Assembly (NCBI GenBank): GCA_002433895.1 | Contig: DJJA01000003.1 | Span: 376,881 to 440,880, forward strand | Direction of reading: 5' to 3' | DNA from: Candidatus Gottesmanbacteria bacterium UBA6580 | GTDB taxonomy: Bacteria; Patescibacteriota; Microgenomatia; UBA10105; UBA927 | Length of the DNA: 64,000 nucleotides | Shown: positions 1 to 64,000 of the stretch, one piece after another | How positions within the stretch are numbered: position 1 is the first letter of the stretch | Layout of the letters: each line of letters begins with the position of its first letter | Translations under genes and position numbers: made by a program | The notes under the pieces: model-generated | Told to the model about the DNA's origin: nothing | The model's input: only the letters and a program-made list of their open reading frames with translations | Databases searched by the model: none

Positions 1-2417
1 CAAAAAGCCCAGACTTTACCGCCCCTCTTAACGTAACTCTTGAGATGGAAACGGGTACGGGTAAGACTTACGTTTACCTCCGCTCCATTTTAGAGCTATA
101 TCAAAAATATGGACTATCTAAGTTTATTATCGTCGTCCCTACGGTAGCCATTAAAGAGGGCGTTATGAAGTCCCTAGCTATCACTAAAGACCATTTTAAG
201 GGTCTGTATAACAACTTGTCCTATGAGTACTACGAGTATGTATCTACTAAGCTAATGACCGTCCGAATGTTTGCGCAGTCCTCTCACCTGCAAATTATGG
301 TCATTACAAAAGACGCTTTTAATAAAGATAAAAATATCATCCATAACAACCATGACCGCATGGGAGATAAACCAATTTCTCTTATCCAAAAGACTAACCC
401 TATCGTTATCTTAGACGAACCACAGAAGATGGGTGGAGAGGCTACCCAATGGGGCATAAAAGAGCTTAACCCCCTCATAGTACTTAGATACTCTGCTACG
501 CATAGAGATATTGAAAATCTGGTTTACAAGCTTACCCCTTTTGACGCCTATGCCAAAGGTCTAGTTAAAAAAATAGAACTAGCGACCGTTGTAGAGGAAA
601 GCGACCCAAATACCAAAAAGATTATTCTGGAGAATATCTACTCCTCTGGAAGTAGCCTAAAAGCCAAAATAAAGGTGTTCATAAAGCAAGCAACATCCGT
701 GCAACTCAAAACTATTACTGTTGGCTCTGGTGATAACTTAGCTACTAAATCAAAAAATCCATATTACGACGGCTTTACCGTCTCCGAGATTAACTTAGGT
801 AATAACTACATTCTTTTTTCTAATGGTCTAAAGGTGTATGTGGGTCAATCCTCTGTAAATGAGGATGAAATAGTACGCATGATGGTACGTGAGATAGTTT
901 TAGAACACTTGGAAAAAAAGCGAAAGTTTAACCCACTTGGGATTAAGACCCTCTCTCTTTTCTTCATCCACCGTGTAGACGACTACCTACCAGTAGACGG
1001 GTGGCTCCGCAAAATGTTTGAGGAAGAGTACCAGAAAGCTACCAATGCCGACTACCAAGAGTTTAAGACCGCAAGAGTTGACAAGGTACACTCTGGGTAC
1101 TTCTCAGAGATGAAAAAAACCTCCTCAATAGAAAATGACGAGAAAGCCTACGAGCTGATTATGAAAGATAAGGAAAAATTGCTCTCCTTAGATAATCCCG
1201 TGGAGTTTATCTTTTCCCATTCTGCCCTACGTGAGGGATGGGACAACCCCAATATCTTTAATATCTGTACCTTAGCTTACTCAACCTCTGATATTAAAAA
1301 AAGACAGGAAATCGGACGAGGCTTGCGTCTAGTGGTAAACCAGCAAGGAGACCGCATATACGACCGAGATATAAACGTACTTACCGTAGTTACCAACGAA
1401 AGCTACCAAAATTATGTATCTGAATTGCAGACCGAGTTTAGAGATGAGGCAGGAGAAAGCGCCCCACCTGTAGAGCATAAGAAAAAACGAGTTAGCCTAA
1501 CCCTAAAAGATGACGCATTAGCTAACAAGAGCTTCCAGAGCCTTTGGAAGTTACTAGCAAAGCGGGCTAAGTTTGTTGTCTCTATGCAAGAAGAGGAAAT
1601 AATAAGTAAGTGTGTAGATGAAATTAACAAAATTGACGAAAGTAATATCCGAGAAATTCGGGTACGCATTACTAAAACAGGAATAGACACACTTCTACTT
1701 GATGATATTAGAGGCAACATCGTAAGCGACCGAAGCTACGAAATCGGAGCCTCTAAACAGCTACCTAACATTATTGCCCTCCTCCAAGCCGATACTAAGC
1801 TCACCAAGAAAACCCTATTAGCCATACTCCAAAGGGTAAATAATTTTGACCTGTTTTTCAAAAACTCCTACCAGTATGCAAGCCTCGTTTCCTACGCCAT
1901 TAAAACCGTCATATCAGACCTAGCCTCTAAAGGTATTAGCTATGTAGAGATTAGCGACAATTACGGATTATCGCTTTTTAATAAAGAAGTCCAGACTTAC
2001 GAAAAGTATTTAGTAAAGCTAGAGAGCGCCAAGACCCTCTATAAAACAGCAAATAACGGACAAGTGGACGCAGTCATTATTGACCCCAGCCCGTCCGTAG
2101 AGGGTGTATCACAGCCAGAGAAAAGGTTTGCCGAGAACGCAGACCGCAACGATACGGTTAAGTTTTTCTTTAAGCTCCCAGACACCTACTCTATCGCAAC
2201 TCCCGCAGGGCAATATACACCAGACTGGGCGGTAGTAGTTGAAAATGGCGACCATAACCAAGTCTATTTTGTAGCAGAAACTAAGGATACTAATATCATT
2301 AGTAGTCTCCGCCAAGAGGAGCAGATAAAAATACTCTCTGCACGAGCTATGTTTAAGGAAGTCATGCCAGAGGTCATTTTCAAAGCTCCCGTAAGCGAGT
2401 TTAGCGACCTTGCATGA
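1..2417 (+). CDS. res: Type III restriction endonuclease Res subunit (helicase plus C-terminal PD-ExK nuclease); 5'-truncated at window edge, frame open to nt 3
   Basis: Walker A TGTGKT, DEPQ box, helicase motif QEIGRGLRL, C-terminal PDWAVVVE...VYFVAETKD nuclease motif; no stop upstream of first Met. Confidence 0.75.
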   Translation, partial: KSPDFTAPLNVTLEMETGTGKTYVYLRSILELYQKYGLSKFIIVVPTVAIKEGVMKSLAITKDHFKGLYNNLSYEYYEYVSTKLMTVRMFAQSSHLQIMVITKDAFNKDKNIIHNNHDRMGDKPISLIQKTNPIVILDEPQKMGGEATQWGIKELNPLIVLRYSATHRDIENLVYKLTPFDAYAKGLVKKIELATVVEESDPNTKKIILENIYSSGSSLKAKIKVFIKQATSVQLKTITVGSGDNLATKSKNPYYDGFTVSEINLGNNYILFSNGLKVYVGQSSVNEDEIVRMMVREIVLEHLEKKRKFNPLGIKTLSLFFIHRVDDYLPVDGWLRKMFEEEYQKATNADYQEFKTARVDKVHSGYFSEMKKTSSIENDEKAYELIMKDKEKLLSLDNPVEFIFSHSALREGWDNPNIFNICTLAYSTSDIKKRQEIGRGLRLVVNQQGDRIYDRDINVLTVVTNESYQNYVSELQTEFRDEAGESAPPVEHKKKRVSLTLKDDALANKSFQSLWKLLAKRAKFVVSMQEEEIISKCVDEINKIDESNIREIRVRITKTGIDTLLLDDIRGNIVSDRSYEIGASKQLPNIIALLQADTKLTKKTLLAILQRVNNFDLFFKNSYQYASLVSYAIKTVISDLASKGISYVEISDNYGLSLFNKEVQTYEKYLVKLESAKTLYKTANNGQVDAVIIDPSPSVEGVSQPEKRFAENADRNDTVKFFFKLPDTYSIATPAGQYTPDWAVVVENGDHNQVYFVAETKDTNIISSLRQEEQIKILSARAMFKEVMPEVIFKAPVSEFSDLA

Positions 2418-2584
2418 TAAGCCAAAAAAGTACTGATAATCTGAAAAAGATATTTAAGGAGGAGTACAAAGCCGACTTAACAGACGAAGAGGCAAAGGAA
2501 GCAGGTCAAAAGTTGGTGGACTACTTTAGCCTTTTAATAGAGATTGATAAAAAGGCAAAAATTGTTAGGAAAAATGAAATATAA
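2414..2584 (+). CDS. Small hypothetical protein (56 aa), translationally coupled to res via ATGA overlap
   Basis: ATG overlaps the res TGA stop; continuous 56-codon frame ending 3 nt before the recombinase ATG; no homology recognised. Confidence 0.3.
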   Translation: MISQKSTDNLKKIFKEEYKADLTDEEAKEAGQKLVDYFSLLIEIDKKAKIVRKNEI

Positions 2585-2586
2585 AT

Positions 2587-4203
<1,617 letters not shown>

Positions 4204-4481
4204 TTTTTTGTAATTCGGATCAATTCCTTTTTGGGACGAAACTTACGGTTTCCTCCCAACCTGCCCGTAATGCTACGCAACGCGTTGCAGGCGGACTTTT
4301 CCCTAAATAGGTGCCGCGAACTATTCAGATCTCAACCGTACGTTCGCGACAGGTATTATCTTTGTTAAAGAGTAAAGGTCACAAAATACCCTTGACCAAT
4401 CCTTGTATTCTATCATTTATTGTGTAAGAATGGGAATAATTTCAGTTCTGCCCCAATATATTTTTTCCACAGGAGGTATTT

Positions 4482-5513
4482 ATGGCACAAGATCAGAAGC
4501 TTCAGGCTATCAGGTTGGCGATGGAGACGATTGAAAAGCAGTATGGCAAAGGCTCCATCATGAAGCTTGGCGAGCGGGCAAATGTCCATGACGCGATTGA
4601 TGTGGTTCCTACGGGTATTCTCCCGCTTGATCTCGCCCTCGGCGTCGGGGGAGTGCCGCGCGGAAGAATTGTAGAAATTTATGGTCCTGAAGCATCAGGA
4701 AAAACAACGGTCTGTTTGTCGATTATCGCGGAAGCGCAAAAATCAGGGGGTGTAGCCGCATTTATCGATGCGGAACACGCGTTGGATCCGCAGTGGGCAG
4801 AAGTGCTGGGGGTAAAGCTTGATAATCTGCTTATTTCCCAACCCGACACTGGAGAGCAGGCACTCGAAATTGCTGAAACACTGATTAGAAGTGGCGGCAT
4901 TGATGTCATCGTCATTGATTCCGTCGCGGCATTGGTGCCGAGAGCCGAAATCGAAGGTGAGATGGGCGACAGCATGATGGGGGTGCATGCCCGGTTGATG
5001 TCCCAGGCGCTCCGTAAATTAACTGCGGTGATTTCGAAATCTAAAACGATTGTGATATTTACCAATCAATTGCGGCAAAAAATCGGCGTCATGTTCGGTA
5101 ATCCTGAAACGACTACCGGAGGTATGGCGCTTAAGTTCTATGCGAGCATCCGGATGGACAGCAGAAAGATTGAAACCCTCAAAGACGGGGATAAGGTGAT
5201 CGGGAGCAGGCACCGGGTAAGGATTGTAAAAAATAAAGTCTCCCCACCGTTCCGGCTTGCGGAATATGATGTGATGCACGACGGTATTTCCAAAGAAGGA
5301 GCGCTTTTGGATGTCGGGGTAGAACTGGGAGTGCTGAATAAATCCGGTGCGTTCCTAAAATACGGCACGCAAATGCTCGGTCAGGGGAAAGAAGCCGCCA
5401 AGCTGTTCCTCAAGGAAAACGGCAAGTTATTTAAGGAAATATCAGAGGCTATCTGGAAAGCCGTAAAATCAGGTCACGCGTCACTCAAAGTCGCGCACAC
5501 TGAAGAAGCCTGA
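4482..5513 (+). CDS. recA: Recombinase RecA
   Basis: Full-length RecA: GPEASGKTT Walker A, characteristic L1/L2 region; SD AGGAGG 7 nt upstream. Confidence 0.95.
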
Positions 5514-6287
5514 TTATTTTTTCTTAAATCCTTCGAGCGCGTGCAGAATTTCGAGAGGAATCGCAAACACGACCGTATTTGACTGATCAGACGAGATATC
5601 GTTTATCGAATTGAGTGTCCGGAGGTGTAAAGCTCCCGGAATTCCCGACATTGTTTTTGCCGCTACAGCAAGGTTCTTTGAGGCAATCACTTCTCCTTCT
5701 GAGTTGATGATCGTCGCTCTCTTTTCGCGTTCCGCTTCCGCCTGCTTTGCCATGGTGCGCACCATGGATTCCGGAAGTTTTATGTCCTTAAGTTCTACAC
5801 TCGAAACATCGAGTCCCCACAGACCTGCTGATTTTTCTACTATGTCTCGAATTTTGACGGCAAGCTCATGTCGTTGTGTCAGGAGCTGGTCAAGGGTGAC
5901 TTCGCCGATGACGTTGCGCATCGTGGTTTGCGCGAGTTGTGATACTGCCCAGTAAAAATTTTCTACCTCGAGGATAGCTTTTTGGGCGTCAGTAATTTTG
6001 TAGTAAATGACCGCAGTGATTTTGGTGCTTACGTTGTCTTTGGTGATCACTTCCTGATCGGGTTCTTCTACCACTTTGGTACGGATGTCTACTTTCTGCC
6101 ACGTCTGAAAGACGGGGAGCACGATGCGCCATCCGGGCTTAAGGATGCCAGAGAATTTCCCAAAGGTAAATTGTATACCGCGTTCGTATTCATTAATTTG
6201 CTTGAGGGACGATAAGATAATGACAAGTAAGCCTACAAGTATCGGGGTCATGCCGGCAAATAGTAATTCCATAGTGTGCTTATTCAC
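5514..6287 (-). CDS. SPFH/Band-7 (stomatin/prohibitin-like) membrane protein
   Basis: N-terminal TM helix followed by SPFH domain and C-terminal EAEREKRA coiled-coil segment; stop abuts recA stop with zero gap. Confidence 0.75.
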   Translation of the reverse strand: MNKHTMELLFAGMTPILVGLLVIILSSLKQINEYERGIQFTFGKFSGILKPGWRIVLPVFQTWQKVDIRTKVVEEPDQEVITKDNVSTKITAVIYYKITDAQKAILEVENFYWAVSQLAQTTMRNVIGEVTLDQLLTQRHELAVKIRDIVEKSAGLWGLDVSSVELKDIKLPESMVRTMAKQAEAEREKRATIINSEGEVIASKNLAVAAKTMSGIPGALHLRTLNSINDISSDQSNTVVFAIPLEILHALEGFKKK

Positions 6288-6325
6288 TCATAGTATATAC
6301 TGCAATTATTGTTGGAACAAGAAGG

Positions 6326-6838
6326 GTGAGAAGCGTTATGGATACTGATCAATCGGAAGTATACGAAAAGCTCATGGCGCAAGCGATCCGCTTTGTGTCG
6401 TATAGACCCAGAAGCGAAAAAGAAATCAGGGATTATCTGACTCAAAAACTGTCACGAAGCCATACCACCGCCCCGCTGGTACTTGCGCACGCGCTCCGGC
6501 GTCTCACTGAGCTCGGATATATCAATGACACGGAATTTAGCGCCTGGTGGGTTGGGCAGCGTACCGGCAGAAAACCAAAAGGGGCACGGGTGATACGTAT
6601 GGAGCTCGTCCGTAAAGGAATAGCGCCTGAGATTATTGAAGACGCCCTACGCGAGGGGATGAAAGGTGAGCAGTCAGAAGTAAATTTGGCAAAGGCCACG
6701 GCAAATAAAAAGCGGGACACCTGGAAGCATTTGCCCCTGCAGGAACAGAAACGGAAGCTGTCTGACTATCTTTTACGGCGCGGGTTTTCATCAGAGATAA
6801 GCTGGGGTGTCGTTGACGATATACTCACAAACGTGTAA
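6326..6838 (+). CDS. recX: Regulatory protein RecX
   Basis: RecX-like repeats (SEKEIRDYLTQKL...; GYINDTEFSAWWV); positioned just after recA. Confidence 0.7.
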   Translation: MRSVMDTDQSEVYEKLMAQAIRFVSYRPRSEKEIRDYLTQKLSRSHTTAPLVLAHALRRLTELGYINDTEFSAWWVGQRTGRKPKGARVIRMELVRKGIAPEIIEDALREGMKGEQSEVNLAKATANKKRDTWKHLPLQEQKRKLSDYLLRRGFSSEISWGVVDDILTNV

Positions 6839-7017
6839 AATACCAGGTATAGGCAGAGGATGTACCCTGCCATCAAGCGAATTATAAAGATCAGCAAAAC
6901 TGAATTTTTGTAGGAACATGAGATATATACGAACCACAGATTCTCCTACAGACGCCGCCTAAAGATTGCGCGGTCATTTTTGCTGCATTTTTTCTTCGCC
7001 TTTAAGAAAGGAATCAT

Positions 7018-8583
7018 ATGTTTGATGTACTCAAAACGTTATCGGGGTTAGTAAAACCCAAGAACACCCGTGGAGTTAGTGTAAAGGTAGCGCCGGTAGA
7101 AGACACAGCGCCTGTTATGCAGGCACAACCCGCTGCTAAAAAAGTCAAAAAAGGCGCTCAGCAACAGCCGCAACAGCCGGCAGTGCCCACCGTTGATGTC
7201 GACGCAATGCGGAAGCTCGCGGAAGCGCAGGCCCGGGAGATTATCCTGGAAGCCAAAGACGAAGCGCTCAGAATTCGTCGTGACGCGGAGACGGATGTCC
7301 GCAGACTGGAAAGCAGTGTGCGGGAACGGGAGATCGCCGCGGACCGCAAGGACGCAGCGCTTACAGATAGGGAGAAACGGGTAATCGAGTCAGAAGCCAT
7401 GATCATAAAGAAGCGTGAGGAAGCGGAACAAATTCGGCAACAAACCATTGATAAGTTGGAAAAAACCGCGCATCTTACCCGCGATGAAGCAAAAGAAATA
7501 ATCCTTTCTGAATTGCGTAACGAGTTGGACGCAGATATGGCGCGTGAAATCAAAGAAGCAGAGGCGGAAGCGCGCCTCGAGGCAGAGACCAAAGCCCGTG
7601 AGATATTGGTGGATGCCATGAAACATGGTGCCACCGATTACGTGCCGGAATACACGGTGTCGGTTATCAAAGTCACGGATGAAGAAGTAAAAGGCAGGAT
7701 TATTGGTAAAGAAGGCCGGAACATCCGTGCGTTTGAAACCGCGACCGGAGTAGACGTAGACCTCGACGAAGAAGGGGTTATCAGACTTTCCAGCTTTGAT
7801 CCGGTACGCCGTGAAATTGCCAGGGTGACGTTGGAACGGTTGCTCCGGGATGGCCGTGTACAGCCAGGGCGCATTGAAGAGCTCATTGAACAGGTGAAAA
7901 AAGAAACAGAACGCATCATGTTTGAGGAGGGGCAGAAGCTATGTCACTCTGTGGGGGTTTACAATCTCCCGCCGCCACTGATTGCCATGTTGGGGAGATT
8001 TAAGTACCGATACTCATTTGGTCAAAATATGATTGCCCACACGATGGAAGAAACAAAGATCGGTGTGGCTATCGCCCATGAGATCGGCGCAGACGTGAAT
8101 GTCGTACGCTTGGGGTGTTTGCTCCATGACATCGGTAAAATCGTTGCCGATAAAGAAGGAAACCATGTGGAGTTGGGAGTCGAGCTGTGTAAGAAATACG
8201 GCTTACCCCAGAAGGTAATCGATTGCGTAGCTCAACATCACGAAGACTCCGCATTCACGAGCGCGGAATCGATGCTTGTGTATATCGCCGACGCGATATC
8301 CGGAAGCCGTCCCGGTGCACGGTATGAAAATTATGACGAGTACGTCAAGCGCCTCAAAGATCTTGAGGAAATCGCCAAGTCCCACAAGGGAGTGACCGAG
8401 AGCTTTGCGTTCCAGGCAGGAAGAGAAATCCGCGTCATCGTCGATCCAGGGACAGTTTCTGACGCCACCACGGCGGTACTGGCCAAAGAGATCCGTGATG
8501 AAATCGCCAAAAAGGTGATCGTGCCAGGAAGCGTCAAGGTGACGGTTATCCGCGAATTACGCGCGACAGAGGTAGTCAAATAA
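7018..8583 (+). CDS. rny: Ribonuclease Y (KH + HD domains), lacks the usual N-terminal membrane helix
   Basis: KH motif IGKEGRNIRAFE, HD motif LLHDIGK, C-terminal RNase Y architecture; RBS AAAGGA; in-frame stop 5 codons upstream of ATG. Confidence 0.85.
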   Translation: MFDVLKTLSGLVKPKNTRGVSVKVAPVEDTAPVMQAQPAAKKVKKGAQQQPQQPAVPTVDVDAMRKLAEAQAREIILEAKDEALRIRRDAETDVRRLESSVREREIAADRKDAALTDREKRVIESEAMIIKKREEAEQIRQQTIDKLEKTAHLTRDEAKEIILSELRNELDADMAREIKEAEAEARLEAETKAREILVDAMKHGATDYVPEYTVSVIKVTDEEVKGRIIGKEGRNIRAFETATGVDVDLDEEGVIRLSSFDPVRREIARVTLERLLRDGRVQPGRIEELIEQVKKETERIMFEEGQKLCHSVGVYNLPPPLIAMLGRFKYRYSFGQNMIAHTMEETKIGVAIAHEIGADVNVVRLGCLLHDIGKIVADKEGNHVELGVELCKKYGLPQKVIDCVAQHHEDSAFTSAESMLVYIADAISGSRPGARYENYDEYVKRLKDLEEIAKSHKGVTESFAFQAGREIRVIVDPGTVSDATTAVLAKEIRDEIAKKVIVPGSVKVTVIRELRATEVVK

Positions 8584-8773
8584 GCTATTCGGGACAAAAC
8601 CTGCGGTTTTTTCCCGACGTAGCGTCGGGCTTAGCCCGAGGAAAACCGCTACTGCTCTTTTTCCCTCAATAGCACATGGGTTGTGCAACTTTTATTATTG
8701 GATTGTCGGGACGACCCAAAATATCTATCTGTTACGATTTAGATTGTTACAGTGCGATGTATTAAATGATAGG

Positions 8774-8802
8774 TTGACAGTACGCGCTATATCTTTTACA
8801 GT
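8774..8802 (+). promoter_or_regulatory. Candidate sigma70 promoter for hup (TTGACA-17-TACAGT)
   Basis: Consensus -35 TTGACA at 8774-8779, 17-nt spacer, -10 TACAGT; about 80 nt upstream of hup. Confidence 0.3.
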
Positions 8803-8883
8803 GCCTCTTAGAGATTGTTGCAACAATCCCTTAAAAAAAATGTCTTGTCAGAACCCTCTGCCCAAGAGGAGGTGAATATCTAC

Positions 8884-9156
8884 ATGACTAAAGCAGATCT
8901 CGTCGATGTCGTAGCGAAAAAAGCTAATCTCACCGCCAAAGCAGCTCGCGAAGCAGTCGCAGCAGTATTTGGAGCCGTTACCGATGCATTGAAAAAAGGT
9001 GACAAGGTGGTGGTTACCGGATTTGGTACCTTTATGGTACGAAGCCGCAAAGCACGAACTGGCCGCAACCCGCAAACAGGGTCAGCGATCAATATTCCTG
9101 CACGCAAGACTCCTGGTTTTACCGCCGGGAAAGCATTAAAAAAAGTCGTTCGCTAA
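8884..9156 (+). CDS. hup: DNA-binding protein HU
   Basis: MTKADLVDVVAKK...GFGTF...RNPQTG HU signature; SD AAGAGGAGG 8 nt upstream of the ATG at 8884 (track ORF starts earlier at 8815). Confidence 0.9.
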   Translation: MTKADLVDVVAKKANLTAKAAREAVAAVFGAVTDALKKGDKVVVTGFGTFMVRSRKARTGRNPQTGSAINIPARKTPGFTAGKALKKVVR

Positions 9157-9237
9157 ATTGTTTGACTTTTTCCAAATCAGAGGCTCGCTTTCTCAAAAAG
9201 GCGGGTCTCTTTTGGTATATACTAGGGAGGAAAGTCT

Positions 9238-10218
9238 ATGGTAATTTCGGTATCACACCTTTCAAAGCATTATGAAGTGCATAAAAAAGAACCGGGTTTT
9301 GCCGCTTCGGTGCGGTCGTTGTTTCACCGGAATTATGAATCAGTCGCGGCAGTTGATGACATATCGTTTGAGATAGGGAAAGGTGAGCTTGTCGGATTTA
9401 TCGGACCAAACGGCGCCGGGAAAACGACCACCCTGAAGTGTTTAACCGGCTTGCTCTATCCCACTTCAGGACATGTTTCCGTATTGGGGAGCGTGCCGTT
9501 TGTACGCGATCACGCGTATTTACGCCGGATCGCGCTGGTGATGGGACAAAAAAACCAGTTGTGGTGGGATTTACCTGCGCAGGAAACGTTTCTTCTCAAT
9601 AAAGAAATTTATGGTATCGGGGACGAAGAATATAAAAAAAATATCGGTGAATTGACGTCGCTGTTGGACGTAGAAGAGATGGTAAAAATTCCTGTCCGCA
9701 AGCTGTCGCTCGGCGAGCGGATGAAAATGGAACTTATTGCCGCGCTGATACACGCACCGGAAGTGCTGTTTCTTGATGAGCCAACCATAGGGCTTGATGT
9801 TGTGATGCAGAAAAAGATGCGTGATTTTGTAGCATCATATAACTCGCTTCACCGTTCGACGATAGTGCTGACTTCCCATTACATGGAAGATGTCCGGCAG
9901 CTGGCAAAGCGGGTCATCATTATCGATCATGGGAAAATTATGTATGACGGGGCGCTTGAGCGGTTGGTAAAGCGGTTCGCTAAACATAAACTTTTGTCTG
10001 TTGTGTTGGACGAGTATGTACCTCCTGAAAGGCTTGAAAAAATTGGGGAATTGGTTTCCTATTCATTTCCTAAAGTTGTCATCAAGGTAAGCAGAAACGC
10101 TTCGAGCCTGGCAGCAGCAGAGCTTTTACAGCATTTTCCTGTTGATGATCTGAATATTGAAGAGCCTGACATCGAAGATGTTATCCGGGATGTGTTTGCG
10201 GGTAACAAAAAAATATGA
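9238..10218 (+). CDS. ABC transporter ATP-binding protein
   Basis: Walker A GPNGAGKTT, ABC signature LSLGERMKM, Walker B LFLDEPT. Confidence 0.9.
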   Translation: MVISVSHLSKHYEVHKKEPGFAASVRSLFHRNYESVAAVDDISFEIGKGELVGFIGPNGAGKTTTLKCLTGLLYPTSGHVSVLGSVPFVRDHAYLRRIALVMGQKNQLWWDLPAQETFLLNKEIYGIGDEEYKKNIGELTSLLDVEEMVKIPVRKLSLGERMKMELIAALIHAPEVLFLDEPTIGLDVVMQKKMRDFVASYNSLHRSTIVLTSHYMEDVRQLAKRVIIIDHGKIMYDGALERLVKRFAKHKLLSVVLDEYVPPERLEKIGELVSYSFPKVVIKVSRNASSLAAAELLQHFPVDDLNIEEPDIEDVIRDVFAGNKKI

Positions 10219-11009
10219 AACGGCTGCTGACTATTTTTCTGTTGTATGCGCAGCACGCACTGGAATACAAAGCCCGTTCATTTGTTTGGTTTTTTGTTAT
10301 CCTTATCGATGTCGTTGTGTACCTCCTATATTGGCGCGGCGTGTTAACAAATCCATCCGGTGCGCAGATATGGTCTTTTTCTGAAGCGATTTCTTACTAT
10401 TTGTTGCTGCTCGTCGCCGGTTCATTTTTGCAGGTGCATATAGAGGAAGAAGTCGCATTTGAAGATATACAGTACGGACGGTTATCCCAATATTTACTCC
10501 GGCCGTTTTCGTATACGAAATTTAAATTTTTTCAGGAATTGCCGTGGCGGATAATACAGGGAGGATTTGGGGTCATCACGTTGTTGGGTATATCGGTATT
10601 TATCCGCCGTCCGGAATTGGTTTCTGACATGCGGCTTGTACCGCTTGTCGCCGCTATTGTCATAAGCGCATATCTGTTGTGCTTTTTTTATAAAATGATT
10701 GTCGGTCTTATCGCGTTTTGGACGATTGATTTTTCGGGATTTCAGAATATCCAGACAATCATTTTTATATTGTTTAGCGGTATATTGGTGCCGCTGCATT
10801 TATTGCCTGATTCAATCAGGGCATTTGCCCTTTTTCAGCCGGTTGCCTACATGTTGTATTATCCGGTGCGTGCCACACAAGGAGTATTGGGGGTAACTGA
10901 ATTATGGCAGGTGTTAGGTATGCAGTGGGCATGGCTTATTCTGCTTTTGGGTGTCTACCGTACGATGTGGAGGCATGGTTTGCGGCAATTTACTGCTGTG
11001 GGGCAATAA
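10215..11009 (+). CDS. ABC-2 family transporter permease
   Basis: Six predicted TM helices; start overlaps the ATPase gene stop (operon). Confidence 0.7.
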   Translation: MKRLLTIFLLYAQHALEYKARSFVWFFVILIDVVVYLLYWRGVLTNPSGAQIWSFSEAISYYLLLLVAGSFLQVHIEEEVAFEDIQYGRLSQYLLRPFSYTKFKFFQELPWRIIQGGFGVITLLGISVFIRRPELVSDMRLVPLVAAIVISAYLLCFFYKMIVGLIAFWTIDFSGFQNIQTIIFILFSGILVPLHLLPDSIRAFALFQPVAYMLYYPVRATQGVLGVTELWQVLGMQWAWLILLLGVYRTMWRHGLRQFTAVGQ

Positions 11010-11012
11010 ATT

Positions 11013-11801
11013 ATGAAACGTTATTTTTCTATTTACCGTCAGCTTCTCCGGCTCAATTTAGCCTCGCTGCTGACTTACCGGGTGAATTTCTTCAACAATA
11101 TTATTGCCAGCATCGGGTGGGGGGCCATGTCTTTATATAGCGTCATTATGCTGACCGCCCGGGTAACTGACGCATACGGGTGGCAACGTGCGGAATTGCT
11201 GTTATTCAATGGTATATACGGGGTGATTGTCGGCATATTCCATATGTTTATCAGTATCAATATGGGGCGGTTGTCGAAAGTAATCCACATGGGGGAGCTG
11301 GATGGAATTTTATTAAAACCCATTGATTCGCAGTTTGCGGTGAGTTTGTGGATGGTAAATTTTGCGACCATCTTCCGTATTCTGATGGCGTTGGGATATA
11401 CGGTGTGGATCACCGGACAATTACATTTGGCGCTCACTGTGCCACAGTTGTTACTTTTCGTCGTTCTTGCGTTATCTGCCCTTATACTTCTTTACTCGCT
11501 TTGGTTTCTGATACTTACGAACCTTATATGGTTTTCCAATATGACCAATCTCGTGTTGTTTATGTATTCATTTGAAAGTATGGCGAGATTTCCGAAAGAG
11601 ATGCTGCAGCAACTCTCATCTTTTCTGTTTGTTTTTGTCATGCCGCTCGCGCTTGTTATCAATACCCCGTCACGGGCATTACTCGCGAAACTTGATTACA
11701 AGGACGCGTTGGCGGTGCTCGTCCTTGCTGCAGGGATGTGGGCAGCCTCCCGCTGGTATTGGCGGTTTGCGCTCCGTCATTACACGAGCGCCAGTAGTTA
11801 A
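11013..11801 (+). CDS. ABC-2 family transporter permease (second subunit)
   Basis: Polytopic membrane protein immediately downstream in the same operon. Confidence 0.7.
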   Translation: MKRYFSIYRQLLRLNLASLLTYRVNFFNNIIASIGWGAMSLYSVIMLTARVTDAYGWQRAELLLFNGIYGVIVGIFHMFISINMGRLSKVIHMGELDGILLKPIDSQFAVSLWMVNFATIFRILMALGYTVWITGQLHLALTVPQLLLFVVLALSALILLYSLWFLILTNLIWFSNMTNLVLFMYSFESMARFPKEMLQQLSSFLFVFVMPLALVINTPSRALLAKLDYKDALAVLVLAAGMWAASRWYWRFALRHYTSASS

Positions 11802-11848
11802 TAGATCATACTTGCAGACATTGATGTAAGTTACTATACTTAATCTAT

Positions 11849-12682
11849 ATGCCACCGAAAGCAAAAAAGAAGCGTGCATCATTAAAACTCGATGAGATGA
11901 CCGGTCAGATAAAAAATACTGATACCCCGGAAGTGACCGTTCCTGAACAAAGCGAGCCGCCTGTGCGGCAAGTGGTGGAAGTCGTGGAGGAGGGCGCAGT
12001 ACCGGAAGCAATTGAAACGATTAAAAAAGATGCAGAGGAAATAGAAGAAGCAGTAGAAGCGATAGAGGAAGAAGTTGAACAAATGAAAGAAGAAGTGGAG
12101 CCGGATGTGGTAGCATCACCGCGTATGCAGGAAGAAGCAGAAGAAAATTCCAAAGGAGTAGGTTCATTATTTGTAAAGTCAGAGCCTGGGGTTACACCTG
12201 AAATTACGGTTGTCGGGAAGCGGGGTCCGTCTCTCGGGGTATGGGTCGGGGCTATGCTTGGGGTCGCGCTTGCTATCGGCGTATCGCTCATTCTCTTGGT
12301 TCGTGGGCCATCAACGTTGCCATTTTTTGCCGCGAAGCCCACGCCGACACCAACGCCGACGGTTGCTGCTCCTTCGCCAACTCCCGCTACAGTCACGAAA
12401 AGTGACGTAAAGGTGTCTGTTATAAACGGAGGAGGAACTCCTGGAGCCGGCAGTAAAATGAAAACGTTTTTGGAAGAAAAAGGGTACACCGTAGTCAGTG
12501 TCGGAAACGCGGAGGAGTATACCTATACCGATACGGAAGTATTGGTGAAATCCGGCAAGGAAGATTACGCAAAGTTACTGTCTGAAGATTTGAAAGCGGA
12601 TTATGTATTGGGCACATCTTCTGCCACCGTTGAAGATAGCGCTGAATATGACGCGCAGGTAATCGTCGGTAAAGAGGAATAA
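11849..12682 (+). CDS. LytR_C domain membrane protein with acidic N-terminal region and Pro/Thr linker
   Basis: E-rich N-terminus, single TM, PTPTPT linker, C-terminal VKVSVINGGGTPGAGSKMKTFLEEKGY LytR_C-like domain. Confidence 0.6.
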   Translation: MPPKAKKKRASLKLDEMTGQIKNTDTPEVTVPEQSEPPVRQVVEVVEEGAVPEAIETIKKDAEEIEEAVEAIEEEVEQMKEEVEPDVVASPRMQEEAEENSKGVGSLFVKSEPGVTPEITVVGKRGPSLGVWVGAMLGVALAIGVSLILLVRGPSTLPFFAAKPTPTPTPTVAAPSPTPATVTKSDVKVSVINGGGTPGAGSKMKTFLEEKGYTVVSVGNAEEYTYTDTEVLVKSGKEDYAKLLSEDLKADYVLGTSSATVEDSAEYDAQVIVGKEE

Positions 12683-12715
12683 GCGCGCCTCATCAGAGAA
12701 GAGCGTAGGATCCCC

Positions 12716-13462
12716 ATGAAATATAAAGCCATCATTATGGATGTTGATGGTACGAGTGTGCCAAACGCTATTGATGGTGTGCCAACCCCACGGGTAGTGC
12801 GCGCAGTTGAAGCCGCACAAAGGCAGGCACATGTCTCTGTATGCACCAGCAGACCCATATTTATCGCCAAAGATGTTATCCATGCGTTGGGTATCTATGA
12901 CCCGTGCGGCATAAACGACGCAACACAAATATATGATCCTACAAAGAAAAAAATAGTCAAAACATTTGCGTTGCCCCAAAAGGAAATCGGCCTGGTTTCC
13001 GATTTTTTCGCGAAAAAGAAATTGCGGTTTATGGTAAACACCGGTGAGACAGAGGAGTATTATGAGGGTGGCCCATTTCCTGATGAAGTGTGTTCATTGT
13101 GTGTACCGGAAGTGCCGGTGCAAATCGCCATGGCGCTTCGGGATGAGCTTACCAAAATAGCAAATATTTCTGTGCAAACACCGCCATCGTACGAAAAGGG
13201 AAACGTGTGGGTGTCGGTAACGAGCGCCACGGCCACCAAGCTTCATAGCGTGGTCGAAATATGCACGCGTATCGGGGTGCGGCCGGAAGAAACAATCGGC
13301 ATTGGGGATGGATACAATGATTTTCCGCTTTTGGAAGCGTGTGGTCTAAAAATTGCCATGGGAAACGCGGTGCCGGAGTTAAAAGCAGTTGCTGATTTTA
13401 TCGCGCCGACGGTCGCCGAAGACGGGGTAGCTACAGTGATCGAGAAGTTTATCCTTTCGTAA
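12716..13462 (+). CDS. HAD-IIB (Cof-like) phosphatase
   Basis: Motif I IIMDVDGT, motif IV GDGYNDFPLL. Confidence 0.8.
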   Translation: MKYKAIIMDVDGTSVPNAIDGVPTPRVVRAVEAAQRQAHVSVCTSRPIFIAKDVIHALGIYDPCGINDATQIYDPTKKKIVKTFALPQKEIGLVSDFFAKKKLRFMVNTGETEEYYEGGPFPDEVCSLCVPEVPVQIAMALRDELTKIANISVQTPPSYEKGNVWVSVTSATATKLHSVVEICTRIGVRPEETIGIGDGYNDFPLLEACGLKIAMGNAVPELKAVADFIAPTVAEDGVATVIEKFILS

Positions 13463-13512
13463 TACCCCTCAACCCTCCTCTTGCGCTCCATTTGATGGTA
13501 AAATGAACCCGT

Positions 13513-14736
13513 ATGAAATATTACATCAAAACATTCGGTTGTGCGGCCAACGAGGCGGACTCGGAGCGTGTTGCCGCGCTATACGAAGCGCGCGGGTACA
13601 AGCGCAGTAAGACAATGAAGGCCGCTGATGACGTGGTGATCAACACCTGTATGATCAGGGCATCTGCCGAGCACCGGGTCTACGGATTGGTATACAACCT
13701 TACCCAAGAAAAGAAAAAAGGCAGAAAAGTAAAAATTGTAGTCACTGGGTGTATGGTGGGGATGGCAGCACGCGAAAAAACCGGAAAGATGCTGGCAACG
13801 CTAGCCAAAAAAATGCCGGGCGTGGATGAATTTTTACCCATCGAAGAAGTTGGATTTGATTTTGCGCCTATACGAACCAATGCACATCATGCATGGGTGC
13901 CGATCGCCAATGGGTGTAATAATTTCTGCACGTTTTGTGTCGTGCCGTTTACCAGAGGACGGGAGATCAGTAGACCCATGGGCGATATCATCACTGAAGT
14001 GCGGGAGCTTGCCGCGAAAGGAATGGCGCATATTACGCTCGTGGGACAGAATGTTAATTCATACGGTGCTGATTTACTGGTTGGCGCGGACAATGTACAG
14101 GTGATGAGGGATTTACCGGATAAGCAATATTTCCGTATCGAGAAAGAGGGCAAGATAAATGAAAAAACATTTATGGTAGAAGGTAGGCAAATGAAACCCA
14201 CGTATGTCAAACACCTGGGAAGATTACGTATACCTACTTTGTTTCCGCAGCTTCTTACCGCGATAAGCGAAATTGAGGGGATAGAGGTTATTGATTTTAT
14301 TTCCAGTAATCCTTGGGATTTTTCGGACGACTTGATAAATGTGATTGCAGGTAATGAAAAAATTTCCCGTCATATCCATTTACCCGTACAGGCGGGGGAT
14401 AACGATGTACTGAAAAAAATGAACCGTTGGTATACGCGGGAAGAATACCTCGCGCTGGTTTCCAAACTGAAGGCACGCGTTAAGGGGGTCACTATAAGTA
14501 CGGATATTATTGTAGGATTTCCCGGAGAGACTGCAACCCAGTTTGAAAATACGGTGAAGCTTGCACGAGAGGTCGGGTTTAGTAAGGCATATGTTGCCAT
14601 TTATTCCGATAGGCCTATGACGGCAGCGCATAAAGCGCTAACAGACAATATCCCTTTTGCCGAAAAGAAGCGCCGCTGGAGTGTGCTAGAAGAGTTAGTT
14701 AATAAAACAAATTTGCGCGCTGGTACGTACAAATGA
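13513..14736 (+). CDS. miaB: tRNA-2-methylthio-N6-dimethylallyladenosine synthase MiaB (radical SAM methylthiotransferase)
   Basis: N-terminal MTTase domain, radical SAM CNNFCTFCVVP, TRAM-like C-terminus; followed by miaA. Confidence 0.85.
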   Translation: MKYYIKTFGCAANEADSERVAALYEARGYKRSKTMKAADDVVINTCMIRASAEHRVYGLVYNLTQEKKKGRKVKIVVTGCMVGMAAREKTGKMLATLAKKMPGVDEFLPIEEVGFDFAPIRTNAHHAWVPIANGCNNFCTFCVVPFTRGREISRPMGDIITEVRELAAKGMAHITLVGQNVNSYGADLLVGADNVQVMRDLPDKQYFRIEKEGKINEKTFMVEGRQMKPTYVKHLGRLRIPTLFPQLLTAISEIEGIEVIDFISSNPWDFSDDLINVIAGNEKISRHIHLPVQAGDNDVLKKMNRWYTREEYLALVSKLKARVKGVTISTDIIVGFPGETATQFENTVKLAREVGFSKAYVAIYSDRPMTAAHKALTDNIPFAEKKRRWSVLEELVNKTNLRAGTYK

Positions 14737-15698
14737 CCAAGGTGCTTATTATCACAGGTGCTACCGCGACCGGAAAAACTAAACTGGCAACCGCCGTCGC
14801 CAAGGAATTGGGTGGTGAGCTCGTGAGCGCTGATTCCCGCCAAATTTATAAAAGGCTTGATATTATTTCCGGTAAAGATATCCATCCGGGTGACACGTCC
14901 CGTCACCAAAAAACAGTTCTGTTCCGTGGTGAAAAATATCCGCTTGTAACGTATCAGATCGATGGTATACCGGTGTGGCTGTATGACGCTGTGTCACCCG
15001 ATCAGCCATGTAGTATTGCGTTATACCGTTCGCTCGCCCGTGCAGCTATTGCGGACATCGTTTCCCGGGGGAAGCTGCCAATTATCGTTGGAGGGGCCGG
15101 ATTGTACATACAAGCAGTGACTGATACGCCCGAGACAATTGATGTGCCCATGGACAACCTGGCGCGCCGGCGTTGGGATTTACTTACGGTGGAAGCATTG
15201 CAAAAGGAACTTATTGGCATTGATCAGGCGCGGCTGTCACGCATGAATAATTCTGACAGGAACAACCCCCGGCGGCTTATACGTGCACTCGAAGTTGCAC
15301 GGTGGCTTGCACAACACAAAGAACTCGGAAAAAAAATGAAAGAATTTCATGCATTATGGATTGGTCTCCGAAACACAGTATCGGATATGGAACATGGCAT
15401 CCGTGAGCGCGTTCGATCCCGATGGAAAAGTGGTGCTGTCGATGAAGTAAAAAAACTCGGTGACATGGCGCCGCATTTGCCGGCAGTAAGCACTCTCGGT
15501 ATCGCTGCAATCACTGACTATATCCGTAATATAAAAACGGAAGAAGAAGCCATGGAAGCATGGGCGAAGGAGGAAATCGCATACGCCAAACGGCAAGCCG
15601 TGTGGTTTAAGAAAAACAAACATATACACTGGTTTGACAGCGGTCAAGACGGGCTCGCAACACTTGTAGTGAAGGTTGTGCGTGAGTGGTATACTTAA
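14733..15698 (+). CDS. miaA: tRNA dimethylallyltransferase MiaA
   Basis: P-loop ITGATATGKT, SADSRQIYK motif; start overlaps the miaB stop. Confidence 0.9.
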   Translation: MTKVLIITGATATGKTKLATAVAKELGGELVSADSRQIYKRLDIISGKDIHPGDTSRHQKTVLFRGEKYPLVTYQIDGIPVWLYDAVSPDQPCSIALYRSLARAAIADIVSRGKLPIIVGGAGLYIQAVTDTPETIDVPMDNLARRRWDLLTVEALQKELIGIDQARLSRMNNSDRNNPRRLIRALEVARWLAQHKELGKKMKEFHALWIGLRNTVSDMEHGIRERVRSRWKSGAVDEVKKLGDMAPHLPAVSTLGIAAITDYIRNIKTEEEAMEAWAKEEIAYAKRQAVWFKKNKHIHWFDSGQDGLATLVVKVVREWYT

Positions 15699-16681
15699 AG
15701 GAAGCTATGCCAACCAAAATAGAAATTTCTCATAAGACGATAATATTTACGCTGGTACTCATCGCCGCGGTATGGCTGGTGTTACAGATACGCGATATTC
15801 TGTTTTTGCTTTTTATATCATTTATTCTCATGTCTGCGCTGCGGCCAATCGTCGATGGCATGAGTAAGTTACGGATCCCAAGGTTTATTTCGATATTGTT
15901 GTTATACGGGCTTATATTTGGCGGGTTGGGAGCGGGAGTCCTCAGCATGATCCCGACGCTTAGCAGCCAGTCAAGTAAGTTATTTACCCAGTTGCCAGAG
16001 TTTTTGTCCCGGATATTCCCGTATATTTCATCTGATGTCCGTTCACTATTGCAACAGGCGGGGCCTGTTGGCGAAAATTTATTACGGGTGACGGTCGGCG
16101 TGTTTTCAAATGCAATCGCGGTGGTGACAGTGATGACATTCACCTTTTACTTTTTATTGGAACGGAAGCACCTCGAAAACTTCCTTGCCGGTTTCCTTGG
16201 TGGTGACACGGGGAGCCGGGTGTTTACCGTGCTCTTGCAGATTGAAAAGCGCCTGGGAGCGTGGGTATTGGGGCAGGTGTGTCTTATGATATTTATTGGT
16301 CTATTGGTCTACGGCGGGTTGTTTTTCCTGAGGGTAGAATATGCTTTGCCTTTGGCTATATTTGCAGGAATTCTGGAAATCGTTCCGACGATTGGCCCTA
16401 CAGTATCCGCTATCCCTGCAATATTGGTAGCCTTTGGAAGTTCGCCAATTCTCGCCCTCTCGGTAGCCGCGCTTTATATTATTGTTCAACAGATAGAAAA
16501 TAACTTATTGGTGCCGCTTGTTATGAAACAAAGCGTTGGGTTGCCGCCGGTGCTTACTATTTTGGCGCTTATGATCGGGGCCAAATTTGGCGGAGTCGCA
16601 GGGGCAGTGCTGGCAGTGCCGGTGCTTATATCTATTCAAGAAATTGTTAATTCACTCCCTGTTTCTTCTAAGGGAAAATAG
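15686..16681 (+). CDS. AI-2E family transporter (PerM/UPF0118)
   Basis: Eight TM helices with AI-2E-like topology and conserved GLVGAxLAVP-type C-terminal segment; alternative start at 15707. Confidence 0.75.
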   Translation: MVYLKEAMPTKIEISHKTIIFTLVLIAAVWLVLQIRDILFLLFISFILMSALRPIVDGMSKLRIPRFISILLLYGLIFGGLGAGVLSMIPTLSSQSSKLFTQLPEFLSRIFPYISSDVRSLLQQAGPVGENLLRVTVGVFSNAIAVVTVMTFTFYFLLERKHLENFLAGFLGGDTGSRVFTVLLQIEKRLGAWVLGQVCLMIFIGLLVYGGLFFLRVEYALPLAIFAGILEIVPTIGPTVSAIPAILVAFGSSPILALSVAALYIIVQQIENNLLVPLVMKQSVGLPPVLTILALMIGAKFGGVAGAVLAVPVLISIQEIVNSLPVSSKGK

Positions 16682-16694
16682 GTTTTTTGTGCAC

Positions 16695-17045
16695 CTTGGG
16701 ATCCTCGTAAGCCAGATTCTGTTTTCCGCCGGTTGGCGGATGACTCTCATTTCTCTAATGCCCGTAAAATTCGGTCCTCCCAAATGCGTGGTAGTAACGG
16801 ACCAGTCTCCGGTTGCAGCGGGTGGGATTGCCAACGTTTCACCCATCTTCCGAGCCTATTCGGCTTGCGGCTGATGATCGTCTCTGTGGCTCTCTCAATC
16901 TGTCAGTTCAGATTTCGTTCCTGACTCCTTACGGAGTCAGGACACCCGATCTTACGACGCTCCGCTTACGCGGAGTCCCCTGCATTTCGCTGTCTGGACT
17001 TTCCTATACGTACGTGTAACCGTATATATCGAGAATCCGGGTTCC
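16695..17045 (-). ncRNA. rnpB: RNase P RNA (bacterial type A)
   Basis: On the minus strand: P4 5' strand AGGAAAGUCCAGAC, GGGUGAAACG module, P4 3' strand ACAGAAUCUGGCUUA; P1 pairing GGAUUCUCG/CGAGGAUCC; fills a 445-nt gap that otherwise holds only short three-frame spurious ORFs. Ends approximate. Confidence 0.7.
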
Positions 17046-17126
17046 CAAAGTGCAGCTTATAGTATACACCATTACTGTGAGATATTCCACTGAAATATAT
17101 ACTATTTCCGAGTATCGTAGGGGATA

Positions 17127-18653
17127 ATGCTTGCCAAAATTCTGTCCGGAGCAGTCGTGGGTCTCGACGCAATACCGGTTACGGTAGAGGTAGATATTTC
17201 TTCAAAAAGTCTTCCGTCATTTACTATAGTCGGTTTACCGGACAAAGCTGTGGAAGAAAGCAAGGAGCGGGTGAGGTCGGCAATCAAAAACAGCGGCGCT
17301 GAATTTCCCAATCACCGTATTACCGTCAATTTAGCACCCGCTGATCTTCCAAAGATAGGCCCTGCATATGATCTTCCCATAGCATTGGGTATGTTAATCG
17401 CCTCCGGTCAGCTCGCGCCGGTTGCAGATGGCGCGTTGTTCGTGGGTGAGTTGTCGCTTGATGGCGGGTTAAGGCATACAAACGGAATTTTGCCGTTAGC
17501 ATTGATGGGTCGGGATCAGATGCTCGCCGACACGTTGTACGTGCCTGCTCCTGATGCGAAAGAAGCTTCGGTGATTAAAGGTTTACGGATTATATCCGTG
17601 CCCACGCTTTTGGCATTGTTCCGCCATTTATCCAAAAGTGAAACGTTGCCGGTGTACCCCCATACCCCTTTTTCAGAGGTAAGCATCCCGCAGGGATTTG
17701 AGTTTGATTTTGCTGACGTTACCGGACAGGAACATGTCAAGCGGGTGCTCGAAATTGCGGCAGCAGGAGGACACAATGTGTTTATGCAAGGTCCGCCAGG
17801 GGCAGGGAAGACAATGCTGGCACGTACTCTTCCTTCGATTTTGCCCGCGATGACCGAGGAAGAGGCAATAGAGGTCACCAAAGTGTATTCGGTGACGGGA
17901 AACTTATCCCAGGGTGAATCACTGGTAAAGTACCGCCCGTTTCGCTCACCGCATCATACGACTTCCCGTATTGGCCTCATTGGGGGTGGCACCCGGCCAA
18001 TGCCGGGAGAGATATCGTTGGCGCACCGGGGCGTATTGTTTCTGGATGAGTTTCCGGAGTATCCCCGTCATGTACTGGAGGCATTGCGGCAGCCGGTAGA
18101 AGATGGTATCGTCACTATTTCGCGCGCGGTGGGCACCATGCGGTATCCGGCGAAATTTATGCTCGTGGCCGCGGCAAATCCTTGTCCATGCGGTAACTTT
18201 CATTCGGTAGCGCGGCCATGCACCTGTCTCCCTGGTATGGTAGCGCGATATCAAAAGCGGATTTCAGGACCCCTCATAGACCGTATTGACTTGCATGTAC
18301 AGGTGCCGGTTGTTCCTTCGCACAAGCTCGGTATCGATATGGCGCCTGCGGAGCCATCCAAAGCGGTGCAAAAAAGAGTGCAGCGCGCGAGGGATATCCA
18401 GACAAAGCGCTTTGCGGGGACAAAAGTGACCTGCAACGGTGAGATGAGCACGAAGTTGGTGAGAGAATATTGCGTGTTGCCTTCTGATGCCGGTGATTTT
18501 TTGCGTCAGGCGGTCGCGAAAATGGGACTATCCGCACGCAGTTATTACCGGATTTTGAAGGTATCGCGGACTATTTCTGATCTTGCCGGGGCGACACATA
18601 TACGCCTTCAGCATGTTGCAGAAGCGCTCCAGTACCGTCCGCATGAAGTATAG
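17127..18653 (+). CDS. comM: YifB/ComM family Mg-chelatase-like AAA+ ATPase
   Basis: N-terminal Lon-like domain, Walker A GPPGAGKTM, Walker B VLFLDEFPE, C-terminal ComM domain. Confidence 0.9.
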   Translation: MLAKILSGAVVGLDAIPVTVEVDISSKSLPSFTIVGLPDKAVEESKERVRSAIKNSGAEFPNHRITVNLAPADLPKIGPAYDLPIALGMLIASGQLAPVADGALFVGELSLDGGLRHTNGILPLALMGRDQMLADTLYVPAPDAKEASVIKGLRIISVPTLLALFRHLSKSETLPVYPHTPFSEVSIPQGFEFDFADVTGQEHVKRVLEIAAAGGHNVFMQGPPGAGKTMLARTLPSILPAMTEEEAIEVTKVYSVTGNLSQGESLVKYRPFRSPHHTTSRIGLIGGGTRPMPGEISLAHRGVLFLDEFPEYPRHVLEALRQPVEDGIVTISRAVGTMRYPAKFMLVAAANPCPCGNFHSVARPCTCLPGMVARYQKRISGPLIDRIDLHVQVPVVPSHKLGIDMAPAEPSKAVQKRVQRARDIQTKRFAGTKVTCNGEMSTKLVREYCVLPSDAGDFLRQAVAKMGLSARSYYRILKVSRTISDLAGATHIRLQHVAEALQYRPHEV

Positions 18654-18660
18654 GGAAAAC

Positions 18661-18693
18661 AAAACCCCGCACCCAAAGGGTGCGGGGTATTTT
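18661..18693. terminator. Bidirectional intrinsic terminator between comM (+) and a small minus-strand gene
   Basis: AAAACCCCGCACCC-AAAG-GGTGCGGGGTATTTTG: perfect GC-rich hairpin flanked by A-run on one side and T-run on the other. Confidence 0.8.
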
Positions 18694-18703
18694 GATAAAA
18701 CGT

Positions 18704-18859
18704 CTTACCAGAAAAAAATTAGCCACCAATCTTGTACATTCCTGTACCACAGACCGGGCATTTGCCTTTCATAGCCGGTTTGCCATTTTTCATGGTAACT
18801 TTGACGGCGTTTGGATCTTCACGCTTCGCGCGGCATTTTACACAATACATTTGTGCCAT
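18704..18859 (-). CDS. Small zinc-ribbon protein (51 aa, CxxC...CxxC), absent from ORF track
   Basis: GGAGGTG SD 11 nt upstream of ATG; MAQMYCVKCRAKRE...KGKCPVCGTGMYKIGG; ends at the bidirectional terminator. Confidence 0.6.
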
Positions 18860-18893
18860 AGTAGTATTCACCTCCTTTCACCACAATACGTTG

Positions 18894-19283
18894 TTATTGC
18901 GGCAATGATCGAGCGAGCAGGAATTCACTGATAAGTATAATCGTCGTAAAAATAATGGTTTTTAGTATGTCCGCGCGCAATACCCGCGATTCTTCCGGGC
19001 TGACTGCTATGGCAGATGGGGCTTTGCGGATAGCCGGAAGTGTGAATGAAACCTGGGATACCGGCAATGGTTGCACCGTAGCATCTGGTGCGATTTGGAT
19101 TGCCACAGGGGATAGTTTCGTTCTGTGACGCTGGGCGAGCAGTTTTTCCTTTTTGGTTTTCTTCGGCATACTGCGTAATATCCGTGCGCATGAGCGTAGC
19201 ATAGCCCGGCTTCGGTTGTCAAATAAAATAGCCTCAATGTGAAGCAGTATGGTATTACATGCTCCGGAAACCGTGATTGACAA
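18894..19283 (-). CDS. Hypothetical protein (129 aa), possibly co-transcribed with the zinc-ribbon gene
   Basis: ORF ends 34 nt upstream of the small gene; no recognisable domain; start uncertain. Confidence 0.25.
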   Translation of the reverse strand: MSITVSGACNTILLHIEAILFDNRSRAMLRSCARILRSMPKKTKKEKLLAQRHRTKLSPVAIQIAPDATVQPLPVSQVSFTLPAIRKAPSAIAVSPEESRVLRADILKTIIFTTIILISEFLLARSLPQ

Positions 19284-19317
19284 AAATTAAACAGGAATCG
19301 TAATATAATGAATACGA

Positions 19318-19800
19318 ATGGTGTTCAGTAGCACATTACTTATTACCGGAATAGCCATAGGTTTTTTGTTGTGGCTCAGTATCATTTCCGCTTTGCTTAT
19401 TCGGATGATTTCCCATTATAATAGGTTAAGCAAAGGTGTCACGAAGCAGAGTCTTTTGGATGTGCTCGAATCTATACTCAGTTCTCTCCAGGATATAAAA
19501 GTCAGGAGTGTAGCACTTGAAAAAGTGACACGGGAACTGCAGGTAGACGGCGCATTACACGTGCAGCGAATTGGTATTGTCCGGTTTAATCCGTTTGCCG
19601 ATACCGGGGGAGCGCAGAGTTTTTCAATTGCGCTGCTTGATGGAAAAAATTCCGGTATTGTGATGACATCGCTGTATGCCAGGGCAGGGAACAGGTGGTA
19701 TATAAAAGAAATAGTATCGGGTAAAGGTAAGGATCTCGCGTTGTCAAAGGAAGAAGAGGCTGCTATAGACAACGCAAAGCATATAGGAGGAATATCATGA
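19318..19800 (+). CDS. DUF4446 family membrane protein
   Basis: N-terminal TM helix; RIGIVRFNPF...GGAQSFSIALLD segment typical of DUF4446. Confidence 0.6.
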   Translation: MVFSSTLLITGIAIGFLLWLSIISALLIRMISHYNRLSKGVTKQSLLDVLESILSSLQDIKVRSVALEKVTRELQVDGALHVQRIGIVRFNPFADTGGAQSFSIALLDGKNSGIVMTSLYARAGNRWYIKEIVSGKGKDLALSKEEEAAIDNAKHIGGIS

Positions 19801-20969
19801 ACAAGCAAAAATTTATCTCGACAATTATCGTCGGATTAGTACTTTACCTCATATCGACCGGTTTGTCGTTCGCAGCGTTTTCTTATTTGGGAAAGTCATC
19901 ACCCGGCACCAAAGCGCCTAATACACAAAATGGATCGCAGGAGCATTTTGCGATAGATCCTTCATTACCACGTACAGAAGCGTGTCCGATAAACGGTCAA
20001 TTGTATACCAAACAGGAAAAAGATATTTGGTCAGCACGTCGGCCGCTTGCCGTCATGATAGAAAATCACGAAGAATCACGGCCACAATCTGGATTATCCA
20101 AAGCAGATGTGGTGTATGAAGCGGTTGCCGAAGGTGGTATTACCCGGTTTATGGGTATTTATTACTGCGGAGCTGCGGCGGAATCGGTGAATTTGGCACC
20201 GGTTCGGAGCGCTCGGGAATACTATTTGCCTTGGGTCCTTGAGTACGACGCGCTGTATAACCATGTTGGAGGAGCCGGGCTTTGTAACGATAACACAGTC
20301 GATGAACGCGCTAAGGCGCTATGCCATATCCAGACATACAAGGTGAAAGATATGGATCAGTTTGGCATTTCATTCCCCACATGTTTTAGGAATTACGACC
20401 GGTTGGATCATCCGGTGGCAACCGAGCATACGATGGTGTGTGTTACCGATAAACTTATCGCGCTGGCTAAGCAGCGCGGATGGACGAACGTGGATGCGTC
20501 AGGTGTTCCTTGGGATAAGGGATTCCAATCATGGAAATTTAAAGATGACGCAAAAGAGAGTGAACGGGGAACAAATACGTCTATCAGCTTTTCTGCCTGG
20601 AAAGGTTACGAGAAGCAATATGGCGTACGGTGGGATTACGATAAAATAGCCAACGTTTATAAGCGTTACAACGGTGGTATCGCGCATACCGATTTAGAAA
20701 CCAAAGAGCAGCTTTCTGCAAAAGTGGTCGCAATACTGTTTGCGAAAGAGATCGGACCAGTCGACAGCCATGCCCACCTTCTGTATGAAAATATTGGGAG
20801 CGGGGAAGCAATTGTGTTCCAGGATGGTAAAGCGACAAAGGGGGTATGGAAGAAGGCGACAAGGAACGCGCGGACAATATTTTATGACTCAGCAAACAAA
20901 GAGATTACATTAACCCGCGGGCAAATATGGATAGAAATGCTGCCCACCGGAACAACAGTAACATACTAA
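19797..20969 (+). CDS. DUF3048 domain protein (YerB-like, secreted/lipoprotein)
   Basis: Signal/TM at N-terminus; RPLAVMIENHEESRPQSGL...YEAVAEGGITRFMGIYY DUF3048 N-domain signature. Confidence 0.65.
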   Translation: MNKQKFISTIIVGLVLYLISTGLSFAAFSYLGKSSPGTKAPNTQNGSQEHFAIDPSLPRTEACPINGQLYTKQEKDIWSARRPLAVMIENHEESRPQSGLSKADVVYEAVAEGGITRFMGIYYCGAAAESVNLAPVRSAREYYLPWVLEYDALYNHVGGAGLCNDNTVDERAKALCHIQTYKVKDMDQFGISFPTCFRNYDRLDHPVATEHTMVCVTDKLIALAKQRGWTNVDASGVPWDKGFQSWKFKDDAKESERGTNTSISFSAWKGYEKQYGVRWDYDKIANVYKRYNGGIAHTDLETKEQLSAKVVAILFAKEIGPVDSHAHLLYENIGSGEAIVFQDGKATKGVWKKATRNARTIFYDSANKEITLTRGQIWIEMLPTGTTVTY

Positions 20970-21008
20970 ACCTCTGCCCAAGCCGCCATCGGCGGAGAAG
21001 GAGGATAT

Positions 21009-21590
21009 ATGCTTCTTGAAGATCTGATTATCTCGCGTGTCAGAGTGAAGATGCTTTCATTATTTTTGAATAATCCCTCGACTATTTATCATGTCCGCGA
21101 AGTAGTGCGGCAGGTGGGTGAAGAAATAAACGCCGTGCGGCGGGAACTAGCACACCTTGAAAAAGGCGGGATGCTTGCTAAGGAGCAGCGCGCAAACAGA
21201 CTGTTTTACCGTTTCCGTAAAGAGTACCCGTTATATTTTGAGCTTATGGAGCTTGTGGGGAAAACAACAGGATTAGGATGGGATATCGTAAAAAATAAAG
21301 TGAAGCTCGGGAAAATCAAATATGCGATGCTTTCGGGTAGGTATTTGCGGGGATTGCCGCATAAAAGCAGCAGTGATGTAGATCTTTTGATTGTAGGATC
21401 GGTGGTATTGCCGGAATTATCCAATATGGTGAAAGGTGAAGAGGTGCGCCGGGAACGCGAGTTGAATTATACGGTAATGACAGAAGAAGAATTTGCATTC
21501 CGGAAACGCAGGCGTGATCCGTTTGTACTGGAGATATTAGCAGGCTCCCGGGTGATGCTCGTAGGCGATGAAGAAGAATTGGTGAGCTAA
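21009..21590 (+). CDS. Winged-HTH regulator fused to a minimal nucleotidyltransferase-like domain
   Basis: N-terminal wHTH (IYHVREVVRQVGEEINAVRRELAHLEKGGML); C-terminal hG[GS]-x10-DxD pattern SGRYLRGLPHKSSSDVDLLIVG. Confidence 0.5.
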   Translation: MLLEDLIISRVRVKMLSLFLNNPSTIYHVREVVRQVGEEINAVRRELAHLEKGGMLAKEQRANRLFYRFRKEYPLYFELMELVGKTTGLGWDIVKNKVKLGKIKYAMLSGRYLRGLPHKSSSDVDLLIVGSVVLPELSNMVKGEEVRRERELNYTVMTEEEFAFRKRRRDPFVLEILAGSRVMLVGDEEELVS

Positions 21591-21706
21591 CGTTTTTTTG
21601 TCAATCCGGTCTTGACCGGATGAGCCGCTAATAAATACAATACATAGATTCCGGTTCGCTTCGATTTTGCGAGGTGGACTCATAAATCAGAACGAAAAAT
21701 ACGTAT

Positions 21707-23065
21707 ATGTTTAAAAACCCACGGAGGGTATTTTTTTTGTTATTCATTCTCACGATGCTTCTGATCGTGATTGATTTGCCGGAAAATTACCGTCTCAAAT
21801 TTTCTGCGTTTGGTGTCACTGTTGACCGGGTGATTAATCCTCCCACTATCCGGATTTTTGGATTGGAAAAGAAGCTTACCACCTCCTTGGGGTTAGACCT
21901 CGCGGGAGGAAGCCATGTCGTTTTGGAAGCGGATATGAAGGACATTCGCCAAAGCGACCGTGTGACCGCGTTGGAATCAGCAAAAGAAGTGATAGAGCGC
22001 AGAGTGAACTTTTTCGGCGTGGCGGAGCCGGTGCTGCAGACGGCTGTCTCTGAAAATTCATACCGAATTATCGTGGAATTGCCGGGTGTAAGTGACGTGG
22101 ATCAGGCGATATCGCTTATCGGGCAGACTGCGCTTTTGGATTTCCGTGAATTTACGGACGAGAGCGAGGCGTCGCCCGGAGCTTTTGTAATTCCTACTCT
22201 TGAGACAACAACGTCAGTGGGTCTTACCGGAAAAGATTTGGCGCGGGCAAGTATGCAGTTTAGCCCCAATACAGGAGAACCGGAGATTGCTCTAGAGTTT
22301 AACAGTGAGGGAGGAAAAAAATTCGCGGATGCGACAAAGCGGTTAACCGGCAAGCCGTTAGCTATTTTCCTTGACGACATACCGCTCACCGCCCCTGTCG
22401 TGCAAGGAGTGATACCTGACGGTAAAGCAGTGATTACCGGAAGCTTTACACAGGAAGGGGCAAAAACTCTCGCGCTGCAGTTAAATGCAGGGGCGCTCCC
22501 AGTATCGGTGAAACCCGTTGAGCAGCGCACGGTGGAAGCCACGCTCGGGGCTGAATCAGTCACAAAGAGTATACGGGCAGGAGTAATCGGCCTTGGATTT
22601 GTCGCGGTATTTATGGTTGCCCAATACGGCAGGTTGGGGCTGATCGCCGACGCGGCGCTTGTTTTATATGGCTTACTCACATTTGGATTATTCCGGCTAT
22701 TTGGCGTGACATTGACGTTACCCGGTATTGCCGGATTTTTGCTTTCCATTGGTATGGCGGTTGACAGTAATATACTTATATTTGAGCGGTACAAAGAGGA
22801 GCTCAGGAGCGGGAAGCCTTGGAAAATAGCGATAGAGCATGCGTTTGGAAAAGCGTGGGATAGTATCCGGGACGCAAATTTTACGACGATTATTACCTCA
22901 CTTATCCTATTTAACCCCGGCAACTGGGCGATCCTGCCATCCAGCGGGCTTGTGCGGGGGTTTGCCGCGACTCTGCTTATCGGAGTATTTGTAAGTTTGT
23001 TTACGGGGTTGGTGGTGACGCGGACATTTATCCGTGTGTTTTATTCCGAAAAGCGAAGCGGATAG
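21707..23065 (+). CDS. secD: Protein translocase subunit SecD
   Basis: N-terminal TM, periplasmic domain GLDLAGGSHVVLEAD, C-terminal six TM helices. Confidence 0.9.
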   Translation: MFKNPRRVFFLLFILTMLLIVIDLPENYRLKFSAFGVTVDRVINPPTIRIFGLEKKLTTSLGLDLAGGSHVVLEADMKDIRQSDRVTALESAKEVIERRVNFFGVAEPVLQTAVSENSYRIIVELPGVSDVDQAISLIGQTALLDFREFTDESEASPGAFVIPTLETTTSVGLTGKDLARASMQFSPNTGEPEIALEFNSEGGKKFADATKRLTGKPLAIFLDDIPLTAPVVQGVIPDGKAVITGSFTQEGAKTLALQLNAGALPVSVKPVEQRTVEATLGAESVTKSIRAGVIGLGFVAVFMVAQYGRLGLIADAALVLYGLLTFGLFRLFGVTLTLPGIAGFLLSIGMAVDSNILIFERYKEELRSGKPWKIAIEHAFGKAWDSIRDANFTTIITSLILFNPGNWAILPSSGLVRGFAATLLIGVFVSLFTGLVVTRTFIRVFYSEKRSG

Positions 23066-23131
23066 AATCCGCACGAAGTGCGTACAAGGAGGATCAAAAA
23101 TCGTAAGATTTTATAAGGAGAAAGAAAAAGT

Positions 23132-24013
23132 ATGATACGGTTCAGTAAATTTATCTGGGTGTATGCGATTATTTCCGCGCTTGTGCTCGTACCGGGAATA
23201 TTTTCCCTTGTGCGATACGGATTCCGGCCATCCATAGATTTTTCCGGAGGTACGCTTGTGGAATACCGGACAAGTGCAAAGGTACCGGAGGCGGTTATGC
23301 GTCAGGCAGCTCTCGATGCCGGGGTCAGTCTCGTCAGTATTCAGCAGTCAGGCGGCAGCGCGTATCTTATCCGCATGAAGCCCGAGACAAATCAGAAAAT
23401 TTCACTTATGACGCAGGGCGTAGAACGTCTTGCCTCTGTAAGTGCACTTGCAGTCCGGAATGAAACAGTGGGTCCGACACTCGGAAAAGAATTGTTGTCT
23501 AAAACTTTGATCGCGGCAATTTTGGCAGCCTCAGCAATTCTAGGATATGTAGCGTACGCGTTTAAAAATATCCGGTTCGGCGTTGCCGCGGTGATTGCGC
23601 TGCTTCATGATCTTTTAGTGGTGTTGGGAAGCTTCTCGCTATTTGGGCATTTCCTAGGTGTTGAGGTAGACACCCTGTTTGTCACGGCATTTCTTACCAC
23701 CATGAGTTTTTCTGTGCATGACACGATTGTTGTATTTGACCGTATTCGCGAGTATACGAAGCGTGACCGGTCACGGCCATTTGATGAAATTGCCGATATT
23801 GCGGTTACCGAAACGATGAACCGGTCACTTACCAATTCATTTACGATTATTTTTATGTTGGTAGCATTGGTGTTGATGGGAGGAGATACAACTAAATGGT
23901 TTGTCGTAGCATTGCTTATAGGTACCGTATCCGGAACATATTCCTCACCGTTTGTGGCAACACCAGTGCTGTTGCTGTGGCATAAGCTGGAAGCGAGAAG
24001 GCGGTCACGTTAG
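23132..24013 (+). CDS. secF: Protein translocase subunit SecF
   Basis: SecF topology, conserved IDFSGGT and SVHDTIVVFDRIRE motifs. Confidence 0.9.
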   Translation: MIRFSKFIWVYAIISALVLVPGIFSLVRYGFRPSIDFSGGTLVEYRTSAKVPEAVMRQAALDAGVSLVSIQQSGGSAYLIRMKPETNQKISLMTQGVERLASVSALAVRNETVGPTLGKELLSKTLIAAILAASAILGYVAYAFKNIRFGVAAVIALLHDLLVVLGSFSLFGHFLGVEVDTLFVTAFLTTMSFSVHDTIVVFDRIREYTKRDRSRPFDEIADIAVTETMNRSLTNSFTIIFMLVALVLMGGDTTKWFVVALLIGTVSGTYSSPFVATPVLLLWHKLEARRRSR

Positions 24014-24023
24014 CCCTGGGTTT

Positions 24024-25406
24024 TTAGTGTGCAGCAAGATTTTTTAATTCTTCCATCCGCTTCAGAAGGGCATCTCTGTCGTTTTGTAATGTGCCTGCTT
24101 CGACTTCAGCAAACAACGCGTCTAGTACTTTGCCGATAATGGGGCCGGGTTTAGTGTCATAGAGTTTCATGACATCATGTCCGTTTACGTGTAAATCAGA
24201 AACGGCAAATGGTTGCAGTTGCACTTCTTCCAGCCGTTTTTTGTATAACTCCAGGCGCCACGATGTTTCGGTGGCTCCACCGCCGAGCCTGTCGCCAATC
24301 CGGAGTGCCAGGATATGGGGAAGATTTTCTTTGCCAACTCTTCGGATAAAACGCCGCAACGCGCTATCGGTTTGGCGTTCATCGACGCTGAACTGATGCC
24401 ACCGCACCAAGGTATACAGCAGATCAGATTGTTTTTTGGAGAGCCGTAGTCTCCGCCCGATGTCTTTTGCGATATGGGCACCTGCCACCTCGTGATTGTA
24501 AAACGTGATAAGCCCTGTTTTGTCCTGGCGGAATGTTTTGGGCTTTCCTAAATCATGGATAAGGGTGGCAAGCCGCACCACGGGGTCGGTAGACGGACAG
24601 AACTTCATCGCCATGACCGAGTGGGTGCCTACATCGTATATATGATGCCGTTTAGGGCTTTTTTGCGGAGTGGCAAATGAAGATTCCAGTTCCGGCAAAA
24701 TATAAAGCAGCAAACCGAGATTTTTTAAAACCAATATTGCGTCAGCGGCATGGGTGGCAGTCAGAATTTTAAAAAACTCATCGCGTATGCGCTCCGCCGA
24801 AATTTGTGTGAGAGAGGAGGCGTGCGAGGAGATCGCCTTTGCGGTTTCGTCTTCTATGGTAAAACCCAGCCGCGCGGCAAACCGGACTGCCCGGAGCATG
24901 CGGAGCGCGTCTTCGGCGAACCGTTCAGACGCAATGCCAACCGTGCGGATGCGTTTTTCGTTGAGATCTTTTTGTCCGCCATACGGGTCGATTAAGCTTT
25001 TGCCGTCAAACGCGATCGCGTTTATCGTAAAGTCGCGCCGGGCGAGGTCTTCTGTGAGTGTTTTGCCCCAGGAAATTTTATCCGGGTGGCGGTGATCCTC
25101 GTATCCTTCTTCGCTCCGGTATGTCGTGATTTCGTAAATATCTTCAAGCTCTTCATTTCCGTTTGGCGCGGTGGTATCCCCCTGTTTTCTGATTTTTATA
25201 CCGACCGTCCCAAAGAGGTTGTCATAAAAACTATCGGGGAAAAGCGCGAGAATTTCTTCTGGAGTTGCGTTTGTGGTGAAATCCCAGCCTTTGGTTTCCA
25301 TACCCAGGAGTAAATCCCGTACGGATCCTCCTACTGCATAGGCTTCAAATCCCGCTTTTTTCAGGATGTCGATCACTGTTACCGCTGATTGAGGAAGGCT
25401 GATCAT
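24024..25406 (-). CDS. cca: CCA-adding tRNA nucleotidyltransferase with HD domain
   Basis: GGSVRDLLLG class-II NTase head, HD motif IHDLGK; consistent with tRNA genes lacking encoded CCA. Confidence 0.85.
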   Translation of the reverse strand: MISLPQSAVTVIDILKKAGFEAYAVGGSVRDLLLGMETKGWDFTTNATPEEILALFPDSFYDNLFGTVGIKIRKQGDTTAPNGNEELEDIYEITTYRSEEGYEDHRHPDKISWGKTLTEDLARRDFTINAIAFDGKSLIDPYGGQKDLNEKRIRTVGIASERFAEDALRMLRAVRFAARLGFTIEDETAKAISSHASSLTQISAERIRDEFFKILTATHAADAILVLKNLGLLLYILPELESSFATPQKSPKRHHIYDVGTHSVMAMKFCPSTDPVVRLATLIHDLGKPKTFRQDKTGLITFYNHEVAGAHIAKDIGRRLRLSKKQSDLLYTLVRWHQFSVDERQTDSALRRFIRRVGKENLPHILALRIGDRLGGGATETSWRLELYKKRLEEVQLQPFAVSDLHVNGHDVMKLYDTKPGPIIGKVLDALFAEVEAGTLQNDRDALLKRMEELKNLAAH

Positions 25407-25424
25407 ACTGATATTATACCCCCA

Positions 25425-27098
25425 ATGGCTAAGAAGTGGCAGATAAGTAAACAGTTCACTCCGATCCGATCGGAGTTAACCGCGGAGCTGATCATAGAAG
25501 ATATCCTCAAAGACAGGGGAATTATCACCCCCGCGGAGCGGGCAGCTTTTTTGGCTCCCCCTGATCCTAGCTCGTTGCGGGCAAAAGACGTAGACATTGA
25601 TCCTAAAGCATTGGCAAAAGCGATAGCCCGTATTCAAAAAGCGATAAAGAATAAAGAATCAGTAGTGGTGTATGCCGATTATGATGCGGACGGCATTACT
25701 GCCGGCGCTATCATGTGGGAAACGCTGTGGCACATGGGAGCAAGGGTAATGCCCTACATCCCACACCGCGTGGACGAAGGGTATGGACTATCGGAAAAAG
25801 GAATAGATGCCGTACGCAGCCAATATGACCCCACGCTGATTATTACTGTGGATCACGGGATAACCGCAAAAGAGCAGGTGAAGTACGCCAAAAAACTTGG
25901 AATAGAAGTGATTATTACCGATCACCATGTGAAGCCCGATAAGATACCGGATTGCCAGATTGTGCATACGACACTCCTTTCCGGGAGCGGAGTTTCATGG
26001 TTTGTATCCAAAGAATTACTTGCGGCAAGTGGCAACGATGCCGGTCAACACGAGCGTGAGCTTACCGCGCTTGCGGCGGTAGGTACTATCGCTGATTTGT
26101 TGCCATTAACCGGTATTAACCGGTCTATTGTAAAGTTTGGGCTTGGGGTGCTCCGTAAGACAAATAGGATAGGATTTAACGCGCTTATTACAGAAGCGGG
26201 GATAGCAAAGGAAGCGATAGATACCTATACCGTGTCCCATATGCTCGCCCCGCGGCTTAACGCGATGGGGAGATTAGAACACGCGTTGGACGCGCTACGG
26301 CTGCTTTGTACAAAAGATCAGGTAAAGGCAGATTTACTGGCGCAAAAGTTAGGAACAACTAATAAAGAACGGCAACAGCTCACCATAGATACGGTGACGC
26401 ACGCAAAAGAATTGGTACCAAAAACACTTAAAAATATCATTGTTATATCACATGAATATTATAACCCGGGGGTCATTGGGTTGGTGGCCGGGAGATTGGT
26501 GGAGGAGTATTGGCGGCCATCAATAGTACTTGCCATAGCAGATGGTTTTGCCAAGGCATCTGCCCGCAGTATTCCCGGATTTAATATTGTTGAGGCAATC
26601 AGAAGTTGCAGCGATTTATTGGTAGATGTGGGGGGTCATCCGATGGCGGCAGGTTTTACGGTGGTTGCGGAAAAAATTCCGGCACTCACAAAGCGGCTGG
26701 AAGCGCTCGCGGAAAAAGAGATTGATGAAGAGATGCTCAAGCGTGTGCTGAAAATTGACGCGGAAATACCTTTTACTATGGCTTCGGAATCGCTCTGGCA
26801 GAAGATACAAAAACTGGAGCCGTTTGGATTTGGAAATTATGAGCCGCTCTTCGCGTCTATGGGGGTATTGGTAAGTGATGTCCGCATGATCGGAGCCACC
26901 CGGAAACATCTAAAACTAAAGGTGCATATGCCGGGGTCACAGCGGGTAGTCGATGCGGTGGCGTTTAATATGGCTGAACTTTACGGGAGTTTACAAGGGA
27001 GTGATTCCGTAAACATTGCCTACACCATCGATATGAATGAGTGGAACGGGAAGCGGAATTTGCAGTTAAAGATAAAAGATATAGCAATACCGCAATAA
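25425..27098 (+). CDS. recJ: Single-stranded-DNA-specific exonuclease RecJ
   Basis: DHH motifs (ADYDADGITA, ITVDHGI, ITDHH), DHHA1 domain, C-terminal OB fold; track ORF starts at 25389 overlapping cca, the Met at 25425 is more plausible. Confidence 0.85.
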   Translation: MAKKWQISKQFTPIRSELTAELIIEDILKDRGIITPAERAAFLAPPDPSSLRAKDVDIDPKALAKAIARIQKAIKNKESVVVYADYDADGITAGAIMWETLWHMGARVMPYIPHRVDEGYGLSEKGIDAVRSQYDPTLIITVDHGITAKEQVKYAKKLGIEVIITDHHVKPDKIPDCQIVHTTLLSGSGVSWFVSKELLAASGNDAGQHERELTALAAVGTIADLLPLTGINRSIVKFGLGVLRKTNRIGFNALITEAGIAKEAIDTYTVSHMLAPRLNAMGRLEHALDALRLLCTKDQVKADLLAQKLGTTNKERQQLTIDTVTHAKELVPKTLKNIIVISHEYYNPGVIGLVAGRLVEEYWRPSIVLAIADGFAKASARSIPGFNIVEAIRSCSDLLVDVGGHPMAAGFTVVAEKIPALTKRLEALAEKEIDEEMLKRVLKIDAEIPFTMASESLWQKIQKLEPFGFGNYEPLFASMGVLVSDVRMIGATRKHLKLKVHMPGSQRVVDAVAFNMAELYGSLQGSDSVNIAYTIDMNEWNGKRNLQLKIKDIAIPQ

Positions 27099-27323
27099 AC
27101 AAAAATCCCCACATTCTTACCAGCGCTTCATGCCGGAGAATATGGGGATTATGAATAATAGATTTTCCTCATACACGCTTGGATTGAAAAAGTGAATAAT
27201 TTAATGAATTCACTCCTTCAGAAAAAGCGTGTATAAGGACAAAATGTCGAAATTGGGTGTGAGACCAAAGAAAATACATGGTAAGCAGCAAGTTGCTTAG
27301 TGTTATTTCTTTGTGAGTCTCCT

Positions 27324-27371
27324 GCCCAAAAATAAAACTATGGAGACCTCTCCATAACGAGGTCTCCATAG
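27324..27371 (-). terminator. Intrinsic terminator (minus strand) after small Cys/His-rich ORF
   Basis: 11-bp perfect palindrome CTATGGAGACC/GGTCTCCATAG followed on the minus strand by UUUUAUUUUU. Confidence 0.6.
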
Positions 27372-27389
27372 AGAAGTTTGCCCCCACGC

Positions 27390-27659
27390 CTAATGTGGTT
27401 GTGTCCGCTGTCGACGCTTCGGTTCGTGGCGGTGTTCGTCGTGATGGCTATGGTCGGGGTGTCCTTTGGAACACCACGTGCAAGTATTTTCGCGACCCGG
27501 GGTCGGGGCAGAGCATCTACCACCTTTATGGTGTTTTTTGCTTCTACAGTTGCATGTTGCCACAGACGTTTGTGATTTGGGTGTCAACGCCTGGATGACT
27601 TGTAAAAACATTGATTGTTTTATGGTTACTGGAACTGAACCTGTTCGCCTCTTACTCAT
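27390..27659 (-). CDS. Small Cys/His-rich basic protein (89 aa), unknown function
   Basis: SD AGGAG 7 nt upstream of ATG; CxC...C...CxxC then HPDHSHHDEHRHE His-rich tail; intrinsic terminators on both sides; region is open in several frames, so coding status uncertain. Confidence 0.35.
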   Translation of the reverse strand: MSKRRTGSVPVTIKQSMFLQVIQALTPKSQTSVATCNCRSKKHHKGGRCSAPTPGRENTCTWCSKGHPDHSHHDEHRHEPKRRQRTQPH

Positions 27660-27775
27660 GATTGACTCCTCTTGCTAAATGACTTGCCCGGATAAAATGG
27701 TTGATCGTTAAATTTTTTCACTGCAGACTTCATAAGCAAACCTCTTTTTTGAATTTTTTCGGTGATGTTGTCGGA

Positions 27776-27815
27776 TAAGGAAAAAGACAGAAAAGGACAG
27801 GCTAATTTTCTGTCT
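27776..27815 (-). terminator. Intrinsic terminator (minus strand) after small ORF A
   Basis: AGACAGAAAA/TTTTCTGTCT 10-bp stem, 11-nt loop, U5 tail on the minus strand. Confidence 0.5.
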
Positions 27816-27865
27816 TTATCATTGTCCAAGAACTAACTCTCAAAATTGTTAAGGTGCCAAATACT

Positions 27866-28045
27866 TTACTCTTGTCCCTGTGCCGTTTGTGTGCCAGCAG
27901 CGTTGGCGCTCCCTGTGTCGGGTGCCATAGGAAATATGACCGTCACGGACTGCGCCTCGTTGGTGACGGATGCGATCATCCATGCCACCGGAGGCCGTTT
28001 CTCGGGTACTATTTCTGCCGCTAATTGTTTGTCCGTTTCGTTCAT
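27866..28045 (-). CDS. Small hypothetical protein (59 aa) with strong SD
   Basis: AAGGAG-N6-ATG ribosome binding site; MNETDKQLAAEIVPEKRPPVAWMIASV...; flanked by terminators; a Cys-rich plus-strand ORF overlaps and is the alternative. Confidence 0.35.
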   Translation of the reverse strand: MNETDKQLAAEIVPEKRPPVAWMIASVTNEAQSVTVIFPMAPDTGSANAAGTQTAQGQE

Positions 28046-28164
28046 GTATCTCCTTTGTGCTATCGCCATGTCTTGCTGTCCGCCTAATTCTGAGGCTCAC
28101 AGAACGACTATTGGCGGATTGATGGTTAGTACATTCGCTCGTCTGAACTCGTTTATTTTCTAAC

Positions 28165-28190
28165 CATCAAAAAACCCCTCTTTTGGAGGG
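28165..28190 (-). terminator. Intrinsic terminator / attenuator within the minus-strand leader
   Basis: CCCCUC-CAAAA-GAGGGG hairpin followed by UUUUUU on the minus strand, about 115 nt downstream of a consensus promoter and upstream of small ORF A. Confidence 0.55.
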
Positions 28191-28312
28191 GTTCGTGTGT
28201 TTGGTTTTAAAAAGTTTTTTAAGCTGCCATCACACGACCCCCCCGACATTTCGGAGGTTAATAAGGGTCATAAAGTGTGATTGCTGCCAAGATTTCATAG
28301 TCACAGTCAATT

Positions 28313-28341
28313 ATTATAAATAGACAACTTATCTCTTGTCA
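28313..28341 (-). promoter_or_regulatory. Consensus sigma70 promoter firing leftward (TTGACA-17-TATAAT)
   Basis: Reverse complement reads TTGACAagagataagttgtctatTTATAAT; -35 hexamer overlaps the -35 of the divergent aspS promoter. Confidence 0.5.
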
Positions 28342-28363
28342 ACCGGTAATCGGGCAAATATAA
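28335..28363 (+). promoter_or_regulatory. Sigma70 promoter for the T-box leader and aspS (TTGTCA-17-TATAAT)
   Basis: TTGTCAaccggtaatcgggcaaaTATAAT, perfect -10, 17-nt spacer. Confidence 0.55.
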
Positions 28364-28369
28364 TAAGAA

Positions 28370-28556
28370 ATGAAGTACGCGATGATGGCCTGACAAGCCG
28401 GAGTGGCCCGGGGTAACAACCGGAACGGGTATGCCCGTAATAGCTCTAATAAGATCCGCCTACGCAAAAGCTACGGCGAGATGAAATAAGGTGGTACCGC
28501 GAATTACCCGTTCGCCCTTATACTATTACTAGTAAGGAGAACGGGTTTGTTGTGTC
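28370..28556 (+). promoter_or_regulatory. T-box riboswitch leader, putative Asp specifier (GAC)
   Basis: T-box consensus AAUAAGGUGGUACCGCG at 28485-28502; terminator ACCCGUUC...GAACGGGU + UUUGUUGUGU; candidate specifier loop CCUGACAAG; directly upstream of aspS. Confidence 0.6.
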
Positions 28557-28570
28557 ATAATGATAGATAT

Positions 28571-30454
28571 ATGAGAACACTCGCGTCACAGGTATCGGCA
28601 TTAGAAGGAAAAACGGTTGTATTGCAGGGGTGGGTTCTTGCGCGGCGGGATCATGGCAAGATCATGTTCCTCGACCTCCGGGACCGTTCCGGTGTTGTGC
28701 AGCTTGTTGGAAGTAAATCATTGGGCGATGCGCACGCAGAAGATGTCATAACCGTCACAGGACTGGTGAAGAAGCGGCCAGAATCGATGGTAAATGAAAA
28801 AATTATTTCCGGTACCGTGGAAGTTGAGATACAGGAAATTTCGGTTATTTCCAAAGCCCGTGAGTTGCCGTTTCCCATAGACACTGACGGACACGAAGTA
28901 AATGAAGAAATCAGAGCCAAATACCGCTATCTGGATTTACGCCGTCCCAGGATGGCCCGTAATATCCGATTGCGGAGCAAAGTCGTCAATTTCATCCGTA
29001 ACTTTTTATCAAACCGCGATTTCGTTGAAATAGAAACGCCAGTGCTAACCAAAACGACCCCCGAAGGAGCGAGGGATTTCCTCGTGCCGTCACGTCTGCA
29101 GCCGGGAAAATTTTACGCACTTCCGCAGTCACCACAGCAGTATAAACAGCTTCTGATGGTTGCCGGATTTGAGCGGTATTTCCAGATTGCACGGTGTTTC
29201 CGTGATGAAGACCCCCGCCGTGACCGCGCGTATGGTGAGTTCACCCAGCTCGACATGGAAATGTCATTTGTGACGCAGGATGATATTTTAACGCTTACTG
29301 AGGAGATGTTTACCACCCTCATCCGCCTTATGTTTCCGGCCAAACACATTTCCCAAACTCCCTGGCCGAGGTTGTCACACCGGGAAGTCATGGAGAAGTA
29401 CGGCACTGACAAGCCGGATCTGCGAAAAGATAAAAATGATCCCGATGAATTGGCATTTAGCTGGACAGTTGATTTTCCGCTTTTTAATGAGCAAAAAGAT
29501 GATGATTTCTTTTACGGATCCGGTGGCGCAAAATTTGCGCCGAGCCACCATATGTTTACCGCACCGCATCCCGATGACATCCCGCTTCTTGATACCGATC
29601 CGCTGAAGGTGCGGGGACTGCAGCATGATTTGGTGCTGAACGGATTTGAGGTAGGTGGCGGGAGTATCCGTATCCATCAAGCGGAGGTACAAGCGAAGGT
29701 GTTTGACCTTATTGGATTTAGCGAAAAACAAAAGCAGGAGTTTTCCCACATGCTCACCGCGTTTAGTTATGGTGTGCCGCCACACGGTGGGATCGCGCCC
29801 GGCATCGACCGCCTGATGATGGCGCTTTTGGGAGAGCCGAGCGTGCGGGAGGTCATGGCATTTCCGACATCTGCGTCAGGTGGGACAAGTGTCATGGACG
29901 CGCCCAGTAACGCTTCACCCGAGCAGCTCGTTGAGCTTGGCATTTCCGTAGCAACAATGGGAAACACGAAAGAAGGAGGAGGTAAAGCGGTGTACGAGCG
30001 GATAGTCGGGGACATTAAGGCACTTAAATTGGCATTTGAGCCGTACGAACACGAAGCAGTGCGTACTTCAGAAGATGCCGCCAAAATCCGGAATACGCCA
30101 CTTTATGAAGGCGCAAAAGCCCTCGTGCTGTATGCGGATGAAAAACCGGTCATGGTAGTTGTTCCCGGTGACCGTAAGCTCGATATGAAAGCGTTTAAAT
30201 CGCAGTATCACATCCGTGACCTACGGATGGCAACACCCGCCCAGGTGGAGGAAGTGACCGGTGTTACTATCGGCGCGGTGCCGCCATTTGGACATATATT
30301 TGGCATACCTGCATACATGGACGCAGCGTTTAAGAAAAACTCGCACGTTTCATTTAATGCCGGTCTTCATACCCATTCCATACGGATGAGTGAAAAAGAT
30401 TATGAAAAGATGGCGAAGCCGACTATTGGTGAGTTTTCTAAAATACTTGAATGA
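28571..30454 (+). CDS. aspS: Aspartate--tRNA ligase (GAD-less) fused in frame to a C-terminal YbaK/ProX-type aminoacyl-tRNA deacylase domain
   Basis: N-terminal OB anticodon domain, class II motifs 1 to 3 (FRDED, GGGSIR, GIDRLMMAL), normal AspRS C-terminal SPEQLVELGISV; then about 165 extra residues with a YbaK-like order of motifs (YEHE..KALVL..VVPGDRKLDMKAF..GAVPPFG..SFNAG); ATG at 28571 preferred over the track TTG at 28547. Confidence 0.85.
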   Translation: MRTLASQVSALEGKTVVLQGWVLARRDHGKIMFLDLRDRSGVVQLVGSKSLGDAHAEDVITVTGLVKKRPESMVNEKIISGTVEVEIQEISVISKARELPFPIDTDGHEVNEEIRAKYRYLDLRRPRMARNIRLRSKVVNFIRNFLSNRDFVEIETPVLTKTTPEGARDFLVPSRLQPGKFYALPQSPQQYKQLLMVAGFERYFQIARCFRDEDPRRDRAYGEFTQLDMEMSFVTQDDILTLTEEMFTTLIRLMFPAKHISQTPWPRLSHREVMEKYGTDKPDLRKDKNDPDELAFSWTVDFPLFNEQKDDDFFYGSGGAKFAPSHHMFTAPHPDDIPLLDTDPLKVRGLQHDLVLNGFEVGGGSIRIHQAEVQAKVFDLIGFSEKQKQEFSHMLTAFSYGVPPHGGIAPGIDRLMMALLGEPSVREVMAFPTSASGGTSVMDAPSNASPEQLVELGISVATMGNTKEGGGKAVYERIVGDIKALKLAFEPYEHEAVRTSEDAAKIRNTPLYEGAKALVLYADEKPVMVVVPGDRKLDMKAFKSQYHIRDLRMATPAQVEEVTGVTIGAVPPFGHIFGIPAYMDAAFKKNSHVSFNAGLHTHSIRMSEKDYEKMAKPTIGEFSKILE

Positions 30455-30483
30455 CGCACGCATTGATAGACCGCATAAAAAAG

Positions 30484-31422
30484 ATGTGGGTGTTGAGATA
30501 TTGGGATAAGCTGCTGTTTGCAGTAGTGTTTATCCTATTTTTTGTGTTTTCTCCCGGGGTAAAGATACTTGAGCGGATTTCGTCTTCCGCAGGACCGCTT
30601 ACCAGAGTGTTGCCGTTTGCAACCCCTTCTCCCGCACCGTATCCTACCAACACCACGGGAATATACCCCGGATTTGAAATATCAGCAGCCGGCGTGGTGG
30701 TATATGATGTCGCAAGTGGTGTGACGCTTTTTGGTAGAAACACGGATGTATCGCTTTTTCCTGCTTCGACAACCAAAATTATGACGGCGTTGGTGGCGTT
30801 AGAGCATTATGGGCTTGACGACGTTGTGCATGTCCAGACGGTCGCGAACACAGGAGCGGTGATGGGCCTGGTGCCCGGGGAGAGGATTACGGTTGAAAAT
30901 TTGCTGTACGGCGCGCTCGTGCAATCGGGTAACGATGCTGCGTGGGCGCTGGCAGAACATTTTCCCGGTGGTGTGGAAAAGTTTGTAGAGGCGATGAACA
31001 AAAAAGCCGCTGATCTTCATTTAGTAAATACGCACTTTACCAACCCCGTCGGTTTTGATGATCCCAATCATACGATGACCGCGATTGACCTTACACGGCT
31101 TGCCGCATATGCGCTGACGAATAAAACGATTGTAAAAATTGTTGCTATACCACAGATTACTATTTCAGATGTGACACACACACAATTTCACCCACTGACG
31201 AATGTAAATACGCTGCTCGGGAAAATCCCCGGAGTTGCCGGGATAAAGACAGGCTGGACAGAAGAAGCGGGTGAAAATCTGGTAACGCTCGTAGAGCGTG
31301 ATAACCACAAAGTGATTATTGTGGTGCTTAAGAGCCTCAACCGTTTCGCTGATACTGAAGGACTTATTAACTGGGTGTTTGGTAATTATTCGTGGCAGAA
31401 CTACAATCAGGAAGCGGAGTGA
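30484..31422 (+). CDS. D-alanyl-D-alanine carboxypeptidase (serine-type, PBP5/6 family)
   Basis: SxxK ASTTK, SxN SGND, KTG KTGWT; N-terminal TM; track ORF begins at 30451 overlapping the aspS stop. Confidence 0.8.
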   Translation: MWVLRYWDKLLFAVVFILFFVFSPGVKILERISSSAGPLTRVLPFATPSPAPYPTNTTGIYPGFEISAAGVVVYDVASGVTLFGRNTDVSLFPASTTKIMTALVALEHYGLDDVVHVQTVANTGAVMGLVPGERITVENLLYGALVQSGNDAAWALAEHFPGGVEKFVEAMNKKAADLHLVNTHFTNPVGFDDPNHTMTAIDLTRLAAYALTNKTIVKIVAIPQITISDVTHTQFHPLTNVNTLLGKIPGVAGIKTGWTEEAGENLVTLVERDNHKVIIVVLKSLNRFADTEGLINWVFGNYSWQNYNQEAE

Positions 31423-31440
31423 TATTTATACGTCACGTAG

Positions 31441-32514
31441 TTAATTTGCCGTAGCCTCCACGTATTCAGGATTTACGGCAGGAACATACGCGATAAAGCC
31501 GTCATCACCTTCAAATACAAAGACGGGTTGCAGATATGTTTGTGGTTCTACGGAATCATAGTACGCCAAATACACGCTCCGTACCGTAACCACCAGTGAT
31601 TTTGGAAGTTGTAGGAGGAACCCTCCACCACTTTGCAGTTCTTGCCATGCCTGTGTGCTGGTTTTTAATGAGTATGTCGCGGAGGTCTCATAGTCTATCG
31701 GCCAGTACGCATAGCTAAAATGTAAAATACGCTTTTTTTGGTTGCCTGAGCCGGAAAATACTATAGAAATTGGCCCTTCGGAAAGTGTACCGGTGACAAC
31801 TTTTGTTCCTGCCACGTGGGGGCGGTAAAAATCTACCCGTACCGCGTCAGCCTGTGACTGGCTGGGAACCGGGACAAGTTTGTTTTCGGAAACTTTGTAA
31901 AATACGACACGGACATCTCCCGTCGCGAAATCGTCTGGAAATAGACCGTACGTTTGGAGTACATTTCTGGCTTCTGCCCGCGCCTCTTGAGCAGATGGTA
32001 CTTTGCTGTTTAAAAATAGACCGGTATCCTGTTGAAAATCGTACCGGATGATGAAATTGGTTGAAACAATGTCATACCAAAGGTGCCGGAGTTGATTAGC
32101 CGGGTCGTCGAACCGGTAAATATTTTTGTTCGATGGTTCGGGTATCGGCGTGGTCGCAAATCCCAAGCGTTTGGCGAACGCCTGGGCGGTCGACAGCGCC
32201 AGAAGGTTGGACCCTTTTTTAGGCATAAAGTAAACGTTGGCCGAAGATGAGGCGACAGGGACTGACCCCTCGATAGTTTGGAGCTGATAGATAAGTTGTC
32301 CGGCAGGAGACGCTTGCTGCGGCGGAAACGTGAGTGGAGGAAGTGATCCAAACGCGTGATTTGGTGGTGGTGCCTGCGGCGGGAAAATCGCGAGATAGGC
32401 CGTGACAATCAGTCCCCAGAATATCCGGAGCAATATGTAGCCGATAACCCCCAAAATGGACCAATTGATAGCCCTGCGGGTGTAATAAGCGGTTTCCGTC
32501 AGCGAGTTGCTCAT
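31441..32514 (-). CDS. Hypothetical membrane-anchored protein (N-terminal TM, Pro-rich linker, extracytoplasmic domain)
   Basis: Long ORF with a single N-terminal TM helix; no domain recognised. Confidence 0.5.
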   Translation of the reverse strand: MSNSLTETAYYTRRAINWSILGVIGYILLRIFWGLIVTAYLAIFPPQAPPPNHAFGSLPPLTFPPQQASPAGQLIYQLQTIEGSVPVASSSANVYFMPKKGSNLLALSTAQAFAKRLGFATTPIPEPSNKNIYRFDDPANQLRHLWYDIVSTNFIIRYDFQQDTGLFLNSKVPSAQEARAEARNVLQTYGLFPDDFATGDVRVVFYKVSENKLVPVPSQSQADAVRVDFYRPHVAGTKVVTGTLSEGPISIVFSGSGNQKKRILHFSYAYWPIDYETSATYSLKTSTQAWQELQSGGGFLLQLPKSLVVTVRSVYLAYYDSVEPQTYLQPVFVFEGDDGFIAYVPAVNPEYVEATAN

Positions 32515-32585
32515 AGGCAGTATAGTACCACAGGAAAAGGTACCCTACATTGAGTATATGGATATGACTTGATAGAATCAATCGT

Positions 32586-33998
32586 ATGACGACGCGTACA
32601 CGGATTGCGCCATCTCCAACGGGTTTTCCGCACATCGGGACTATATACCAAGTGCTTATCGACTATGCTTATGCGCATAAAACAGGAGGAAAGTTTATTC
32701 TCCGGTTGGAAGATACCGACAGAGCGCGGTTTGTGGAAGGGGCGGAAGAGGTAATATACGCGTCCCTCGCGTGGTTTGACTTGTTGCCTGATGAAAGTCC
32801 AAAAATAGGTGGTCCGTTTGCGCCATACCGGCAATCAGAGCGTCTCGCTATTTATAAAAAGTACGCCGATGAACTCATCAGTAAGGGGCACGCATATTAT
32901 TGTTTTTGTACCCGCGAGCGGCTGGAAACGATGCGGAAAGATCAGGAAGCGAAACATCAACCACCTATGTATGACAAAACATGCATGGCGCTTACCCCCG
33001 GTGACGTTGCGGCAAAATTAGCCGCACATGAGCCCTATGTCGTCCGGATGAAAATACCCGAACACGAAAAAATTGCGTTTGATGACATAATTTCGGGTCA
33101 TATCGAATTTGATAGTGATGTTATCGATCACCAGGTTATCATGAAATCAGATGGCTTCCCGACATATCATTTTGGTGTGGTCGTGGACGATCATCTGATG
33201 GAGATTACTCATGTATTCCGGGGGAAAGAGTGGATTTCTTCCACGCCAAAACACGTGTTGTTGTATAAATATTTTGGTTGGCAAATGCCGGTACATGGCC
33301 ATTTACCTCTGATCCTCAATGAGGATGGTAAGGGAAAATTATCGAAGCGTCACGGTCACGCCTCGGTTGACTATTACCGTAAAGCAGGGTATTTGCCTGA
33401 AGCAGTGCTGAATTATTTGTCTAACATCGTCTGGAACCATCCCGAAGGAAAAGAAATTTATGACCGTAAGGAATTTATAGAACAGTTTGAGGTAACGGCA
33501 ATTACGGCGCAAGCGCCCCGTTTTGATTTAAAAAAACTTGATTGGGTAAATGGCCAGTATATCCGTGCTATGCAGGATGAAGACTTGCTCGCGCGCATTG
33601 CCGATTTTGACGATAGGGTAAAGCAATTGGATAAAACACTGCTTATGAAAACTATGCCTTTGGTAAAGGAAAGGATGCACCTTTTGAGTGACTACTGGTC
33701 GCTCGCGGCTTTCTTTTTTGAGGCGCCGAAGGAATTTGAGCGCCCCTTAAATAAAGAATTAGTGAACGTAGCAGTGAACGCTTTAGGGGAATGTGACTGG
33801 TCACATGAAAAGATGGAGCAAGCAATACGAGCGGCGTCAGATACTGCAAAATTGAAAGCGCGCGATGTGTTTATGGAATTGCGTTTAGCGGTAACCGGAA
33901 AAATGGTTGGACCACCGCTTCTCGAATCGCTTGAAGTGTTGGGCAAAGATATAACTTTAGGTCGGTTTCAACGCGAAGAATTAGATAAGCTTCTCTAA
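32586..33998 (+). CDS. gltX: Glutamate--tRNA ligase
   Basis: HIGH motif PSPTGFPHIGT, KMSKS-like KLSKR, class I catalytic core plus anticodon-binding domain. Confidence 0.9.
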   Translation: MTTRTRIAPSPTGFPHIGTIYQVLIDYAYAHKTGGKFILRLEDTDRARFVEGAEEVIYASLAWFDLLPDESPKIGGPFAPYRQSERLAIYKKYADELISKGHAYYCFCTRERLETMRKDQEAKHQPPMYDKTCMALTPGDVAAKLAAHEPYVVRMKIPEHEKIAFDDIISGHIEFDSDVIDHQVIMKSDGFPTYHFGVVVDDHLMEITHVFRGKEWISSTPKHVLLYKYFGWQMPVHGHLPLILNEDGKGKLSKRHGHASVDYYRKAGYLPEAVLNYLSNIVWNHPEGKEIYDRKEFIEQFEVTAITAQAPRFDLKKLDWVNGQYIRAMQDEDLLARIADFDDRVKQLDKTLLMKTMPLVKERMHLLSDYWSLAAFFFEAPKEFERPLNKELVNVAVNALGECDWSHEKMEQAIRAASDTAKLKARDVFMELRLAVTGKMVGPPLLESLEVLGKDITLGRFQREELDKLL

Positions 33999-34011
33999 AT
34001 AATAAGGAGGG

Positions 34012-34872
34012 TTAGACGTAGTCAATCCAATGTGGGTCTGTCTCCACCGTCAGCTCTAGATACACTTTTTTATTCGCAGCGACTTCGAGTTCTTTGCGGG
34101 CTGCCATACTTATTTCTTTTATCATGGATCCGTCTTTTCCGATGATCATGCCCTTGTAGCGGTCAGCGGATGTAAGCAAGCGTGCTTTGATATAGGTAAC
34201 ACCATTATCCCGTTCTTCTATTTCATCAACAAACGCCGCTATCGCATAGGGTACTTCGCGGCGAAGATTGAGGAATGCTTTCTCACGGATAATTTCCGCG
34301 ATAAATGTTTTACTGTCTAAGTTAAGTCCCGGCTGAGGCAGCGTGGATGTATCGATAAACGGCTGTCCTTCGGGTAAGTACTCAAAGATGGCGTTGAGAA
34401 GCAGTGGGATATGTTTATTTTCGAGCGCGGATATCTCTATGACCTGATCAAATTCATCTTCCATAAACCGGTACTGCACCATGTGTGTCGGACTTTGTAC
34501 GTCGACTTTATTGATAACGAGTATTTTCGGGATTTTCAGCTTGCGGACAATGCCCAGTACCCGGTTTTCTTCTTCTGCCCGTTCCCTCGTATGGTCTACC
34601 ATATAGACGATTACATCGACGCCTTTTTCTATGGTTTCCTCGGTTCTTAGGTTGATGCGCGCGGATACCTGGTCGATGACCTTAGCAAATATACCCGGAG
34701 TATCCATAAAAACGATCTGTCCGCGTTCGTCTTCAAATACCGCCTGAATAGGGAAACGGGTGGTTTGTGGTTTAGGCGAGGTAATAGACACCTTCTGTCC
34801 CAAGATGGTGTTAAGAAGGGTCGATTTACCTACATTTGGGCGCCCTACAAGGGCGACGACACCGGCTTTCAT
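34012..34872 (-). CDS. era: GTPase Era
   Basis: G1 GRPNVGKSTL, G3 DTPG, G4 NKVD, C-terminal KH domain. Confidence 0.9.
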   Translation of the reverse strand: MKAGVVALVGRPNVGKSTLLNTILGQKVSITSPKPQTTRFPIQAVFEDERGQIVFMDTPGIFAKVIDQVSARINLRTEETIEKGVDVIVYMVDHTRERAEEENRVLGIVRKLKIPKILVINKVDVQSPTHMVQYRFMEDEFDQVIEISALENKHIPLLLNAIFEYLPEGQPFIDTSTLPQPGLNLDSKTFIAEIIREKAFLNLRREVPYAIAAFVDEIEERDNGVTYIKARLLTSADRYKGMIIGKDGSMIKEISMAARKELEVAANKKVYLELTVETDPHWIDYV

Positions 34873-34902
34873 GTACGTATTGTACTATAATTACCCATAA
34901 CC

Positions 34903-35430
34903 ATGCAGAAAATACGTGATGAAGTGCTCGTTGCTGAGGTGGCGGAAGGGAATATCTCCGCGTTTGAGGAGTTGGTTAACCGGTACCAAAAAAAACTCCT
35001 TTCGTTTGTATTTTCTATTGTCTGGGATGAAGCTGCCGCACAGGATGTGGTTCAGGAAACGTTTATCAGCCTCTATAAAACAATCGACCGCATTGATACG
35101 GCGAAGAAGTTTTCGGCATATTTATTTTCCATTACGAGAAACTATGCTATTTCATATCTAAGGAGCCGCAAAGTGCACGCTCCGCTAGAGACAGCGGAGA
35201 AAGTTGCTGGAGACGATAATCCGGAATTACGGTTAGAGGTGAGTGATGAAAACAAGCGTGTACAAGAAGCACTCAATATCATAGATCACAAATATAAGCA
35301 GGTGATTATGCTTTATTATTTCGATGATTTATCATATGAAGAGATAGCAAGTCGTCTCGGTGTACCGGTAAATACGGTGCGCACCCATCTGAAGCGCGCC
35401 AAAGAAGCGCTTCGCCGGGTATTACTATGA
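34903..35430 (+). CDS. RNA polymerase sigma factor, ECF (sigma-70 regions 2 and 4)
   Basis: Region 2 FSIVWDEAAAQDVVQETFISLY, region 4 HTH LSYEEIASRLGVPVNTVRTHLKRA. Confidence 0.85.
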   Translation: MQKIRDEVLVAEVAEGNISAFEELVNRYQKKLLSFVFSIVWDEAAAQDVVQETFISLYKTIDRIDTAKKFSAYLFSITRNYAISYLRSRKVHAPLETAEKVAGDDNPELRLEVSDENKRVQEALNIIDHKYKQVIMLYYFDDLSYEEIASRLGVPVNTVRTHLKRAKEALRRVLL

Positions 35431-35822
35431 AAAAAACAGATGTTACCCATGCCGTTATGGAGAAAGTGACCCGGTTTGAGGAGAACCGGTCACGGCGGTG
35501 GATAGTCGTATTTATTGCAATAATTTTAGGTATCGCGGCACTTATCGGGGCAGCTGTGCTGCGGACATACGATGTGCTTAGTAAGCAACACACATTGGAT
35601 CTTCTTGAAATTTTTTATGAAGACAAAGAAATAATTGCAGAGTTTTGGCGGGACGCAGTCGCGGTCATTGTGGAGGAACTGCCGAAGCAGACTATATTCA
35701 TGGGATTACTACTCTGTGTTCTTCTGGTGACTATCTGGGCGATAACACGCCGCCGAAGAAAAATTGTGCAGCGGCGACTGAGTGAACTTGCAAAACGCAG
35801 GAAAAAAAGCAACAATAACTGA
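35427..35822 (+). CDS. Putative anti-sigma factor (two-TM membrane protein)
   Basis: Start overlaps the sigma gene stop; two predicted TM helices; typical genomic position of a cognate anti-sigma. Confidence 0.5.
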   Translation: MKKTDVTHAVMEKVTRFEENRSRRWIVVFIAIILGIAALIGAAVLRTYDVLSKQHTLDLLEIFYEDKEIIAEFWRDAVAVIVEELPKQTIFMGLLLCVLLVTIWAITRRRRKIVQRRLSELAKRRKKSNNN

Positions 35823-35839
35823 GTAAAGAAAGGGGGAGC

Positions 35840-36292
35840 ATGAAAAACTACTTACCCATCATCATCGGCGTCTTTGTGATAATCGCTGTAGGATTTCTTG
35901 TCCGTCAGTATTCCATGAGCCGGGTAGCACCACTGAGTTCTTCGGGAAACAACGCAGTACCCACAGTTGCCCAGGAGCCGGGGGAAACTGTAGAAACGGG
36001 CACCACCCCGATTGAAGAAAAGGATGCGGTGGTTACCTCCGCGAGTATTTCTCTTGCCATAAGTTCTCCGGCAAATAATATCACTGTCACGAGTAGCTCA
36101 CTGGTAGTGCGGGGGAAAACTGCACCAAAAGCAGAAGTATTTGTAAATGATGCGGAAACAGAGGCAGATGCCAATGGAAATTTTTCTGTGACGCTTACAT
36201 TGGATGAAGGTGAAAACTACATACTCGTGGTGGCAAACGATGCGAATGGTAATTTCTCCGAAAAGGAGCTCACGATCACCTATACACCGTAG
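35840..36292 (+). CDS. Exported protein with Ig-like beta-sandwich domain
   Basis: N-terminal TM/signal; ITVTSSSLVVRGKTAPKAEVFVNDAETEADANGNFSVTLTLDEGENYILVVAND Ig-like pattern. Confidence 0.5.
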   Translation: MKNYLPIIIGVFVIIAVGFLVRQYSMSRVAPLSSSGNNAVPTVAQEPGETVETGTTPIEEKDAVVTSASISLAISSPANNITVTSSSLVVRGKTAPKAEVFVNDAETEADANGNFSVTLTLDEGENYILVVANDANGNFSEKELTITYTP

Positions 36293-36344
36293 TGAAACTT
36301 TTTGTCCGCTTTCCGCGTACTACATATAGAAAGGTATATTTCGT

Positions 36345-37115
36345 ATGAATACAACTCATAAAGTAGCCGTTAGTGTATTGACCCTTATATTAGTGTTGGG
36401 ATTACCAGCACACACAGTGCTTGCAGACGACGATCAGGGAGATGATGATCGGGGTGGGCTGCGTCAGGCAAAAGTGGAGGCACGGGTAGAATTCCGGCAG
36501 GAAAAGAAAAACATTTTTGAGAAATTCCGCGAAAGAGTCGGTTCACGAACTGCGGAACTTAAAAATTTTCTTGGTGGTGGTAGAGCAGCTATAGGGAGCG
36601 GTACGATTACCGCCAAAACCGATACCACGCTTACCGTTGAGAAAGACGGAAAAAGCTACCTTGTTAACTTAGGCGATAAAACACAAATCCGCCGCAGATT
36701 TTGGGGGAAGTCCGATCTTTCGGAGTTTAGTGTCGGAAATGTCGTAAATGTCATTGGTCTGTGGACAGATGACACCCACACGGCCATAAATGCAACTTTG
36801 GTGCGAAACGTTTCTATACAGAAGCGCTTCGGTGTGTTTTTCGGAGACGTGAAGTCGCTTGTTACGAACGGTTGGGTGATGAGCACTAAAAGCGGCAACC
36901 GCGCAGATCAGACAGTCACCGTCACTTCTGATACGAAATTTGAAAACCGTAACGGCGAGACGATTACTAAGGCTGATGTCGTCGTAGGACACAAGGTGCG
37001 TGTCCGCGGGCTCTGGGACAAAACGTTAAACACCGTGACGGAAGTCACACAGGTCAAGGACTTTAGTTTGCCTGTCCAGGTAGAAGTGAAAGCGACGGTC
37101 ACTCCTACTCCATAA
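36345..37115 (+). CDS. Secreted DUF5666-like repeat protein
   Basis: Signal peptide; two repeats of TxTVxVTSDTKFE..G..I...D...G..V.VxGLW type. Confidence 0.5.
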   Translation: MNTTHKVAVSVLTLILVLGLPAHTVLADDDQGDDDRGGLRQAKVEARVEFRQEKKNIFEKFRERVGSRTAELKNFLGGGRAAIGSGTITAKTDTTLTVEKDGKSYLVNLGDKTQIRRRFWGKSDLSEFSVGNVVNVIGLWTDDTHTAINATLVRNVSIQKRFGVFFGDVKSLVTNGWVMSTKSGNRADQTVTVTSDTKFENRNGETITKADVVVGHKVRVRGLWDKTLNTVTEVTQVKDFSLPVQVEVKATVTPTP

Positions 37116-37185
37116 ATTTGGTATCCGATAAGTACCCACTAGCCCCGCCATCAGGCGGGGTTTTTGGTGTGATAGAATTGCCACA

Positions 37186-38001
37186 ATGAAGCTCTCCAAA
37201 ACTACCGTGAGGAAATTTCAGGATATGATTTTTTCCTGGTGGAAGGATAATCGCAGAGATTTGCCTTGGCGCCGTACGAGAAATCCTTATCACATCCTTG
37301 TTTCCGAAGTCATGCTGCAACAGACACAGGTTTCGAGAGTATTACCGAAGTACGCGGAGTTTCTGGCGGTATTTCCTGATGTTTATAGTCTTGCTGCGGC
37401 ACAACCCGCAAAGGTGCTTACCTTGTGGCGGGGATTGGGATATAACCGGAGGGCACTGTATCTCCAAAAAGCCGCAAAAGTGATTGTTACGGATCATAAG
37501 GGTATATTTCCGGATAGCGAGGTGGCGCTTACTAAACTTCCAGGATTGGGGTTATATACTGCTCGAGCAATTATGGTGTTCGCTTTTGAAAAAAACGTCG
37601 CCATGGTAGATACAAACATACGACAGATTATTACTCACTATCTCTTTAATGGGCTGCCACAAAAGGAAAAATTAATTCAAGAAGCTGCCGATATGTTGGT
37701 GCCGGATGGTCGCGCGTGGGAATGGCATCAGGCACTCATGGATTTCGGGGCGAGTGCTATGGGTAAAGAGAAGAGATCAATGCACATCGTCAAAAAGCAG
37801 GCGCCTTTTAAGGGTTCAGATCGGTATTATCGGGGGAGGATTATCGATGTGCTTCGGGTAGGCAGTGTGAAAGAGCTGCAGTTGGTTGCTGACTTTGTTG
37901 ACGAGTACAGTAAAACTCCTGATTTTTTTCACCGGATAATAGATGGATTGGAGAAAGACGGGTTGCTCGTGAGGAAAAAAGGTTTACTGACACTCCCGTA
38001 A
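37186..38001 (+). CDS. HhH-GPD base-excision DNA glycosylase (MutY/Nth family) lacking Fe-S cluster cysteines
   Basis: WRRTRNPYHILVSEVMLQQTQV, HhH LPGLGLYTARAI, catalytic D in VDTNIRQI; no CX6CX2CX5C motif. Confidence 0.75.
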   Translation: MKLSKTTVRKFQDMIFSWWKDNRRDLPWRRTRNPYHILVSEVMLQQTQVSRVLPKYAEFLAVFPDVYSLAAAQPAKVLTLWRGLGYNRRALYLQKAAKVIVTDHKGIFPDSEVALTKLPGLGLYTARAIMVFAFEKNVAMVDTNIRQIITHYLFNGLPQKEKLIQEAADMLVPDGRAWEWHQALMDFGASAMGKEKRSMHIVKKQAPFKGSDRYYRGRIIDVLRVGSVKELQLVADFVDEYSKTPDFFHRIIDGLEKDGLLVRKKGLLTLP

Positions 38002-38010
38002 TACCTATTA

Positions 38011-38637
38011 TTATTTGCTGAATATCTCAATACCTCCGTTCCCTCCGGGGTACACAAAGCTTGTTTCAAACGTTTCCCGACTTATACGGCGTGACGGGTG
38101 AGGCGGCAGACCTGGGTCGTGGAGAGAAAAGTGGATGCCGTCAAAGTCATACAGTAGTACATAATGGAGCATAAATCCCGGTTTACTGTTGAGAATACTT
38201 GAGTTAAGCGTAACGCCGACCAGATTATCCTTGTGAAGGAAGGAAATGATTTCTTCTATACTAGCTCGGCGGGTTTCGTGGGGAACGAGGCGTAAAAATT
38301 CCGGGATATCCGGAATTACAAATGCGATATTTGATCGTTCGAGATAGTATTTGGTCGTATCCGCGCCAAAAACTTGTTGTAAGTATTTTGTTCCTTCTTT
38401 ATAGAGTCTGTCGTAGTCGACTGGCTCAATGTTACGAACCTTAATTCCCCGTTTCGCGAGCGCTATGTCGCCGCCTACTGTCCATGTCCCCTTGCTGGGG
38501 ATTGCCTTGGTCAGCATATCGATTTCTTCCCACGTCATATCCTGATTGTTGTAGTGCTTGAGCACCATGCGGAATACTGCGTTGACGCAGTGCGTGTCGT
38601 CACCGCTATTGGAGACAAACGGGGGGATACGTTTCAT
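38011..38637 (-). CDS. Putative papain-like cysteine peptidase (C39-like)
   Basis: DDTHCVNAV catalytic Cys context and downstream HDPG; start moved to MKRIPPF to avoid overlap with mazG-like gene. Confidence 0.45.
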   Translation of the reverse strand: MKRIPPFVSNSGDDTHCVNAVFRMVLKHYNNQDMTWEEIDMLTKAIPSKGTWTVGGDIALAKRGIKVRNIEPVDYDRLYKEGTKYLQQVFGADTTKYYLERSNIAFVIPDIPEFLRLVPHETRRASIEEIISFLHKDNLVGVTLNSSILNSKPGFMLHYVLLYDFDGIHFSLHDPGLPPHPSRRISRETFETSFVYPGGNGGIEIFSK

Positions 38638-38650
38638 GGAAATATCTGCT

Positions 38651-38989
38651 CTATCTGTTATCACCTTCGCCGGATATGACACCGCGATTTTTCCTGTCTT
38701 CTACCTTTTTGGCGTTTTGGGTGGCGACTTCTTCGAGCCCTACACCCAACTCACTGGCGCATGCCGTGAGGTACCAAAGCACATCGCCCAATTCCTTGAT
38801 CATTTCTTTCCGTTTATCGGGAGTAAGAATCCCACCGGAATCGCGGATAAGTTTTTTGACTTTGTCGGCAACCTCACCCGCTTCTCCCGCAAGTCCAAGG
38901 GTGACGTACGCCACATTATTTCCCTGATTGGGGTATATAGCGGTCTTTTTGACAATATTCTGGAATTCTTCAAAATTCATAATGGTCAC
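38651..38989 (-). CDS. MazG-like nucleotide pyrophosphohydrolase
   Basis: LAGEAGEVADKVKK and ELGDVLWYL EExxE/D metal-binding helices. Confidence 0.75.
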   Translation of the reverse strand: MTIMNFEEFQNIVKKTAIYPNQGNNVAYVTLGLAGEAGEVADKVKKLIRDSGGILTPDKRKEMIKELGDVLWYLTACASELGVGLEEVATQNAKKVEDRKNRGVISGEGDNR

Positions 38990-39017
38990 TTTGTCACTTG
39001 GTTATTTTGTTAATTTG

Positions 39018-39848
39018 TTAACTGTTATTTAGTATATACAAATCCTGCCCATAGGTATTTATCCCGACATGTGTCGCCTTGCCTACCAATACTGCTTCGT
39101 ACGGTCGGCATGCACGGCATTCACCCTCGCGGCATTTGAAATGACCTAGCTTGCGGGCAAGCGCTACTTTACGTGCCAGTTCCAGTACTTTTTTCTCTGA
39201 AATTTCGCTATCCGGGATGTCCATGTCTACCGGCTCGTCATCCCGGTCGAGATACCAGTAGCTGATACCCGTGATCGGTTTGGTTTGGGTGTGGCTCGCG
39301 AGTAAATAATAAATAGGGAGTTGCAGAGATTCCGGGTCTTCATCAAATTTGCCGGTTTTAAAGTCGATAATGCGTACGCTGTCGGTGTCTTCTTTATATT
39401 CCAACCAATCTACTTTGCCGCAGAGTATAATATTGTCGTCCTCGGATAACCAATAGTAAGGAAGTTCCTGGCGGATTTTAATAGTTTTTTTAGCCAAGGG
39501 ACCGGGGTGCAGTGTCACTCGGTTGATCATATCTCGGGCTCTTGATTTAAATTTTTCTTCCTGTTCATTATCGGTGAATCCGCCTTTTTGCCCACTGACG
39601 TTTTCCCAGATTTTTTCAAATGTTTCCATGAGCGGGGCCGCAAAGCGCTCTTCTGTGGGAAGTTTAGATAGCATATCTATCGCGTCATGTACTGCCTGAC
39701 CCAGGGCGAGGGGGGGTTCCATCACCGAGATTTTTCTGTTCGTTTTGGGGTCTCGGTAGACGTTACGCAGGTAGTACGCCCGTGGGCATTTCAGGTAATC
39801 GCTGATAGAAGAGTGGGAGACCCATACCGCGGAATATTTGTCCTTCAT
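39018..39848 (-). CDS. PD-(D/E)XK nuclease with Cas4-like Fe-S cysteines (stand-alone)
   Basis: N-terminal CPRAYYL, core IIDFKTG...LQLPIYYLL, C-terminal CREGECRACRPY cysteine cluster. Confidence 0.7.
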   Translation of the reverse strand: MKDKYSAVWVSHSSISDYLKCPRAYYLRNVYRDPKTNRKISVMEPPLALGQAVHDAIDMLSKLPTEERFAAPLMETFEKIWENVSGQKGGFTDNEQEEKFKSRARDMINRVTLHPGPLAKKTIKIRQELPYYWLSEDDNIILCGKVDWLEYKEDTDSVRIIDFKTGKFDEDPESLQLPIYYLLASHTQTKPITGISYWYLDRDDEPVDMDIPDSEISEKKVLELARKVALARKLGHFKCREGECRACRPYEAVLVGKATHVGINTYGQDLYILNNS

Positions 39849-39851
39849 ATA

Positions 39852-40703
39852 TTATCGTATGAGAAAAATGCCGATCGTGGTGAGTATAGCACCAATGATT
39901 TTTTTGCCAATATGTGAGCGCTCTTTGAGAAATATCGCGCTCAGAATAACCGTAAGAATTATTGAAACCCGTCCGATTGCACTCAGCTGTGACACATACG
40001 TGCCGTATTGCAGTGGAAGATAAAACATGAGCGCCGCAAATGTATACAGCACGCCGTATATGACGAGGTTACGGTTAATTTTCCTGACGTCGTGCAGGAC
40101 TTTCCCAAATGATTTCGGGAATGATAACAGCAGTATAATGCCGATAATAAACGCGCCGACGGGGAGATACGAAATAGCGGTATATGATTTCAGGATAAAG
40201 GCGTCAAAAATAATCGCTGTGCCGAAGCACGCTGCTCCGCCGATCGCTTGCCATGCCCCGACACTTAATTGGAATTTATGTCTGTTGTAGTTGATGACAA
40301 CGACTGCCGCAAGGATAAATAATATTCCGACAATCTGAGCGCCACTCAAGCGCTCATTGAGGAATATGTAGGAGAGCGCGACACTGACGAGCGTGCCGGC
40401 ACTTCCCAGGATACTCATCTCTGAAGCCTCTATCGTTTTTATCGCGCGGAAGAAAAGTAAATTGCCGTACGCGTAAAGAAATCCGATGATAAAGAGGAAT
40501 AGCCAGACATTGGAAGGCGGCAGTGTGAAGCCGACAAAGTAAGCGACAATCCCTCCGACAATCGCGAGAAGAAATTCAAAAATAATCGATGAGGTGACAG
40601 GATCACTGTCACTTTTTTTCATCGCGAGTTTCTGAAATATCGCCGCGACCGAAAACCCTACGACATTGAGTGCGCCGAAAATTAACCAATGCATGTTGAT
40701 CAT
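39852..40703 (-). CDS. EamA/DMT family transporter
   Basis: Ten TM helices in two EamA repeats. Confidence 0.75.
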   Translation of the reverse strand: MINMHWLIFGALNVVGFSVAAIFQKLAMKKSDSDPVTSSIIFEFLLAIVGGIVAYFVGFTLPPSNVWLFLFIIGFLYAYGNLLFFRAIKTIEASEMSILGSAGTLVSVALSYIFLNERLSGAQIVGILFILAAVVVINYNRHKFQLSVGAWQAIGGAACFGTAIIFDAFILKSYTAISYLPVGAFIIGIILLLSFPKSFGKVLHDVRKINRNLVIYGVLYTFAALMFYLPLQYGTYVSQLSAIGRVSIILTVILSAIFLKERSHIGKKIIGAILTTIGIFLIR

Positions 40704-41797
40704 TATACGATATTGAGTGTTCGGGCGATGTAGCGAATATCCTTATCGCGGATATGAAATCCTAACGGGAGAAATAATACGCCGCGTTTGTTGCTCCAGG
40801 GCGCATCGGGAAATTTGAACCACACGAGAATATTTTTATCATGCAGTTCTTTTTCTATATTTTTTAGTTTTTCTGTGTCCCCGTGATGGCGGAAACCGAC
40901 GGGATATACATGGAGTTCCTGTTTGGCGGCTTCTGGGATAGCGATGGAGTACCAGAGGGAATTTTTGGAATACACGCCGCTAAGGAGCTGTTCATACAGC
41001 GCTACCTGATGATGTTTGCGTTGTTGTACTTTGGTAAAGTGAAAATGCTTGTGAATATGGGGGATGAGCGGGTTGCCCGCGTGCCCACTGTTACTGTCTC
41101 CGACGATATCATCGTGGATTTTCAGTGTTTTCTCATGCGCGTAGAGGATGAGCCTGGGATCGCGCGCAAGCGTGGCAGTTACAAGCAGCGCGCGGAAAAA
41201 GAGATACCACGCGTGCACGGAAAAACGGTATATCCATTCGCTTTTCTTGTTGCCGGGTGCCACAGCGGCACTCCCAGCTTTCCAATATATATAGCTTCCC
41301 GGCACGGGTGAAACTTTACGCAGGCTGTCGATAAGGTGGTGATTATCCCCAAAAAGCTTCACCTTGTCGGGTTCTACGAGACGATGCACAGCATCTTCTA
41401 TGACGATAGTGTTTGGATTGCTATGCACCAGTTTTTTTATGTTAGATGTGTCTATACATGGTAGCCCGCACGCGTGAAATAAGATGATAACCGCGGGCGT
41501 ATGGGTTTGGATATGTTTATTGAGTGCTGATATGTTTACCCGAAAATTATCATCAACCGGATAATGTACCGGGCGGAATCCGTGATTTCTGATATTGATG
41601 ATGACATCCATGCAGTAAAAATCAGGGACGAGAATGACCGCATGCTCCGGGATGTTTTTGTTTTTTAAAAGTACCCAGAGCGCGTCTTCAAACGACAAAA
41701 AATAAGCGCGCTGCAGATCGCTTGGTAGCATGTTTGGTGTAAAGGTAAGAAACGGCAATAAAAATGGTTGGTAATAGTTGATCATAAGAAATAACAA
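40703..41797 (-). CDS. DegT/DnrJ/EryC1/StrS aminotransferase family-like protein
   Basis: ILVPDFYCMDVI N-terminal pattern and C-terminal LPLGFHIRDKDIRYIARTL pattern; conserved Lys context weak. Confidence 0.5.
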   Translation of the reverse strand: MLFLMINYYQPFLLPFLTFTPNMLPSDLQRAYFLSFEDALWVLLKNKNIPEHAVILVPDFYCMDVIINIRNHGFRPVHYPVDDNFRVNISALNKHIQTHTPAVIILFHACGLPCIDTSNIKKLVHSNPNTIVIEDAVHRLVEPDKVKLFGDNHHLIDSLRKVSPVPGSYIYWKAGSAAVAPGNKKSEWIYRFSVHAWYLFFRALLVTATLARDPRLILYAHEKTLKIHDDIVGDSNSGHAGNPLIPHIHKHFHFTKVQQRKHHQVALYEQLLSGVYSKNSLWYSIAIPEAAKQELHVYPVGFRHHGDTEKLKNIEKELHDKNILVWFKFPDAPWSNKRGVLFLPLGFHIRDKDIRYIARTLNIV

Positions 41798-41814
41798 AAA
41801 GAACCGCGGTATCG

Positions 41815-42762
41815 TTAGCTGGTCTTCGGAGGAGGGGGAGGGGGGACAGTGAAGTGATCGACGATAGTGAGGAACCCGTTGGTATCGACATGCCCGCCGA
41901 TAAATCCGGCGTTATCTTTGTTATTTACCAATTCTTTGAGTGGTTGCTGTCCGTTTTCCAGTGTTGCGACGTATCCGCACAGCTCCATAAATTTCCAGTC
42001 ACTCGTGCTGTCCCCAACGCTTAATGTATCTTTGGCGTCTATTCCCAGATGGGAAAGCACATTGAGTGTGGCTTGGCGTTTGGATACGTTTTTTGGCGCG
42101 ATATTACAAAACTGATGGGGATTGGCGATGGGATGAATACTCCATGTGGTTTCTATCGAACCGAGAAATGGGGCAAGTACTTCGGTTACTTTTTGTATGC
42201 CTGACTCGTCCGGTACGATGGGGAGGATTTTAAATATCTCCTGATTTTCCGCGATTTCCTCCAGTGAATCGACGAGTATCGGCGGCTGTTGGAGTATATG
42301 CGTATGCACCTCGGTAAGTTTGGATTCCTGATGTTTTAGCACATAATATGCGTCACGGGTATAGAGCTCCATATAAAAGTTACCCGCGATACACGCGCTC
42401 AAGACACGTTGCGCGAGGGATGAGGGTATCGGGTGGGATTCTACGATTTTGTTTTGCAAGGGATCGATGACGATGCCCCCGGCAAACGTGATGTGCGGGT
42501 TAGTGAGTTTGGCAGATTCGATGATGGGGGTAATTGAGTAATGCGGTTTGGCGGTACAAAGCACCACGGGGATGCCACTATTTTTTATCGCGGCAAGACG
42601 ACTGATGACGTCAGGATGAGGATACGGCGTATTGTAACCGATTTTTTCTCCGACGATGACGCCGTCTATATCGATGACGAGTGCTTTGATCACAACCCTG
42701 ATTATAACAAAAGCAGCGGAAAGGTATTTTACAAACGGAAAAATAGTAGTATAGTGATACAA
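41815..42762 (-). CDS. HAD-IIB (Cof-like) hydrolase
   Basis: LVIDIDGV motif I, GDSTSD motif IV; track start is TTG, a GTG at 42696 (MIKALVIDIDG) may be the true start; polyproline C-terminus from a G-rich tract. Confidence 0.7.
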   Translation of the reverse strand: MYHYTTIFPFVKYLSAAFVIIRVVIKALVIDIDGVIVGEKIGYNTPYPHPDVISRLAAIKNSGIPVVLCTAKPHYSITPIIESAKLTNPHITFAGGIVIDPLQNKIVESHPIPSSLAQRVLSACIAGNFYMELYTRDAYYVLKHQESKLTEVHTHILQQPPILVDSLEEIAENQEIFKILPIVPDESGIQKVTEVLAPFLGSIETTWSIHPIANPHQFCNIAPKNVSKRQATLNVLSHLGIDAKDTLSVGDSTSDWKFMELCGYVATLENGQQPLKELVNNKDNAGFIGGHVDTNGFLTIVDHFTVPPPPPPKTS

Positions 42763-42787
42763 AGTCGCTGCCCCAAAACTTTATTGA

Positions 42788-43513
42788 ATGAGAGAAGCGT
42801 ATACGAAGCCACCTGAGTCGCGGGAACACGAACTGCAAAAACCATTTCAGATTACCGTCATCGGTGCCGCGTGTTCGGGGAAATCAACACTCCTCCGGTC
42901 GCTGGAGGATAGCGGATTTACCGTACATACCGAACCGGATAATCCGGTGTTTCCGTTATTTTTGGAAAACCCCAAAAAGTTTGCGTTCCAAAATCAGCTG
43001 CATAAAACGACACAGCTCATGCAGCTTGAAATTCTGGATACCAAAACAGACGGGCTTACTGACCCGCATTTCCGCGAAAGCGGCGTGCTTGCGACCGACA
43101 TCTACAACCGGTATCTCCACGATCAGAAGTTGATGACCGATGATCAGTTTTCGTATTTGCAGTGGCTGTACGAGCATCACATGTCATCGTTTCCCAAGCC
43201 TGATCTCGTGGTATATCTCCACGCAGATGACGGCACGATTAAAGACCGGGCGCTCAAGCGGGACGGGTTAGTGGCGCACGACCCGCACGAATTACAACCA
43301 TATTGGGACAGGCTTATCGCAGATTTGGAAAAAAGGGATATCCCTGTATTTCGAGTAAACACGGGAGTTCATCAGGTGAAAGAATCACAGGAGCTGATTT
43401 TGGGCGAAGTGGAGCGGTTGAAAAAAGTGCCGGAGATTGCTGAAAGCACCGATGACATTGGGGGTGTATATGCGTACCGCAGTGTCCGTCTTGAAGTCAC
43501 CCTTCCTCAATAG
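42788..43513 (+). CDS. Deoxynucleoside kinase
   Basis: P-loop IGAACSGKST, RESGV (ERS-like) motif, LID region. Confidence 0.75.
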   Translation: MREAYTKPPESREHELQKPFQITVIGAACSGKSTLLRSLEDSGFTVHTEPDNPVFPLFLENPKKFAFQNQLHKTTQLMQLEILDTKTDGLTDPHFRESGVLATDIYNRYLHDQKLMTDDQFSYLQWLYEHHMSSFPKPDLVVYLHADDGTIKDRALKRDGLVAHDPHELQPYWDRLIADLEKRDIPVFRVNTGVHQVKESQELILGEVERLKKVPEIAESTDDIGGVYAYRSVRLEVTLPQ

Positions 43514-43548
43514 TTTTCCCCGATTGTAAGAAATGCTACATTACATGT

Positions 43549-44085
43549 ATGAAATATGTAGCACTCCTCCGTGGTATAAATGTCGGCGGCAATACATTGA
43601 TTAAGATGGCAGACCTCAAGGCGGCGGTTAAAAAAGCAGGATTTACCAACGTTATGACGTATATCGCCAGCGGCAATTTGCTCTTTGAAACGAAAGAAAC
43701 GGGTGCTGCGGCTATAGAAAAAACACTTGAGCAGGTGATACACCAAACATTCCATTTACCCGTGCGGGTAGTGGTTCTTAACGACAAACAATACAAGAAG
43801 GTGCTGGATGATGTACCGGAAAGTTGGAAAACTCGTGGTGATATCCGCTGCTACATAGCATTTCTCAAGCGACCGACTACAGCGGCGCAAGTCATGAAAG
43901 AAGTTCAACCCAAAGAAGGTATTGATGTGATCACCCCGGGTACGGGTGCCGTGTATATGGCGACTTTGCTTTCCGGGTTAACCAAAAGCGGAATAAATAA
44001 AATTATTGGGAAGAAAATTTATCAGGATATGACAATGCGGAACTACAACACGTCAAAAAAGTTGTTGGAGCTTCTGGAGAAATAA
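43549..44085 (+). CDS. DUF1697 domain protein
   Basis: MKYVALLRGINVGGNTLIKMADLK signature N-terminus. Confidence 0.7.
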   Translation: MKYVALLRGINVGGNTLIKMADLKAAVKKAGFTNVMTYIASGNLLFETKETGAAAIEKTLEQVIHQTFHLPVRVVVLNDKQYKKVLDDVPESWKTRGDIRCYIAFLKRPTTAAQVMKEVQPKEGIDVITPGTGAVYMATLLSGLTKSGINKIIGKKIYQDMTMRNYNTSKKLLELLEK

Positions 44086-44091
44086 GCAGGG

Positions 44092-44580
44092 TTACGATAT
44101 TTCTATAATGGTGAACGTTTTGGTGCCCGATGGTGCCTGAAATTCCACCACATCATTCATCCGTTTTCCTAAAATCGCGTGGCCAAGCGGGGAAATATGT
44201 GAAATAGATTTTTGGCCGGGATTGGATTCATAGCCGCCAACGATGGTGTACTCATATTCACGGGCTGCATCTTTGAGCTTTACCGTGCTACCTATTTGTA
44301 CCGTGCCGTCATTTACGGAGGAAACAATTTTGGCAAGCTTTATAAGCCGGGTGACACGGCGCAGTCTGCCGTCGATAAAATTCAGTTGCTGCCGCGAGGC
44401 TTTATAGTACCCGTTTTCAGAAAGATCACCCATCTCACGCGCCTTTTTGAGGTGGTCAACTGCCTCGGGCCGCTTAGCTTCTAATTCCGCTTTTTCGGCG
44501 ACAATCTTGTCATAACCCACCTGCGTAAAAGGGATACGTGGCTCTTTGCGGTTGAGGAGAAATTTTGCGATCTTTACCAT
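44092..44580 (-). CDS. greA: Transcription elongation factor GreA
   Basis: N-terminal coiled coil with GDLSENGYYKA, C-terminal FKBP-like domain. Confidence 0.9.
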   Translation of the reverse strand: MVKIAKFLLNRKEPRIPFTQVGYDKIVAEKAELEAKRPEAVDHLKKAREMGDLSENGYYKASRQQLNFIDGRLRRVTRLIKLAKIVSSVNDGTVQIGSTVKLKDAAREYEYTIVGGYESNPGQKSISHISPLGHAILGKRMNDVVEFQAPSGTKTFTIIEIS

Positions 44581-44581
44581 G

Positions 44582-44652
44582 CTGCGGGACTAGGATTCGA
44601 ACCTAGATAAGCAGATTCAGAGTCTGCTGTACTACCATTATACGATCCCGCA
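44582..44652 (-). tRNA. tRNA-Gln (anticodon CTG), no encoded CCA
   Basis: Cloverleaf: U1-A72 acceptor UGCGGGA/UCCCGCA, discriminator G, anticodon loop CUCUGAA, T arm CUAGGUUCGAAUCCUAG. Confidence 0.8.
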
Positions 44653-44744
44653 TGTAGGGGTATTATACCTCAATTTAGCCTTATGGTGGTACTCACGGTG
44701 ATTGCGCTATAAATACACGATTATTGCGTTAGATGGGGCTACGT

Positions 44745-45035
44745 ATGGTAGAGAAAAACAAACGACAACGAAGATTTAGTGATGCAGTGAGGCTACAAAA
44801 AGCAGGAATTACTGTAAGTACCCGAGATTTAGCCCAGGCAACAGGCAGTGACGAGCGTGACCTCGAAGGGATACTTGTGGCGCAGGATTCACCTGCTTTA
44901 CGGGCGGTTACCGAGGGGAGAGAGCGACGTCTCGTCCGTATGTCCGGAATGGGTGATAATGACGGCGGCACTATTGGATTTGCCTTATTGGTAGAAGATA
45001 TAAAGAAACTATTCGCTAAGTTTAGAAAGAAATAA
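44745..45035 (+). CDS. Hypothetical small basic protein (possible HTH)
   Basis: ORF with weak RBS; ITVSTRDLAQATGSDERDLEGIL helix-turn-helix-like segment; no family recognised. Confidence 0.35.
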   Translation: MVEKNKRQRRFSDAVRLQKAGITVSTRDLAQATGSDERDLEGILVAQDSPALRAVTEGRERRLVRMSGMGDNDGGTIGFALLVEDIKKLFAKFRKK

Positions 45036-45055
45036 TACGTTATACTGAGTAGAGT

Positions 45056-45313
45056 ATGTTAGTTGCTCACGTTGTTATTTCCTTTACGAGTTTAGTTATC
45101 GCATCACTCACTGCCCTTACTCCAACAAAACAAAAACTTTTTATTACCTATATCACTACCGTGGGGACACTGGTGAGTGGCGTATTGTTGATGGTTTTTG
45201 AAACAGTTCCGGTATCGCGGGTTTGTATAAGCGGCGGGGCTTTTCTCGCATCGGTTATAGCTTTGACTGTTATCGCTAAATGGAGACTTACTTCGAAAGC
45301 CAAGCTTTACTAA
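45056..45313 (+). CDS. Small membrane protein (3 TM)
   Basis: 85-aa hydrophobic ORF between the small basic ORF and the helicase. Confidence 0.4.
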   Translation: MLVAHVVISFTSLVIASLTALTPTKQKLFITYITTVGTLVSGVLLMVFETVPVSRVCISGGAFLASVIALTVIAKWRLTSKAKLY

Positions 45314-45332
45314 CGTTTTTCCCTCCACTATA

Positions 45333-46517
45333 GTGAGGTTCCGTATGCCACAACTATCTCGTGACCAAAAAACCGCGTTAGAACATGTATTGGAGTGGTA
45401 CCGCAAAGACAGGCAAGCGATGCAGTATGTGACACTAGGGGGTTACGCGGGGACGGGTAAGACCACGCTCATCGGCGTCATCCGGCGTGAACTTCACAAG
45501 ATTGATCCGGGGCTAAAGGTAGGGTTTGTAAGCTTTACCGGCAAAGCCGCACGGGTACTGCAGAGTAAGATAAAAGAAGCTGATGTCATGTATAAGCAGG
45601 ACAGTGTGGGTACTATTCACTCGCTTATCTACACCCCGGTGCTTAACGATAGGGAAGAAATCATCGGGTGGAAAACGAAAGATACCATTGACCGCAACCT
45701 CATCATTATCGATGAGGGCTCGATGGTAGATAGAACGATATGGGAGCATCTCGTGTCATACCGGGTGCCGATGATTGTGGTGGGAGATCACGGGCAGTTG
45801 CCGCCGATAAGCGGAAACTTTACCCTCATGCAGACACCACAATTGCGGTTAGAAGAAATTCACCGGCAGGCGCGGCAAAATCCCATTATTGCACTTTCTA
45901 TCGAGGCGCGGGAAAAGGGGATGATTACCGCGGGCCGTTACTCGAGCCATGTGATTAAGTACGATCGCGACGATCCCGAAACGGGCGAAGTGATGAGCGA
46001 AATGCTGACTAACTACAACGCCAAAACGCTCATCCTGTGCGGGTACAATAAGACGAGAAAGCGGCTCAACGCGTTTATCCGTAATGCTTTGGGATTTGAA
46101 AGTCCCGCGCCCGTGGCCGGTGACCGGGTTATTTGTCTCCGGAACAATCACAAAGCAAAAATCTACAATGGTATGTTGGGAACAATTCTTGAAATTGCGC
46201 CAAAAAATCATCAGGCGTATGAAGTAGAGATCGAAATAGACGGGGAGCGCGATACGTACAAAGGGCTTATCGCTATCGATCAGTTTGACGCCGATACGGC
46301 ACTTAATTTCACCGAAAATAGACGATTATTTAACGGCATTGACTTATTTGACTTCGGCTACTCGCTTACCGTGCACAAAGCACAGGGATCACAAGCCAAG
46401 CGCGTGATACTTTTTGAAGAACGGTTTTCCAAAATGACAGATGACCAGTGGAAGCGCTGGCTCTATACCGCAGTGACCAGAGCGGAAGAGGAGCTCTATA
46501 TCTTTCCATCTCCATAA
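45333..46517 (+). CDS. Dda/RecD-like SF1B DNA helicase (short form)
   Basis: Walker A GYAGTGKTT, Walker B LIIIDEGSM, motif III VVGDHGQLPPI, motif VI-like VHKAQGSQ...AVTRAEEEL. Confidence 0.8.
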   Translation: MRFRMPQLSRDQKTALEHVLEWYRKDRQAMQYVTLGGYAGTGKTTLIGVIRRELHKIDPGLKVGFVSFTGKAARVLQSKIKEADVMYKQDSVGTIHSLIYTPVLNDREEIIGWKTKDTIDRNLIIIDEGSMVDRTIWEHLVSYRVPMIVVGDHGQLPPISGNFTLMQTPQLRLEEIHRQARQNPIIALSIEAREKGMITAGRYSSHVIKYDRDDPETGEVMSEMLTNYNAKTLILCGYNKTRKRLNAFIRNALGFESPAPVAGDRVICLRNNHKAKIYNGMLGTILEIAPKNHQAYEVEIEIDGERDTYKGLIAIDQFDADTALNFTENRRLFNGIDLFDFGYSLTVHKAQGSQAKRVILFEERFSKMTDDQWKRWLYTAVTRAEEELYIFPSP

Positions 46518-46533
46518 CGTATACTTTGGGGGT

Positions 46534-47109
46534 ATGCCACAACCACAACTCGAAGCTAAATATGTCAAAAGTATCAATGGTACCGATGACATCATCAAAG
46601 ATAACCGGCTCAAGGTGACCTTTTTGGGTCGCTCCAATGTGGGCAAATCCAGCCTGATCAATTCACTGGTGGGGAAGCCGCTCGCCCGCTCCAGTAGTAG
46701 GCCGGGCAAAACAGTGAAGCTCGATTTTTTCCTCGTGGAACAGCGGCTCTTTTTTGTCGATTTGCCCGGTTACGGTTTTGCCAAACGGAGTAAAGAAGCC
46801 CTTGAGCATTACCGCAAACTTATCGCCTGGTATTTGTTCCGGTCAGAGGTAAATCATAAAATCGCGGTGCTTATTATTGACGCGAAAATAGGGCTGACCG
46901 ATTACGACCGGGAGTCGATCAACTTACTTACCGATCATCGGATACCGTTTATCGTGGTCGCCAACAAAGTAGATAAGCTCAAGATGGGTGAGCGCCACAA
47001 ACAGCTTGAATTTATCCGTGAAGAAATGGGTGGGTTACCCCTCGTTGTGTACTCATCGCACACGCTGGAAGGTAGGGGAGAGCTACTCAATATCATTATG
47101 GGAAAATGA
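46534..47109 (+). CDS. engB: Ribosome biogenesis GTP-binding protein YihA/EngB
   Basis: G1 GRSNVGKSSLIN, G3 DLPGYG, G4 NKVD. Confidence 0.9.
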   Translation: MPQPQLEAKYVKSINGTDDIIKDNRLKVTFLGRSNVGKSSLINSLVGKPLARSSSRPGKTVKLDFFLVEQRLFFVDLPGYGFAKRSKEALEHYRKLIAWYLFRSEVNHKIAVLIIDAKIGLTDYDRESINLLTDHRIPFIVVANKVDKLKMGERHKQLEFIREEMGGLPLVVYSSHTLEGRGELLNIIMGK

Positions 47110-47633
47110 GCGCCATGACTTCAGGTGATATAAAAATCATAAACGATATGTCTGCTTCGCTCCTCGTTATGCGCGAAGCGGGTAAATGGCTCAAAGATAG
47201 CGGAAAAAATCCAAATAAATGGTGGCAGTTACAGAACCTTACGCCGGAGTTTTTGCTTCAATTTGTTACGGCGGAAGAATTTTATGTAGTGACGATAAAC
47301 GGCGCTCCGGCAGCTTCCGCGGTATTACAAATTACCGATAGTAATCAGTGGGAATTTATTGATGGCAATACGCCGCTCAAGGCGCTGTATATCCACTGGG
47401 TATGCGTATCCCGGCAGTTTGCCGGCAGAGGTTTGCCAACACTACTTATAAAACACGCAGAGAAGCTAGCGCAGGCAGCTCATGTGGCGTTCATGCGGGT
47501 AGACACCAACGCGGATGAGCCAAAGTTACGGCGTATATATGAATCGAACGGGTTTACGTTGGTAAAAGTATTAAATGAAGGATACCGTAACACTGCGTAT
47601 TTTCAAAAAACGCTGGCAAAACAAGAGAAGTAG
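47106..47633 (+). CDS. GNAT family N-acetyltransferase
   Basis: Acetyl-CoA binding motif RQFAGRGLPTLL; GNAT fold length. Confidence 0.7.
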   Translation: MSAMTSGDIKIINDMSASLLVMREAGKWLKDSGKNPNKWWQLQNLTPEFLLQFVTAEEFYVVTINGAPAASAVLQITDSNQWEFIDGNTPLKALYIHWVCVSRQFAGRGLPTLLIKHAEKLAQAAHVAFMRVDTNADEPKLRRIYESNGFTLVKVLNEGYRNTAYFQKTLAKQEK

Positions 47634-47651
47634 TGATACGTATGTAAATAT

Positions 47652-48344
47652 ATGACTGTTAAGTTATTGTCATGGAATATTTGGGGAGGAAAGTTTTTAC
47701 CTGGAGTTGCCGACTTTCTTACCGCATCGAACGCAGACATTATCGCGCTGCAGGAGGTGGAGGAGCAGGATGACGGCAACAATACGGCGCAGTATATAGC
47801 CGGTAAACTCGGATACACGCACGCGTACGCGCGCTCAATGCGGTACAACAATAAGGGCAAAGATGTGTACCGCGGTAACGCGGTGCTGAGTAAATATCCG
47901 ATCATTGATCACACAATCCATGTGTTATCCCGGGATCAGTCGCGCACCGCGGTACAGGCGGACATTGATGTTGGGGGGAGCGTGCTTCATGTGTTTTCGG
48001 TGCACATTATCCATTCGCATCAACAGCCATCGCCCATACAGGTTGAGCAGGTCACCAGCTTAATACACGCAGCACCCAAACAGCGAACGGTTATTATGGG
48101 TGATTTTAACGCGGTCCCGGAAAGTGAGGCGATCAGGATTATGCGCAAGTCTTTTACCGATCCTGATACATCTGATACACCGTCGTGGTGTCTGTATCCT
48201 GATGGGTGTAGCGTGTGTAAACCAGAACGCGTGGAGTGGAAGCTTGATTATGTTTTCACTACCGATGATATTGCCGCCAAAGATTTCAGGGCAGAAACGT
48301 CCGAAGCTTCCGACCATCTGCCCATAAGTGTTGTAGTTGGATAA
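47652..48344 (+). CDS. Endonuclease/exonuclease/phosphatase (EEP) family protein
   Basis: WNIWGG..., IIALQEV, GDFN, SDHLP motifs. Confidence 0.8.
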   Translation: MTVKLLSWNIWGGKFLPGVADFLTASNADIIALQEVEEQDDGNNTAQYIAGKLGYTHAYARSMRYNNKGKDVYRGNAVLSKYPIIDHTIHVLSRDQSRTAVQADIDVGGSVLHVFSVHIIHSHQQPSPIQVEQVTSLIHAAPKQRTVIMGDFNAVPESEAIRIMRKSFTDPDTSDTPSWCLYPDGCSVCKPERVEWKLDYVFTTDDIAAKDFRAETSEASDHLPISVVVG

Positions 48345-48346
48345 TC

Positions 48347-49843
48347 TTGTGGTACACTCCACATACTGATTTATCACATGTACTGATGCATTTTTCTCGC
48401 ACCATAATCCGGAATATTTCTCCTCTATTCTTCCTGTGGGTTCTCATTATTATTTTTTCCGTCTATTTTTCATTTGTTGCGTTCAACCGGCATGACAATT
48501 TCCATTCGAGAAGGTTAGACATGGGTAACATGGAGCAAACCGTATGGAACCTGACGCATGGGAATGGATTTACCCTCACCGATCCTATGGGGACAGAAAA
48601 TATTTCGAGGCTTGCGGTGCATGCCGATTTCCTCCTTGTGGGTATGGTGCCGTTTTATATGCTATGGCAGGACGCAAAAATGCTCATCCTCGTGCAAACT
48701 ATCGTTGTCTGCCTTGGGGCGTTACCTCTCTATTGGATAGCGAAATACATCCTACAGTCAGCTTGGCTTGCGTTATTGTTTGCGCTTGCGTATTTATTAT
48801 ATCCACCGCTTCAGCACATCATGCTTCATGATTTCCACGCAGTCGCACTCGCGACGACCTTTTTGCTTTTCGCGTATTGGTTTATGCTGGGCAAGCGTTA
48901 TGTCTTGTTTGTATTGTTTGCATTACTTGCTGGTTTCGGAAAAGAAACAGTATGGATTACCGTGGGACTTATGGGGTTGTATATCGCTATTTGGCAGAGG
49001 AAAAAAGTTCTTGGTGGGGGAGTTGCTATCGCCGCGTTTTTTATATTTTATTATCTTTTCTGGCACGCGATCCCTGCCGTGACACCTAACGGACAGCATT
49101 TCGCGTTGCAGTATCTTTCAGAATACGGTGACAATACGACAAGTGTCGTATGGAATGTACTCCGCAATCCCGGATCGGTACTCTTCACATTTATTCAACC
49201 CGATAGGCTTGAGTATTATTACCGGTTGCTCCTGCCGGTGGGATTTTTACCGTTATTTTCGCCGTTTGTCCTTGTATTTGCGGCGCATAGCTTGGTGATA
49301 AATACTCTCAGTAGTTACAGTCTGATGCGCCAAATTGATTATCAATACACAAGCGATATCATCCCGTTTCTTTTTATCAGCGCCGTGTACGGTTACCAAA
49401 AAGTAGTTTTGCTTGTTCTACAATATGGAAGAACAAATCAACCGGTGCGGTTTTATATCACGGGGGTTATGGTTTTGTGTATGGCACTGAGTTCGTTCTT
49501 ATGGGGGGAGCTGCCCCTCACCCGTGAGGACAGATTTTATTACTTTATCTGGCCGTTACCTGAAAAAAATACATTGCGCCGAATGGAAGATATGATGTTG
49601 CCGGAGTATACTGTATCGGCAACAAACGATATCGGGTCACATTTCGCGAAACGGATGTACTTGTATAATTTTCCGGTAAACGCGATGACCGCGGATTACG
49701 CATTGGTGCGGCTTGGCGATCAATATGCTTGGCCGAGCGGTGATGAGCAGCAGCGGGTGGTGATGCAGTTACTTCAAAGTCCTGATCACGCCCTGATCGC
49801 GCGGGACGGTAATTTTTATGCCTTTGAAAGGAAAAATAAATGA
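48347..49843 (+). CDS. DUF2079 family polytopic membrane protein (putative glycosyltransferase-like)
   Basis: NRHDNFHSRRLDMGNMEQTVWN N-terminal signature, at least 10 TM helices. Confidence 0.65.
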   Translation: MWYTPHTDLSHVLMHFSRTIIRNISPLFFLWVLIIIFSVYFSFVAFNRHDNFHSRRLDMGNMEQTVWNLTHGNGFTLTDPMGTENISRLAVHADFLLVGMVPFYMLWQDAKMLILVQTIVVCLGALPLYWIAKYILQSAWLALLFALAYLLYPPLQHIMLHDFHAVALATTFLLFAYWFMLGKRYVLFVLFALLAGFGKETVWITVGLMGLYIAIWQRKKVLGGGVAIAAFFIFYYLFWHAIPAVTPNGQHFALQYLSEYGDNTTSVVWNVLRNPGSVLFTFIQPDRLEYYYRLLLPVGFLPLFSPFVLVFAAHSLVINTLSSYSLMRQIDYQYTSDIIPFLFISAVYGYQKVVLLVLQYGRTNQPVRFYITGVMVLCMALSSFLWGELPLTREDRFYYFIWPLPEKNTLRRMEDMMLPEYTVSATNDIGSHFAKRMYLYNFPVNAMTADYALVRLGDQYAWPSGDEQQRVVMQLLQSPDHALIARDGNFYAFERKNK

Positions 49844-50766
49844 AGAAAATTGACGTAAGTATCGTCGTGCCGCTTTTTAATGAGAAAGAAAGTTTGGGCG
49901 AATTAGTTGCCGCGATCACCCGTGCGTTCCGGGGGTTTGTATTTGAGTGCGTTTTTGTGGATGACGGAAGTACTGACGGATCGTTTCAAAAATTGGCTGC
50001 CATGCGTAAAAAAATGGATTTCCCGGTGACGCTTGTCAGGCTCAGGAAGCGTTCGGGAAAGTCTGCCGCATTATCCGAAGGGTTTGTTCACACAAAGGGA
50101 AGCGTTGTTGTCACGCTGGATGCTGATTTACAGGATGACCCATTTGAAGCGACAAAGCTTATCAAAAAACTAGATGAGGGTTATGATCTGGTCGTAGGGT
50201 GGCGGCAGAAACGGAGGGATTCAGGCGGTAAACTGGGAGTTTCTCACGTGTTTAATTGGGGTGTGTCTATGGCATCGGGCGTCCGGTTGCACGATATGAA
50301 TTCCGGACTGAAAGCGATGAAGTCAGGCGTCGCGAAAGAAATAAATCTGTATGGGGAATTGCACCGTTTCGTGCCAGTCCTCGCCCACGCGAGGGGATTC
50401 CGGGTAGGGGAAACGCCCATTGTTCATTACCCGCGTAAGTACGGTACATCAAAATTTGGTGTTGAGCGGATTTTCGCGGCATTTGACTTGCTTACAACAT
50501 TATTTTTAGCAGGATTTGGTACCCGGCCGCTTATGGTATTCGGCCCGCCGGGCGTCGTACTCGTCGCCGCAGGAACACTTGCTATCGGCTATTTGTCTGT
50601 CCTCCATTTTATGGGGCAATCCATTGGTACCCGGCCGTTGCTGCTGTTCGGTGTGCTATTTGTATTGTTTGGCGTACAACTATTGTCGACTGGGTTGTTG
50701 GGCGAACTTATTACTAGTATTTCAACCCACCAACGGCGGTCACCTGTTTCGGAAATACTTACATGA
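49840..50766 (+). CDS. GT2 polyprenyl-phosphate glycosyltransferase (ArnC/GtrB-like) with C-terminal TM helices
   Basis: VDDGSTDGS, DADLQDDP DxD motifs; two C-terminal TMs. Confidence 0.85.
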   Translation: MKKIDVSIVVPLFNEKESLGELVAAITRAFRGFVFECVFVDDGSTDGSFQKLAAMRKKMDFPVTLVRLRKRSGKSAALSEGFVHTKGSVVVTLDADLQDDPFEATKLIKKLDEGYDLVVGWRQKRRDSGGKLGVSHVFNWGVSMASGVRLHDMNSGLKAMKSGVAKEINLYGELHRFVPVLAHARGFRVGETPIVHYPRKYGTSKFGVERIFAAFDLLTTLFLAGFGTRPLMVFGPPGVVLVAAGTLAIGYLSVLHFMGQSIGTRPLLLFGVLFVLFGVQLLSTGLLGELITSISTHQRRSPVSEILT

Positions 50767-51035
50767 ATATAACCATTGACGCTTGGGTACTATTCGGATT
50801 TTTGGCGCAGTTTGTTTTTTTTCTGCGGTTTGCTGTGCAGTGGTGGGCATCGGAAAAGGAAAAAAAGAGCGTTATACCACTGTCTTTTTGGTACCTCAGT
50901 ATCGCCGGCTCGGTGATGATACTGATATACGCCATCAAGCGGGAAGATATTGTCTTTATTACTGCGCAGTTTCTCGCTCTGTTTATATATGCCCGTAATA
51001 TCGTACTCCGCAAAAAAGAAACAGTAGCGCCCTAA
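50763..51035 (+). CDS. Lipid-A-disaccharide synthase N-terminal (LAB_N) domain membrane protein
   Basis: WVLFGFLAQFVFFLRFAVQWWASEKEKKSVIPLSFWYLSIAGS 3-TM LAB_N signature; typical partner of GtrB-like GT2. Confidence 0.7.
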   Translation: MNITIDAWVLFGFLAQFVFFLRFAVQWWASEKEKKSVIPLSFWYLSIAGSVMILIYAIKREDIVFITAQFLALFIYARNIVLRKKETVAP

Positions 51036-51091
51036 CGACAACATCAGCCTCTGTTTAGGAGGCTGATGGCAATGGTCTATGTATCAATTGA

Positions 51092-51544
51092 TTACTCCAC
51101 AATAAGCATGCCCTTCATGCCCATTTCTCTGTGTTTGCCTACCGAGCAATAGTATTCATAGGTTCCGGCTTTGTCCGGGGTAAATTCGATGATGTCTTCT
51201 TTTCCGCCTTCAATTACTTTGGTCCGTACGTCGAGTTCATCAACAACCCAATCGTGTGGCATCTTGCCGGTGTTTTTGAATACTAATCGTACTGGTTGCC
51301 CTGATGTAAAGGTAAGTGCGTTTAAAGAAAATTTAAATTCACTTCCTTCTATGGTGATTTCCCGGACACCGTCAGCAGTGACATTTTCGGATGAACCCTG
51401 TAAGTCAGATACAGGTGCGGGAGTGCTCGCGGCCGTTGTTTGTTCCGCGTCATTTGCGGTTGGTTGACCGGATTGATTTACATACCATATCGCCCCTGCC
51501 CCGAGCGCGAGCAGTACTAACACTATCAGGATATTATTTTTCAT
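51092..51544 (-). CDS. Cupredoxin (plastocyanin/azurin-like type-1 copper protein), exported
   Basis: Signal/TM anchor; copper ligands H...YEYYCSVGKHREMGMKGML. Confidence 0.75.
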   Translation of the reverse strand: MKNNILIVLVLLALGAGAIWYVNQSGQPTANDAEQTTAASTPAPVSDLQGSSENVTADGVREITIEGSEFKFSLNALTFTSGQPVRLVFKNTGKMPHDWVVDELDVRTKVIEGGKEDIIEFTPDKAGTYEYYCSVGKHREMGMKGMLIVE

Positions 51545-51615
51545 TCATGAACTCCTTTCCTGTAATGTATCGTACAGGATAACACGAATACTGGCTAGTG
51601 TTTATTTTTCCGGGG

Positions 51616-51993
51616 TTATTTAGTACCGAAAAATTGGAGAATATTTCCCTCGGGATCCGCGATTGTCATACACCATGTGGCTCCTGTCGGCGCGAGAAAC
51701 GGTTTGGCTATCCAGGTGACATCTTTGTCTTTTAGTTCTTCATACGCAGCAGATACACTGCTTACTGGAAAGCCGATCATGATGCGGTAGGGATCCTGGT
51801 TTTTTCCGTGCACTTTGTCGTGCCTACCGATAGAAAAATACGTATCACCAAAATCAAATCCGATACACGAATCATCAGGATGTGTCGTTACTTCTCGGAC
51901 GGTAAAACCCAATACGTCTTCATACCATTTGGCTAGCTTTTCGTGATTTTCCGACCAAATGATGACAGAAAGCATTTTTGCCCGTAGTTTCAT
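51616..51993 (-). CDS. VOC (glyoxalase/bleomycin-resistance) family protein
   Basis: Paired beta-alpha-beta-beta-beta modules; start set at MKLRAK. Confidence 0.65.
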   Translation of the reverse strand: MKLRAKMLSVIIWSENHEKLAKWYEDVLGFTVREVTTHPDDSCIGFDFGDTYFSIGRHDKVHGKNQDPYRIMIGFPVSSVSAAYEELKDKDVTWIAKPFLAPTGATWCMTIADPEGNILQFFGTK

Positions 51994-52079
51994 AGATGTG
52001 CTTCTATAGTAACCGGAAATCAAAAATAGTCAATCTGTCGCGTTTGCTACACATGATATGATAAGAAAGGAGGAACAAT

Positions 52080-52289
52080 ATGATGAAAATGAAAATGTCT
52101 GAACTTGAGTGGGCGGCGTGGATACTGACGGTTATCGGCGCGCTTAACTGGGGGCTTATTGGCGCGTTTCAGTTTGACCTCGTACAAATAATTTTTAGTA
52201 CCAATCCATGGCTTATGCGGGTAACCTATAGCCTCATCGGCATTGCCGGGGCGTATTGGCTGGTAAAGGTGCTCACCATAAAGAAGTGA
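52080..52289 (+). CDS. DUF378 small membrane protein
   Basis: SD AAAGGAGG; IGALNWGLIGAFQFDLV signature. Confidence 0.6.
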   Translation: MMKMKMSELEWAAWILTVIGALNWGLIGAFQFDLVQIIFSTNPWLMRVTYSLIGIAGAYWLVKVLTIKK

Positions 52290-52326
52290 GTTTTTCTTTT
52301 TTGTAAAATAGGTTACTATACGTTCC

Positions 52327-53100
52327 ATGAAGAAGCTTCTCGGGATATTCGCACATCCGGACGATGAATCCTATATGGCTGGCGGCACTATTGCCAAATA
52401 CGTGAAGGCTGGTTGGCAGGTCGACCTCGTTTGCGCGACCCGCGGAGAAAAGGGAACCAGAGGTGAATACACCGACGCAGATGACGTGCAGTTTGGTGTC
52501 ATCCGGCAAAAAGAACTGGAAGCAGCAGCTTCCATACTCGGTGTCCGGTCAACGACATTTTTAGATTATAAAGACGGCGGACTTAGCGCGATGCCCCCTG
52601 GTGAAATAGAAGAAAAAATTACCCGCTTTCTGATGGAACACGTTCCGGATGTCGTGCTTACTTTTGAGCCGGCGGGGATAACCAATCATCCGGATCATAT
52701 AAAGCTGACGCTCGCGACGACGTTTGCGTTTCAGAAATACGCGTGGGAGAGAAAATCGCTCAACCCCGCAGACGACAACCCGCCGAAACTGTATTTCGGA
52801 TGTATGCCGGAAAGCATCGTTTCTTATTTTGTGAAAAAAAAGTTTATTCCCGAAGAATCGTTTGATAAGCCTATGACTGGGGTTGAAGACAAACGCATTA
52901 CTACCGTTATTGATATTAGCCGGGTAAAGACCACAAAAATAAATGCGCTTAAATCACACGTGAGCCAGGCAGGTGAAATTGAGCAGCATTTGAGTATTCC
53001 CAATAATCCGTTTTTGAAACAGGAGCACTTTATCCTCCGTTTCAGTGGAGTCACCGAAGTGTTTATGGGGAAGTATGATCGCATTGCTGACCGACTATGA
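52327..53100 (+). CDS. PIG-L/LmbE family N-acetylglucosaminyl deacetylase
   Basis: AHPDDE zinc-binding motif, HPDH. Confidence 0.8.
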   Translation: MKKLLGIFAHPDDESYMAGGTIAKYVKAGWQVDLVCATRGEKGTRGEYTDADDVQFGVIRQKELEAAASILGVRSTTFLDYKDGGLSAMPPGEIEEKITRFLMEHVPDVVLTFEPAGITNHPDHIKLTLATTFAFQKYAWERKSLNPADDNPPKLYFGCMPESIVSYFVKKKFIPEESFDKPMTGVEDKRITTVIDISRVKTTKINALKSHVSQAGEIEQHLSIPNNPFLKQEHFILRFSGVTEVFMGKYDRIADRL

Positions 53101-53903
53101 AACTCGTTATTTCAAATTTGCACGCAAGCGTTGAAGGGAAAGAAATATTGCATGGGGTATCCATGACGGTGAAAGCCGGCGAGGTGCACGCGATTATGGG
53201 GCCTAACGGCAGCGGTAAATCAACACTCGCCTCTGTCCTCCTGGGACACCCGGCATACGAAACAACACTCAAGGGCAAAAAAAAGTCCGCAATCACGCTG
53301 GATGGGAAAAACATACTTCCCATGCCGCCTGAAAAACGTTCGCTTGCGGGATTATTTTTGGCGTTTCAGTCACCTATCGCAATTCCCGGAGTTACCGTGA
53401 TGAATTTGCTCCGCACGGCGTATGAAGCACACCTTCCGCAAAAGAATATCAAAACATCCACGGTGCAAAACCCTGCCCTCGCGCGGCGGTTTCAGGTGGG
53501 GGGTATGTCGATAGGTGAATTTACGGATATGGTACAGAAACATGCGAAAACGCTGCGTTTACCCGAGGAGTTATTGCGAAGAGGAATACATGAGGGATTT
53601 TCCGGTGGAGAAAAGAAAAAAATAGAAATGCTCCAGGCGCTCGTACTTCCGCGAAAAGCAGCAATTTTTGATGAAATAGATACCGGCTTGGATGTGGACG
53701 CGTTGCGCGCGGTATCAAAGGGGATTGAGGTGCTACGGGCAAGCGGTGTGGGTGTGCTCATTATTACTCATTACCAGCGGATACTCCGGTACGCCAAACC
53801 GGATTACGTCCATGTGTTGGTGGCGGGTAAGCTAGTAGACCGTGGGGACGCGGGATTAGCAAAAAAGATCGAGCAACACGGATACAGCGCGTATATAAAG
53901 TAA
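53097..53903 (+). CDS. sufC: Fe-S cluster assembly ATPase SufC
   Basis: Walker A GPNGSGKST, signature FSGGEKKK, Walker B IFDEIDTGLD, H-loop. Confidence 0.9.
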   Translation: MKLVISNLHASVEGKEILHGVSMTVKAGEVHAIMGPNGSGKSTLASVLLGHPAYETTLKGKKKSAITLDGKNILPMPPEKRSLAGLFLAFQSPIAIPGVTVMNLLRTAYEAHLPQKNIKTSTVQNPALARRFQVGGMSIGEFTDMVQKHAKTLRLPEELLRRGIHEGFSGGEKKKIEMLQALVLPRKAAIFDEIDTGLDVDALRAVSKGIEVLRASGVGVLIITHYQRILRYAKPDYVHVLVAGKLVDRGDAGLAKKIEQHGYSAYIK

Positions 53904-53940
53904 CCAGATCACACGTTTCTTCTTAAAAGGATTAAAGCCT

Positions 53941-55338
53941 ATGGGACAACGATCACCGGTAAGCAGTAAGTACAAATACGGTTTTCATAAGCCGGAAAAC
54001 TACATGTTTAAGTCCCAAAAAGGACTCGACGAAGCGGTAGTTTTGGATATCAGTAACCAAAAAGGAGAGCCGCGGTGGATGCGTGAGCGGAGACTTATGG
54101 CGTACAAGATATTCGGCATGAAGCATATGCCGATGTGGGGTGCCGACCTTTCTACCATAGATTTCAACGACATTTTTTACTACATCAGGCCGACAGATAA
54201 AAAAGCGAATACCTGGGAGGATTTACCTCCGGAAATACGTGATACGTACGACCGGATCGGTATACCCGAAGCGGAAAAAAAGTTTTTGTCCGGGGTTTCT
54301 GCGCAGTACGAAAGTGAAGTGGTGTATAAAAGCATCCAAACGGCGTTGTCGAAAAAAGGAGTGATTTTCTTGGACATGGATTCGGCGCTCCGCGAGTATC
54401 CCGACCTGGTACGGCAATATTTCGGTACGGTTATTCCTTCGGGAGATAATAAATTTGCCGCGTTAAATACCTGTGTGTGGAGCGGCGGGTCGTTTGTATA
54501 TGTGCCTGCCGGAGTACATGTCGATTTGCCGTTACAAGCCTATTTCCGCATCAACGCCGCTAATATGGGGCAGTTTGAACGCACGCTTATTATCGCGGAA
54601 GAAGGAAGTTATGTGCATTATGTGGAAGGTTGTACGGCGCCTATTTATAGTACCGATTCGCTTCACTCCGCAGTGGTAGAAATTATCGTCAAAAAAGGCG
54701 CGCGGGTACGCTACACCACCATCCAAAACTGGAGTTCAAATGTTTATAATCTTGTAACCAAGCGCGCAAAGGTGGAAGAAGAAGGAACCATGGAGTGGGT
54801 AGATGGAAACTTGGGGAGCAAGATTACGATGAAATATCCGAGTGTATATCTCATGGGAAGAAAAGCGAGAGGTGAGGTGCTTTCTATCGCGTACGCCGGT
54901 GCCGGCCAGCACCAGGACGCCGGAGGGAAAGCGGTGCATTATGCGCCAGAGACGACGTCACAGATAATTTCGAAATCGATAAGCCGCGGCGGAGGACGCA
55001 CGTCATACCGGGGCTTAATAGAAGTATTTGCCGGAGCAAAGAATTGTAAATCAAAGGTTGTATGTGACGCGCTCATATTGGATGAAGCGTCACGGTCAGA
55101 TACGTATCCCACGATGAAAATAGGTGAGCCGCGGACGCAAATAGAGCACGAAGCAACGGTTTCCAAAATCGGCGACGAACAGCTTTTTTATCTGCAGAGC
55201 CGTGGCGTTACCAAGGAAATCGCCCAGTCGATGATTGTCAACGGATTTATTGAGCCGATTGTCAAGGAATTACCGCTTGAGTACGCGGTTGAAATGAACC
55301 GGCTCATACAGTTGCAGATGGAGGGGTCAGTCGGATGA
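53941..55338 (+). CDS. sufB: Fe-S cluster assembly protein SufB
   Basis: Full-length SufB with conserved C-terminal beta-helix region. Confidence 0.9.
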   Translation: MGQRSPVSSKYKYGFHKPENYMFKSQKGLDEAVVLDISNQKGEPRWMRERRLMAYKIFGMKHMPMWGADLSTIDFNDIFYYIRPTDKKANTWEDLPPEIRDTYDRIGIPEAEKKFLSGVSAQYESEVVYKSIQTALSKKGVIFLDMDSALREYPDLVRQYFGTVIPSGDNKFAALNTCVWSGGSFVYVPAGVHVDLPLQAYFRINAANMGQFERTLIIAEEGSYVHYVEGCTAPIYSTDSLHSAVVEIIVKKGARVRYTTIQNWSSNVYNLVTKRAKVEEEGTMEWVDGNLGSKITMKYPSVYLMGRKARGEVLSIAYAGAGQHQDAGGKAVHYAPETTSQIISKSISRGGGRTSYRGLIEVFAGAKNCKSKVVCDALILDEASRSDTYPTMKIGEPRTQIEHEATVSKIGDEQLFYLQSRGVTKEIAQSMIVNGFIEPIVKELPLEYAVEMNRLIQLQMEGSVG

Positions 55339-55964
55339 AATCAATCAAAAAAAATACGCTTATTATCCGCACTATCGAAAGCGGTACTATCCGTGAAGAT
55401 TACGCGGTGGCAGCTTCTGTACACCTGACATTGGTGTATTTTGTATCAGGGAGTGGTGGTGAGATTAACCTGACTCCACGTGTTCACCTGGTGGGTGATG
55501 GGTCATCTGCTACTGTGTTGGGGTTAGTGAAGGGAACAAAATCAGCAAGTATTCAGATACATACACTTCAGCACCATAAGGCTCCCAATACGACCAGTAA
55601 TTTGCTTATAAAAAGCGTGCTGTCAGATAAAAGTGAGTGTAAGTATGATGGCGGTATCCGGGTCGACGCCTCTGCGCAAAAAACAGATGCGTACCAGCGT
55701 AATGAAAATTTATTACTCGACGAACATACCAAGGCAGTGAGTTCTCCGGCGCTCGAGATTTTGGCAAATGACGTGCGGTGTACTCACGGTGCTGTGGTAA
55801 AAACCTTGGATGAGAATGAATTATGGTATTTATCTACCCGGGGTATTGATCGAGGGGTATCACGCAGTATGATAGCTGAAGGTTTTTTGTTGAGCGCATT
55901 TTCGCAGATAGCGGATGGTGACGAGCGGAGACAAGTTGAAGAACGTATGCCGTTTACGGTGTAA
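55335..55964 (+). CDS. sufD: Fe-S cluster assembly protein SufD, short form (209 aa)
   Basis: SufBD beta-helix core and C-terminal helices; lacks the N-terminal domain; ATGA overlap with sufB. Confidence 0.7.
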   Translation: MKSIKKNTLIIRTIESGTIREDYAVAASVHLTLVYFVSGSGGEINLTPRVHLVGDGSSATVLGLVKGTKSASIQIHTLQHHKAPNTTSNLLIKSVLSDKSECKYDGGIRVDASAQKTDAYQRNENLLLDEHTKAVSSPALEILANDVRCTHGAVVKTLDENELWYLSTRGIDRGVSRSMIAEGFLLSAFSQIADGDERRQVEERMPFTV

Positions 55965-55967
55965 TAT

Positions 55968-56288
55968 ATGTATATGGAAGAATATACTTTTGTAAGTTTG
56001 GTTACAGAGTTGCCGGCAGGAAGTATGAGAACATATTCGGTGCGGGGCAGGCAAATCGCGCTTGCCAACGTTGACGGAAATTTTTTTGCTGTTGATGATA
56101 TTTGTACACACGAGCATTGTTCACTGGGAAGTGACGGGGCGCTTGATGGAAATGTTGTTATTTGCGGGTGTCACGGAGCGCAGTACGATGTAATGACAGG
56201 TGAAGTGTTGGCTCCTCCGGCACCAAGAAGTGTTTCATCGTATGAGACAAAAGTAGAAGACGGTAAAGTGATGGTAAAAATACCATAA
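55968..56288 (+). CDS. Rieske [2Fe-2S] ferredoxin-like protein
   Basis: CTHEHC ... CGCHGAQYD Rieske ligands. Confidence 0.85.
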   Translation: MYMEEYTFVSLVTELPAGSMRTYSVRGRQIALANVDGNFFAVDDICTHEHCSLGSDGALDGNVVICGCHGAQYDVMTGEVLAPPAPRSVSSYETKVEDGKVMVKIP

Positions 56289-56290
56289 TT

Positions 56291-57520
56291 ATGTTTGACG
56301 CCAAAAAAATTCAAAAAGATTTTCCCCAGCTTACCCGGAAAATTAACGGCAAGCGCATTGTCTATTTGGACTCAACCGCCACATCGCTCAAGCCCCGGCC
56401 GGTGATTGATAAGGAAAACGAGTATTACACCCAATACACGGCAAACGTATTCCGGGGAATTTATACAACCAGTGAAGAAGCCACGGCAGCGTATGAAAAC
56501 GCCCGTGTGCTCACCGCTTCATTTATCGGTGCAGCAACACCCGAAGAAGTTGTATTTACCCGTAACACTTCTGAATCCATTAATCTTGCCGCGTATAGTT
56601 ATATGCTCAATTCTTTTCAGCCGGGTGACCGCGTGGTGACGACCATCATGGAGCATCACTCAAACTTTGTTCCCTGGCAGCAGCTGGGTAGGAAACGCGG
56701 AATAATGGTAGATATATGGGGTGTAACTCCGGATGGTCTGCTCGATATGGCAGCACTTGAAAAGTTGATAACACCCAAAACAAAATTGTTAGCAGTGACC
56801 GCCGCGTCAAATGTGCTTGGAACCATTACTCCGATAACAGAAATTGTTCGAGTAGTAAAACGCCTCAATCCACACTGTTTGGTGCTGGTGGACGCCGCGC
56901 AAGCAGTGCCGCATATGCCCGTCAATGTCCAAGAGTGGGATGCTGATTTTGTGGTGTTTTCCAGTCACAAAATGTTGGGACCTACGGGTATCGGTGTGTT
57001 ATGGGCGAAGCGGGAGTTGTTAGAAGAAATGACACCGTTTAATTATGGCGGCGATATGATTTCAGAAGTGCATGTAGACCGCACCGTGTTTAAAGCACCC
57101 CCGCACAAATTTGAAGCGGGTACGCCGCATATTGCAGGGGTTATCGGCTTTGGCAAGGCCGTGGAATATCTAAGCGCGCTTGGTATGGAAAATATACGGG
57201 CACATGAACGCGATTTGGTGAGTTACGCGATAAAGCAATTTCATGCTGTTGCGGGGTTGGAATTTTTAGGACCTAAAAATCCGGACATTAGGGGGGGAGT
57301 GTTTGCGTGTACACTCAAAAACGCGCATCCGCACGACATCGCGCAATTATTAAATGAAACGAACGTGTTTATCCGGGCCGGCAATCATTGCGCCATGCCG
57401 CTCCATGAACATTTTGGTGTCGTTTCTACCGCGAGGGCTTCATTTTATGTTTACACGACCCGTGAAGATATCGACGCGTTTATCGAGGGCATATTGCGTG
57501 TTCAAAAAACTTTTTCCTGA
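56291..57520 (+). CDS. sufS: Cysteine desulfurase SufS
   Basis: PLP-lysine SSHKMLGPTGIG, active-site Cys in GNHCA. Confidence 0.9.
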   Translation: MFDAKKIQKDFPQLTRKINGKRIVYLDSTATSLKPRPVIDKENEYYTQYTANVFRGIYTTSEEATAAYENARVLTASFIGAATPEEVVFTRNTSESINLAAYSYMLNSFQPGDRVVTTIMEHHSNFVPWQQLGRKRGIMVDIWGVTPDGLLDMAALEKLITPKTKLLAVTAASNVLGTITPITEIVRVVKRLNPHCLVLVDAAQAVPHMPVNVQEWDADFVVFSSHKMLGPTGIGVLWAKRELLEEMTPFNYGGDMISEVHVDRTVFKAPPHKFEAGTPHIAGVIGFGKAVEYLSALGMENIRAHERDLVSYAIKQFHAVAGLEFLGPKNPDIRGGVFACTLKNAHPHDIAQLLNETNVFIRAGNHCAMPLHEHFGVVSTARASFYVYTTREDIDAFIEGILRVQKTFS

Positions 57521-57891
57521 TGGATCTCTACCGCGAACAAATTCTTGACCATTATAAACACCCCAGAAATTTTGGCCATCTGGAGGGCGCGCATGTGATG
57601 AGCGAAGAAATAAACGTAAGCTGCGGCGATAAAATCGCGATAGAAATTCAGTTGAGTGATGACAAAGAACGTATTGCGGATATACGGTTTTCCGGAGAAG
57701 GGTGCGCGATAAACCAGGCGAGTGCGTCTATGCTTACTGAAGAAGTGAAGGGGATGACTATCCCACAGGTAATGAAGCTTGATCTTCCATATATAGAAAA
57801 GCTATTGGGAACAACGTTGACGCCATCACGGGTAAAATGCGCGTTGTTACCACTGGAGGCTATACAAAAAGCGGTGCAATCTGTAAGATAA
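57520..57891 (+). CDS. sufU: Fe-S cluster sulfur-transfer/scaffold protein SufU (IscU family)
   Basis: NifU-like fold with CGD, GEGC and C-terminal Cys ligands. Confidence 0.8.
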   Translation: MDLYREQILDHYKHPRNFGHLEGAHVMSEEINVSCGDKIAIEIQLSDDKERIADIRFSGEGCAINQASASMLTEEVKGMTIPQVMKLDLPYIEKLLGTTLTPSRVKCALLPLEAIQKAVQSVR

Positions 57892-57934
57892 CTCATGTTG
57901 TTTTTGCGGTTGGTGGGGTATATTTGATACATAT

Positions 57935-58189
57935 ATGGATCCACAAGACCCGAAAGTCATACGGAAAATACGAAACTGGACGATGCGGATAGACCGCGAT
58001 CTCTGCATAGGAGCAGCTACCTGTGTCGCGCTCGCTCCCAAAGCATGGGCGCTTGATGACGAAGCAAAAGCTATTATTTTAGATACCACAGAAGAAGAAA
58101 CCGATGAAGCGCTTATGGAGGCGGCAAAAGGGTGCCCCGTTATGGCGATATTTATTACCGACGAAAACGGGAAACAGCTTTACCCATAA
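57935..58189 (+). CDS. Single-cluster [3Fe-4S]/[4Fe-4S] ferredoxin
   Basis: DRDLCIGAATC ... GCPVMAI pattern; likely true start at Met 57983 (MRIDRDLCIGA). Confidence 0.65.
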   Translation: MDPQDPKVIRKIRNWTMRIDRDLCIGAATCVALAPKAWALDDEAKAIILDTTEEETDEALMEAAKGCPVMAIFITDENGKQLYP

Positions 58190-58291
58190 GCACGCACTTC
58201 TTACGTTTCCGGGGGAGTTTGCGTGATACTTCATATTATTTGCGACTACATTATATAGCGGGTTTTCGTTTGTTTGTGTTACCTTAGCATT

Positions 58292-60025
58292 ATGAGAGAT
58301 AGCGTGACTTGGAAAATCGGGGGCGAGGCGGGATTTGGTATCATGTCCGCAGGTACGGTGCTTGCCAGGACATTCACCCGCGCAGGATATCATATATTTG
58401 CGGTCAACGATTATCCGTCGCTTATCCGTGGAGGGCACAACATAGTTACCGTGCGGATAAGTAGCCTTCCGTTTCACGGGATAAATAAAGACCTCAACAT
58501 TTTGGTCGCGCTAAATGCCGAAACCGTGGAGTTTCATAAAAATGAATTAAGTCCCGATGCCCTCGTGCTGTTTGATCCGAAAGATAAAGAGTGGGTAGCG
58601 ACCGATTTTCCTGTTGGGGTACGCCTTATTCCCATCCCGCTTCGGGATATCATAAGCGAGTTGCACGCCGATGGCGTGATGCGTAACACCGTGGTGCTGG
58701 GCGCGACGGTAGCGCTTTTGGGCGCTCCGTTTGAAGCGTTATTTTCAGTGATCCGCGATCAGTTTGCCCACAAAGGTGAGGAAGTGGTTGCCCAGAATGA
58801 AAAAATCGCACGCGCCGGATTTGATTTTATTGCTACGCATTTTTCTTCGGAAGTAAGCATGCATGTATCTCCCGGAACAGTGACCGAAAAACAACTGGTA
58901 GTAAACGGGAGCGAAGCGCTTGGGTTGGGGGCAGTGCGTGCGGGGCTAAAGTTTGCCGCAATTTATCCGATGACCCCGATTAACGCGATTATTTCATTTC
59001 TTGCTGACCATGCCAAAGAATTCGGCGTGGTCTATAAGCAGCCGGAAGATGAGATCGCTGGTATCAATATGGCAATCGGTGCATCTATCGCGGGAGTGCG
59101 CAGCATGGTGGCGACCTCCGGAGGCGGATTTGCGCTTATGGTCGAAGGATTATCGCTCGCGGGCATGGTGGAGGCGCCACTTGTTATCGATTTGGGGATG
59201 CGGGTGGGACCTGCAACTGGTATGCCGACCTACACTGAGCAAGGCGAATTGCTTTTTGCAATCCACGCCGGACACGGGGAATTTGCCCGTATTGTGTTGG
59301 CTCCCGCAGATGCCGACGAAGCATATTCTCTTACCATAGACGCATTTCATTTAGCGGATAAATATCAGATACCCGTCTTTGTCCTTACCGATAAGTATCT
59401 CAATGAAAGCCAGTGGTGTATGAAGCTTTCGTCACTCCAGAAGCCGGTAACGCTTGACCGGGGTAAGATAATTACCGATGACACGGGTAAGCCCGACGGC
59501 GAATTTTTACGATATGATGTGTCACCTGAAGATGGTGTGTCCATGCGGAGTGTGCCAGGAGTAAAACACGGCCAATATTACGCAAATTCCTACGAACATG
59601 ACGGTCTGGGGCATGTTACTGACAATGCCGGAAAACGGGCGGAAATGGTTGCGAAGCGCCTAAAGAAGCTAAAAGCGATACAGTCGGCCGTCATGCCACC
59701 CAACCGCGTTGGCGATGAGCAGCCGGACATTACGTTCGTCACCTGGGGCACCACAAAAGGACCGGTGTTGAGTGCTGCGGAATTGTTACGGGTGAAGGGC
59801 AAAAAAGTAGCAGTTGTTTCGTATCCATGGGTATTTCCGTTTCCTGTAGAGGCAACCAAAACGTTGCTTTCCGGAGGAAGCCGGGTAATCGACGTCGAAC
59901 AAAACGCGACGGGGCAACTTGCGTATCTCATACGGGCGGAAACCGGTATCGACATACAGGAGAAATTCCTGAAATCAGATGGCAGACCGTGGTTACCGGA
60001 AGAGATAGTAGATAGGATAAAATAA
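58292..60025 (+). CDS. korA: 2-oxoacid:ferredoxin oxidoreductase, fused gamma-alpha subunit
   Basis: N-terminal gamma domain IGGEAGFGIMSAG, alpha domain; track ORF from 58274. Confidence 0.85.
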   Translation: MRDSVTWKIGGEAGFGIMSAGTVLARTFTRAGYHIFAVNDYPSLIRGGHNIVTVRISSLPFHGINKDLNILVALNAETVEFHKNELSPDALVLFDPKDKEWVATDFPVGVRLIPIPLRDIISELHADGVMRNTVVLGATVALLGAPFEALFSVIRDQFAHKGEEVVAQNEKIARAGFDFIATHFSSEVSMHVSPGTVTEKQLVVNGSEALGLGAVRAGLKFAAIYPMTPINAIISFLADHAKEFGVVYKQPEDEIAGINMAIGASIAGVRSMVATSGGGFALMVEGLSLAGMVEAPLVIDLGMRVGPATGMPTYTEQGELLFAIHAGHGEFARIVLAPADADEAYSLTIDAFHLADKYQIPVFVLTDKYLNESQWCMKLSSLQKPVTLDRGKIITDDTGKPDGEFLRYDVSPEDGVSMRSVPGVKHGQYYANSYEHDGLGHVTDNAGKRAEMVAKRLKKLKAIQSAVMPPNRVGDEQPDITFVTWGTTKGPVLSAAELLRVKGKKVAVVSYPWVFPFPVEATKTLLSGGSRVIDVEQNATGQLAYLIRAETGIDIQEKFLKSDGRPWLPEEIVDRIK

Positions 60026-60030
60026 CAATT

Positions 60031-60894
60031 ATGGCAACCCTTACCGCAGAATCATACAATACCGGATTTTTACCGACCTGGTGCCCGGGGTGCGGGGACT
60101 TCGGGATATGGAAATCCCTGCAGGGCGCGTTTGCCAAACTCGGTATCGGACCGGATGATGGATTTATCGTCTATGGCATTGGCTGCCACGGCAACATGTA
60201 TGACTGGATGAAAATGTACGGTTTTGCAGGGTTGCACGGTAGAGCATTGCCCGTTGCTCAGGGAGCAAAGCTCGCCAACCACACGCTCCCTGTTGTTGTT
60301 GTATCGGGAGATGGTGACTGCCTGGGAGAAGGCGGTAACCACTTCATGCACGCAGCCAAAAGAAATCCGGATATTACCGTCATTATCCATGACAATCAGG
60401 TGTATGGGTTGACTACCGGTCAGGCATCGCCTACCGCTAAGCCAGGATTTAAAACCAAATCGACACCGGAGGGTTCGACTGACGCGCCGGTTAATCCGCT
60501 CGCGCTCGCGATCGTATCCGGCGCGACATTTGTCGCGCGCGGGTTTGCCGGAGATTTACCCGGACTCACCGCGCTGATGACTGAGGCGATGAACCATAAG
60601 GGTTTTGCGGTGCTCGATGTAATGCAGCCGTGTGTTACCTTTGATAAAGTACATACATATCAGTGGTACCGCCAGCGGTTGTACCGGCTTGCAGACAGCG
60701 GATATACGCCCGATAACAAGCTTACAGCGCTGGAAAAAGCGATGGAGTGGGGAGACAAAATTCCGTTGGGCGTCTTTTATAAAGAAGATAAGCCAACCAG
60801 TGAAGCTCTGGAGCCTGCGCTTTCAGGTGCACCTCTAAACCGCTTGCCGTTGGAGGTAGCGCATTGGGACAAGCTACTCAATGAATTTGTGTGA
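60031..60894 (+). CDS. korB: 2-oxoacid:ferredoxin oxidoreductase beta (TPP-binding) subunit
   Basis: WCPGCGDFG, GIGCHG, SGDGD TPP motifs. Confidence 0.85.
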   Translation: MATLTAESYNTGFLPTWCPGCGDFGIWKSLQGAFAKLGIGPDDGFIVYGIGCHGNMYDWMKMYGFAGLHGRALPVAQGAKLANHTLPVVVVSGDGDCLGEGGNHFMHAAKRNPDITVIIHDNQVYGLTTGQASPTAKPGFKTKSTPEGSTDAPVNPLALAIVSGATFVARGFAGDLPGLTALMTEAMNHKGFAVLDVMQPCVTFDKVHTYQWYRQRLYRLADSGYTPDNKLTALEKAMEWGDKIPLGVFYKEDKPTSEALEPALSGAPLNRLPLEVAHWDKLLNEFV

Positions 60895-60922
60895 TGCGGG
60901 ATACTCTCATCAAAATCGGGGG

Positions 60923-60960
60923 TTGACAATTGATTAGCACTTGTTATACTAGAGTGCTAA
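60923..60960 (+). promoter_or_regulatory. lon promoter (TTGACA-16-TATACT) overlapped by a CIRCE-like HrcA operator
   Basis: TTAGCACTT-GTTATACTA-GAGTGCTAA matches TTAGCACTC-N9-GAGTGCTAA in 17 of 18 positions; the -10 lies in the spacer. Confidence 0.6.
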
Positions 60961-60969
60961 TACGTCATT

Positions 60970-63396
60970 ATGAGTACTTCACTCGACAATCCAAATCAGA
61001 TGTTACCAGTTGTCCCGATACGGGACGGCATCGTGTTTCCGGGTACCGAAATGATCCTCACTTTCGGCCGGCAGCGTTCGGTAAAAGCTATTGAAGCAGC
61101 ACAAAATGCCGGTAGGCGGGTTGTGCTCGTCATGCAACGCAACCCCAATATCAATGATCCTACACCGTCTGACTTATACCAGATTGGTACGGTCGGAGAA
61201 ATCGTGCAGATGATGCGCAACGAAGGAGAAATAAATGCGTTGGTGCGCGGTATTTCAAAAGTCGAGCTTACTTCATATGAAGCTGTAGAGCCGTTTTTCG
61301 TGGCGAGAGTGGCTGAGATTGCCGATGTCATTGAGGACGATGAGGAAACCAAAGCTTTATTTAACCACCTCACTAACGAACTCAGACAAGCGGTGAAGCT
61401 TGGGAAAACCATGGACTTTCTGACATTTATGAATATTATGTCCGGCATGTCGCCGGAGACATTGTCGTATCAGCTGGCAGGTGTGATGGATACAAAGCCC
61501 AGCGAACGCCAGGAGCTGTTGGAAATAAATTCCGTAAAAGCCCGTTTTGAAAAAGAAGCGGCGTATCTTGCCAAAGAAGTAAAAGTGTTGGAGTTGGAGA
61601 AAAAAATTGCGACAAAAACCCAAGAGAAATTTGAGAAAAATGTAAAAGAGCAGGTGCTTCGCGAGCGCATAAAAACGATCGAAAAAGAGCTCGGTGACGA
61701 CGATGAGAATAAAGAGTTTAAAGAGCTTGCCGATAAGATCAAAAAGGCAGGCATGCCGCAGGAAGTAAAGGAAAAGGCGGAAAAAGAACTACGCCGCCTC
61801 ACGCAAATGTCCCAATACAATCCGGAAGCCTCTTATGTGCGGACATACCTTGATTGGCTGGTGGAAGTACCGTGGAACGAAGAGAGTGCTAACACCGTCA
61901 ATTTGTCGGATGCGGAGAAGGTGCTTAATCAGGATCACTACGCGTTGGGGAAAATAAAAGAGCGTATTTTAGAGTTTTTGGCTGTGATGAAGTTGCGGAG
62001 TGCGAGTGATGAACCCGCAGAGAAAGCGGAAAAAACTCCAAAGAGTGCGGCCGAAAAAATGACCCCAAAGCGTGGCAGTAAATCCGCGCCAACAATTTTG
62101 TGTTTTGTCGGCCCGCCCGGTGTGGGAAAAACATCCATCGGAAAATCAATTGCCCGTTCGTTGGGACGCAAGTTTGTCAAAATGTCACTGGGTGGCATAC
62201 GGGATGAAGCAGAAATCCGTGGACACCGCAGAACCTATGTAGGAGCGATGCCGGGACGCATCATCCAAGGCATCAAGCAGGCAGGCACCAAAAACCCGGT
62301 ATTTATGTTGGATGAGATCGACAAAGTCGGGGCAGATTTCCGCGGTGACCCATCAGCCGCACTGCTCGAAGCGCTCGATCCGGAGCAAAACTACGCATTT
62401 TCTGATCATTATCTGGAAGTGCCGTATGATTTGTCTGAGGTATTTTTTATCACGACCTGTAACGTACTCGATACAATTCCACCGGCGCTCCGGGACAGAC
62501 TGGAGATTATCCGTTTTGCCGGATACACGGAAGATGAAAAATTCCACATTGCTAAAGACTATCTGTTTGAAAAACAGCGGGTAATCCACGGGGTGCCTAC
62601 TAAAGTTGTTGATATTGCTGATGAAGGGCTCCGGGAAATTATCAGACAATACACCCGGGAAGCAGGGGTGCGTAACCTGGAGCGCGAAATAGCAACCATT
62701 TTCCGGAAGGTTGCCAAAAAGATTGCCGACTCGGACGCAAAAAACAGGAAATCATTTGCGATTAAGCCCGCTGATCTACAGACCTATTTGGGACCCACGA
62801 AATTTACGTCATCCTTGGCAGAGAAGAAGGATGAAGTGGGTATGTCTACCGGACTCGCGTGGACTGAAGCCGGAGGAGATATATTGTTTATCGAGGTCGC
62901 CCTTATGCCGGGCCGCGGAACGCTTATTCTCACCGGTCAACTGGGTGACGTCATGAAAGAATCCGCGCAGGCGGCTATGTCCTACGTGCGGAGCCGATGG
63001 AAGGCGCTCAAGTTACCGGAAAAGTTTTACCAGAAGCTTGATGTTCATGTACACGTACCGGAGGGTGCGGTTCCCAAAGACGGTCCGTCGGCGGGAGCAG
63101 CGATCGCTACCGCGATTGTCTCGGCGCTCAGCAAAAAAGCCGCTAAGCGGTTGGTCGCTATGACCGGAGAAATTACGCTCCGGGGTAGGGTACTCGAGAT
63201 AGGCGGCGTGAAAGAAAAAGTGATTGCGGCGCACAGGGCAGGTATCAAAGATGTGATATTGCCCAAAAATAATAAAAAGGACTTGGAAGATATACCCAAA
63301 GCAGTCATGACCGACCTGAAGTTCCATTTTGTGGAACACATGGACGAGGTGCTCAAGGTAGCCATGCCTTCACTCAAGTTTTCGGCACAAAACTAA
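60970..63396 (+). CDS. lon: ATP-dependent protease Lon
   Basis: LON N-domain, Walker [11 protein letters not shown]16 catalytic DGPSAG with K dyad; Lys/Glu-rich insertion around residues 335-375. Confidence 0.95.
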
Positions 63397-63407
63397 TTTT
63401 TCTTCAC

Positions 63408-64000
63408 CTACTGCTTCATGTAGTCGTACACTGTTTTTGATAGTGACGCCATGAGCTTGTCCGTTTCTTCGCCTTCGGTGGTACCGTTGGTGAATACCCC
63501 AATGTAATACGTATGTTTCCCGTCGGTAACAATACCGGCGTCATGGATAATGCCGACTTCCGTGCCTATTTTATGATAGGCGGTGACGCCATCCGGCAGG
63601 TCGCCCGGAATTCTTGTTTCGAAGTCGGTATCTTTGAGAAACGAGAGCATTTCAAGCGTGTGTGCTTCATCGGTAACTTTGCGGTCGTAGATCAGGCGGA
63701 ATATCTTTGCCATATCCTGGTTCGATGTTTTATTGGCAACCAAGTCTGTTTGGGTAAGTCCCCAAGTGGCAGCTATTTCTTTTAATTTTGGAAACCCGAC
63801 GATGTGATTTGCTAGGATATAGGCTGCGGTATTGTCACTTTGTTTGATCATGAGTTTTGCGAGTGTTTTTACAGAATAGACGGTGCCGGGATCGTTATAA
63901 CGGATGGAGCCCGTGCCGTAATCCTGAATATCATTTGCCTGTACCGTGATATCACGGTCAAGATCGATTTCTCCATTGTTTGCGTAGTAGTAAAGGGCCG
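63408..64000 (-). CDS. Class-A beta-lactamase-like / PBP serine hydrolase, 5' part beyond window end
   Basis: SDN motif MIKQSDNTAA, KIG(KTG-like) triad YHKIGTE; frame stays open upstream of the first Met to nt 64000. Confidence 0.6.
   Translation of the reverse strand, partial: ALYYYANNGEIDLDRDITVQANDIQDYGTGSIRYNDPGTVYSVKTLAKLMIKQSDNTAAYILANHIVGFPKLKEIAATWGLTQTDLVANKTSNQDMAKIFRLIYDRKVTDEAHTLEMLSFLKDTDFETRIPGDLPDGVTAYHKIGTEVGIIHDAGIVTDGKHTYYIGVFTNGTTEGEETDKLMASLSKTVYDYMKQ

What the first reader, a model, noticed from the sequence alone, without database searches (positions are those of the whole stretch)
29960..30454. AspRS carries an in-frame C-terminal YbaK/ProX-type trans-editing deacylase domain
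After the normal AspRS end (motif 3 GIDRLMMAL ... SPEQLVELGISV) the same frame continues for about 165 residues. These align motif by motif with the free-standing YbaK Cys-tRNA(Pro) deacylase fold (YEHE, KALVL, VVPGDRKLDMKAF, GAVPPFG glycine-rich substrate loop, SFNAG). INS/YbaK/ProX domains are known fused to ProRS or free. I am not aware of a described fusion to aspartyl-tRNA synthetase. It implies either cis or trans editing linked to a probably non-discriminating AspRS, or a recruitment of the deacylase to the Asp-tRNA channel.
Basis: partly seen in the sequence, partly recalled or inferred. Interest (0 to 1): 0.75.

Follow-up and report, generated by a model that had tools for sequence, protein, structure and literature searches.

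The report
AspRS fused to a YbaK-like editing domain
This candidate-phyla bacterium makes its aspartyl-tRNA synthetase as one protein with a YbaK/ProX-type aminoacyl-tRNA deacylase domain, a pairing kept in all 78 related species examined and not described in the papers I could search, which suggests a proofreading step for a synthetase thought to have none.

Summary
Window 28571..30454 (+) is one uninterrupted ORF of 627 aa. It holds an OB anticodon-binding domain, a class IIb AspRS core (bacterial type, no GAD insertion), a variable linker of about 35 aa, and a PF04073 editing domain (E=1e-30).

The fusion is not an assembly artefact. In 78 of 78 species-representative Patescibacteria genomes found with the domain, an aspS lies directly upstream. 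It is fused in frame in 69 and is a separate neighbouring gene in 9. The AspRS body varies: GAD-less bacterial in 51 fusions, archaeal-type Asp-tRNA(Asn) ligase in 17, and GAD-containing in 1. The editing domain stays attached throughout.

The domain has the YbaK fold (AF2 pLDDT 92.7; TM 0.81-0.86 to T. thermophilus ProX, 2CX5). Its catalytic-type Lys516 and its Gly568-x-x-x-Pro572 loop are invariant in 79 of 79 sequences. It is not YbaK proper: it scores 62 bits against a cutoff of 153. Its nearest solved relatives are lpg1207 (3OP6) and ProXp-x.

The most likely function is an active deacylase tethered to AspRS that proofreads tRNAs handled by AspRS. The substrate is unknown. I could not determine whether the genome has AsnRS or GatCAB. 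I found no paper describing the fusion. I rate it a new variant of a known kind, interest about 0.65.

The parts
28373..28522 (+). T-box-like leader with an ultrashort stem I. The terminal loop CUGACAA holds GAC (an Asp codon) followed by a purine. The T-box motif AAUAAGGUGGUACCGCG lies at 28484-28500. It is followed by a terminator/sequestrator hairpin at 28508-28545.
   Evidence: Rfam RF00230 scores 42.2 bits, E=1.5e-7, below the gathering score of 93. The sequence was read directly. The same motif, with a UGACA loop where the stem I loop could be read, lies upstream of aspS in 11 related genomes.
28571..30454 (+). aspS-editing fusion gene: 627 codons plus the stop. An alternative upstream TTG at 28547 would give 635 aa.
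   Evidence: ORF list and sequence. The MRTLA start is conserved in 25 homologues. NCBIfam NF001750 aspartate--tRNA ligase scores 602 bits against a cutoff of 443.
28616..28849 (+). OB-fold anticodon-binding domain, residues 16-93.
   Evidence: Pfam PF01336, E=3.6e-11.
28901..29869 (+). Class IIb catalytic core, residues 111-433. It is bacterial type and lacks the roughly 130-aa GAD insertion.
   Evidence: Pfam PF00152, E=1e-111, with no PF02938 hit. NCBIfam bacterial aspS models match in two stretches that skip the GAD region. The QSPQQYK, FRDED, SHHMF, GGGSIRIH and GIDR motifs are read in the sequence.
29870..29977 (+). Bacterial-type C-terminal tail of AspRS plus a variable, probably flexible linker, residues 434-469.
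   Evidence: pLDDT is below 50 for residues 430-469 in the full-length AF2 model. From about residue 458, after ...ELGISV, length and sequence vary across 26 fusions.
29978..30451 (+). YbaK/ProX-fold (INS superfamily, PF04073) aminoacyl-tRNA editing domain, residues 470-627.
   Evidence: Pfam E=1e-30. AF2 of the domain gives pLDDT 92.7 and pTM 0.87. Foldseek gives TM 0.81/0.86 and rmsd 2.1-2.2 to 2z0k/2cx5. The PDB profile ranking is 3op6 > 2cx5 > 1wdv > YbaK > ProRS INS > ProXp-ala.
30089..30091 (+). Arg507 codon. This basic residue is specific to the clade and sits 9 residues before the catalytic-type Lys.
   Evidence: Invariant in 79 of 79 sequences. The aligned residue is Ala in 3op6 and Val in 2cx5.
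30116..30118 (+). Lys516 codon (GAKAL). It is the counterpart of the strictly conserved editing lysine of YbaK and INS.
   Evidence: Invariant in 79 of 79 sequences. It aligns with the Lys of E. coli YbaK 'YKTL'.
30272..30292 (+). Gly568-Ala-Val-Pro-Pro572-Phe-Gly574, the glycine-rich GXXXP substrate loop.
   Evidence: G568 and P572 are invariant in 79 of 79 sequences, and G574 is present in 78 of 79. The loop aligns with GGISPLG of E. coli YbaK.
30451..31422 (+). D-Ala-D-Ala carboxypeptidase gene (Peptidase_S11). Its start overlaps the fusion gene's stop by 4 nt (ATGA). It is a conserved operon partner.
   Evidence: Pfam PF00768, E=2.7e-50. It lies directly downstream in 73 of 78 related loci. 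In two 50%-identity cluster representatives (P0189, P0230) the editing domain is fused to it instead of to AspRS, and both assemblies of the P0189 locus show that fusion.

Best explanation
This is a genuine, lineage-wide fusion in Patescibacteria (Microgenomates and neighbours). A complete, canonical AspRS is joined through a flexible linker to a catalytically competent INS-superfamily deacylase domain related to ProXp-x and lpg1207. I propose that the domain is a hydrolytic post-transfer proofreading module that takes its tRNA specificity from AspRS. This would be the hard-wired equivalent of free YbaK, which needs a ProRS.tRNAPro complex to find its substrate. After aminoacylation, the 3' end of a tRNA bound or just released by AspRS (tRNAAsp and, if the enzyme is non-discriminating, tRNAAsn) would be sampled by the tethered domain. 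An unwanted ester would be hydrolysed with the help of Lys516 and the GXXXP loop. Shown here: domain identity, predicted fold, motif conservation, and persistent coupling to AspRS. Inferred: that the domain is active, that it acts on AspRS-bound tRNAs, and the identity of the ester. My leading specific candidate is Asp-tRNAAsn that escapes the amidotransferase. Second is a non-cognate or D-aminoacyl group on tRNAAsp.
For: (1) The single ORF and domain calls are secure. (2) The coupling is under selection. All 78 GTDB species loci recovered with the domain have aspS directly upstream on the same strand; 69 are fused and 9 are separate but adjacent or nearby. (3) The AspRS body differs while the domain stays. 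There are 51 GAD-less bacterial, 17 archaeal-type and 1 GAD+ fusions. Both the bacterial and the archaeal type occur under the same record name: Gottesmanbacteria L031 versus L034, and Roizmanbacteria L062 versus L065. (4) Outside that synteny block the link to AspRS recurs. A 744-aa GAD+ AspRS-edit fusion has GatC and GatA 3.3 kb downstream (L007). A DPANN locus carries a bacterial-type AspRS, a 107-aa ORF, a free editing gene, and an AsnRS about 1.3 kb further on (L010). (5) The active-site-type residues are invariant in 79 sequences spanning 39-100% identity: K516, G568, P572 and G598, plus H494 and R507. K516 and the GXXXP loop align with those of E. coli YbaK. (6) The fold is confident and YbaK-like. 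(7) The precedent for synthetase-dependent substrate selection by YbaK, and for INS acting in cis on ProRS, is stated in reviews (PMC11295145). (8) Mischarged Asp-tRNAAsn is toxic and can be misincorporated. The GAD domain, absent from 77 of the 78 partner AspRSs, has been proposed to help retain Asp-tRNAAsn (PMC3367201).
Against: There is no biochemical data. AspRS is not known to need editing, and no misacylation product is known. Bacterial AspRS can activate Glu but was reported to make only correct Glu-tRNAGlu (PMC6523644). The 78 loci were retrieved with two peptide patterns taken from close relatives, so the 78-of-78 figure describes this clade only. More distant free-standing homologues have no aspS nearby (L011-L015). 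Within the clade the D-Ala-D-Ala carboxypeptidase gene is almost as tightly linked (73 of 78). The domain is also found fused to that protein, to RuvX and to a GmrSD_N domain, so some fusions in these compact genomes may be neutral. The full-length AF2 model gives no confident interdomain pose (pTM 0.47). Hydrolysing Asp-tRNAAsn in cis would compete with the transamidation pathway. The domain co-occurs with both GatC/GatA (L007) and AsnRS (L010), so no single pathway logic is evident. The T-box specifier is Asp, not Asn.
Confidence: 0.55

Rival explanations
1. The domain is a general-purpose trans-editing factor, ProXp-x-like, clearing for example Abu-, Ala-, Ser-, Thr- or Cys-tRNAs made by other synthetases. 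It sits next to aspS only because of a conserved operon, and it became fused through the gene compaction typical of these small genomes. AspRS would contribute expression and perhaps stability, not substrate selection.
For: The closest characterised relative by structure is the ProXp-x representative 2CX5. ProXp-x acts on Abu-tRNAs of several synthetases (PMC11295145). JGI names the free homologues 'Ala-tRNA(Pro) deacylase'. Most of the 150 best family representatives are free-standing proteins of about 155 aa. The domain is also fused to the DD-carboxypeptidase, to RuvX and to GmrSD_N. The neighbouring genes overlap by 4 nt, so loss of a stop codon easily creates a fusion.
Against: AspRS fusions were the commonest multidomain form: 14 of the 150 best representatives against 2, 1 and 1 for the other partners. 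They involve three different AspRS architectures. They recur outside the recJ-aspS-edit-dac synteny (L007, L010). The fused state is kept in 69 of 78 species, which is hard to explain if it were neutral.
Confidence: 0.25
2. The domain is a non-hydrolytic module that binds the tRNA 3' end. It would retain or hand over Asp-tRNAAsn to GatCAB, functionally replacing the missing GAD insertion, or would simply add tRNA affinity.
For: 77 of the 78 partner AspRSs lack GAD. GAD has been proposed to trap Asp-tRNAAsn on bacterial ND-AspRS, whereas the GAD-less archaeal-type enzyme of T. thermophilus does not retain it (PMC3367201). The plant ProXp-ala C-terminal domain shows that appended domains can serve tRNA binding.
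Against: The lysine and the GXXXP loop associated with catalysis in YbaK and INS are strictly invariant, which argues for retained chemistry. GAD-containing AspRSs also carry or neighbour the domain (L073, L007, L010).
Confidence: 0.12
3. The domain is a D-aminoacyl-tRNA deacylase analogue tied to D-amino-acid and cell-wall metabolism. It would remove D-Asp (or other D-residues) from tRNA in organisms whose operon also encodes a D-Ala-D-Ala carboxypeptidase.
For: The three genes aspS, edit and dac are linked in 73 of 78 loci, and edit-dac fusion proteins exist. From memory and not checked here: E. coli AspRS is one of the synthetases reported to charge a D-amino acid (D-Asp).
Against: No YbaK-fold enzyme is known to select by chirality. 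The synteny block also contains unrelated housekeeping genes (recJ, gltX). The presence or absence of dtd in these genomes could not be tested. The DD-carboxypeptidase has an N-terminal membrane anchor and should act outside the cytoplasm.
Confidence: 0.06
4. The fusion is an artefact: a missed stop codon, a frameshift or a chimeric assembly joined two separate genes.
For: A minority of relatives really do have two genes, overlapping by 4 nt or a few bases apart (L004-L006 and 9 of the 78 loci).
Against: The same stop-free ORF occurs in 69 independent species assemblies and in more than 115 protein clusters from NCBI, JGI, ENA and Logan. The linker is conserved in position.
Confidence: 0.01

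Closest known systems
ProRS INS domain and ProXp-ala-ProRS fusions (INS superfamily editing domains built into a class II synthetase)
   Same: It shares the same fold superfamily (PF04073) and the same conserved Lys and GXXXP loop. The domain is covalently attached to a class II aminoacyl-tRNA synthetase, so tRNA selection can be borrowed from the synthetase.
   Different: The partner is AspRS (class IIb), not ProRS. The domain is appended at the C-terminus through a flexible linker, rather than inserted between motifs 2 and 3 (INS) or placed at the N-terminus (ProXp-ala-ProRS). By sequence the domain is further from INS (56/49 bits) and ProXp-ala (44/42 bits) than from 3OP6 and 2CX5 (114/103 bits).
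ProXp-x, represented by T. thermophilus TTHA1699 / PDB 2CX5 (a free-standing Abu-tRNA and weak Ala-tRNAPro deacylase)
   Same: It is the best structural match (TM 0.81/0.86, rmsd 2.1). It shares the motifs RT..AA, K, PGD/GK.RLD, LR.ATP.EV, IG.VPP.GH and PAY.D.
   Different: Identity is only about 25%. ProXp-x is a single-domain trans-acting factor that prefers tRNAs with A73 (PMC11295145). The present clade has an invariant Arg507 where 2CX5 has Val, and it is bound to AspRS. Its activity is untested.
Legionella pneumophila lpg1207 (PDB 3OP6), an uncharacterised YbaK-like protein
   Same: It is the highest-scoring solved sequence relative (63 bits with the single sequence, 114 bits with the profile). 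It shares the GA(V/M)PPFG and FNAG motifs.
   Different: It is free-standing, of unknown function, and has Ala at the Arg507 position.
YbaK (Cys-tRNAPro deacylase), which works in a ProRS.YbaK.tRNAPro ternary complex
   Same: Fold, Lys and GXXXP motifs are shared. The mechanistic idea is also shared: the deacylase itself lacks tRNA specificity and obtains it from a synthetase.
   Different: It is not an orthologue (TIGR00011 62 bits against 153; NF007951 29 bits against 243). Here the association is covalent and with AspRS.
AspRS-GatC bifunctional fusion (NCBIfam NF009460)
   Same: It is another case of an accessory module of the Asp/Asn-tRNA pathway fused to the C-terminus of a bacterial-type AspRS.
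   Different: The appended module there is GatC, not a deacylase. The window protein scores 415 bits against a cutoff of 1379 for that family.

Membership tests
INS / YbaK / ProX superfamily (Pfam PF04073 tRNA_edit) | Profile match above Pfam's gathering score | tested here: met
   106.8 bits against 25.5, E=1e-30, covering 122 of 123 profile positions.
INS / YbaK / ProX superfamily (Pfam PF04073 tRNA_edit) | YbaK-type alpha/beta fold | tested here: met
   The AF2 domain model has pLDDT 92.7 and pTM 0.87. The 37 Foldseek hits at E<=1e-3 are YbaK/ProX-fold chains: free YbaK/ProX proteins, 2CX5-based designs, ProRS INS, and two larger proteins (SadB 9qzk, Maqu_0641 3mem). The top TM scores are 0.81-0.87.
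INS / YbaK / ProX superfamily (Pfam PF04073 tRNA_edit) | Strictly conserved editing lysine (K46 in YbaK and K279 in E. coli ProRS; numbering from memory) | tested here: met
   K516 aligns with the Lys of E. coli YbaK 'YKTL' and is invariant in 79 of 79 clade members.
INS / YbaK / ProX superfamily (Pfam PF04073 tRNA_edit) | Glycine-rich GXXXP substrate loop | tested here: met
   G568-A-V-P-P572 aligns with GGISP of YbaK. G568 and P572 are invariant.
INS / YbaK / ProX superfamily (Pfam PF04073 tRNA_edit) | Aminoacyl-tRNA ester hydrolysis | not testable with these tools
   This needs deacylation assays.
YbaK sensu stricto (Cys-tRNAPro deacylase; TIGR00011, NF007951) | Score above the curated equivalog cutoff | tested here: not met
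   TIGR00011 scores 62.1 bits against 153.25. NF007951 scores 29.1 bits against 243.
ProXp-x (2CX5-type) | Closest relationship to ProXp-x representatives, and Abu-tRNA deacylation with an A73 preference | tested here: inconclusive
   2CX5 is the best structural hit but second to 3OP6 by sequence profile (103 against 114 bits), at about 25% identity. No curated ProXp-x model was available and activity was not tested. Membership in the uncharacterised ProXp-7, -8 or -9 groups could not be examined.
ProXp-ala | Closest relationship to ProXp-ala representatives (5VXB, 1VJF, 1VKI) | tested here: not met
   These score 42-44 bits with the family profile, below YbaK (69-71) and ProRS INS (49-56). 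They are absent from the single-sequence hits at E<=0.01.
Bacterial-type aspartyl-tRNA synthetase (NF001750 / TIGR00459) | Score above the equivalog cutoff, with class IIb motifs | tested here: met
   NF001750 scores 602 bits against 443. TIGR00459 scores 540 bits against 374. The QSPQ, FRDED, HH, GGGSIRIH and GIDR motifs are read in the sequence.
Bacterial-type aspartyl-tRNA synthetase (NF001750 / TIGR00459) | GAD insertion domain (PF02938) | tested here: not met
   There is no PF02938 hit. The NCBIfam models match in two stretches that skip the insertion. The core is about 460 aa, against about 590 aa.
Non-discriminating AspRS (aspartate--tRNA(Asn) ligase; NF003483 / TIGR00458) | Score above the cutoff, or charging of tRNAAsn | tested here: inconclusive
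   The window protein scores 229 bits against 353, so the cutoff is not met. These models describe the archaeal structural type, however, and bacterial-type ND enzymes cannot be recognised this way. Related fusions and neighbours with archaeal-type bodies do pass: P0175 508, L004 510, L034 467 and L065 493 bits. tRNAAsn charging and the genome's AsnRS and GatCAB content were not testable.
Synthetases with cis post-transfer editing (ProRS, ThrRS, AlaRS, PheRS among class II) | Editing domain on the same polypeptide, and translocation of the 3' end between the two sites | tested here: inconclusive
   The same-polypeptide criterion is met. The geometry is unresolved: the linker has pLDDT below 50 and the full-length model has pTM 0.47. 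Translocation cannot be tested with these tools.

The most novel reading that the evidence does not exclude
The domain gives a class IIb synthetase its first dedicated editing site, and that site polices tRNA identity rather than amino-acid identity. It would hydrolyse Asp-tRNAAsn that is released without being amidated by GatCAB (or D-Asp-tRNAAsp). In these GAD-less AspRSs it would replace the kinetic retention mechanism proposed for bacterial transamidosomes. That would be a new kind of quality control for the indirect Asn-tRNA pathway, widespread in Patescibacteria and present in some DPANN archaea.
Probability: 0.2. Interest if true: 0.85.

Novelty: new variant of a known kind. Interest (0 to 1): 0.65.

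Why it matters
AspRS is treated as a synthetase that needs no proofreading. The INS/YbaK superfamily is described as either built into ProRS or free-standing: a 2024 review says that, apart from INS, its members are single-domain proteins, and the only variants it lists are ProXp-ala-ProRS fusions and a plant C-terminal domain.

A deacylase that stays attached to AspRS across a large bacterial radiation, even when the AspRS body is exchanged for a different structural type, implies a selective pressure on the Asp/Asn branch of translation that has not been characterised. Candidates are leakage of Asp-tRNAAsn, an unknown misacylation, or D-Asp.

The question is directly testable with recombinant protein and a K516A control. 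The answer would extend the catalogue of editing solutions. It would also bear on how genome-reduced, amino-acid-scavenging organisms keep translation accurate.

Tried and rejected
(1) A missed stop or frameshift is rejected.

(2) YbaK orthology is rejected by the curated cutoffs. ProXp-ala affinity, which is JGI's name for the free homologues, is not supported by the profile ranking.

(3) Literature. Ten full-text searches found no paper describing an AspRS-YbaK/ProX fusion. The queries covered YbaK or ProXp with AspRS, CPR with editing domain, PF04073, the PDB codes, ProXp-7/8/9, YbaK with Patescibacteria or DPANN, and ND-AspRS signatures. The library lacks most subscription-journal papers, so absence is not proof.

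(4) Genome-level AsnRS, GatCAB, dtd and ProRS content was not obtained. No such gene lies in the 64-kb window. A homologue search seeded with the DPANN AsnRS returned only DPANN-type hits among those that carried names. The tools cannot fetch whole contigs.

(5) The interdomain pose from AF2 is not interpretable (pTM 0.47, linker below 50). No coordinates are returned, so pocket geometry around Arg507 could not be examined.

(6) The discriminator base of tRNAAsp and tRNAAsn could not be read. No tRNA-Asp or tRNA-Asn gene lies in the window or in 60 fetched loci.

(7) An Rfam search of six related loci at E<=0.01 found no T-box. A direct motif scan did find T-box cores upstream of aspS in 11 other loci.

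(8) The ND-AspRS signature residue (His in RRDHG, recalled as H31 of the P. aeruginosa enzyme) could not be confirmed from the library. I therefore use it only as an unverified lead.

Full report
WHAT IS IN THE SEQUENCE. The + strand between 28547 and 30454 is one open reading frame. The raw sequence shows no stop or frame change between the end of a normal AspRS (GIDRLMMAL ... SPEQLVELGISV) and about 165 further residues. Homologues start at the conserved MRTLA, so the likely start is ATG 28571, giving 627 aa. Pfam finds an OB anticodon-binding domain at residues 16-93, the class IIb catalytic core at 111-433 (E=1e-111), and the aminoacyl-tRNA editing domain PF04073 at 494-613 (E=1e-30). NCBIfam places the N-terminal 460 residues in bacterial-type aspartate--tRNA ligase (NF001750, 602 bits against a cutoff of 443). 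The match comes in two stretches that skip the GAD insertion, and Pfam finds no GAD domain. The Asp-binding and class II motifs (QSPQQYK, FRDED, SHHMF, GGGSIRIH, GIDR) are canonical, so this is a bona fide AspRS.

THE FUSION IS REAL AND CONSERVED. A search of 5.8 billion proteins returned more than 115 clusters at 63-99% identity with the same three Pfam domains. Where named, they are 'aspartate--tRNA ligase' from Patescibacteria, Gottesmanbacteria or Woesebacteria. A scan of one genome per GTDB species, using two peptide patterns from the editing domain, gave 78 loci. By record title or by synteny with the named ones, all are Patescibacteria. They include Gottesman-, Woese-, Roizman-, Shapiro-, Chisholm- and Amesbacteria, WWE3, Paceibacterota and Saccharimonadales. 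Many MAG titles read 'uncultured Gammaproteobacteria'. In all 78 an AspRS coding region lies directly upstream on the same strand. In 69 the AspRS and the editing domain share one stop-free ORF. In 9 they are separate genes, most of them overlapping or a few bases apart. The split form was also seen in three independent assemblies of one organism, with a 4-nt overlap. An assembly artefact is therefore excluded.

THE AspRS BODY CHANGES AND THE EDITING DOMAIN STAYS. Of the 69 fusions, 51 have the GAD-less bacterial-type body, 17 an archaeal-type body and 1 a GAD-containing bacterial body.
- NCBIfam confirms these assignments. The full-length archaeal-type bodies scanned pass the equivalog cutoff for 'aspartate--tRNA(Asn) ligase': P0175 508, L004 510, L034 467 and L065 493 bits against 353.
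- Both body types occur under the same record name, at the same syntenic position (recJ - aspS-edit - dac - unknown - gltX). Examples are Gottesmanbacteria L031 (bacterial) against L034 (archaeal-type), and Roizmanbacteria L062 against L065.
- A Shapirobacteria locus (L073) and an unrelated contig (L007, 744 aa) carry GAD+ AspRS-edit fusions. L007 has GatC and GatA 3.3 kb downstream.
- In a DPANN archaeon (L010) a bacterial-type AspRS, a 107-aa ORF and a free editing-domain gene follow one another on the same strand, with a true AsnRS about 1.3 kb beyond the editing gene.
Retention of the coupling through replacement of the synthetase body is my main argument that the link to AspRS is functional.

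CAVEATS ON THE LINKAGE.
- The 78 loci were retrieved with motifs from close relatives, so they describe this clade only (39-87% identity to the window domain).
- The whole family is large: 3380 representatives at E<=1e-3. Among the best 150, 134 carried the editing domain without an AspRS or DD-carboxypeptidase part. Most of these were about 155 aa and free-standing, some were contig-end fragments, and a few were tandem or other fusions. 14 were AspRS fusions or fragments of them.
- More distant free-standing members have no aspS nearby.
- Within the clade the downstream D-Ala-D-Ala carboxypeptidase gene is almost as constant (73 of 78).
- The domain is occasionally fused to that protein instead, with aspS then divergent upstream, as seen in two assemblies of one locus. 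It is also found fused to RuvX and to a GmrSD_N domain. Some fusions in these compact genomes may therefore be incidental.

WHAT KIND OF EDITING DOMAIN IT IS.
- Fold. The isolated domain is predicted with high confidence (pLDDT 92.7, pTM 0.87) and superposes on YbaK-fold proteins. Matches are T. thermophilus ProX 2z0k/2cx5 (TM 0.81/0.86, rmsd 2.1-2.2), lpg1207 3op6, APE2540 1wdv, and YbaK 1dbu/2dxa.
- Sequence ranking. A family profile ranks the solved chains 3op6 (114 bits) > 2cx5 (103) > 1wdv (85) > YbaK (71/69) > ProRS INS (56/49) > ProXp-ala (44/42).
- Subfamily. It fails the YbaK equivalog cutoffs. It is therefore neither YbaK proper nor ProXp-ala. A 2024 review uses 2CX5 as the ProXp-x representative and describes ProXp-x as an Abu-tRNA deacylase with weak Ala-tRNAPro activity and a preference for A73. 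It notes that ProXp-7, -8 and -9 are uncharacterised (PMC11295145). Whether the present clade belongs to one of those groups could not be tested.
- Conserved residues. Across 79 domains, H494, R507, G514, K516, A517, M553, G568, P572 and G598 are invariant. K516 and G568..P572 align with the YKTL lysine and the GGISP loop of E. coli YbaK, which are the hallmark catalytic elements of the superfamily. Arg507 is specific to this clade: it is Ala in 3op6 and Val in 2cx5.
This pattern argues for an active hydrolase rather than a degenerate binding module.

HOW IT PROBABLY WORKS (INFERENCE). Free YbaK lacks tRNA specificity and needs to bind ProRS to act on Cys-tRNAPro. INS does the same job in cis. 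By analogy, tethering this domain to AspRS through a flexible linker would direct it to tRNAs handled by AspRS. The linker has pLDDT below 50 over residues 430-469 and varies in length.

Which ester is removed is unknown. The Asp/Asn branch offers one obvious dangerous species. Asp-tRNAAsn can be misincorporated, and overproduced ND-AspRS is toxic. The GAD domain has been proposed to help bacterial ND-AspRS retain Asp-tRNAAsn until GatCAB arrives, whereas the GAD-less archaeal-type enzyme of T. thermophilus does not retain it (PMC3367201). Here 77 of 78 partner AspRSs lack GAD, and 24 of the 78 are archaeal-type, the four full-length ones I scanned passing the Asp-tRNA(Asn) ligase cutoff. A tethered deacylase that clears, or perhaps holds, unamidated Asp-tRNAAsn is therefore my leading specific hypothesis.

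Against this hypothesis:
- GAD+ partners exist.
- The domain co-occurs with AsnRS in L010 and with GatC/GatA in L007.
- The gene's T-box senses tRNAAsp.
- Cis hydrolysis would compete with transamidation.
- I could not establish whether this genome has AsnRS or GatCAB.
- Bacterial AspRS can activate Glu but reportedly makes only correct Glu-tRNAGlu (PMC6523644), so no misacylation product is known.

Rivals are a generic ProXp-x-like trans-editing factor fused by genome compaction, a non-hydrolytic retention domain, and a D-aminoacyl-tRNA deacylase analogue suggested by the link to the DD-carboxypeptidase gene.

COMPARISON WITH WHAT IS KNOWN, AND NOVELTY. The parts are known: a class IIb AspRS and an INS-superfamily domain. 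The combination is what is new. [quoted passage not shown] It lists ProXp-ala fused to the N-terminus of ProRS in some protists and a plant C-terminal domain as the variants. Among class II synthetases it shows editing domains only for ThrRS, AlaRS, ProRS and PheRS. Ten full-text searches found no description of an AspRS fusion, although the library omits much of the subscription literature. The proteins themselves are in public databases, with the Pfam architecture precomputed, but are named only 'aspartate--tRNA ligase'. I therefore rate this a new variant of a known kind. It is undescribed rather than undiscovered, clade-wide, and experimentally tractable.

VERDICT.
- Observation: confirmed.
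- Interpretation: supported as to what the domain is. The subfamily is refined to ProXp-x/lpg1207-like, not YbaK. Function is inferred, not shown.
- Interest: 0.65.
- Most novel reading not excluded: an editing site that polices Asp-tRNAAsn or D-Asp on a class IIb synthetase, probability about 0.2.

Noticed in passing
window 28373-28545; also L016, L018, L025, L030, L041, L044, L074, L082, L083, L091, L092 upstream of aspS: There is a T-box-like leader with an ultrashort stem I, in which 7 nt replace 78 model positions. Its terminal loop carries UGACA, that is GAC (Asp) plus a purine. It scores below Rfam's gathering threshold (42 against 93 bits). The core motif recurs upstream of both bacterial-type and archaeal-type aspS in 11 Patescibacteria genomes. 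Some copies are followed by clear terminators and others by a hairpin covering an AAGGAG sequence. No copy with a readable stem I loop shows an Asn (AAC) specifier.
   Followed up: partly
window 28571-29950 (residues ~286-300 replace the insertion): The AspRS is of bacterial type by profile but lacks the roughly 130-aa GAD insertion domain. This GAD-less form is the commonest partner in the clade (53 of 78 loci). I do not know whether GAD-less bacterial-type AspRS has been described.
   Followed up: partly
L031 vs L034; L062 vs L065; L073: Genomes carrying the same record name (Gottesmanbacteria, Roizmanbacteria) have different AspRS structural types, bacterial GAD-less against archaeal-type, at the same syntenic position. 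Both are fused to the orthologous editing domain. This suggests in-situ replacement of the synthetase body.
   Followed up: partly
window 30451-31422; L008 5001-6461; L009 1986-3446; proteins P0189, P0230: The D-Ala-D-Ala carboxypeptidase gene overlaps the fusion gene's stop by 4 nt and follows the editing domain in 73 of 78 loci. In two 50%-identity cluster representatives (P0189, P0230) the editing domain is fused to the N-terminus of this membrane-anchored peptidase instead of to AspRS. At the one such locus examined (L008/L009, two assemblies) aspS is divergently transcribed next to it. The reason for this three-way linkage is unexplained.
   Followed up: partly
proteins P0174, P0197, P0212; P0195; P0210; P0250, P0254, P0263, P0277, P0302, P0310, P0314: The same editing-domain family shows other architectures among metagenomic representatives. 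These are three tandem copies in one protein, fusion to RuvX, fusion to a GmrSD_N nuclease domain, and a clade with an unannotated N-terminal extension of 100-150 aa.
   Followed up: no
window 45-4203: A helicase/endonuclease of type III restriction-enzyme kind (ResIII plus RE_endonuc, 45-2417) is followed by a large serine recombinase (2587-4149). The 3' end of the recombinase gene overlaps a tRNA-Pro(GGG) gene on the opposite strand (4130-4203). This layout is typical of an integrated mobile element at a tRNA gene.
   Followed up: no
window 27100-28370, hairpin at 27768-27832: About 1.3 kb between recJ and the aspS leader has no long ORF. It contains a long near-perfect inverted repeat (AGACAGAAAA...TTTTCTGTCT), which produced chance-level hits to plant miRNA families in Rfam.
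   Followed up: no
L019, L022, L024-L026, L028, L029 and many other loci: Many MAG records that carry this typically Patescibacteria locus (recJ-aspS-edit-dac-gltX) are titled 'uncultured Gammaproteobacteria' or 'Pseudomonadales'. These look like placeholder or wrong taxonomic labels in the public records.
   Followed up: no
L001 3561-5465 (GCA_023379025.1): In this NCBI record only the last 154 codons of an intact 634-codon aspS-edit ORF were called, as a 'hypothetical protein'. Some apparently free-standing database entries of this family are therefore annotation truncations of fusions.
   Followed up: yes

What the first reader, a model, noticed from the sequence alone, without database searches (positions are those of the whole stretch)
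44582..46517. tRNA-Gln-adjacent module: small basic HTH-like ORF + 3-TM peptide + Dda-like helicase
Immediately beyond the tRNA-Gln gene sit three co-directional ORFs with short gaps (20 nt, 19 nt). A stand-alone 394-aa Dda/RecD-like SF1B helicase is typical of phage or defence contexts rather than core repair. It is paired with a tiny membrane protein and a putative DNA-binding protein, and sits next to a tRNA (frequent integration site). Together these suggest a horizontally acquired remnant or a small defence or abortive-infection-like system.
Basis: inference. Interest (0 to 1): 0.5.

Follow-up and report, generated by a model that had tools for sequence, protein, structure and literature searches.

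The report
Core helicase beside a swappable gene slot
The three genes next to tRNA-Gln are real but are not a defence module: the helicase is a strongly conserved, vertically inherited housekeeping-type gene of this Patescibacteria (Gottesmanbacteria) lineage, and only the two tiny genes upstream sit in a strain-variable slot, where a near-identical sister strain carries an abortive-infection gene.

Summary
Observation confirmed, with small corrections. tRNA-Gln(ctg) lies at 44581-44652 (-). It is followed by ORF1 (probably 44745-45035, 96 aa, pI 10.2), ORF2 (45056-45313, 85 aa, three hydrophobic spans) and an SF1B Dda-like helicase (probably 45345-46517, 390 aa).

The window is a Ca. Gottesmanbacteria genome.
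- **Helicase:** every SF1 motif is intact and dN/dS is 0.02, the lowest locally. It diverges about as RecA does (66% vs 72% to one distant relative). It is followed by engB in 11 of the 16 relative loci examined. Its 120 best homologues are at least 65% identical and about 390 aa, in varied housekeeping contexts. Phage homologues reach only 42%.
- **No island signs:** composition is normal for the region as a whole, there is no integrase and no tRNA-derived repeat, and gaps of about 20 nt are the genome's norm.
- **Variable slot:** a strain about 98% identical shows sharp breakpoints at the GreA start (~44566) and mid-ORF2 (~45222). Between them it has tRNA-Gln inverted and an AIPR/AbiU-like gene instead of ORF1. 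Other relatives carry GIY-YIG, PIN or other cargo there.
- **Small ORFs:** ORF1 belongs to a tiny Patescibacteria-only family and its HTH status is unproven. ORF2 is a lineage-specific membrane peptide.

Overall this is ordinary, with a modestly interesting hot spot.

The parts
44092..44580 (-). greA (transcription elongation factor). It is the left anchor of the variable slot. The strain-level breakpoint falls in its first ~5 codons, at about 44566-44572.
   Evidence: Pfam GreA_GreB and GreA_GreB_N. Identity to L019 is at least 95% up to 44559 and then breaks.
44581..44652 (-). tRNA-Gln (anticodon CTG). The sequence is identical in sister strain L019 but in the opposite orientation.
   Evidence: ARAGORN. 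Rfam RF00005 at 64.9 bits. Inverted match to L019 2957-3046.
44566..45222 (.). Strain-variable, recombining segment. It holds the GreA 5' tip, tRNA-Gln, ORF1 and the 5' two-thirds of ORF2. In L019 it is replaced by tRNA-Gln(+) plus a 577-aa AIPR/AbiU-like gene plus a divergent ORF2 5' part.
   Evidence: blastn and MAFFT against L019 give flanks at 98.1% and 97.3% identity, 63-80% within 45056-45235, and at least 98% from 45236. AIPR is supported by Pfam at 3e-37 and PADLOC AbiU at 7e-34.
44745..45035 (+). ORF1: a 96-aa (100 aa from ATG 44733) basic, all-alpha protein of a very small Patescibacteria-only family. Function unknown; an HTH is not demonstrated.
   Evidence: There are 5 close clusters and 14 representatives among 1.84 billion proteins. 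No Pfam, NCBIfam, PHROG, PADLOC or PDB hit. dN/dS is 0.17. The AF2 model has pLDDT 65 and Foldseek gives E of 1.1 or more.
45056..45313 (+). ORF2: an 85-aa small membrane protein with three hydrophobic spans. It is lineage-specific. Wherever its context could be read it lies directly upstream of the helicase. Its 3' third belongs to the conserved backbone.
   Evidence: Hydropathy. Orthologues in L001 (62%), L019 (78%) and L002/L003 (38%), with H5, P23, K27-L28, C57, G60 and the terminal LY invariant. dN/dS is 0.32.
45345..46517 (+). SF1B Dda-like DNA helicase, 390 aa (the ORF opens at GTG 45333). It is a conserved backbone gene.
   Evidence: Pfam AAA_30, AAA_19, UvrD_C_2 and a weak SH3_13. PHROG 325 at 9e-91. 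PDB relatives are LfDda 9kwf at 1e-21, RecD2 3e1s and T4 Dda 3upu. All SF1 motifs are invariant in 22 homologues. dN/dS is 0.021.
46534..47109 (+). engB/ysxC-type ribosome-biogenesis GTPase. It is the conserved downstream neighbour of the helicase in this clade, 16 nt after the helicase stop.
   Evidence: Pfam MMR_HSR1. Helicase-EngB adjacency is seen in L001-L005, L019, L100-L102 and L103.

Best explanation
The interval is the junction of two different things, not one module.

**(1) Conserved backbone.** It runs from mid-ORF2 through the helicase, engB, a GNAT, an EEP nuclease/phosphatase and DUF2079. The 390-aa protein is a cellular member of the Dda-like branch of SF1B helicases. By homology it is an ATP-driven 5'-to-3' single-stranded-DNA translocase and helicase. 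In these reduced Patescibacteria genomes it most likely acts as a housekeeping accessory motor, helping replication forks and recombination intermediates past obstacles. That is the role played elsewhere by Dda, RecD2 and Pif1. It is vertically inherited and under very strong purifying selection.

**(2) Variable slot.** It lies upstream, between greA/tRNA-Gln and mid-ORF2, is rearrangement-prone and differs between strains. Its content appears to be exchanged by homologous recombination anchored in greA and ORF2. In this genome it holds ORF1, a small basic helical protein of unknown function. In a sister strain about 98% identical it holds an AbiU/AIPR abortive-infection gene with tRNA-Gln flipped. 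In other relatives it holds GIY-YIG, PIN or other cargo.

**Shown:** gene reality, family assignment, conservation, synteny, breakpoints, and the absence of island hallmarks around the helicase.

**Inferred:** the helicase's polarity and cellular role, the exchange mechanism, and any function for ORF1 or ORF2.
For: **Organism**
- The window is Ca. Gottesmanbacteria / Patescibacteria (record titles).

**Helicase family**
- Pfam and PHROG hits.
- The closest solved relative is LfDda, a cellular Dda-like helicase shown biochemically to unwind 5'-3' (PMC12724130).
- Walker A, DE, GDHGQLPP, HRQ, TVHKAQGS and YTAxTRA are invariant across 22 homologues of 65-81% identity.

**Core-like behaviour**
- 7901 of the 8000 scored candidates pass E<=1e-10. 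The best 120 are at least 65% identical, and most are 386-393 aa with a few shorter or longer.
- dN/dS is 0.021, against EngB 0.031 and GreA 0.083.
- In every relative the helicase is at least as conserved as its housekeeping neighbours.
- Between the window and L008, RecA is 72% identical and the helicase 66%.
- Distant homologues sit in unrelated cellular contexts: near recA/recX, cell-envelope genes, RNase HII.

**Not phage-derived recently**
- The best phage and viral-contig homologues are full length but at most 40-42% identical.
- No viral contig holds a close relative.

**No island hallmarks**
- GC is 0.467-0.474 and the tetranucleotide distance is at the 76th percentile.
- There is no tRNA-derived repeat.
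- There is no recombinase among the ORFs of 41.8-51 kb.

**Variable slot**
- The L019 comparison.
- The slot contents in L001-L005 and L100-L102.
- ORF1 homologues occur elsewhere without the helicase: Obg-GreA-ORF1-like in L016, and GIY-YIG-ORF1-like-unidentified ORF in L017/L018.
Against: - The cellular role of the helicase is inferred only from family membership. No experiment or conserved functional partner pins it down.
- Its best profile match is a phage family (PHROG 325), so an ancient phage origin cannot be excluded.
- Taxonomic breadth across Patescibacteria was not measured genome by genome. The homologue list carries few names.
- ORF2 lies immediately upstream of the helicase in every genome where it was found with readable context (5-6 loci, ORF2 identity down to 38%). 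That could mean a real functional link in this subclade.
- ORF1 lies directly upstream of the helicase in at least three or four lineages (window, L001/L103, L101, and probably the P0004/P0015 contig), so some linkage exists.
- dS values are saturated (1.4-4), so the dN/dS figures are only rough.
Confidence: 0.75

Rival explanations
1. The three genes form a small defence or abortive-infection-like system: a DNA-binding sensor, a membrane effector and a helicase.
For: - The helicase core matches PADLOC candidate-system models: PDC-M16A at 7e-44, type IV RecD and PDC-S68.
- The sister strain carries an AbiU/AIPR gene in the ORF1 position, so the slot can host defence genes.
- ORF1 and ORF2 have atypical GC3 of 0.38.
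- A small membrane protein next to an ATPase is a common Abi layout (general knowledge).
Against: - The PADLOC matches cover only the generic helicase core of much longer proteins (691-1273 aa).
- ORF1 and ORF2 hit nothing in PADLOC.
- The genes do not co-vary. The helicase occurs without ORF1 or ORF2 in L004, L005, L006-L008, L010, L012, L100 and L102. ORF1 occurs without ORF2 in L101. ORF2 occurs without ORF1 in L002, L003 and L019. ORF1-like genes occur away from the helicase in L016-L018.
- The helicase shows RecA-like conservation and dN/dS of 0.02, which is unlike typically patchy defence genes.
Confidence: 0.04
2. The helicase, with or without the small ORFs, is a remnant of a prophage or integrative element that entered at tRNA-Gln.
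For: - PHROG 325 'Dda-like helicase' at 9e-91.
- Thousands of phage homologues of the same length.
- Adjacency to a tRNA.
Against: - There is no integrase and no att-like repeat of the tRNA.
- The genes lie on the 5' side of the tRNA in this genome.
- Composition is normal.
- Phage homologues are at most 42% identical, against at least 65% among hundreds of Patescibacteria proteins.
- Helicase-engB synteny is conserved across species-level to family-level relatives, whether or not tRNA-Gln is adjacent.
- An ancient domestication before the radiation of this clade remains possible, but it is compatible with the main explanation.
Confidence: 0.05
3. ORF2 and the helicase form a functional pair in this Gottesmanbacteria subclade. 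For example, a membrane-tethering partner might localise the helicase at the envelope, as in DNA uptake or processing. ORF1 is unrelated cargo.
For: - ORF2 lies directly upstream of the helicase (19-31 nt) in every genome where it was found with readable context: the window, L001/L103, L019, L002 and L003. ORF2 identity there falls to 38%, with conserved residues retained.
- The strain-level breakpoint lies inside ORF2, leaving its 3' third with the backbone.
Against: - ORF2 is absent upstream of the equally conserved helicase in L004, L005, L100, L101 and L102, and in all more distant homologues.
- Adjacency within one clade can be simple inherited synteny.
- ORF2 evolves fast, with dN/dS of 0.32.
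- There is no family hit.
Confidence: 0.1

Closest known systems
Phage T4 Dda and Dda-like SF1B helicases (PHROG 325). The closest solved cellular relative is LfDda from Leptospirillum (PDB 9kwf).
   Same: - Similar size (390 aa, against 439 for Dda and 434 for LfDda) and a single-polypeptide SF1B core.
- All helicase motifs are present.
- The profile match is full length: PHROG 325 at 9e-91, with phage homologues covering 98% of the protein.
- LfDda matches at E 1e-21.
- Expected mechanism: a 5'-3' ssDNA translocase and helicase (PMC12724130).
   Different: - Identity to any phage copy is only 30-42%.
- The gene is encoded in a cellular backbone, followed by engB, and conserved at RecA-like levels across Patescibacteria MAGs.
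- The pin (1B) and SH3/tower (2B) elements were not verified structurally. SH3_13 scores only 28 bits, below the cut-off of 41.
RecD2 (TIGR01448; D. radiodurans RecD2 3e1s, B. subtilis RecD2/YrrC)
   Same: - A stand-alone RecD-like SF1B helicase in a genome region without recB or recC.
- It shares the helicase core and the SH3-like insertion.
- The proposed housekeeping role at forks and in recombination is borrowed from RecD2.
   Different: - It lacks the roughly 330-residue N-terminal region of RecD2. The match begins at profile position 332 of 713.
- It scores 127 bits against the curated cut-off of 500, so it is not a RecD2 equivalog.
Replacement-type flexible genomic islets at conserved anchors or tRNA genes, such as defence hot spots where different cargo occupies the same slot in sister strains
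   Same: - Sharp identity breakpoints in the flanking conserved genes (greA and ORF2).
- Alternative cargo in strains about 98% identical: ORF1 in one and AbiU/AIPR in the other.
- Further cargo (GIY-YIG, PIN, XRE-HTH and others) in relatives, with a tRNA gene at the border.
   Different: - The slot is tiny (0.65 kb here, 2.3 kb in L019).
- There is no integrase or att repeat.
- The tRNA gene itself changes orientation.
- Only one of the observed cargoes is a recognised defence gene.
Helix-turn-helix DNA-binding proteins (TetR or MarR N-terminal type), considered for ORF1
   Same: - A small, basic, all-helical protein.
- A conserved 'LAxATG' segment between two predicted helices.
- The top, non-significant Foldseek hits are HTH regulators.
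   Different: - No sequence-profile hit to any HTH family.
- Foldseek gives E of 1.1 or more and TM of 0.28 or less, on a model with pLDDT 65 and pTM 0.31.
- The would-be recognition helix is acidic (DERDLEG).

Membership tests
SF1B Dda-like helicases | Complete set of SF1 helicase motifs (I/Walker A, II/DE, III, IV, V, VI) | tested here: met
   The motifs are GxAGTGKTT (32-41), DE (123-124), GDHGQLPP (147-154), HRQ (173-175), TVHKAQGS (342-349) and YTAxTRA (374-380). All are invariant in 22 homologues. Pfam AAA_30, AAA_19 and UvrD_C_2 are above their cut-offs.
SF1B Dda-like helicases | Full-length similarity to Dda-like family profiles or members | tested here: met
   PHROG 325 at 9e-91 over residues 7-391. 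Phage and viral-contig homologues cover about 98% of the protein at 30-42% identity. PDB matches are LfDda at 1e-21 and T4 Dda at 8e-7.
SF1B Dda-like helicases | Accessory 1B pin and 2B SH3/tower domains | tested here: inconclusive
   Pfam SH3_13 matches at residues 262-295 with 28.3 bits, below the cut-off of 41. No structure model of the helicase was made.
SF1B Dda-like helicases | 5'-to-3' ATP-dependent DNA unwinding | not testable with these tools
   Inferred from relatives: LfDda (PMC12724130), and T4 Dda and RecD2 (literature knowledge).
RecD2 (TIGR01448 equivalog) | Score above the curated cut-off, and presence of the N-terminal extension | tested here: not met
   127.2 bits against a cut-off of 500. 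The match covers profile positions 332-686 of 713 only, and the protein is 390 aa.
RecD of RecBCD (TIGR01447) | Equivalog score, and association with recB/recC | tested here: not met
   87.9 bits against a cut-off of 310. No recB or recC lies next to it in the window or in any related locus. The rest of the genome was not examined.
Known or candidate anti-phage defence systems (PADLOC-DB 2.0) | All component genes of a system present together | tested here: not met
   Only the helicase core matches (PDC-M16A, type IV RecD, PDC-S68, GajB), and these are partial alignments to longer proteins. ORF1 and ORF2 have no hits. PADLOC or DefenseFinder system-level rules were not run.
tRNA-integrated genomic island or prophage remnant | Integrase or recombinase gene at the tRNA border | tested here: not met
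   There is no recombinase domain among the ORFs of 41.8-51 kb. By contrast, a serine recombinase does abut tRNA-Pro at 2587-4149.
tRNA-integrated genomic island or prophage remnant | Direct repeat of the tRNA end (att) at the far border | tested here: not met
   No shared k-mer of 10 nt or more between the tRNA and 44653-48000 on either strand. Only chance-level 9-mers were found.
tRNA-integrated genomic island or prophage remnant | Compositional anomaly | tested here: not met
   The whole region has GC of about 0.47, like the genome, and sits at the 76th tetranucleotide percentile. Helicase GC3 is 0.57, like its neighbours. Only ORF1 and ORF2 have lower GC3, at 0.38.
tRNA-integrated genomic island or prophage remnant | Variable presence among close relatives | tested here: inconclusive
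   Met for the ORF1 / ORF2-5' slot, where L019 carries AbiU/AIPR instead and other cargo occurs in L002-L005 and L100-L102. Not met for the helicase, which is present in all of them.
HTH DNA-binding proteins (for ORF1) | Significant sequence or structure match to an HTH domain | tested here: inconclusive
   No Pfam, NCBIfam or PDB profile hit. The AF2 model has pLDDT 65 and pTM 0.31. The best Foldseek hits are TetR/MarR HTH regions, but at E of 1.1 or more.

The most novel reading that the evidence does not exclude
The greA/tRNA-Gln-to-helicase slot is a miniature defence or accessory hot spot in Gottesmanbacteria. On this reading, ORF1 (perhaps together with the fast-evolving membrane peptide ORF2) is an uncharacterised small accessory function that is allelic to AbiU/AIPR, for example a new minimal abortive-infection or anti-phage regulator unique to Patescibacteria.

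Separately, the neighbouring helicase would be a Patescibacteria-wide, anciently domesticated phage-type Dda helicase. It would serve as the main accessory replication and recombination motor of these reduced genomes.
Probability: 0.12. Interest if true: 0.5.

Novelty: new member of a known kind. Interest (0 to 1): 0.25.

Why it matters
As framed, as a defence module, it does not hold up, and showing that saves follow-up effort. Two modest points remain.

1. A phage-type (Dda-like) minimal SF1B helicase is conserved at RecA-like levels across many Patescibacteria. I found no discussion of it in the searchable literature. It may be a key DNA-maintenance motor in these ultra-reduced genomes.
2. 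The short greA/tRNA-Gln slot shows strain-level cassette replacement, including an AbiU gene and a flipped tRNA, in an uncultivated lineage. This gives a concrete example of how accessory and defence genes turn over in CPR bacteria without integrases.

Tried and rejected
- **Domain searches for ORF1 and ORF2.** Pfam, NCBIfam, PHROG and PADLOC gave nothing, apart from a sub-threshold TM7S3_TM198 hit for ORF2.
- **PDB sequence searches for ORF1.** Neither the single sequence nor the 16-sequence profile gave anything meaningful; the best E was 0.3.
- **Per-member Pfam scan of the ORF1 family.** Only scattered hits with E above 0.01.
- **AF2 models of ORF1.** With 5 sequences the pLDDT was 48, which is unusable. 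With 16 sequences it was 65. The Foldseek PDB search then gave no hit below E=1.
- **att-site search around 46520.** None was found.
- **Rfam scan of the window.** Only the two tRNAs.
- **Promoter and terminator scans.** Fewer sites than in shuffled sequence, so uninformative.
- **Viral-contig scans.** The single-protein scan found no relative. The alignment scan found only relatives of at most 42% identity.
- **Metagenome-contig scan with the ORF1 family.** The narrow one only re-found the L001 lineage plus one fragment.
- **Cluster-member look-up for taxonomy.** Almost no names were returned.
- **Literature searches.** Searches on Patescibacteria/CPR with RecD or Dda found nothing relevant.
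- **Short gaps as evidence of a module.** Rejected, because they are the genome-wide norm.
- **A second helicase at 19797-20969.** This ORF is also 390 aa, but it is DUF3048.
Full report
**1. What is there**

The window is a compact genome, about 94% coding with a median co-directional gap of 19.5 nt. It belongs to Ca. Gottesmanbacteria (Patescibacteria/CPR). The closest public genomes carry that name, and one locus is about 98% identical at the nucleotide level.

At the finding's coordinates the layout is as follows.
- greA lies at 44092-44580 on the - strand.
- tRNA-Gln(CTG) lies at 44581-44652 on the - strand.
- ORF1 runs 44733-45035, but homologues indicate that ATG 44745 is the start, giving 96 aa.
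- ORF2 runs 45056-45313 and encodes 85 aa.
- A helicase ORF runs 45333-46517. A GAGG box and the 389-390 aa length of homologues indicate that ATG 45345 is the start, giving 390 aa.
- engB follows only 16 nt later (46534-47109). After it come a GNAT, an EEP-family enzyme, DUF2079, a glycosyltransferase and a LAB_N protein, all co-directional.

The quoted gaps of 20 and 19 nt are correct, but they are typical of the genome and do not delimit a three-gene unit.

**2. The helicase**
- **Family.** It has Pfam AAA_30, AAA_19 and UvrD_C_2 and a sub-threshold RecD-type SH3 domain. It gives a very strong full-length match to PHROG 325 'Dda-like helicase' at 9e-91.
- **Curated RecD models.** It fails the NCBIfam models for RecD2 (127 bits against 500, core only) and RecD (88 against 310).
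- **Solved relatives.** By sequence these are LfDda of Leptospirillum (9kwf, 1e-21), D. radiodurans RecD2 and T4 Dda. LfDda is a cellular Dda-like enzyme shown to unwind 5'-3' (PMC12724130).
- **Motifs.** All SF1 motifs are intact and invariant among 22 homologues.

**3. Is the helicase foreign?** Every test says no.
- **Composition.** GC is flat at 0.467-0.474. The region's tetranucleotide distance is at the 76th percentile of equal-sized windows. Helicase GC3 (0.57) equals that of engB and dNK.
- **Selection.** Against the orthologous locus L001, the helicase has the lowest dN/dS of seven local genes: 0.021, against engB 0.031 and greA 0.083. dS is saturated, so the values are rough.
- **Relative conservation.** In every related locus it is as conserved as, or more conserved than, its housekeeping neighbours. 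In L002, for example, the helicase is 77% identical, engB 72%, greA 58% and EEP 50%. Between the window and a distant relative (L008), RecA is 72% identical and the helicase 66%.
- **Breadth.** The protein database returned 7901 proteins passing E<=1e-10 among the 8000 candidates scored. The 120 best are at least 65% identical, and most are 386-393 aa with a few shorter or longer. Those that carry names are almost all Patescibacteria.
- **Contexts of distant homologues.** They sit near recA/recX, among glycosyltransferases, or near RNase HII, without ORF1, ORF2 or engB.
- **Phage relatives.** Phage and viral-contig relatives are full length but only 30-42% identical. No close relative lies on a viral contig.
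- **Island hallmarks.** There is no integrase nearby. No repeat of the tRNA of 10 nt or more exists anywhere between 44653 and 48000. In this genome the genes lie on the 5' side of the tRNA, not the 3' side used by most tRNA-targeting elements.
- **PADLOC.** The HMMs match only the generic helicase core of much larger proteins and give nothing for the two small ORFs.

**4. The small ORFs**

Both are genuine genes.
- **ORF1.**
  - It has orthologues of 54-99% identity and purifying selection, with dN/dS of 0.17.
  - An exhaustive profile search of 1.84 billion representatives found only 14 family members, all about 94-128 aa apart from one longer call.
  - It has no detectable domain.
  - It is basic, with pI 10.2, and predicted to be all-helical.
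  - The model is weak: pLDDT 65 and pTM 0.31. Structural matches to TetR/MarR HTH regions are not significant, with E of 1.1 or more.
  - The candidate recognition helix is acidic. 'HTH-like' therefore stays an untested guess.
- **ORF2.**
  - It has three hydrophobic spans.
  - Its orthologues go down to 38% identity and keep a handful of invariant residues.
  - Its dN/dS is 0.32.
  - It has no family assignment.

**5. The three genes are not a unit**

| Locus | Helicase identity | Genes upstream of the helicase |
|---|---|---|
| Window and L001/L103 | 92% (L001/L103) | greA(-), tRNA-Gln(-), ORF1, ORF2 |
| L019 | 99.5% | greA(-), tRNA-Gln(+), AIPR/AbiU-like, ORF2 |
| L002/L003 | 77% | tRNA-Gln(+), DUF1295, DUF2177, DUF2178, XRE-HTH, RibD_C, ORF2 |
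| L004 | 78% | greA(-), tRNA-Gln(-), GIY-YIG(-) |
| L100 | 80% | tRNA-Gln(-), greA(+) |
| L101 | 80-81% | ORF1-like only |
| L102 | 81% | an unrelated 98-aa gene |
| L005 | 77% | AhpC, PIN_12, a 91-aa gene |

All of these loci keep helicase-engB. ORF1-family genes also occur away from any helicase. In L016 the order is Obg-GreA-ORF1-like. In L017/L018 it is GIY-YIG, then ORF1-like, then an unidentified ORF.

**6. The variable slot**

The comparison with L019 is the most informative result.
- The flanks are 98.1% identical on the left, through greA, and 97.3% on the right.
- Identity collapses at about 44566, in the first codons of greA.
- It recovers abruptly at about 45222-45236, inside ORF2. 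Identity is 63-80% over 45056-45235 and at least 98% afterwards.
- Between these points the window has tRNA-Gln(-) and ORF1.
- L019 has the identical tRNA in the opposite orientation, followed by a 577-aa AIPR protein. That protein matches Pfam AIPR at 3e-37 and PADLOC AbiU at 7e-34.

This is the signature of allelic replacement by homologous recombination anchored in conserved flanks. The slot is a small flexible locus whose cargo includes, in one strain, a bona fide abortive-infection gene. The lower GC3 of ORF1 and ORF2 (0.38) fits accessory status.

**7. How it most likely works**

The helicase is inferred to be a 5'-3' ssDNA motor. It would support replication-fork progression and recombination in a genome with a minimal repair repertoire, by analogy with Dda, RecD2 and Pif1. 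Its RecA-like conservation argues for an important housekeeping role, but no partner or experiment defines that role.

The helicase-engB adjacency is most simply inherited synteny.

ORF1 is probably a small nucleic-acid-binding or protein-binding accessory factor, and ORF2 a small membrane protein. I cannot assign a function to either. The constant position of ORF2 immediately upstream of the helicase in five or six loci leaves room for a subclade-specific functional link (about 0.1).

**8. Verdict**

The interpretation as a horizontally acquired or defence module is not supported for the helicase, and only partly supported for the upstream slot. Novelty is a new member of a known kind (a cellular Dda-like SF1B helicase) plus two lineage-specific ORFans in a small flexible locus. 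Interest is low to moderate (0.25).

Noticed in passing
window 1-4203: This is the window's real compositional outlier, with GC of 0.40-0.42 against about 0.47 and the highest tetranucleotide distance. It carries a type III restriction Res/DEAD helicase with an RE_endonuc domain (45-2417, cut by the window start). It also carries a 520-aa large serine recombinase (2587-4149) whose 3' end overlaps tRNA-Pro(GGG) at 4130-4203 (- strand), just before recA. This looks like a classical tRNA-adjacent integrated element.
   Followed up: partly
L019 2957-5000 (Logan SRR7663064_68), corresponding to window 44566-45222: A sister strain about 98% identical has tRNA-Gln in the opposite orientation, with an identical tRNA sequence, and an AIPR/AbiU-like gene in place of ORF1. 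How the tRNA gene came to be flipped between such close strains is unexplained. No flanking inverted repeats were looked for beyond the alignment.
   Followed up: partly
L004 401-718 (-); L102 2324-2581 (+); L017 116-373 (+): Small stand-alone GIY-YIG genes of 85-105 aa recur at different positions around this locus in relatives. One lies between tRNA-Gln and the helicase, one just after engB, and one just before an ORF1-like gene. This suggests a mobile, homing-type GIY-YIG element active in this lineage.
   Followed up: no
L008 5728-5778: A 17-residue stretch 88% identical to the helicase C-terminus (residues 377-393) lies about 560 nt downstream of the intact helicase gene in a distant relative. 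It may be a vestige of a duplication or rearrangement, or it may be chance.
   Followed up: no
L001 4215-4756 and L103 2305-2810 (orthologue of window 43549-44085): The DUF1697 gene, intact in the window (178 aa), matches in two pieces in the UBA5942-type relative: residues 1-48 and 52-169, as two ORFs. This suggests a frameshift, a pseudogene or an assembly error there.
   Followed up: no
L002, L004, L006 record titles; P0104: Several contigs fully syntenic with this Gottesmanbacteria locus are labelled 'uncultured Gammaproteobacteria bacterium' in their public records. One helicase homologue is labelled 'Weeksellaceae bacterium'. These are probably mislabelled or mis-binned MAG contigs.
   Followed up: no
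L016 876-1623: In one relative an ORF1-family gene follows greA co-directionally with an 8-nt gap, in the order Obg-GreA-ORF1-like. In the window, greA and ORF1 are also neighbours but divergent, with the tRNA between them. A functional tie between ORF1 and GreA or transcription is conceivable but untested.
   Followed up: partly

What the first reader, a model, noticed from the sequence alone, without database searches (positions are those of the whole stretch)
60923..60960. CIRCE (HrcA operator) overlapping the lon promoter
TTAGCACTT-N9-GAGTGCTAA matches the CIRCE consensus in 17 of 18 positions, and the -10 hexamer TATACT lies in the 9-nt spacer. HrcA-CIRCE classically controls groESL and dnaK. 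Direct HrcA control of lon is far less common and would place Lon in the heat-shock regulon of this organism.
Basis: partly seen in the sequence, partly recalled or inferred. Interest (0 to 1): 0.55.

Follow-up and report, generated by a model that had tools for sequence, protein, structure and literature searches.

The report
HrcA operator inside the lon promoter
A near-perfect binding site for the heat-shock repressor HrcA sits inside the promoter of the Lon protease gene of an uncultured Gottesmanbacteria (CPR) bacterium; it is conserved in all 80 relatives examined, so Lon very probably belongs to this lineage's stress regulon, as it does in mycoplasmas.

Summary
Window 60934-60960 reads TTAGCACTT-N9-GAGTGCTAA, 17 of 18 CIRCE positions. 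It is the only such site in 64 kb (0 expected). It lies inside a strong sigma-70-type promoter (TTGACA, 16 nt, TG-n-TATACT), 9 nt before lon.

The window comes from a Candidatus Gottesmanbacteria (CPR/Patescibacteria) genome. All 80 related lon loci fetched carry the same element at the same place. The half-sites carry about 1.6 bits per position and the flanks about 0.1.

The window has no hrcA, dnaK or groE, and I could not reach this genome's own hrcA. Related Gottesmanbacteria genomes with CIRCE-lon do encode hrcA-grpE-dnaK-dnaJ, once on the same 1.22-Mb contig, behind the same kind of promoter-embedded CIRCE. A metagenome scan for this module gave mostly hrcA operons and lon, plus groES, clpB and hsp20.

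Best reading: HrcA blocks RNA polymerase at lon and releases it under protein-folding stress. CIRCE control of lon is already established in Mollicutes, so this is a new member of a known kind. I found no paper on HrcA in CPR.

By-products: CPR HrcA is a short, roughly 243-residue form usually annotated 'hypothetical', and many of these promoters appear to give leaderless mRNAs.

The parts
60923..60928 (+). -35 hexamer TTGACA of the lon promoter
   Evidence: TTGAC is conserved upstream of the operator in the 80 relatives, in two registers: a 5-nt gap in close relatives and a 1-nt gap in distant ones.
60934..60942 (.). CIRCE left half-site TTAGCACTT
   Evidence: Mean information content 1.60 bits per position across 81 sequences; positions 2, 4, 5 and 6 are invariant.
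60943..60951 (.). 9-nt CIRCE spacer GTTATACTA, which carries the -10 element
   Evidence: Spacer information content 1.03 bits against 0.11-0.15 in the flanks.
60945..60950 (+). -10 hexamer TATACT, preceded by TG at 60942-60943 (extended -10)
   Evidence: 16-nt spacing from the -35, 11 of 12 matches, TG present.
60952..60960 (.). CIRCE right half-site GAGTGCTAA
   Evidence: Information content 1.65 bits per position.
60956..60960 (+). Predicted transcription start zone, 6-10 nt after the -10 and inside the right half-site; it implies a 5' UTR of about 10-14 nt with no Shine-Dalgarno motif
   Evidence: Inference from promoter geometry. No SD-like 4-mer in the 20 nt before the ATG. Not mapped experimentally.
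60970..63396 (+). lon (ATP-dependent endopeptidase La, 808 aa). Monocistronic, because the next gene is convergent.
   Evidence: TIGR00763 903 bits, cutoff 608. The convergent beta-lactamase-like gene follows at 63408.
60031..60894 (+). Context only: end of the upstream co-directional 2-oxoacid:ferredoxin oxidoreductase genes (beta subunit). It stops 28 nt before the -35, and only a weak terminator-like hairpin lies at 60862-60883.

Best explanation
The 27-bp inverted repeat at 60934-60960 is an operator for the repressor HrcA (a CIRCE element) built into the core promoter of lon. The left half-site fills most of the gap between the -35 and the -10. The -10 hexamer lies in the 9-nt spacer, and the right half-site covers the predicted transcription start. 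An HrcA dimer bound here would keep RNA polymerase off the promoter. When HrcA loses activity under heat or other protein-folding stress, lon would be transcribed together with the hrcA-grpE-dnaK-dnaJ operon and other chaperone genes; in studied bacteria that loss occurs because chaperones are titrated away by unfolded proteins. Shown here: the sequence, its improbability by chance, its strict conservation in position and sequence across the family, and, in related genomes, an HrcA gene whose own promoter carries the same operator. Inferred: HrcA binding, repression, the stress signal, the transcription start, and the presence of hrcA in this particular genome.
For: 1. Match and chance: 17 of 18 consensus positions, the only site in 64 kb, 0 expected.

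2. Promoter: the site sits inside a near-consensus promoter (11/12 plus TG), 9 nt upstream of a bona fide lon.

3. Conservation: all 80 lon loci from Gottesmanbacteria and Levybacteria genomes (Lon 63-97% identical) have the element directly upstream of lon. 74 of them match at 4 or fewer mismatches and the rest at 5. Only 2 other four-mismatch hits occur in about 640 kb of fetched DNA.

4. Footprint: information content is 1.60 and 1.65 bits per position in the arms and 1.03 in the spacer, against 0.11-0.15 in the flanks.

5. Two layouts, one logic: close relatives have a 5-nt gap after the -35 and the -10 inside the spacer. Distant relatives have a 1-nt gap and the -10 across the spacer/right-arm junction. 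In both, the -10 stays inside the operator.

6. Regulator in relatives: short HrcA genes head hrcA-grpE-dnaK-dnaJ operons in Gottesmanbacteria genomes that also have CIRCE-lon.
- P0403 lies on contig_74641 (CAWBPL010000002.1, 1,222,826 bp), the same contig as lon locus L036.
- P0358 lies in MAG CAZQTD01, the same MAG as L027.
- P0351, P0304 and P0306 lie on contigs of the same lengths as the contigs of L039, L040 and L038.
- Their promoters read TTGACA-N4-TTAGCACTC-N9-TAnTGCTAA.

7. Metagenome sample: 120 contigs carrying TTGACA-N0-6-TTAGCA-N15-TGCTAA were examined. The downstream gene is hrcA in 57, lon in 28-33, groES in 5-6 and clpB in 1. Seven more are Hsp20-like ORFs, one confirmed as PF00011 and the rest judged by eye.

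8. Precedent: lon is under HrcA/CIRCE control in Mycoplasma pneumoniae, M. gallisepticum and Spiroplasma melliferum (PMC7737663; PMC5138195).
Against: No hrcA, grpE, dnaK or groES/EL lies in the window, in the 10 kb beyond lon, or in the 3-kb flanks of the 80 lon loci. This organism's own hrcA was not recovered: its exact Lon lies on a 1,132,570-bp contig that the tools cannot read beyond +/-10 kb. The Gottesmanbacteria HrcA is a short form. It scores 185-195 bits on TIGR00331, just under the 197.2 cutoff, and lacks the inserted domain that forms the main dimer contact in the Thermotoga structure, so its DNA binding is assumed rather than shown. The groES-CIRCE link was seen only on contigs of unassigned lineage. 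There are no expression or binding data at all.
Confidence: 0.85

Rival explanations
1. The palindrome is bound by a transcription factor other than HrcA, with a similar specificity. lon is regulated, but not as part of the HrcA regulon.
For: This genome's hrcA was not seen. The lineage's HrcA is an atypical short form scoring below the NCBIfam equivalog cutoff.
Against: The same motif sits in the promoter of the hrcA operon itself in related genomes, the classic autoregulatory signature. The wHTH region, including the SPATIRNEM stretch, aligns with Thermotoga HrcA, and the modelled fold matches 1STZ. The motif is the canonical CIRCE consensus and not merely a palindrome.
Confidence: 0.04
2. 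The inverted repeat works as an RNA hairpin, either as an mRNA stability element or as a terminator-like structure for read-through transcripts from the upstream oxidoreductase genes, and not as a DNA operator.
For: As RNA, the window's copy folds into a 10-bp stem of -11.6 kcal/mol, z = -3.4 against shuffles. No strong terminator separates the upstream gene from lon. From my own knowledge, CIRCE has been reported to affect mRNA stability in some bacteria.
Against: Across 81 sequences, arm positions 7 and 9 are complementary in only 41% and 5% of cases, while each half-site sequence is conserved. That is the pattern of a protein-binding half-site, not a base-paired stem. No T-run follows the repeat. 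The conserved promoter places the start inside the right arm, so the hairpin is not in the lon mRNA made from this promoter.
Confidence: 0.04
3. It is a chance palindrome or a decaying relic with no present function.
For: One mismatch to the consensus. No functional data.
Against: 0 of 100 shuffles give a match. 80 of 80 relatives keep it while the flanks have lost all similarity.
Confidence: 0.02

Closest known systems
HrcA/CIRCE control of lon in Mollicutes (Mycoplasma pneumoniae MPN332, M. gallisepticum, Spiroplasma melliferum)
   Same: A CIRCE element directly upstream of lon puts the protease in the same regulon as dnaK, clpB and groESL, in small-genome bacteria with few regulators (PMC7737663; PMC5138195).
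   Different: Different phylum (Patescibacteria/CPR). Here the operator is fused with the -35/-10 elements and the start site, not merely located upstream of the coding region. The regulator in the lineage is a roughly 243-aa HrcA without the inserted domain. Nothing has been tested experimentally.
Classical CIRCE regulon of Bacillus subtilis (dnaK and groE operons)
   Same: The same 9-N9-9 consensus, an autoregulated hrcA-grpE-dnaK-dnaJ operon, and a sigma-70-type promoter.
   Different: From my own knowledge, in B. subtilis the operators lie between the transcription start and the start codon, lon is not a member, and HrcA is about 340 aa. A comparative study of delta-proteobacteria found groESL to be the only constant HrcA target in that group, with lon behind sigma-32-like promoters (PMC545781).
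Sigma-32 (RpoH) control of lon in Escherichia coli and other proteobacteria
   Same: Lon is co-induced with chaperones by protein-folding stress.
   Different: That is positive control by an alternative sigma factor; here it is negative control by a repressor at a housekeeping-type promoter. Whether this genome has rpoH or ctsR was not testable.
Thermotoga maritima HrcA (PDB 1STZ)
   Same: It is the best structural match of the modelled Gottesmanbacteria HrcA: TM 0.78-0.80 normalised to the query. The N-terminal wHTH aligns by sequence, E = 7e-15.
   Different: About 90 residues of 1STZ have no counterpart: 244 query residues against 311-323, with 328-337 alignment columns. TIGR00331 aligns only model positions 1-125 plus a C-terminal stretch. 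This fits absence of the inserted dimerising domain; the domain boundaries are from memory of the 1STZ paper.

Membership tests
CIRCE (HrcA operator) | 9-bp inverted repeat with a 9-bp spacer matching TTAGCACTC-N9-GAGTGCTAA | tested here: met
   17/18 positions, unique in the window, 0 expected by chance.
CIRCE (HrcA operator) | Located in the promoter or 5' region of a protein-quality-control gene | tested here: met
   It overlaps the -10 and the predicted start of the lon promoter, 9 nt before the lon ATG.
CIRCE (HrcA operator) | An hrcA gene in the same genome | not testable with these tools
   Absent from the window, from the 10 kb beyond lon and from the 3-kb flanks of the 80 lon loci. 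The rest of the 1.13-Mb contig could not be fetched. Met in relatives: hrcA and CIRCE-lon share contig CAWBPL010000002.1 and MAG CAZQTD01.
CIRCE (HrcA operator) | The same operator at the hrcA/dnaK and groE operons of the lineage | tested here: met
   hrcA-grpE-dnaK-dnaJ: met in every Gottesmanbacteria-type hrcA locus checked (10 loci from 6 distinct promoters). groES-groEL: seen only on contigs of unassigned lineage (L129 and others).
CIRCE (HrcA operator) | HrcA binding and stress-dependent derepression | not testable with these tools
   No binding or expression data. The organism is uncultured.
LonA protease (downstream gene) | Full-length match to the endopeptidase La model above its curated cutoff | tested here: met
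   TIGR00763: 903 bits, cutoff 608, residues 13-798. Pfam LON_substr_bdg, AAA, Lon_lid and Lon_C on the identical protein.
HrcA repressor (regulator found in relatives) | Match to the HrcA family models | tested here: inconclusive
   Pfam PF01628: 64-72 bits, above the 22.2 cutoff, tested on metagenome short HrcAs including the Gottesmanbacteria-cluster L197; PF03444 lies near its cutoff. NCBIfam TIGR00331: 185-195 bits, just below the 197.2 cutoff.
HrcA repressor (regulator found in relatives) | wHTH plus GAF-like fold of HrcA | tested here: met
   AlphaFold model with pLDDT 90.1. Best PDB match is 1STZ, TM 0.78-0.80 on the query, E = 7e-14.
HrcA repressor (regulator found in relatives) | Inserted dimerising domain of canonical (about 340 aa) HrcA | tested here: not met
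   The proteins are about 243 aa. About 90 residues of 1STZ and TIGR00331 positions from about 126 to roughly 220 have no counterpart.

The most novel reading that the evidence does not exclude
In Microgenomates, and probably much of the CPR, a minimal 243-residue HrcA (wHTH plus GAF-like domain, no inserted dimerising domain) would be the single master regulator of one compact proteostasis regulon: hrcA-grpE-dnaK-dnaJ, lon, groESL, clpB and hsp20. The regulon would be wired through operators fused to the core promoter and largely leaderless mRNAs. The regulator has gone unnoticed because annotation pipelines call it 'hypothetical protein'. With Lon under HrcA, the protease could also feed back on the repressor.
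Probability: 0.3. Interest if true: 0.55.

Novelty: new member of a known kind. Interest (0 to 1): 0.42.

Why it matters
CPR bacteria make up a large share of bacterial diversity, yet almost nothing is known about how they regulate genes. The held literature has one incidental paper mentioning both HrcA and Patescibacteria and none pairing HrcA with 'candidate phyla radiation'.

This site gives a concrete, testable regulatory circuit for an uncultured lineage. A conserved operator-in-promoter places the main quality-control protease under the same repressor as the chaperones. That parallels the independent solution in genome-reduced Mollicutes, and it suggests that small genomes merge protease and chaperone control under HrcA.

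It also flags a practical annotation gap. The lineage's HrcA falls just below NCBI's family cutoff and is mostly labelled hypothetical, so surveys may wrongly score CPR genomes as lacking a heat-shock regulator.

Tried and rejected
**Looking for chaperone and regulator genes near the site**
- A profile of CPR HrcAs against six-frame translations of the window and loci L001-L106 gave nothing.
- Gottesmanbacteria HrcA, GrpE, DnaK and DnaJ against the window at E <= 1 gave nothing.
- Extending 10 kb beyond lon by exact-protein look-up showed no hrcA.

**Trying to reach a Gottesmanbacteria HrcA, and then this organism's own**
- The profile search returned only 'central' HrcAs of other lineages.
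- A guess based on cca-hrcA adjacency (L169) led to Roizmanbacteria. That adjacency appears in only 3 of 32 informative loci, so the cca-anchor idea was dropped.
- Cluster labels then identified L197 as Gottesmanbacteria, which solved the family-level question.
- Look-ups of P0066, P0001, P0372, P0418, P0354, P0446 and P0426 gave further hrcA operons. None came from the samples or the contig that hold the window's exact Lon, so this organism's own hrcA remains unseen.

**Other checks**
- One broad literature query on HrcA and CPR terms was uninformative.
- Rfam finds only two tRNAs in the window.
- The readings as a terminator or RNA stem and as a chance palindrome were considered and rejected.

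Full report

Yes. The window reads TTGACA (60923-60928), ATTGA, TTAGCACTT (60934-60942), GTTATACTA (60943-60951), GAGTGCTAA (60952-60960), then TACGTCATT and an ATG at 60970.

No other site in the 64-kb window matches at up to three mismatches, and none of 100 dinucleotide-preserving shuffles produced a match.

The consensus scan finds a single promoter-like site in 60700-61100. It is TTGACA, a 16-nt spacer and TATACT, with 11 of 12 matches and a TG one base before the -10. The -10 therefore lies inside the CIRCE spacer, the left half-site fills most of the -35/-10 spacer, and the right half-site covers the expected transcription start.

The ORF that follows (60970-63396, 808 aa) is lon. It scores 903 bits on TIGR00763 against a cutoff of 608. 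The next gene is convergent, so lon stands alone.

**2. What organism is this?**

A scan of one genome per species with the Lon protein returned 80 loci with Lon 63-97% identical.
- Those with informative titles are mostly Candidatus Gottesmanbacteria, with Levybacteria at the distant end. Both belong to Microgenomates (Patescibacteria/CPR).
- The best hit is MAG UBA5942 at 97%.
- The exact Lon protein occurs on 18 public contigs, the longest 1,132,570 bp, which is probably a near-complete genome.
- The gene content of the window fits a small CPR genome.

**3. Is the element conserved?**

Every one of the 80 lon loci has a CIRCE-like repeat directly upstream of lon. 74 match at 4 or fewer mismatches and the remainder at 5. 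Only two other four-mismatch hits, both inside coding sequence, occur in the roughly 640 kb fetched.

I anchored 81 sequences on the repeat and measured information content per position.

| Region | Bits per position |
|---|---|
| Left half-site | 1.60 |
| Spacer | 1.03 |
| Right half-site | 1.65 |
| Flanks | 0.11-0.15 |

The flanks are fully randomised, so the conservation reflects selection and not recent common ancestry. The cores TTAGCA and TGCTAA are almost invariant.

Arm positions 7 and 9 are conserved as sequence but are complementary in only 41% and 5% of sequences. That is what a dimeric protein reading two half-sites predicts, and it argues against a base-paired RNA stem. The window's copy could still fold as RNA, at -11.6 kcal/mol.

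Two promoter layouts occur.
- Close relatives, like the window, have a 5-nt gap after the -35 and TATACT in the spacer.
- Distant Gottesmanbacteria and Levybacteria have a 1-nt gap and a TG-n-TAGACT -10 that spans the spacer/right-arm junction.

In both layouts the -10 stays inside the operator. This argues that overlap with the core promoter is itself under selection.

**4. Is there an HrcA, and are the classical targets controlled the same way?**

This could not be tested on the genome itself. The window, the 10 kb beyond lon and the flanks of the 80 loci contain no hrcA, grpE, dnaK or groES/EL. I therefore used the one metagenome scan to look for the promoter-plus-operator module TTGACA-N0-6-TTAGCA-N15-TGCTAA.

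The gene directly downstream of the module was as follows.

| Downstream gene | Contigs |
|---|---|
| hrcA (usually hrcA-grpE-dnaK) | 57 |
| lon (31-76% identical to the window's) | 28-33 |
| groES(-groEL) | 5-6 |
| clpB | 1 |
| Hsp20-like ORFs (one confirmed as PF00011, the rest by eye) | 7 |

So this module marks a proteostasis regulon with lon as its second most frequent member.

Cluster labels then identified one of these HrcAs (L197) as Gottesmanbacteria. Members of its 90% cluster sit on contigs of 1,020,031 and 241,662 bp, the lengths of the contigs that hold lon loci L040 and L038. A search seeded with L197 found three further links.
- P0403 lies on contig_74641 (CAWBPL010000002.1, 1,222,826 bp), the same contig as lon locus L036.
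- P0351 lies on an 840,518-bp contig, the length of the L039 contig.
- P0358 lies in MAG CAZQTD01, the MAG of L027.

In all of these the layout is murJ, GH39, cohesin-like gene, then hrcA-grpE-dnaK-dnaJ. The promoter reads TTGACA-N4-TTAGCACTC-N9-TAnTGCTAA.

They remain untested for this exact strain.

**5. How does it most likely work?**

HrcA binds the inverted repeat as a dimer and occludes the -10 and the start site of a strong housekeeping-type promoter. Loss of HrcA activity under protein-folding stress frees the promoter. Lon then rises together with DnaK, DnaJ and GrpE, and probably with GroESL, ClpB and Hsp20.

The sequence anatomy, the conservation and the co-occurrence with an autoregulated hrcA are shown. 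Binding, the nature of the signal and the start site are inferred. I put the probability that this is a functional HrcA operator controlling lon at about 0.85. The rivals are another regulator, an RNA-level role, and a chance or relic palindrome. None exceeds a few percent, for the reasons given under each.

**6. How does it compare with what is known?**

CIRCE/HrcA classically controls groESL and dnaK. In a comparative study of delta-proteobacteria, groESL was the only constant HrcA target and lon carried sigma-32-like promoters (PMC545781).

Control of lon by HrcA/CIRCE is nevertheless established in Mollicutes.
- In M. pneumoniae, lon has a CIRCE element upstream and belongs to the HrcA regulon (PMC7737663).
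- In S. melliferum and M. gallisepticum, lon is one of three HrcA-controlled promoters (PMC5138195).

The present case is therefore a new member of a known kind, in a different and barely studied phylum. Full-text searches found one paper containing both 'HrcA' and 'Patescibacteria', an oral-microbiota survey with a single mention, and none pairing HrcA with 'candidate phyla radiation'.

**7. What else turned up?**

*Short HrcA.* The lineage's HrcA is about 243 aa instead of about 340.
- Pfam PF01628 is met.
- TIGR00331 gives 185-195 bits, just under its 197.2 cutoff. This probably explains why NCBI records call these proteins 'hypothetical protein'.
- An AlphaFold model (pLDDT 90) matches Thermotoga HrcA 1STZ with TM 0.78-0.80, while about 90 target residues stay unmatched. 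This fits loss of the inserted dimerising domain.
- At least 7,643 sequence clusters of this form exist.

*Leaderless layout.* The start codon lies within 5 nt of the operator in 37 of 57 hrcA modules and 16 of 28 lon modules, often sharing the last A of TGCTAA. The median operator-to-ATG distance in the 80 lon loci is 10 nt. With the -10 inside the operator, this implies leaderless or nearly leaderless mRNAs. The window's lon has no Shine-Dalgarno motif.

**8. Verdict**

Novelty is modest: a known mechanism and a known type of target, in a new lineage. The interest lies mainly in giving CPR biology a concrete regulon and in the short, under-annotated HrcA.

Noticed in passing
L230:6001-6735, L232:6001-6735, L197:444-1175 and 46 metagenome loci (alignments A1, A2): HrcA in Microgenomates/CPR is a short form of about 243 aa (wHTH plus GAF-like domain) that lacks about 90 residues of canonical HrcA. 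It scores just below the TIGR00331 cutoff and is mostly annotated 'hypothetical protein' in NCBI records. At least 7,643 clusters exist.
   Followed up: partly
window 60957-60972; L108, L113, L124, L156, L159, L176 and others: Many CIRCE promoters of hrcA and lon place the ATG 0-5 nt after the operator, sometimes sharing the last A of TGCTAA. This implies leaderless mRNAs. The window's lon has a predicted leader of about 10-14 nt without an SD motif, and only 15 of 47 window genes have an SD-like 4-mer.
   Followed up: partly
L088, L090, L092-L095, L098, L099, L101-L104 (IMG/VR contigs): A family of 'viral' contigs (GC about 0.45-0.48) each carries one near-identical module: GTTTAAACGC-TTGACA-(0-1 nt)-TTAGCAGTC-N9-GAGTGCTAA-...-GTTTAAAC. 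This is a CIRCE-like operator abutting a -35, with no chaperone, lon or hrcA gene on the locus. It may be a phage promoter wired to the host HrcA.
   Followed up: partly
L097:7037-7100 (172-kb IMG/VR contig): Two perfect or near-perfect CIRCE copies lie in tandem, 10 nt apart (TTAGCACTC-N9-GAGTGCTAA twice), behind a TTGACA.
   Followed up: no
L120 (ERZ761596 NODE-1, 1.17 Mb), L121, L164, L196, L210, L212, L221; L118; L129: The same promoter-embedded CIRCE precedes small heat-shock protein genes (Hsp20; PF00011 confirmed for L120 only, the others judged by eye), clpB (L118) and a groES-small ORF-groEL operon (L129:1052-1321 is GroES). These suggest the wider regulon. The lineages of these contigs were not assigned.
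   Followed up: partly
L001-L080, 30-nt region upstream of lon: There are two registers of the -35 relative to the operator. A 5-nt gap with the -10 inside the spacer occurs where Lon is roughly 72% or more identical (with a few exceptions). A 1-nt gap with the -10 across the spacer/right arm occurs in distant Gottesmanbacteria and Levybacteria. The promoter was rebuilt around a fixed operator.
   Followed up: yes
window 27099-28547: A 1.45-kb stretch between recJ and aspS has no convincing ORF, only short overlapping ORFs in several frames. It has no Rfam hit and no similarity to HrcA, GrpE, DnaK or DnaJ.
   Followed up: partly
window 21707-27098 versus L169, L112, L199, L211: In Roizmanbacteria-like contigs, secD-secF-cca is followed divergently by the CIRCE-hrcA operon. 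In the window the same block is followed by recJ instead. In Gottesmanbacteria, hrcA sits after murJ-GH39-cohesin.
   Followed up: partly
window 45-4203: A helicase-like ORF (45-2417) and a serine-recombinase-like ORF (2587-4149) abut and overlap a tRNA gene (4131-4203, minus strand). This may be an integrated element at a tRNA. The two protein assignments are by eye only.
   Followed up: no
record titles of L005, L009, L011-L013 and many others; names of P0052 and P0102: Many public MAG records whose Lon is 64-90% identical to Gottesmanbacteria Lon are titled 'uncultured Gammaproteobacteria bacterium'. Short CPR-type HrcAs also appear under 'Nevskiaceae' and 'Bathyarchaeia'. These are likely mislabelled or mis-binned records.
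   Followed up: no
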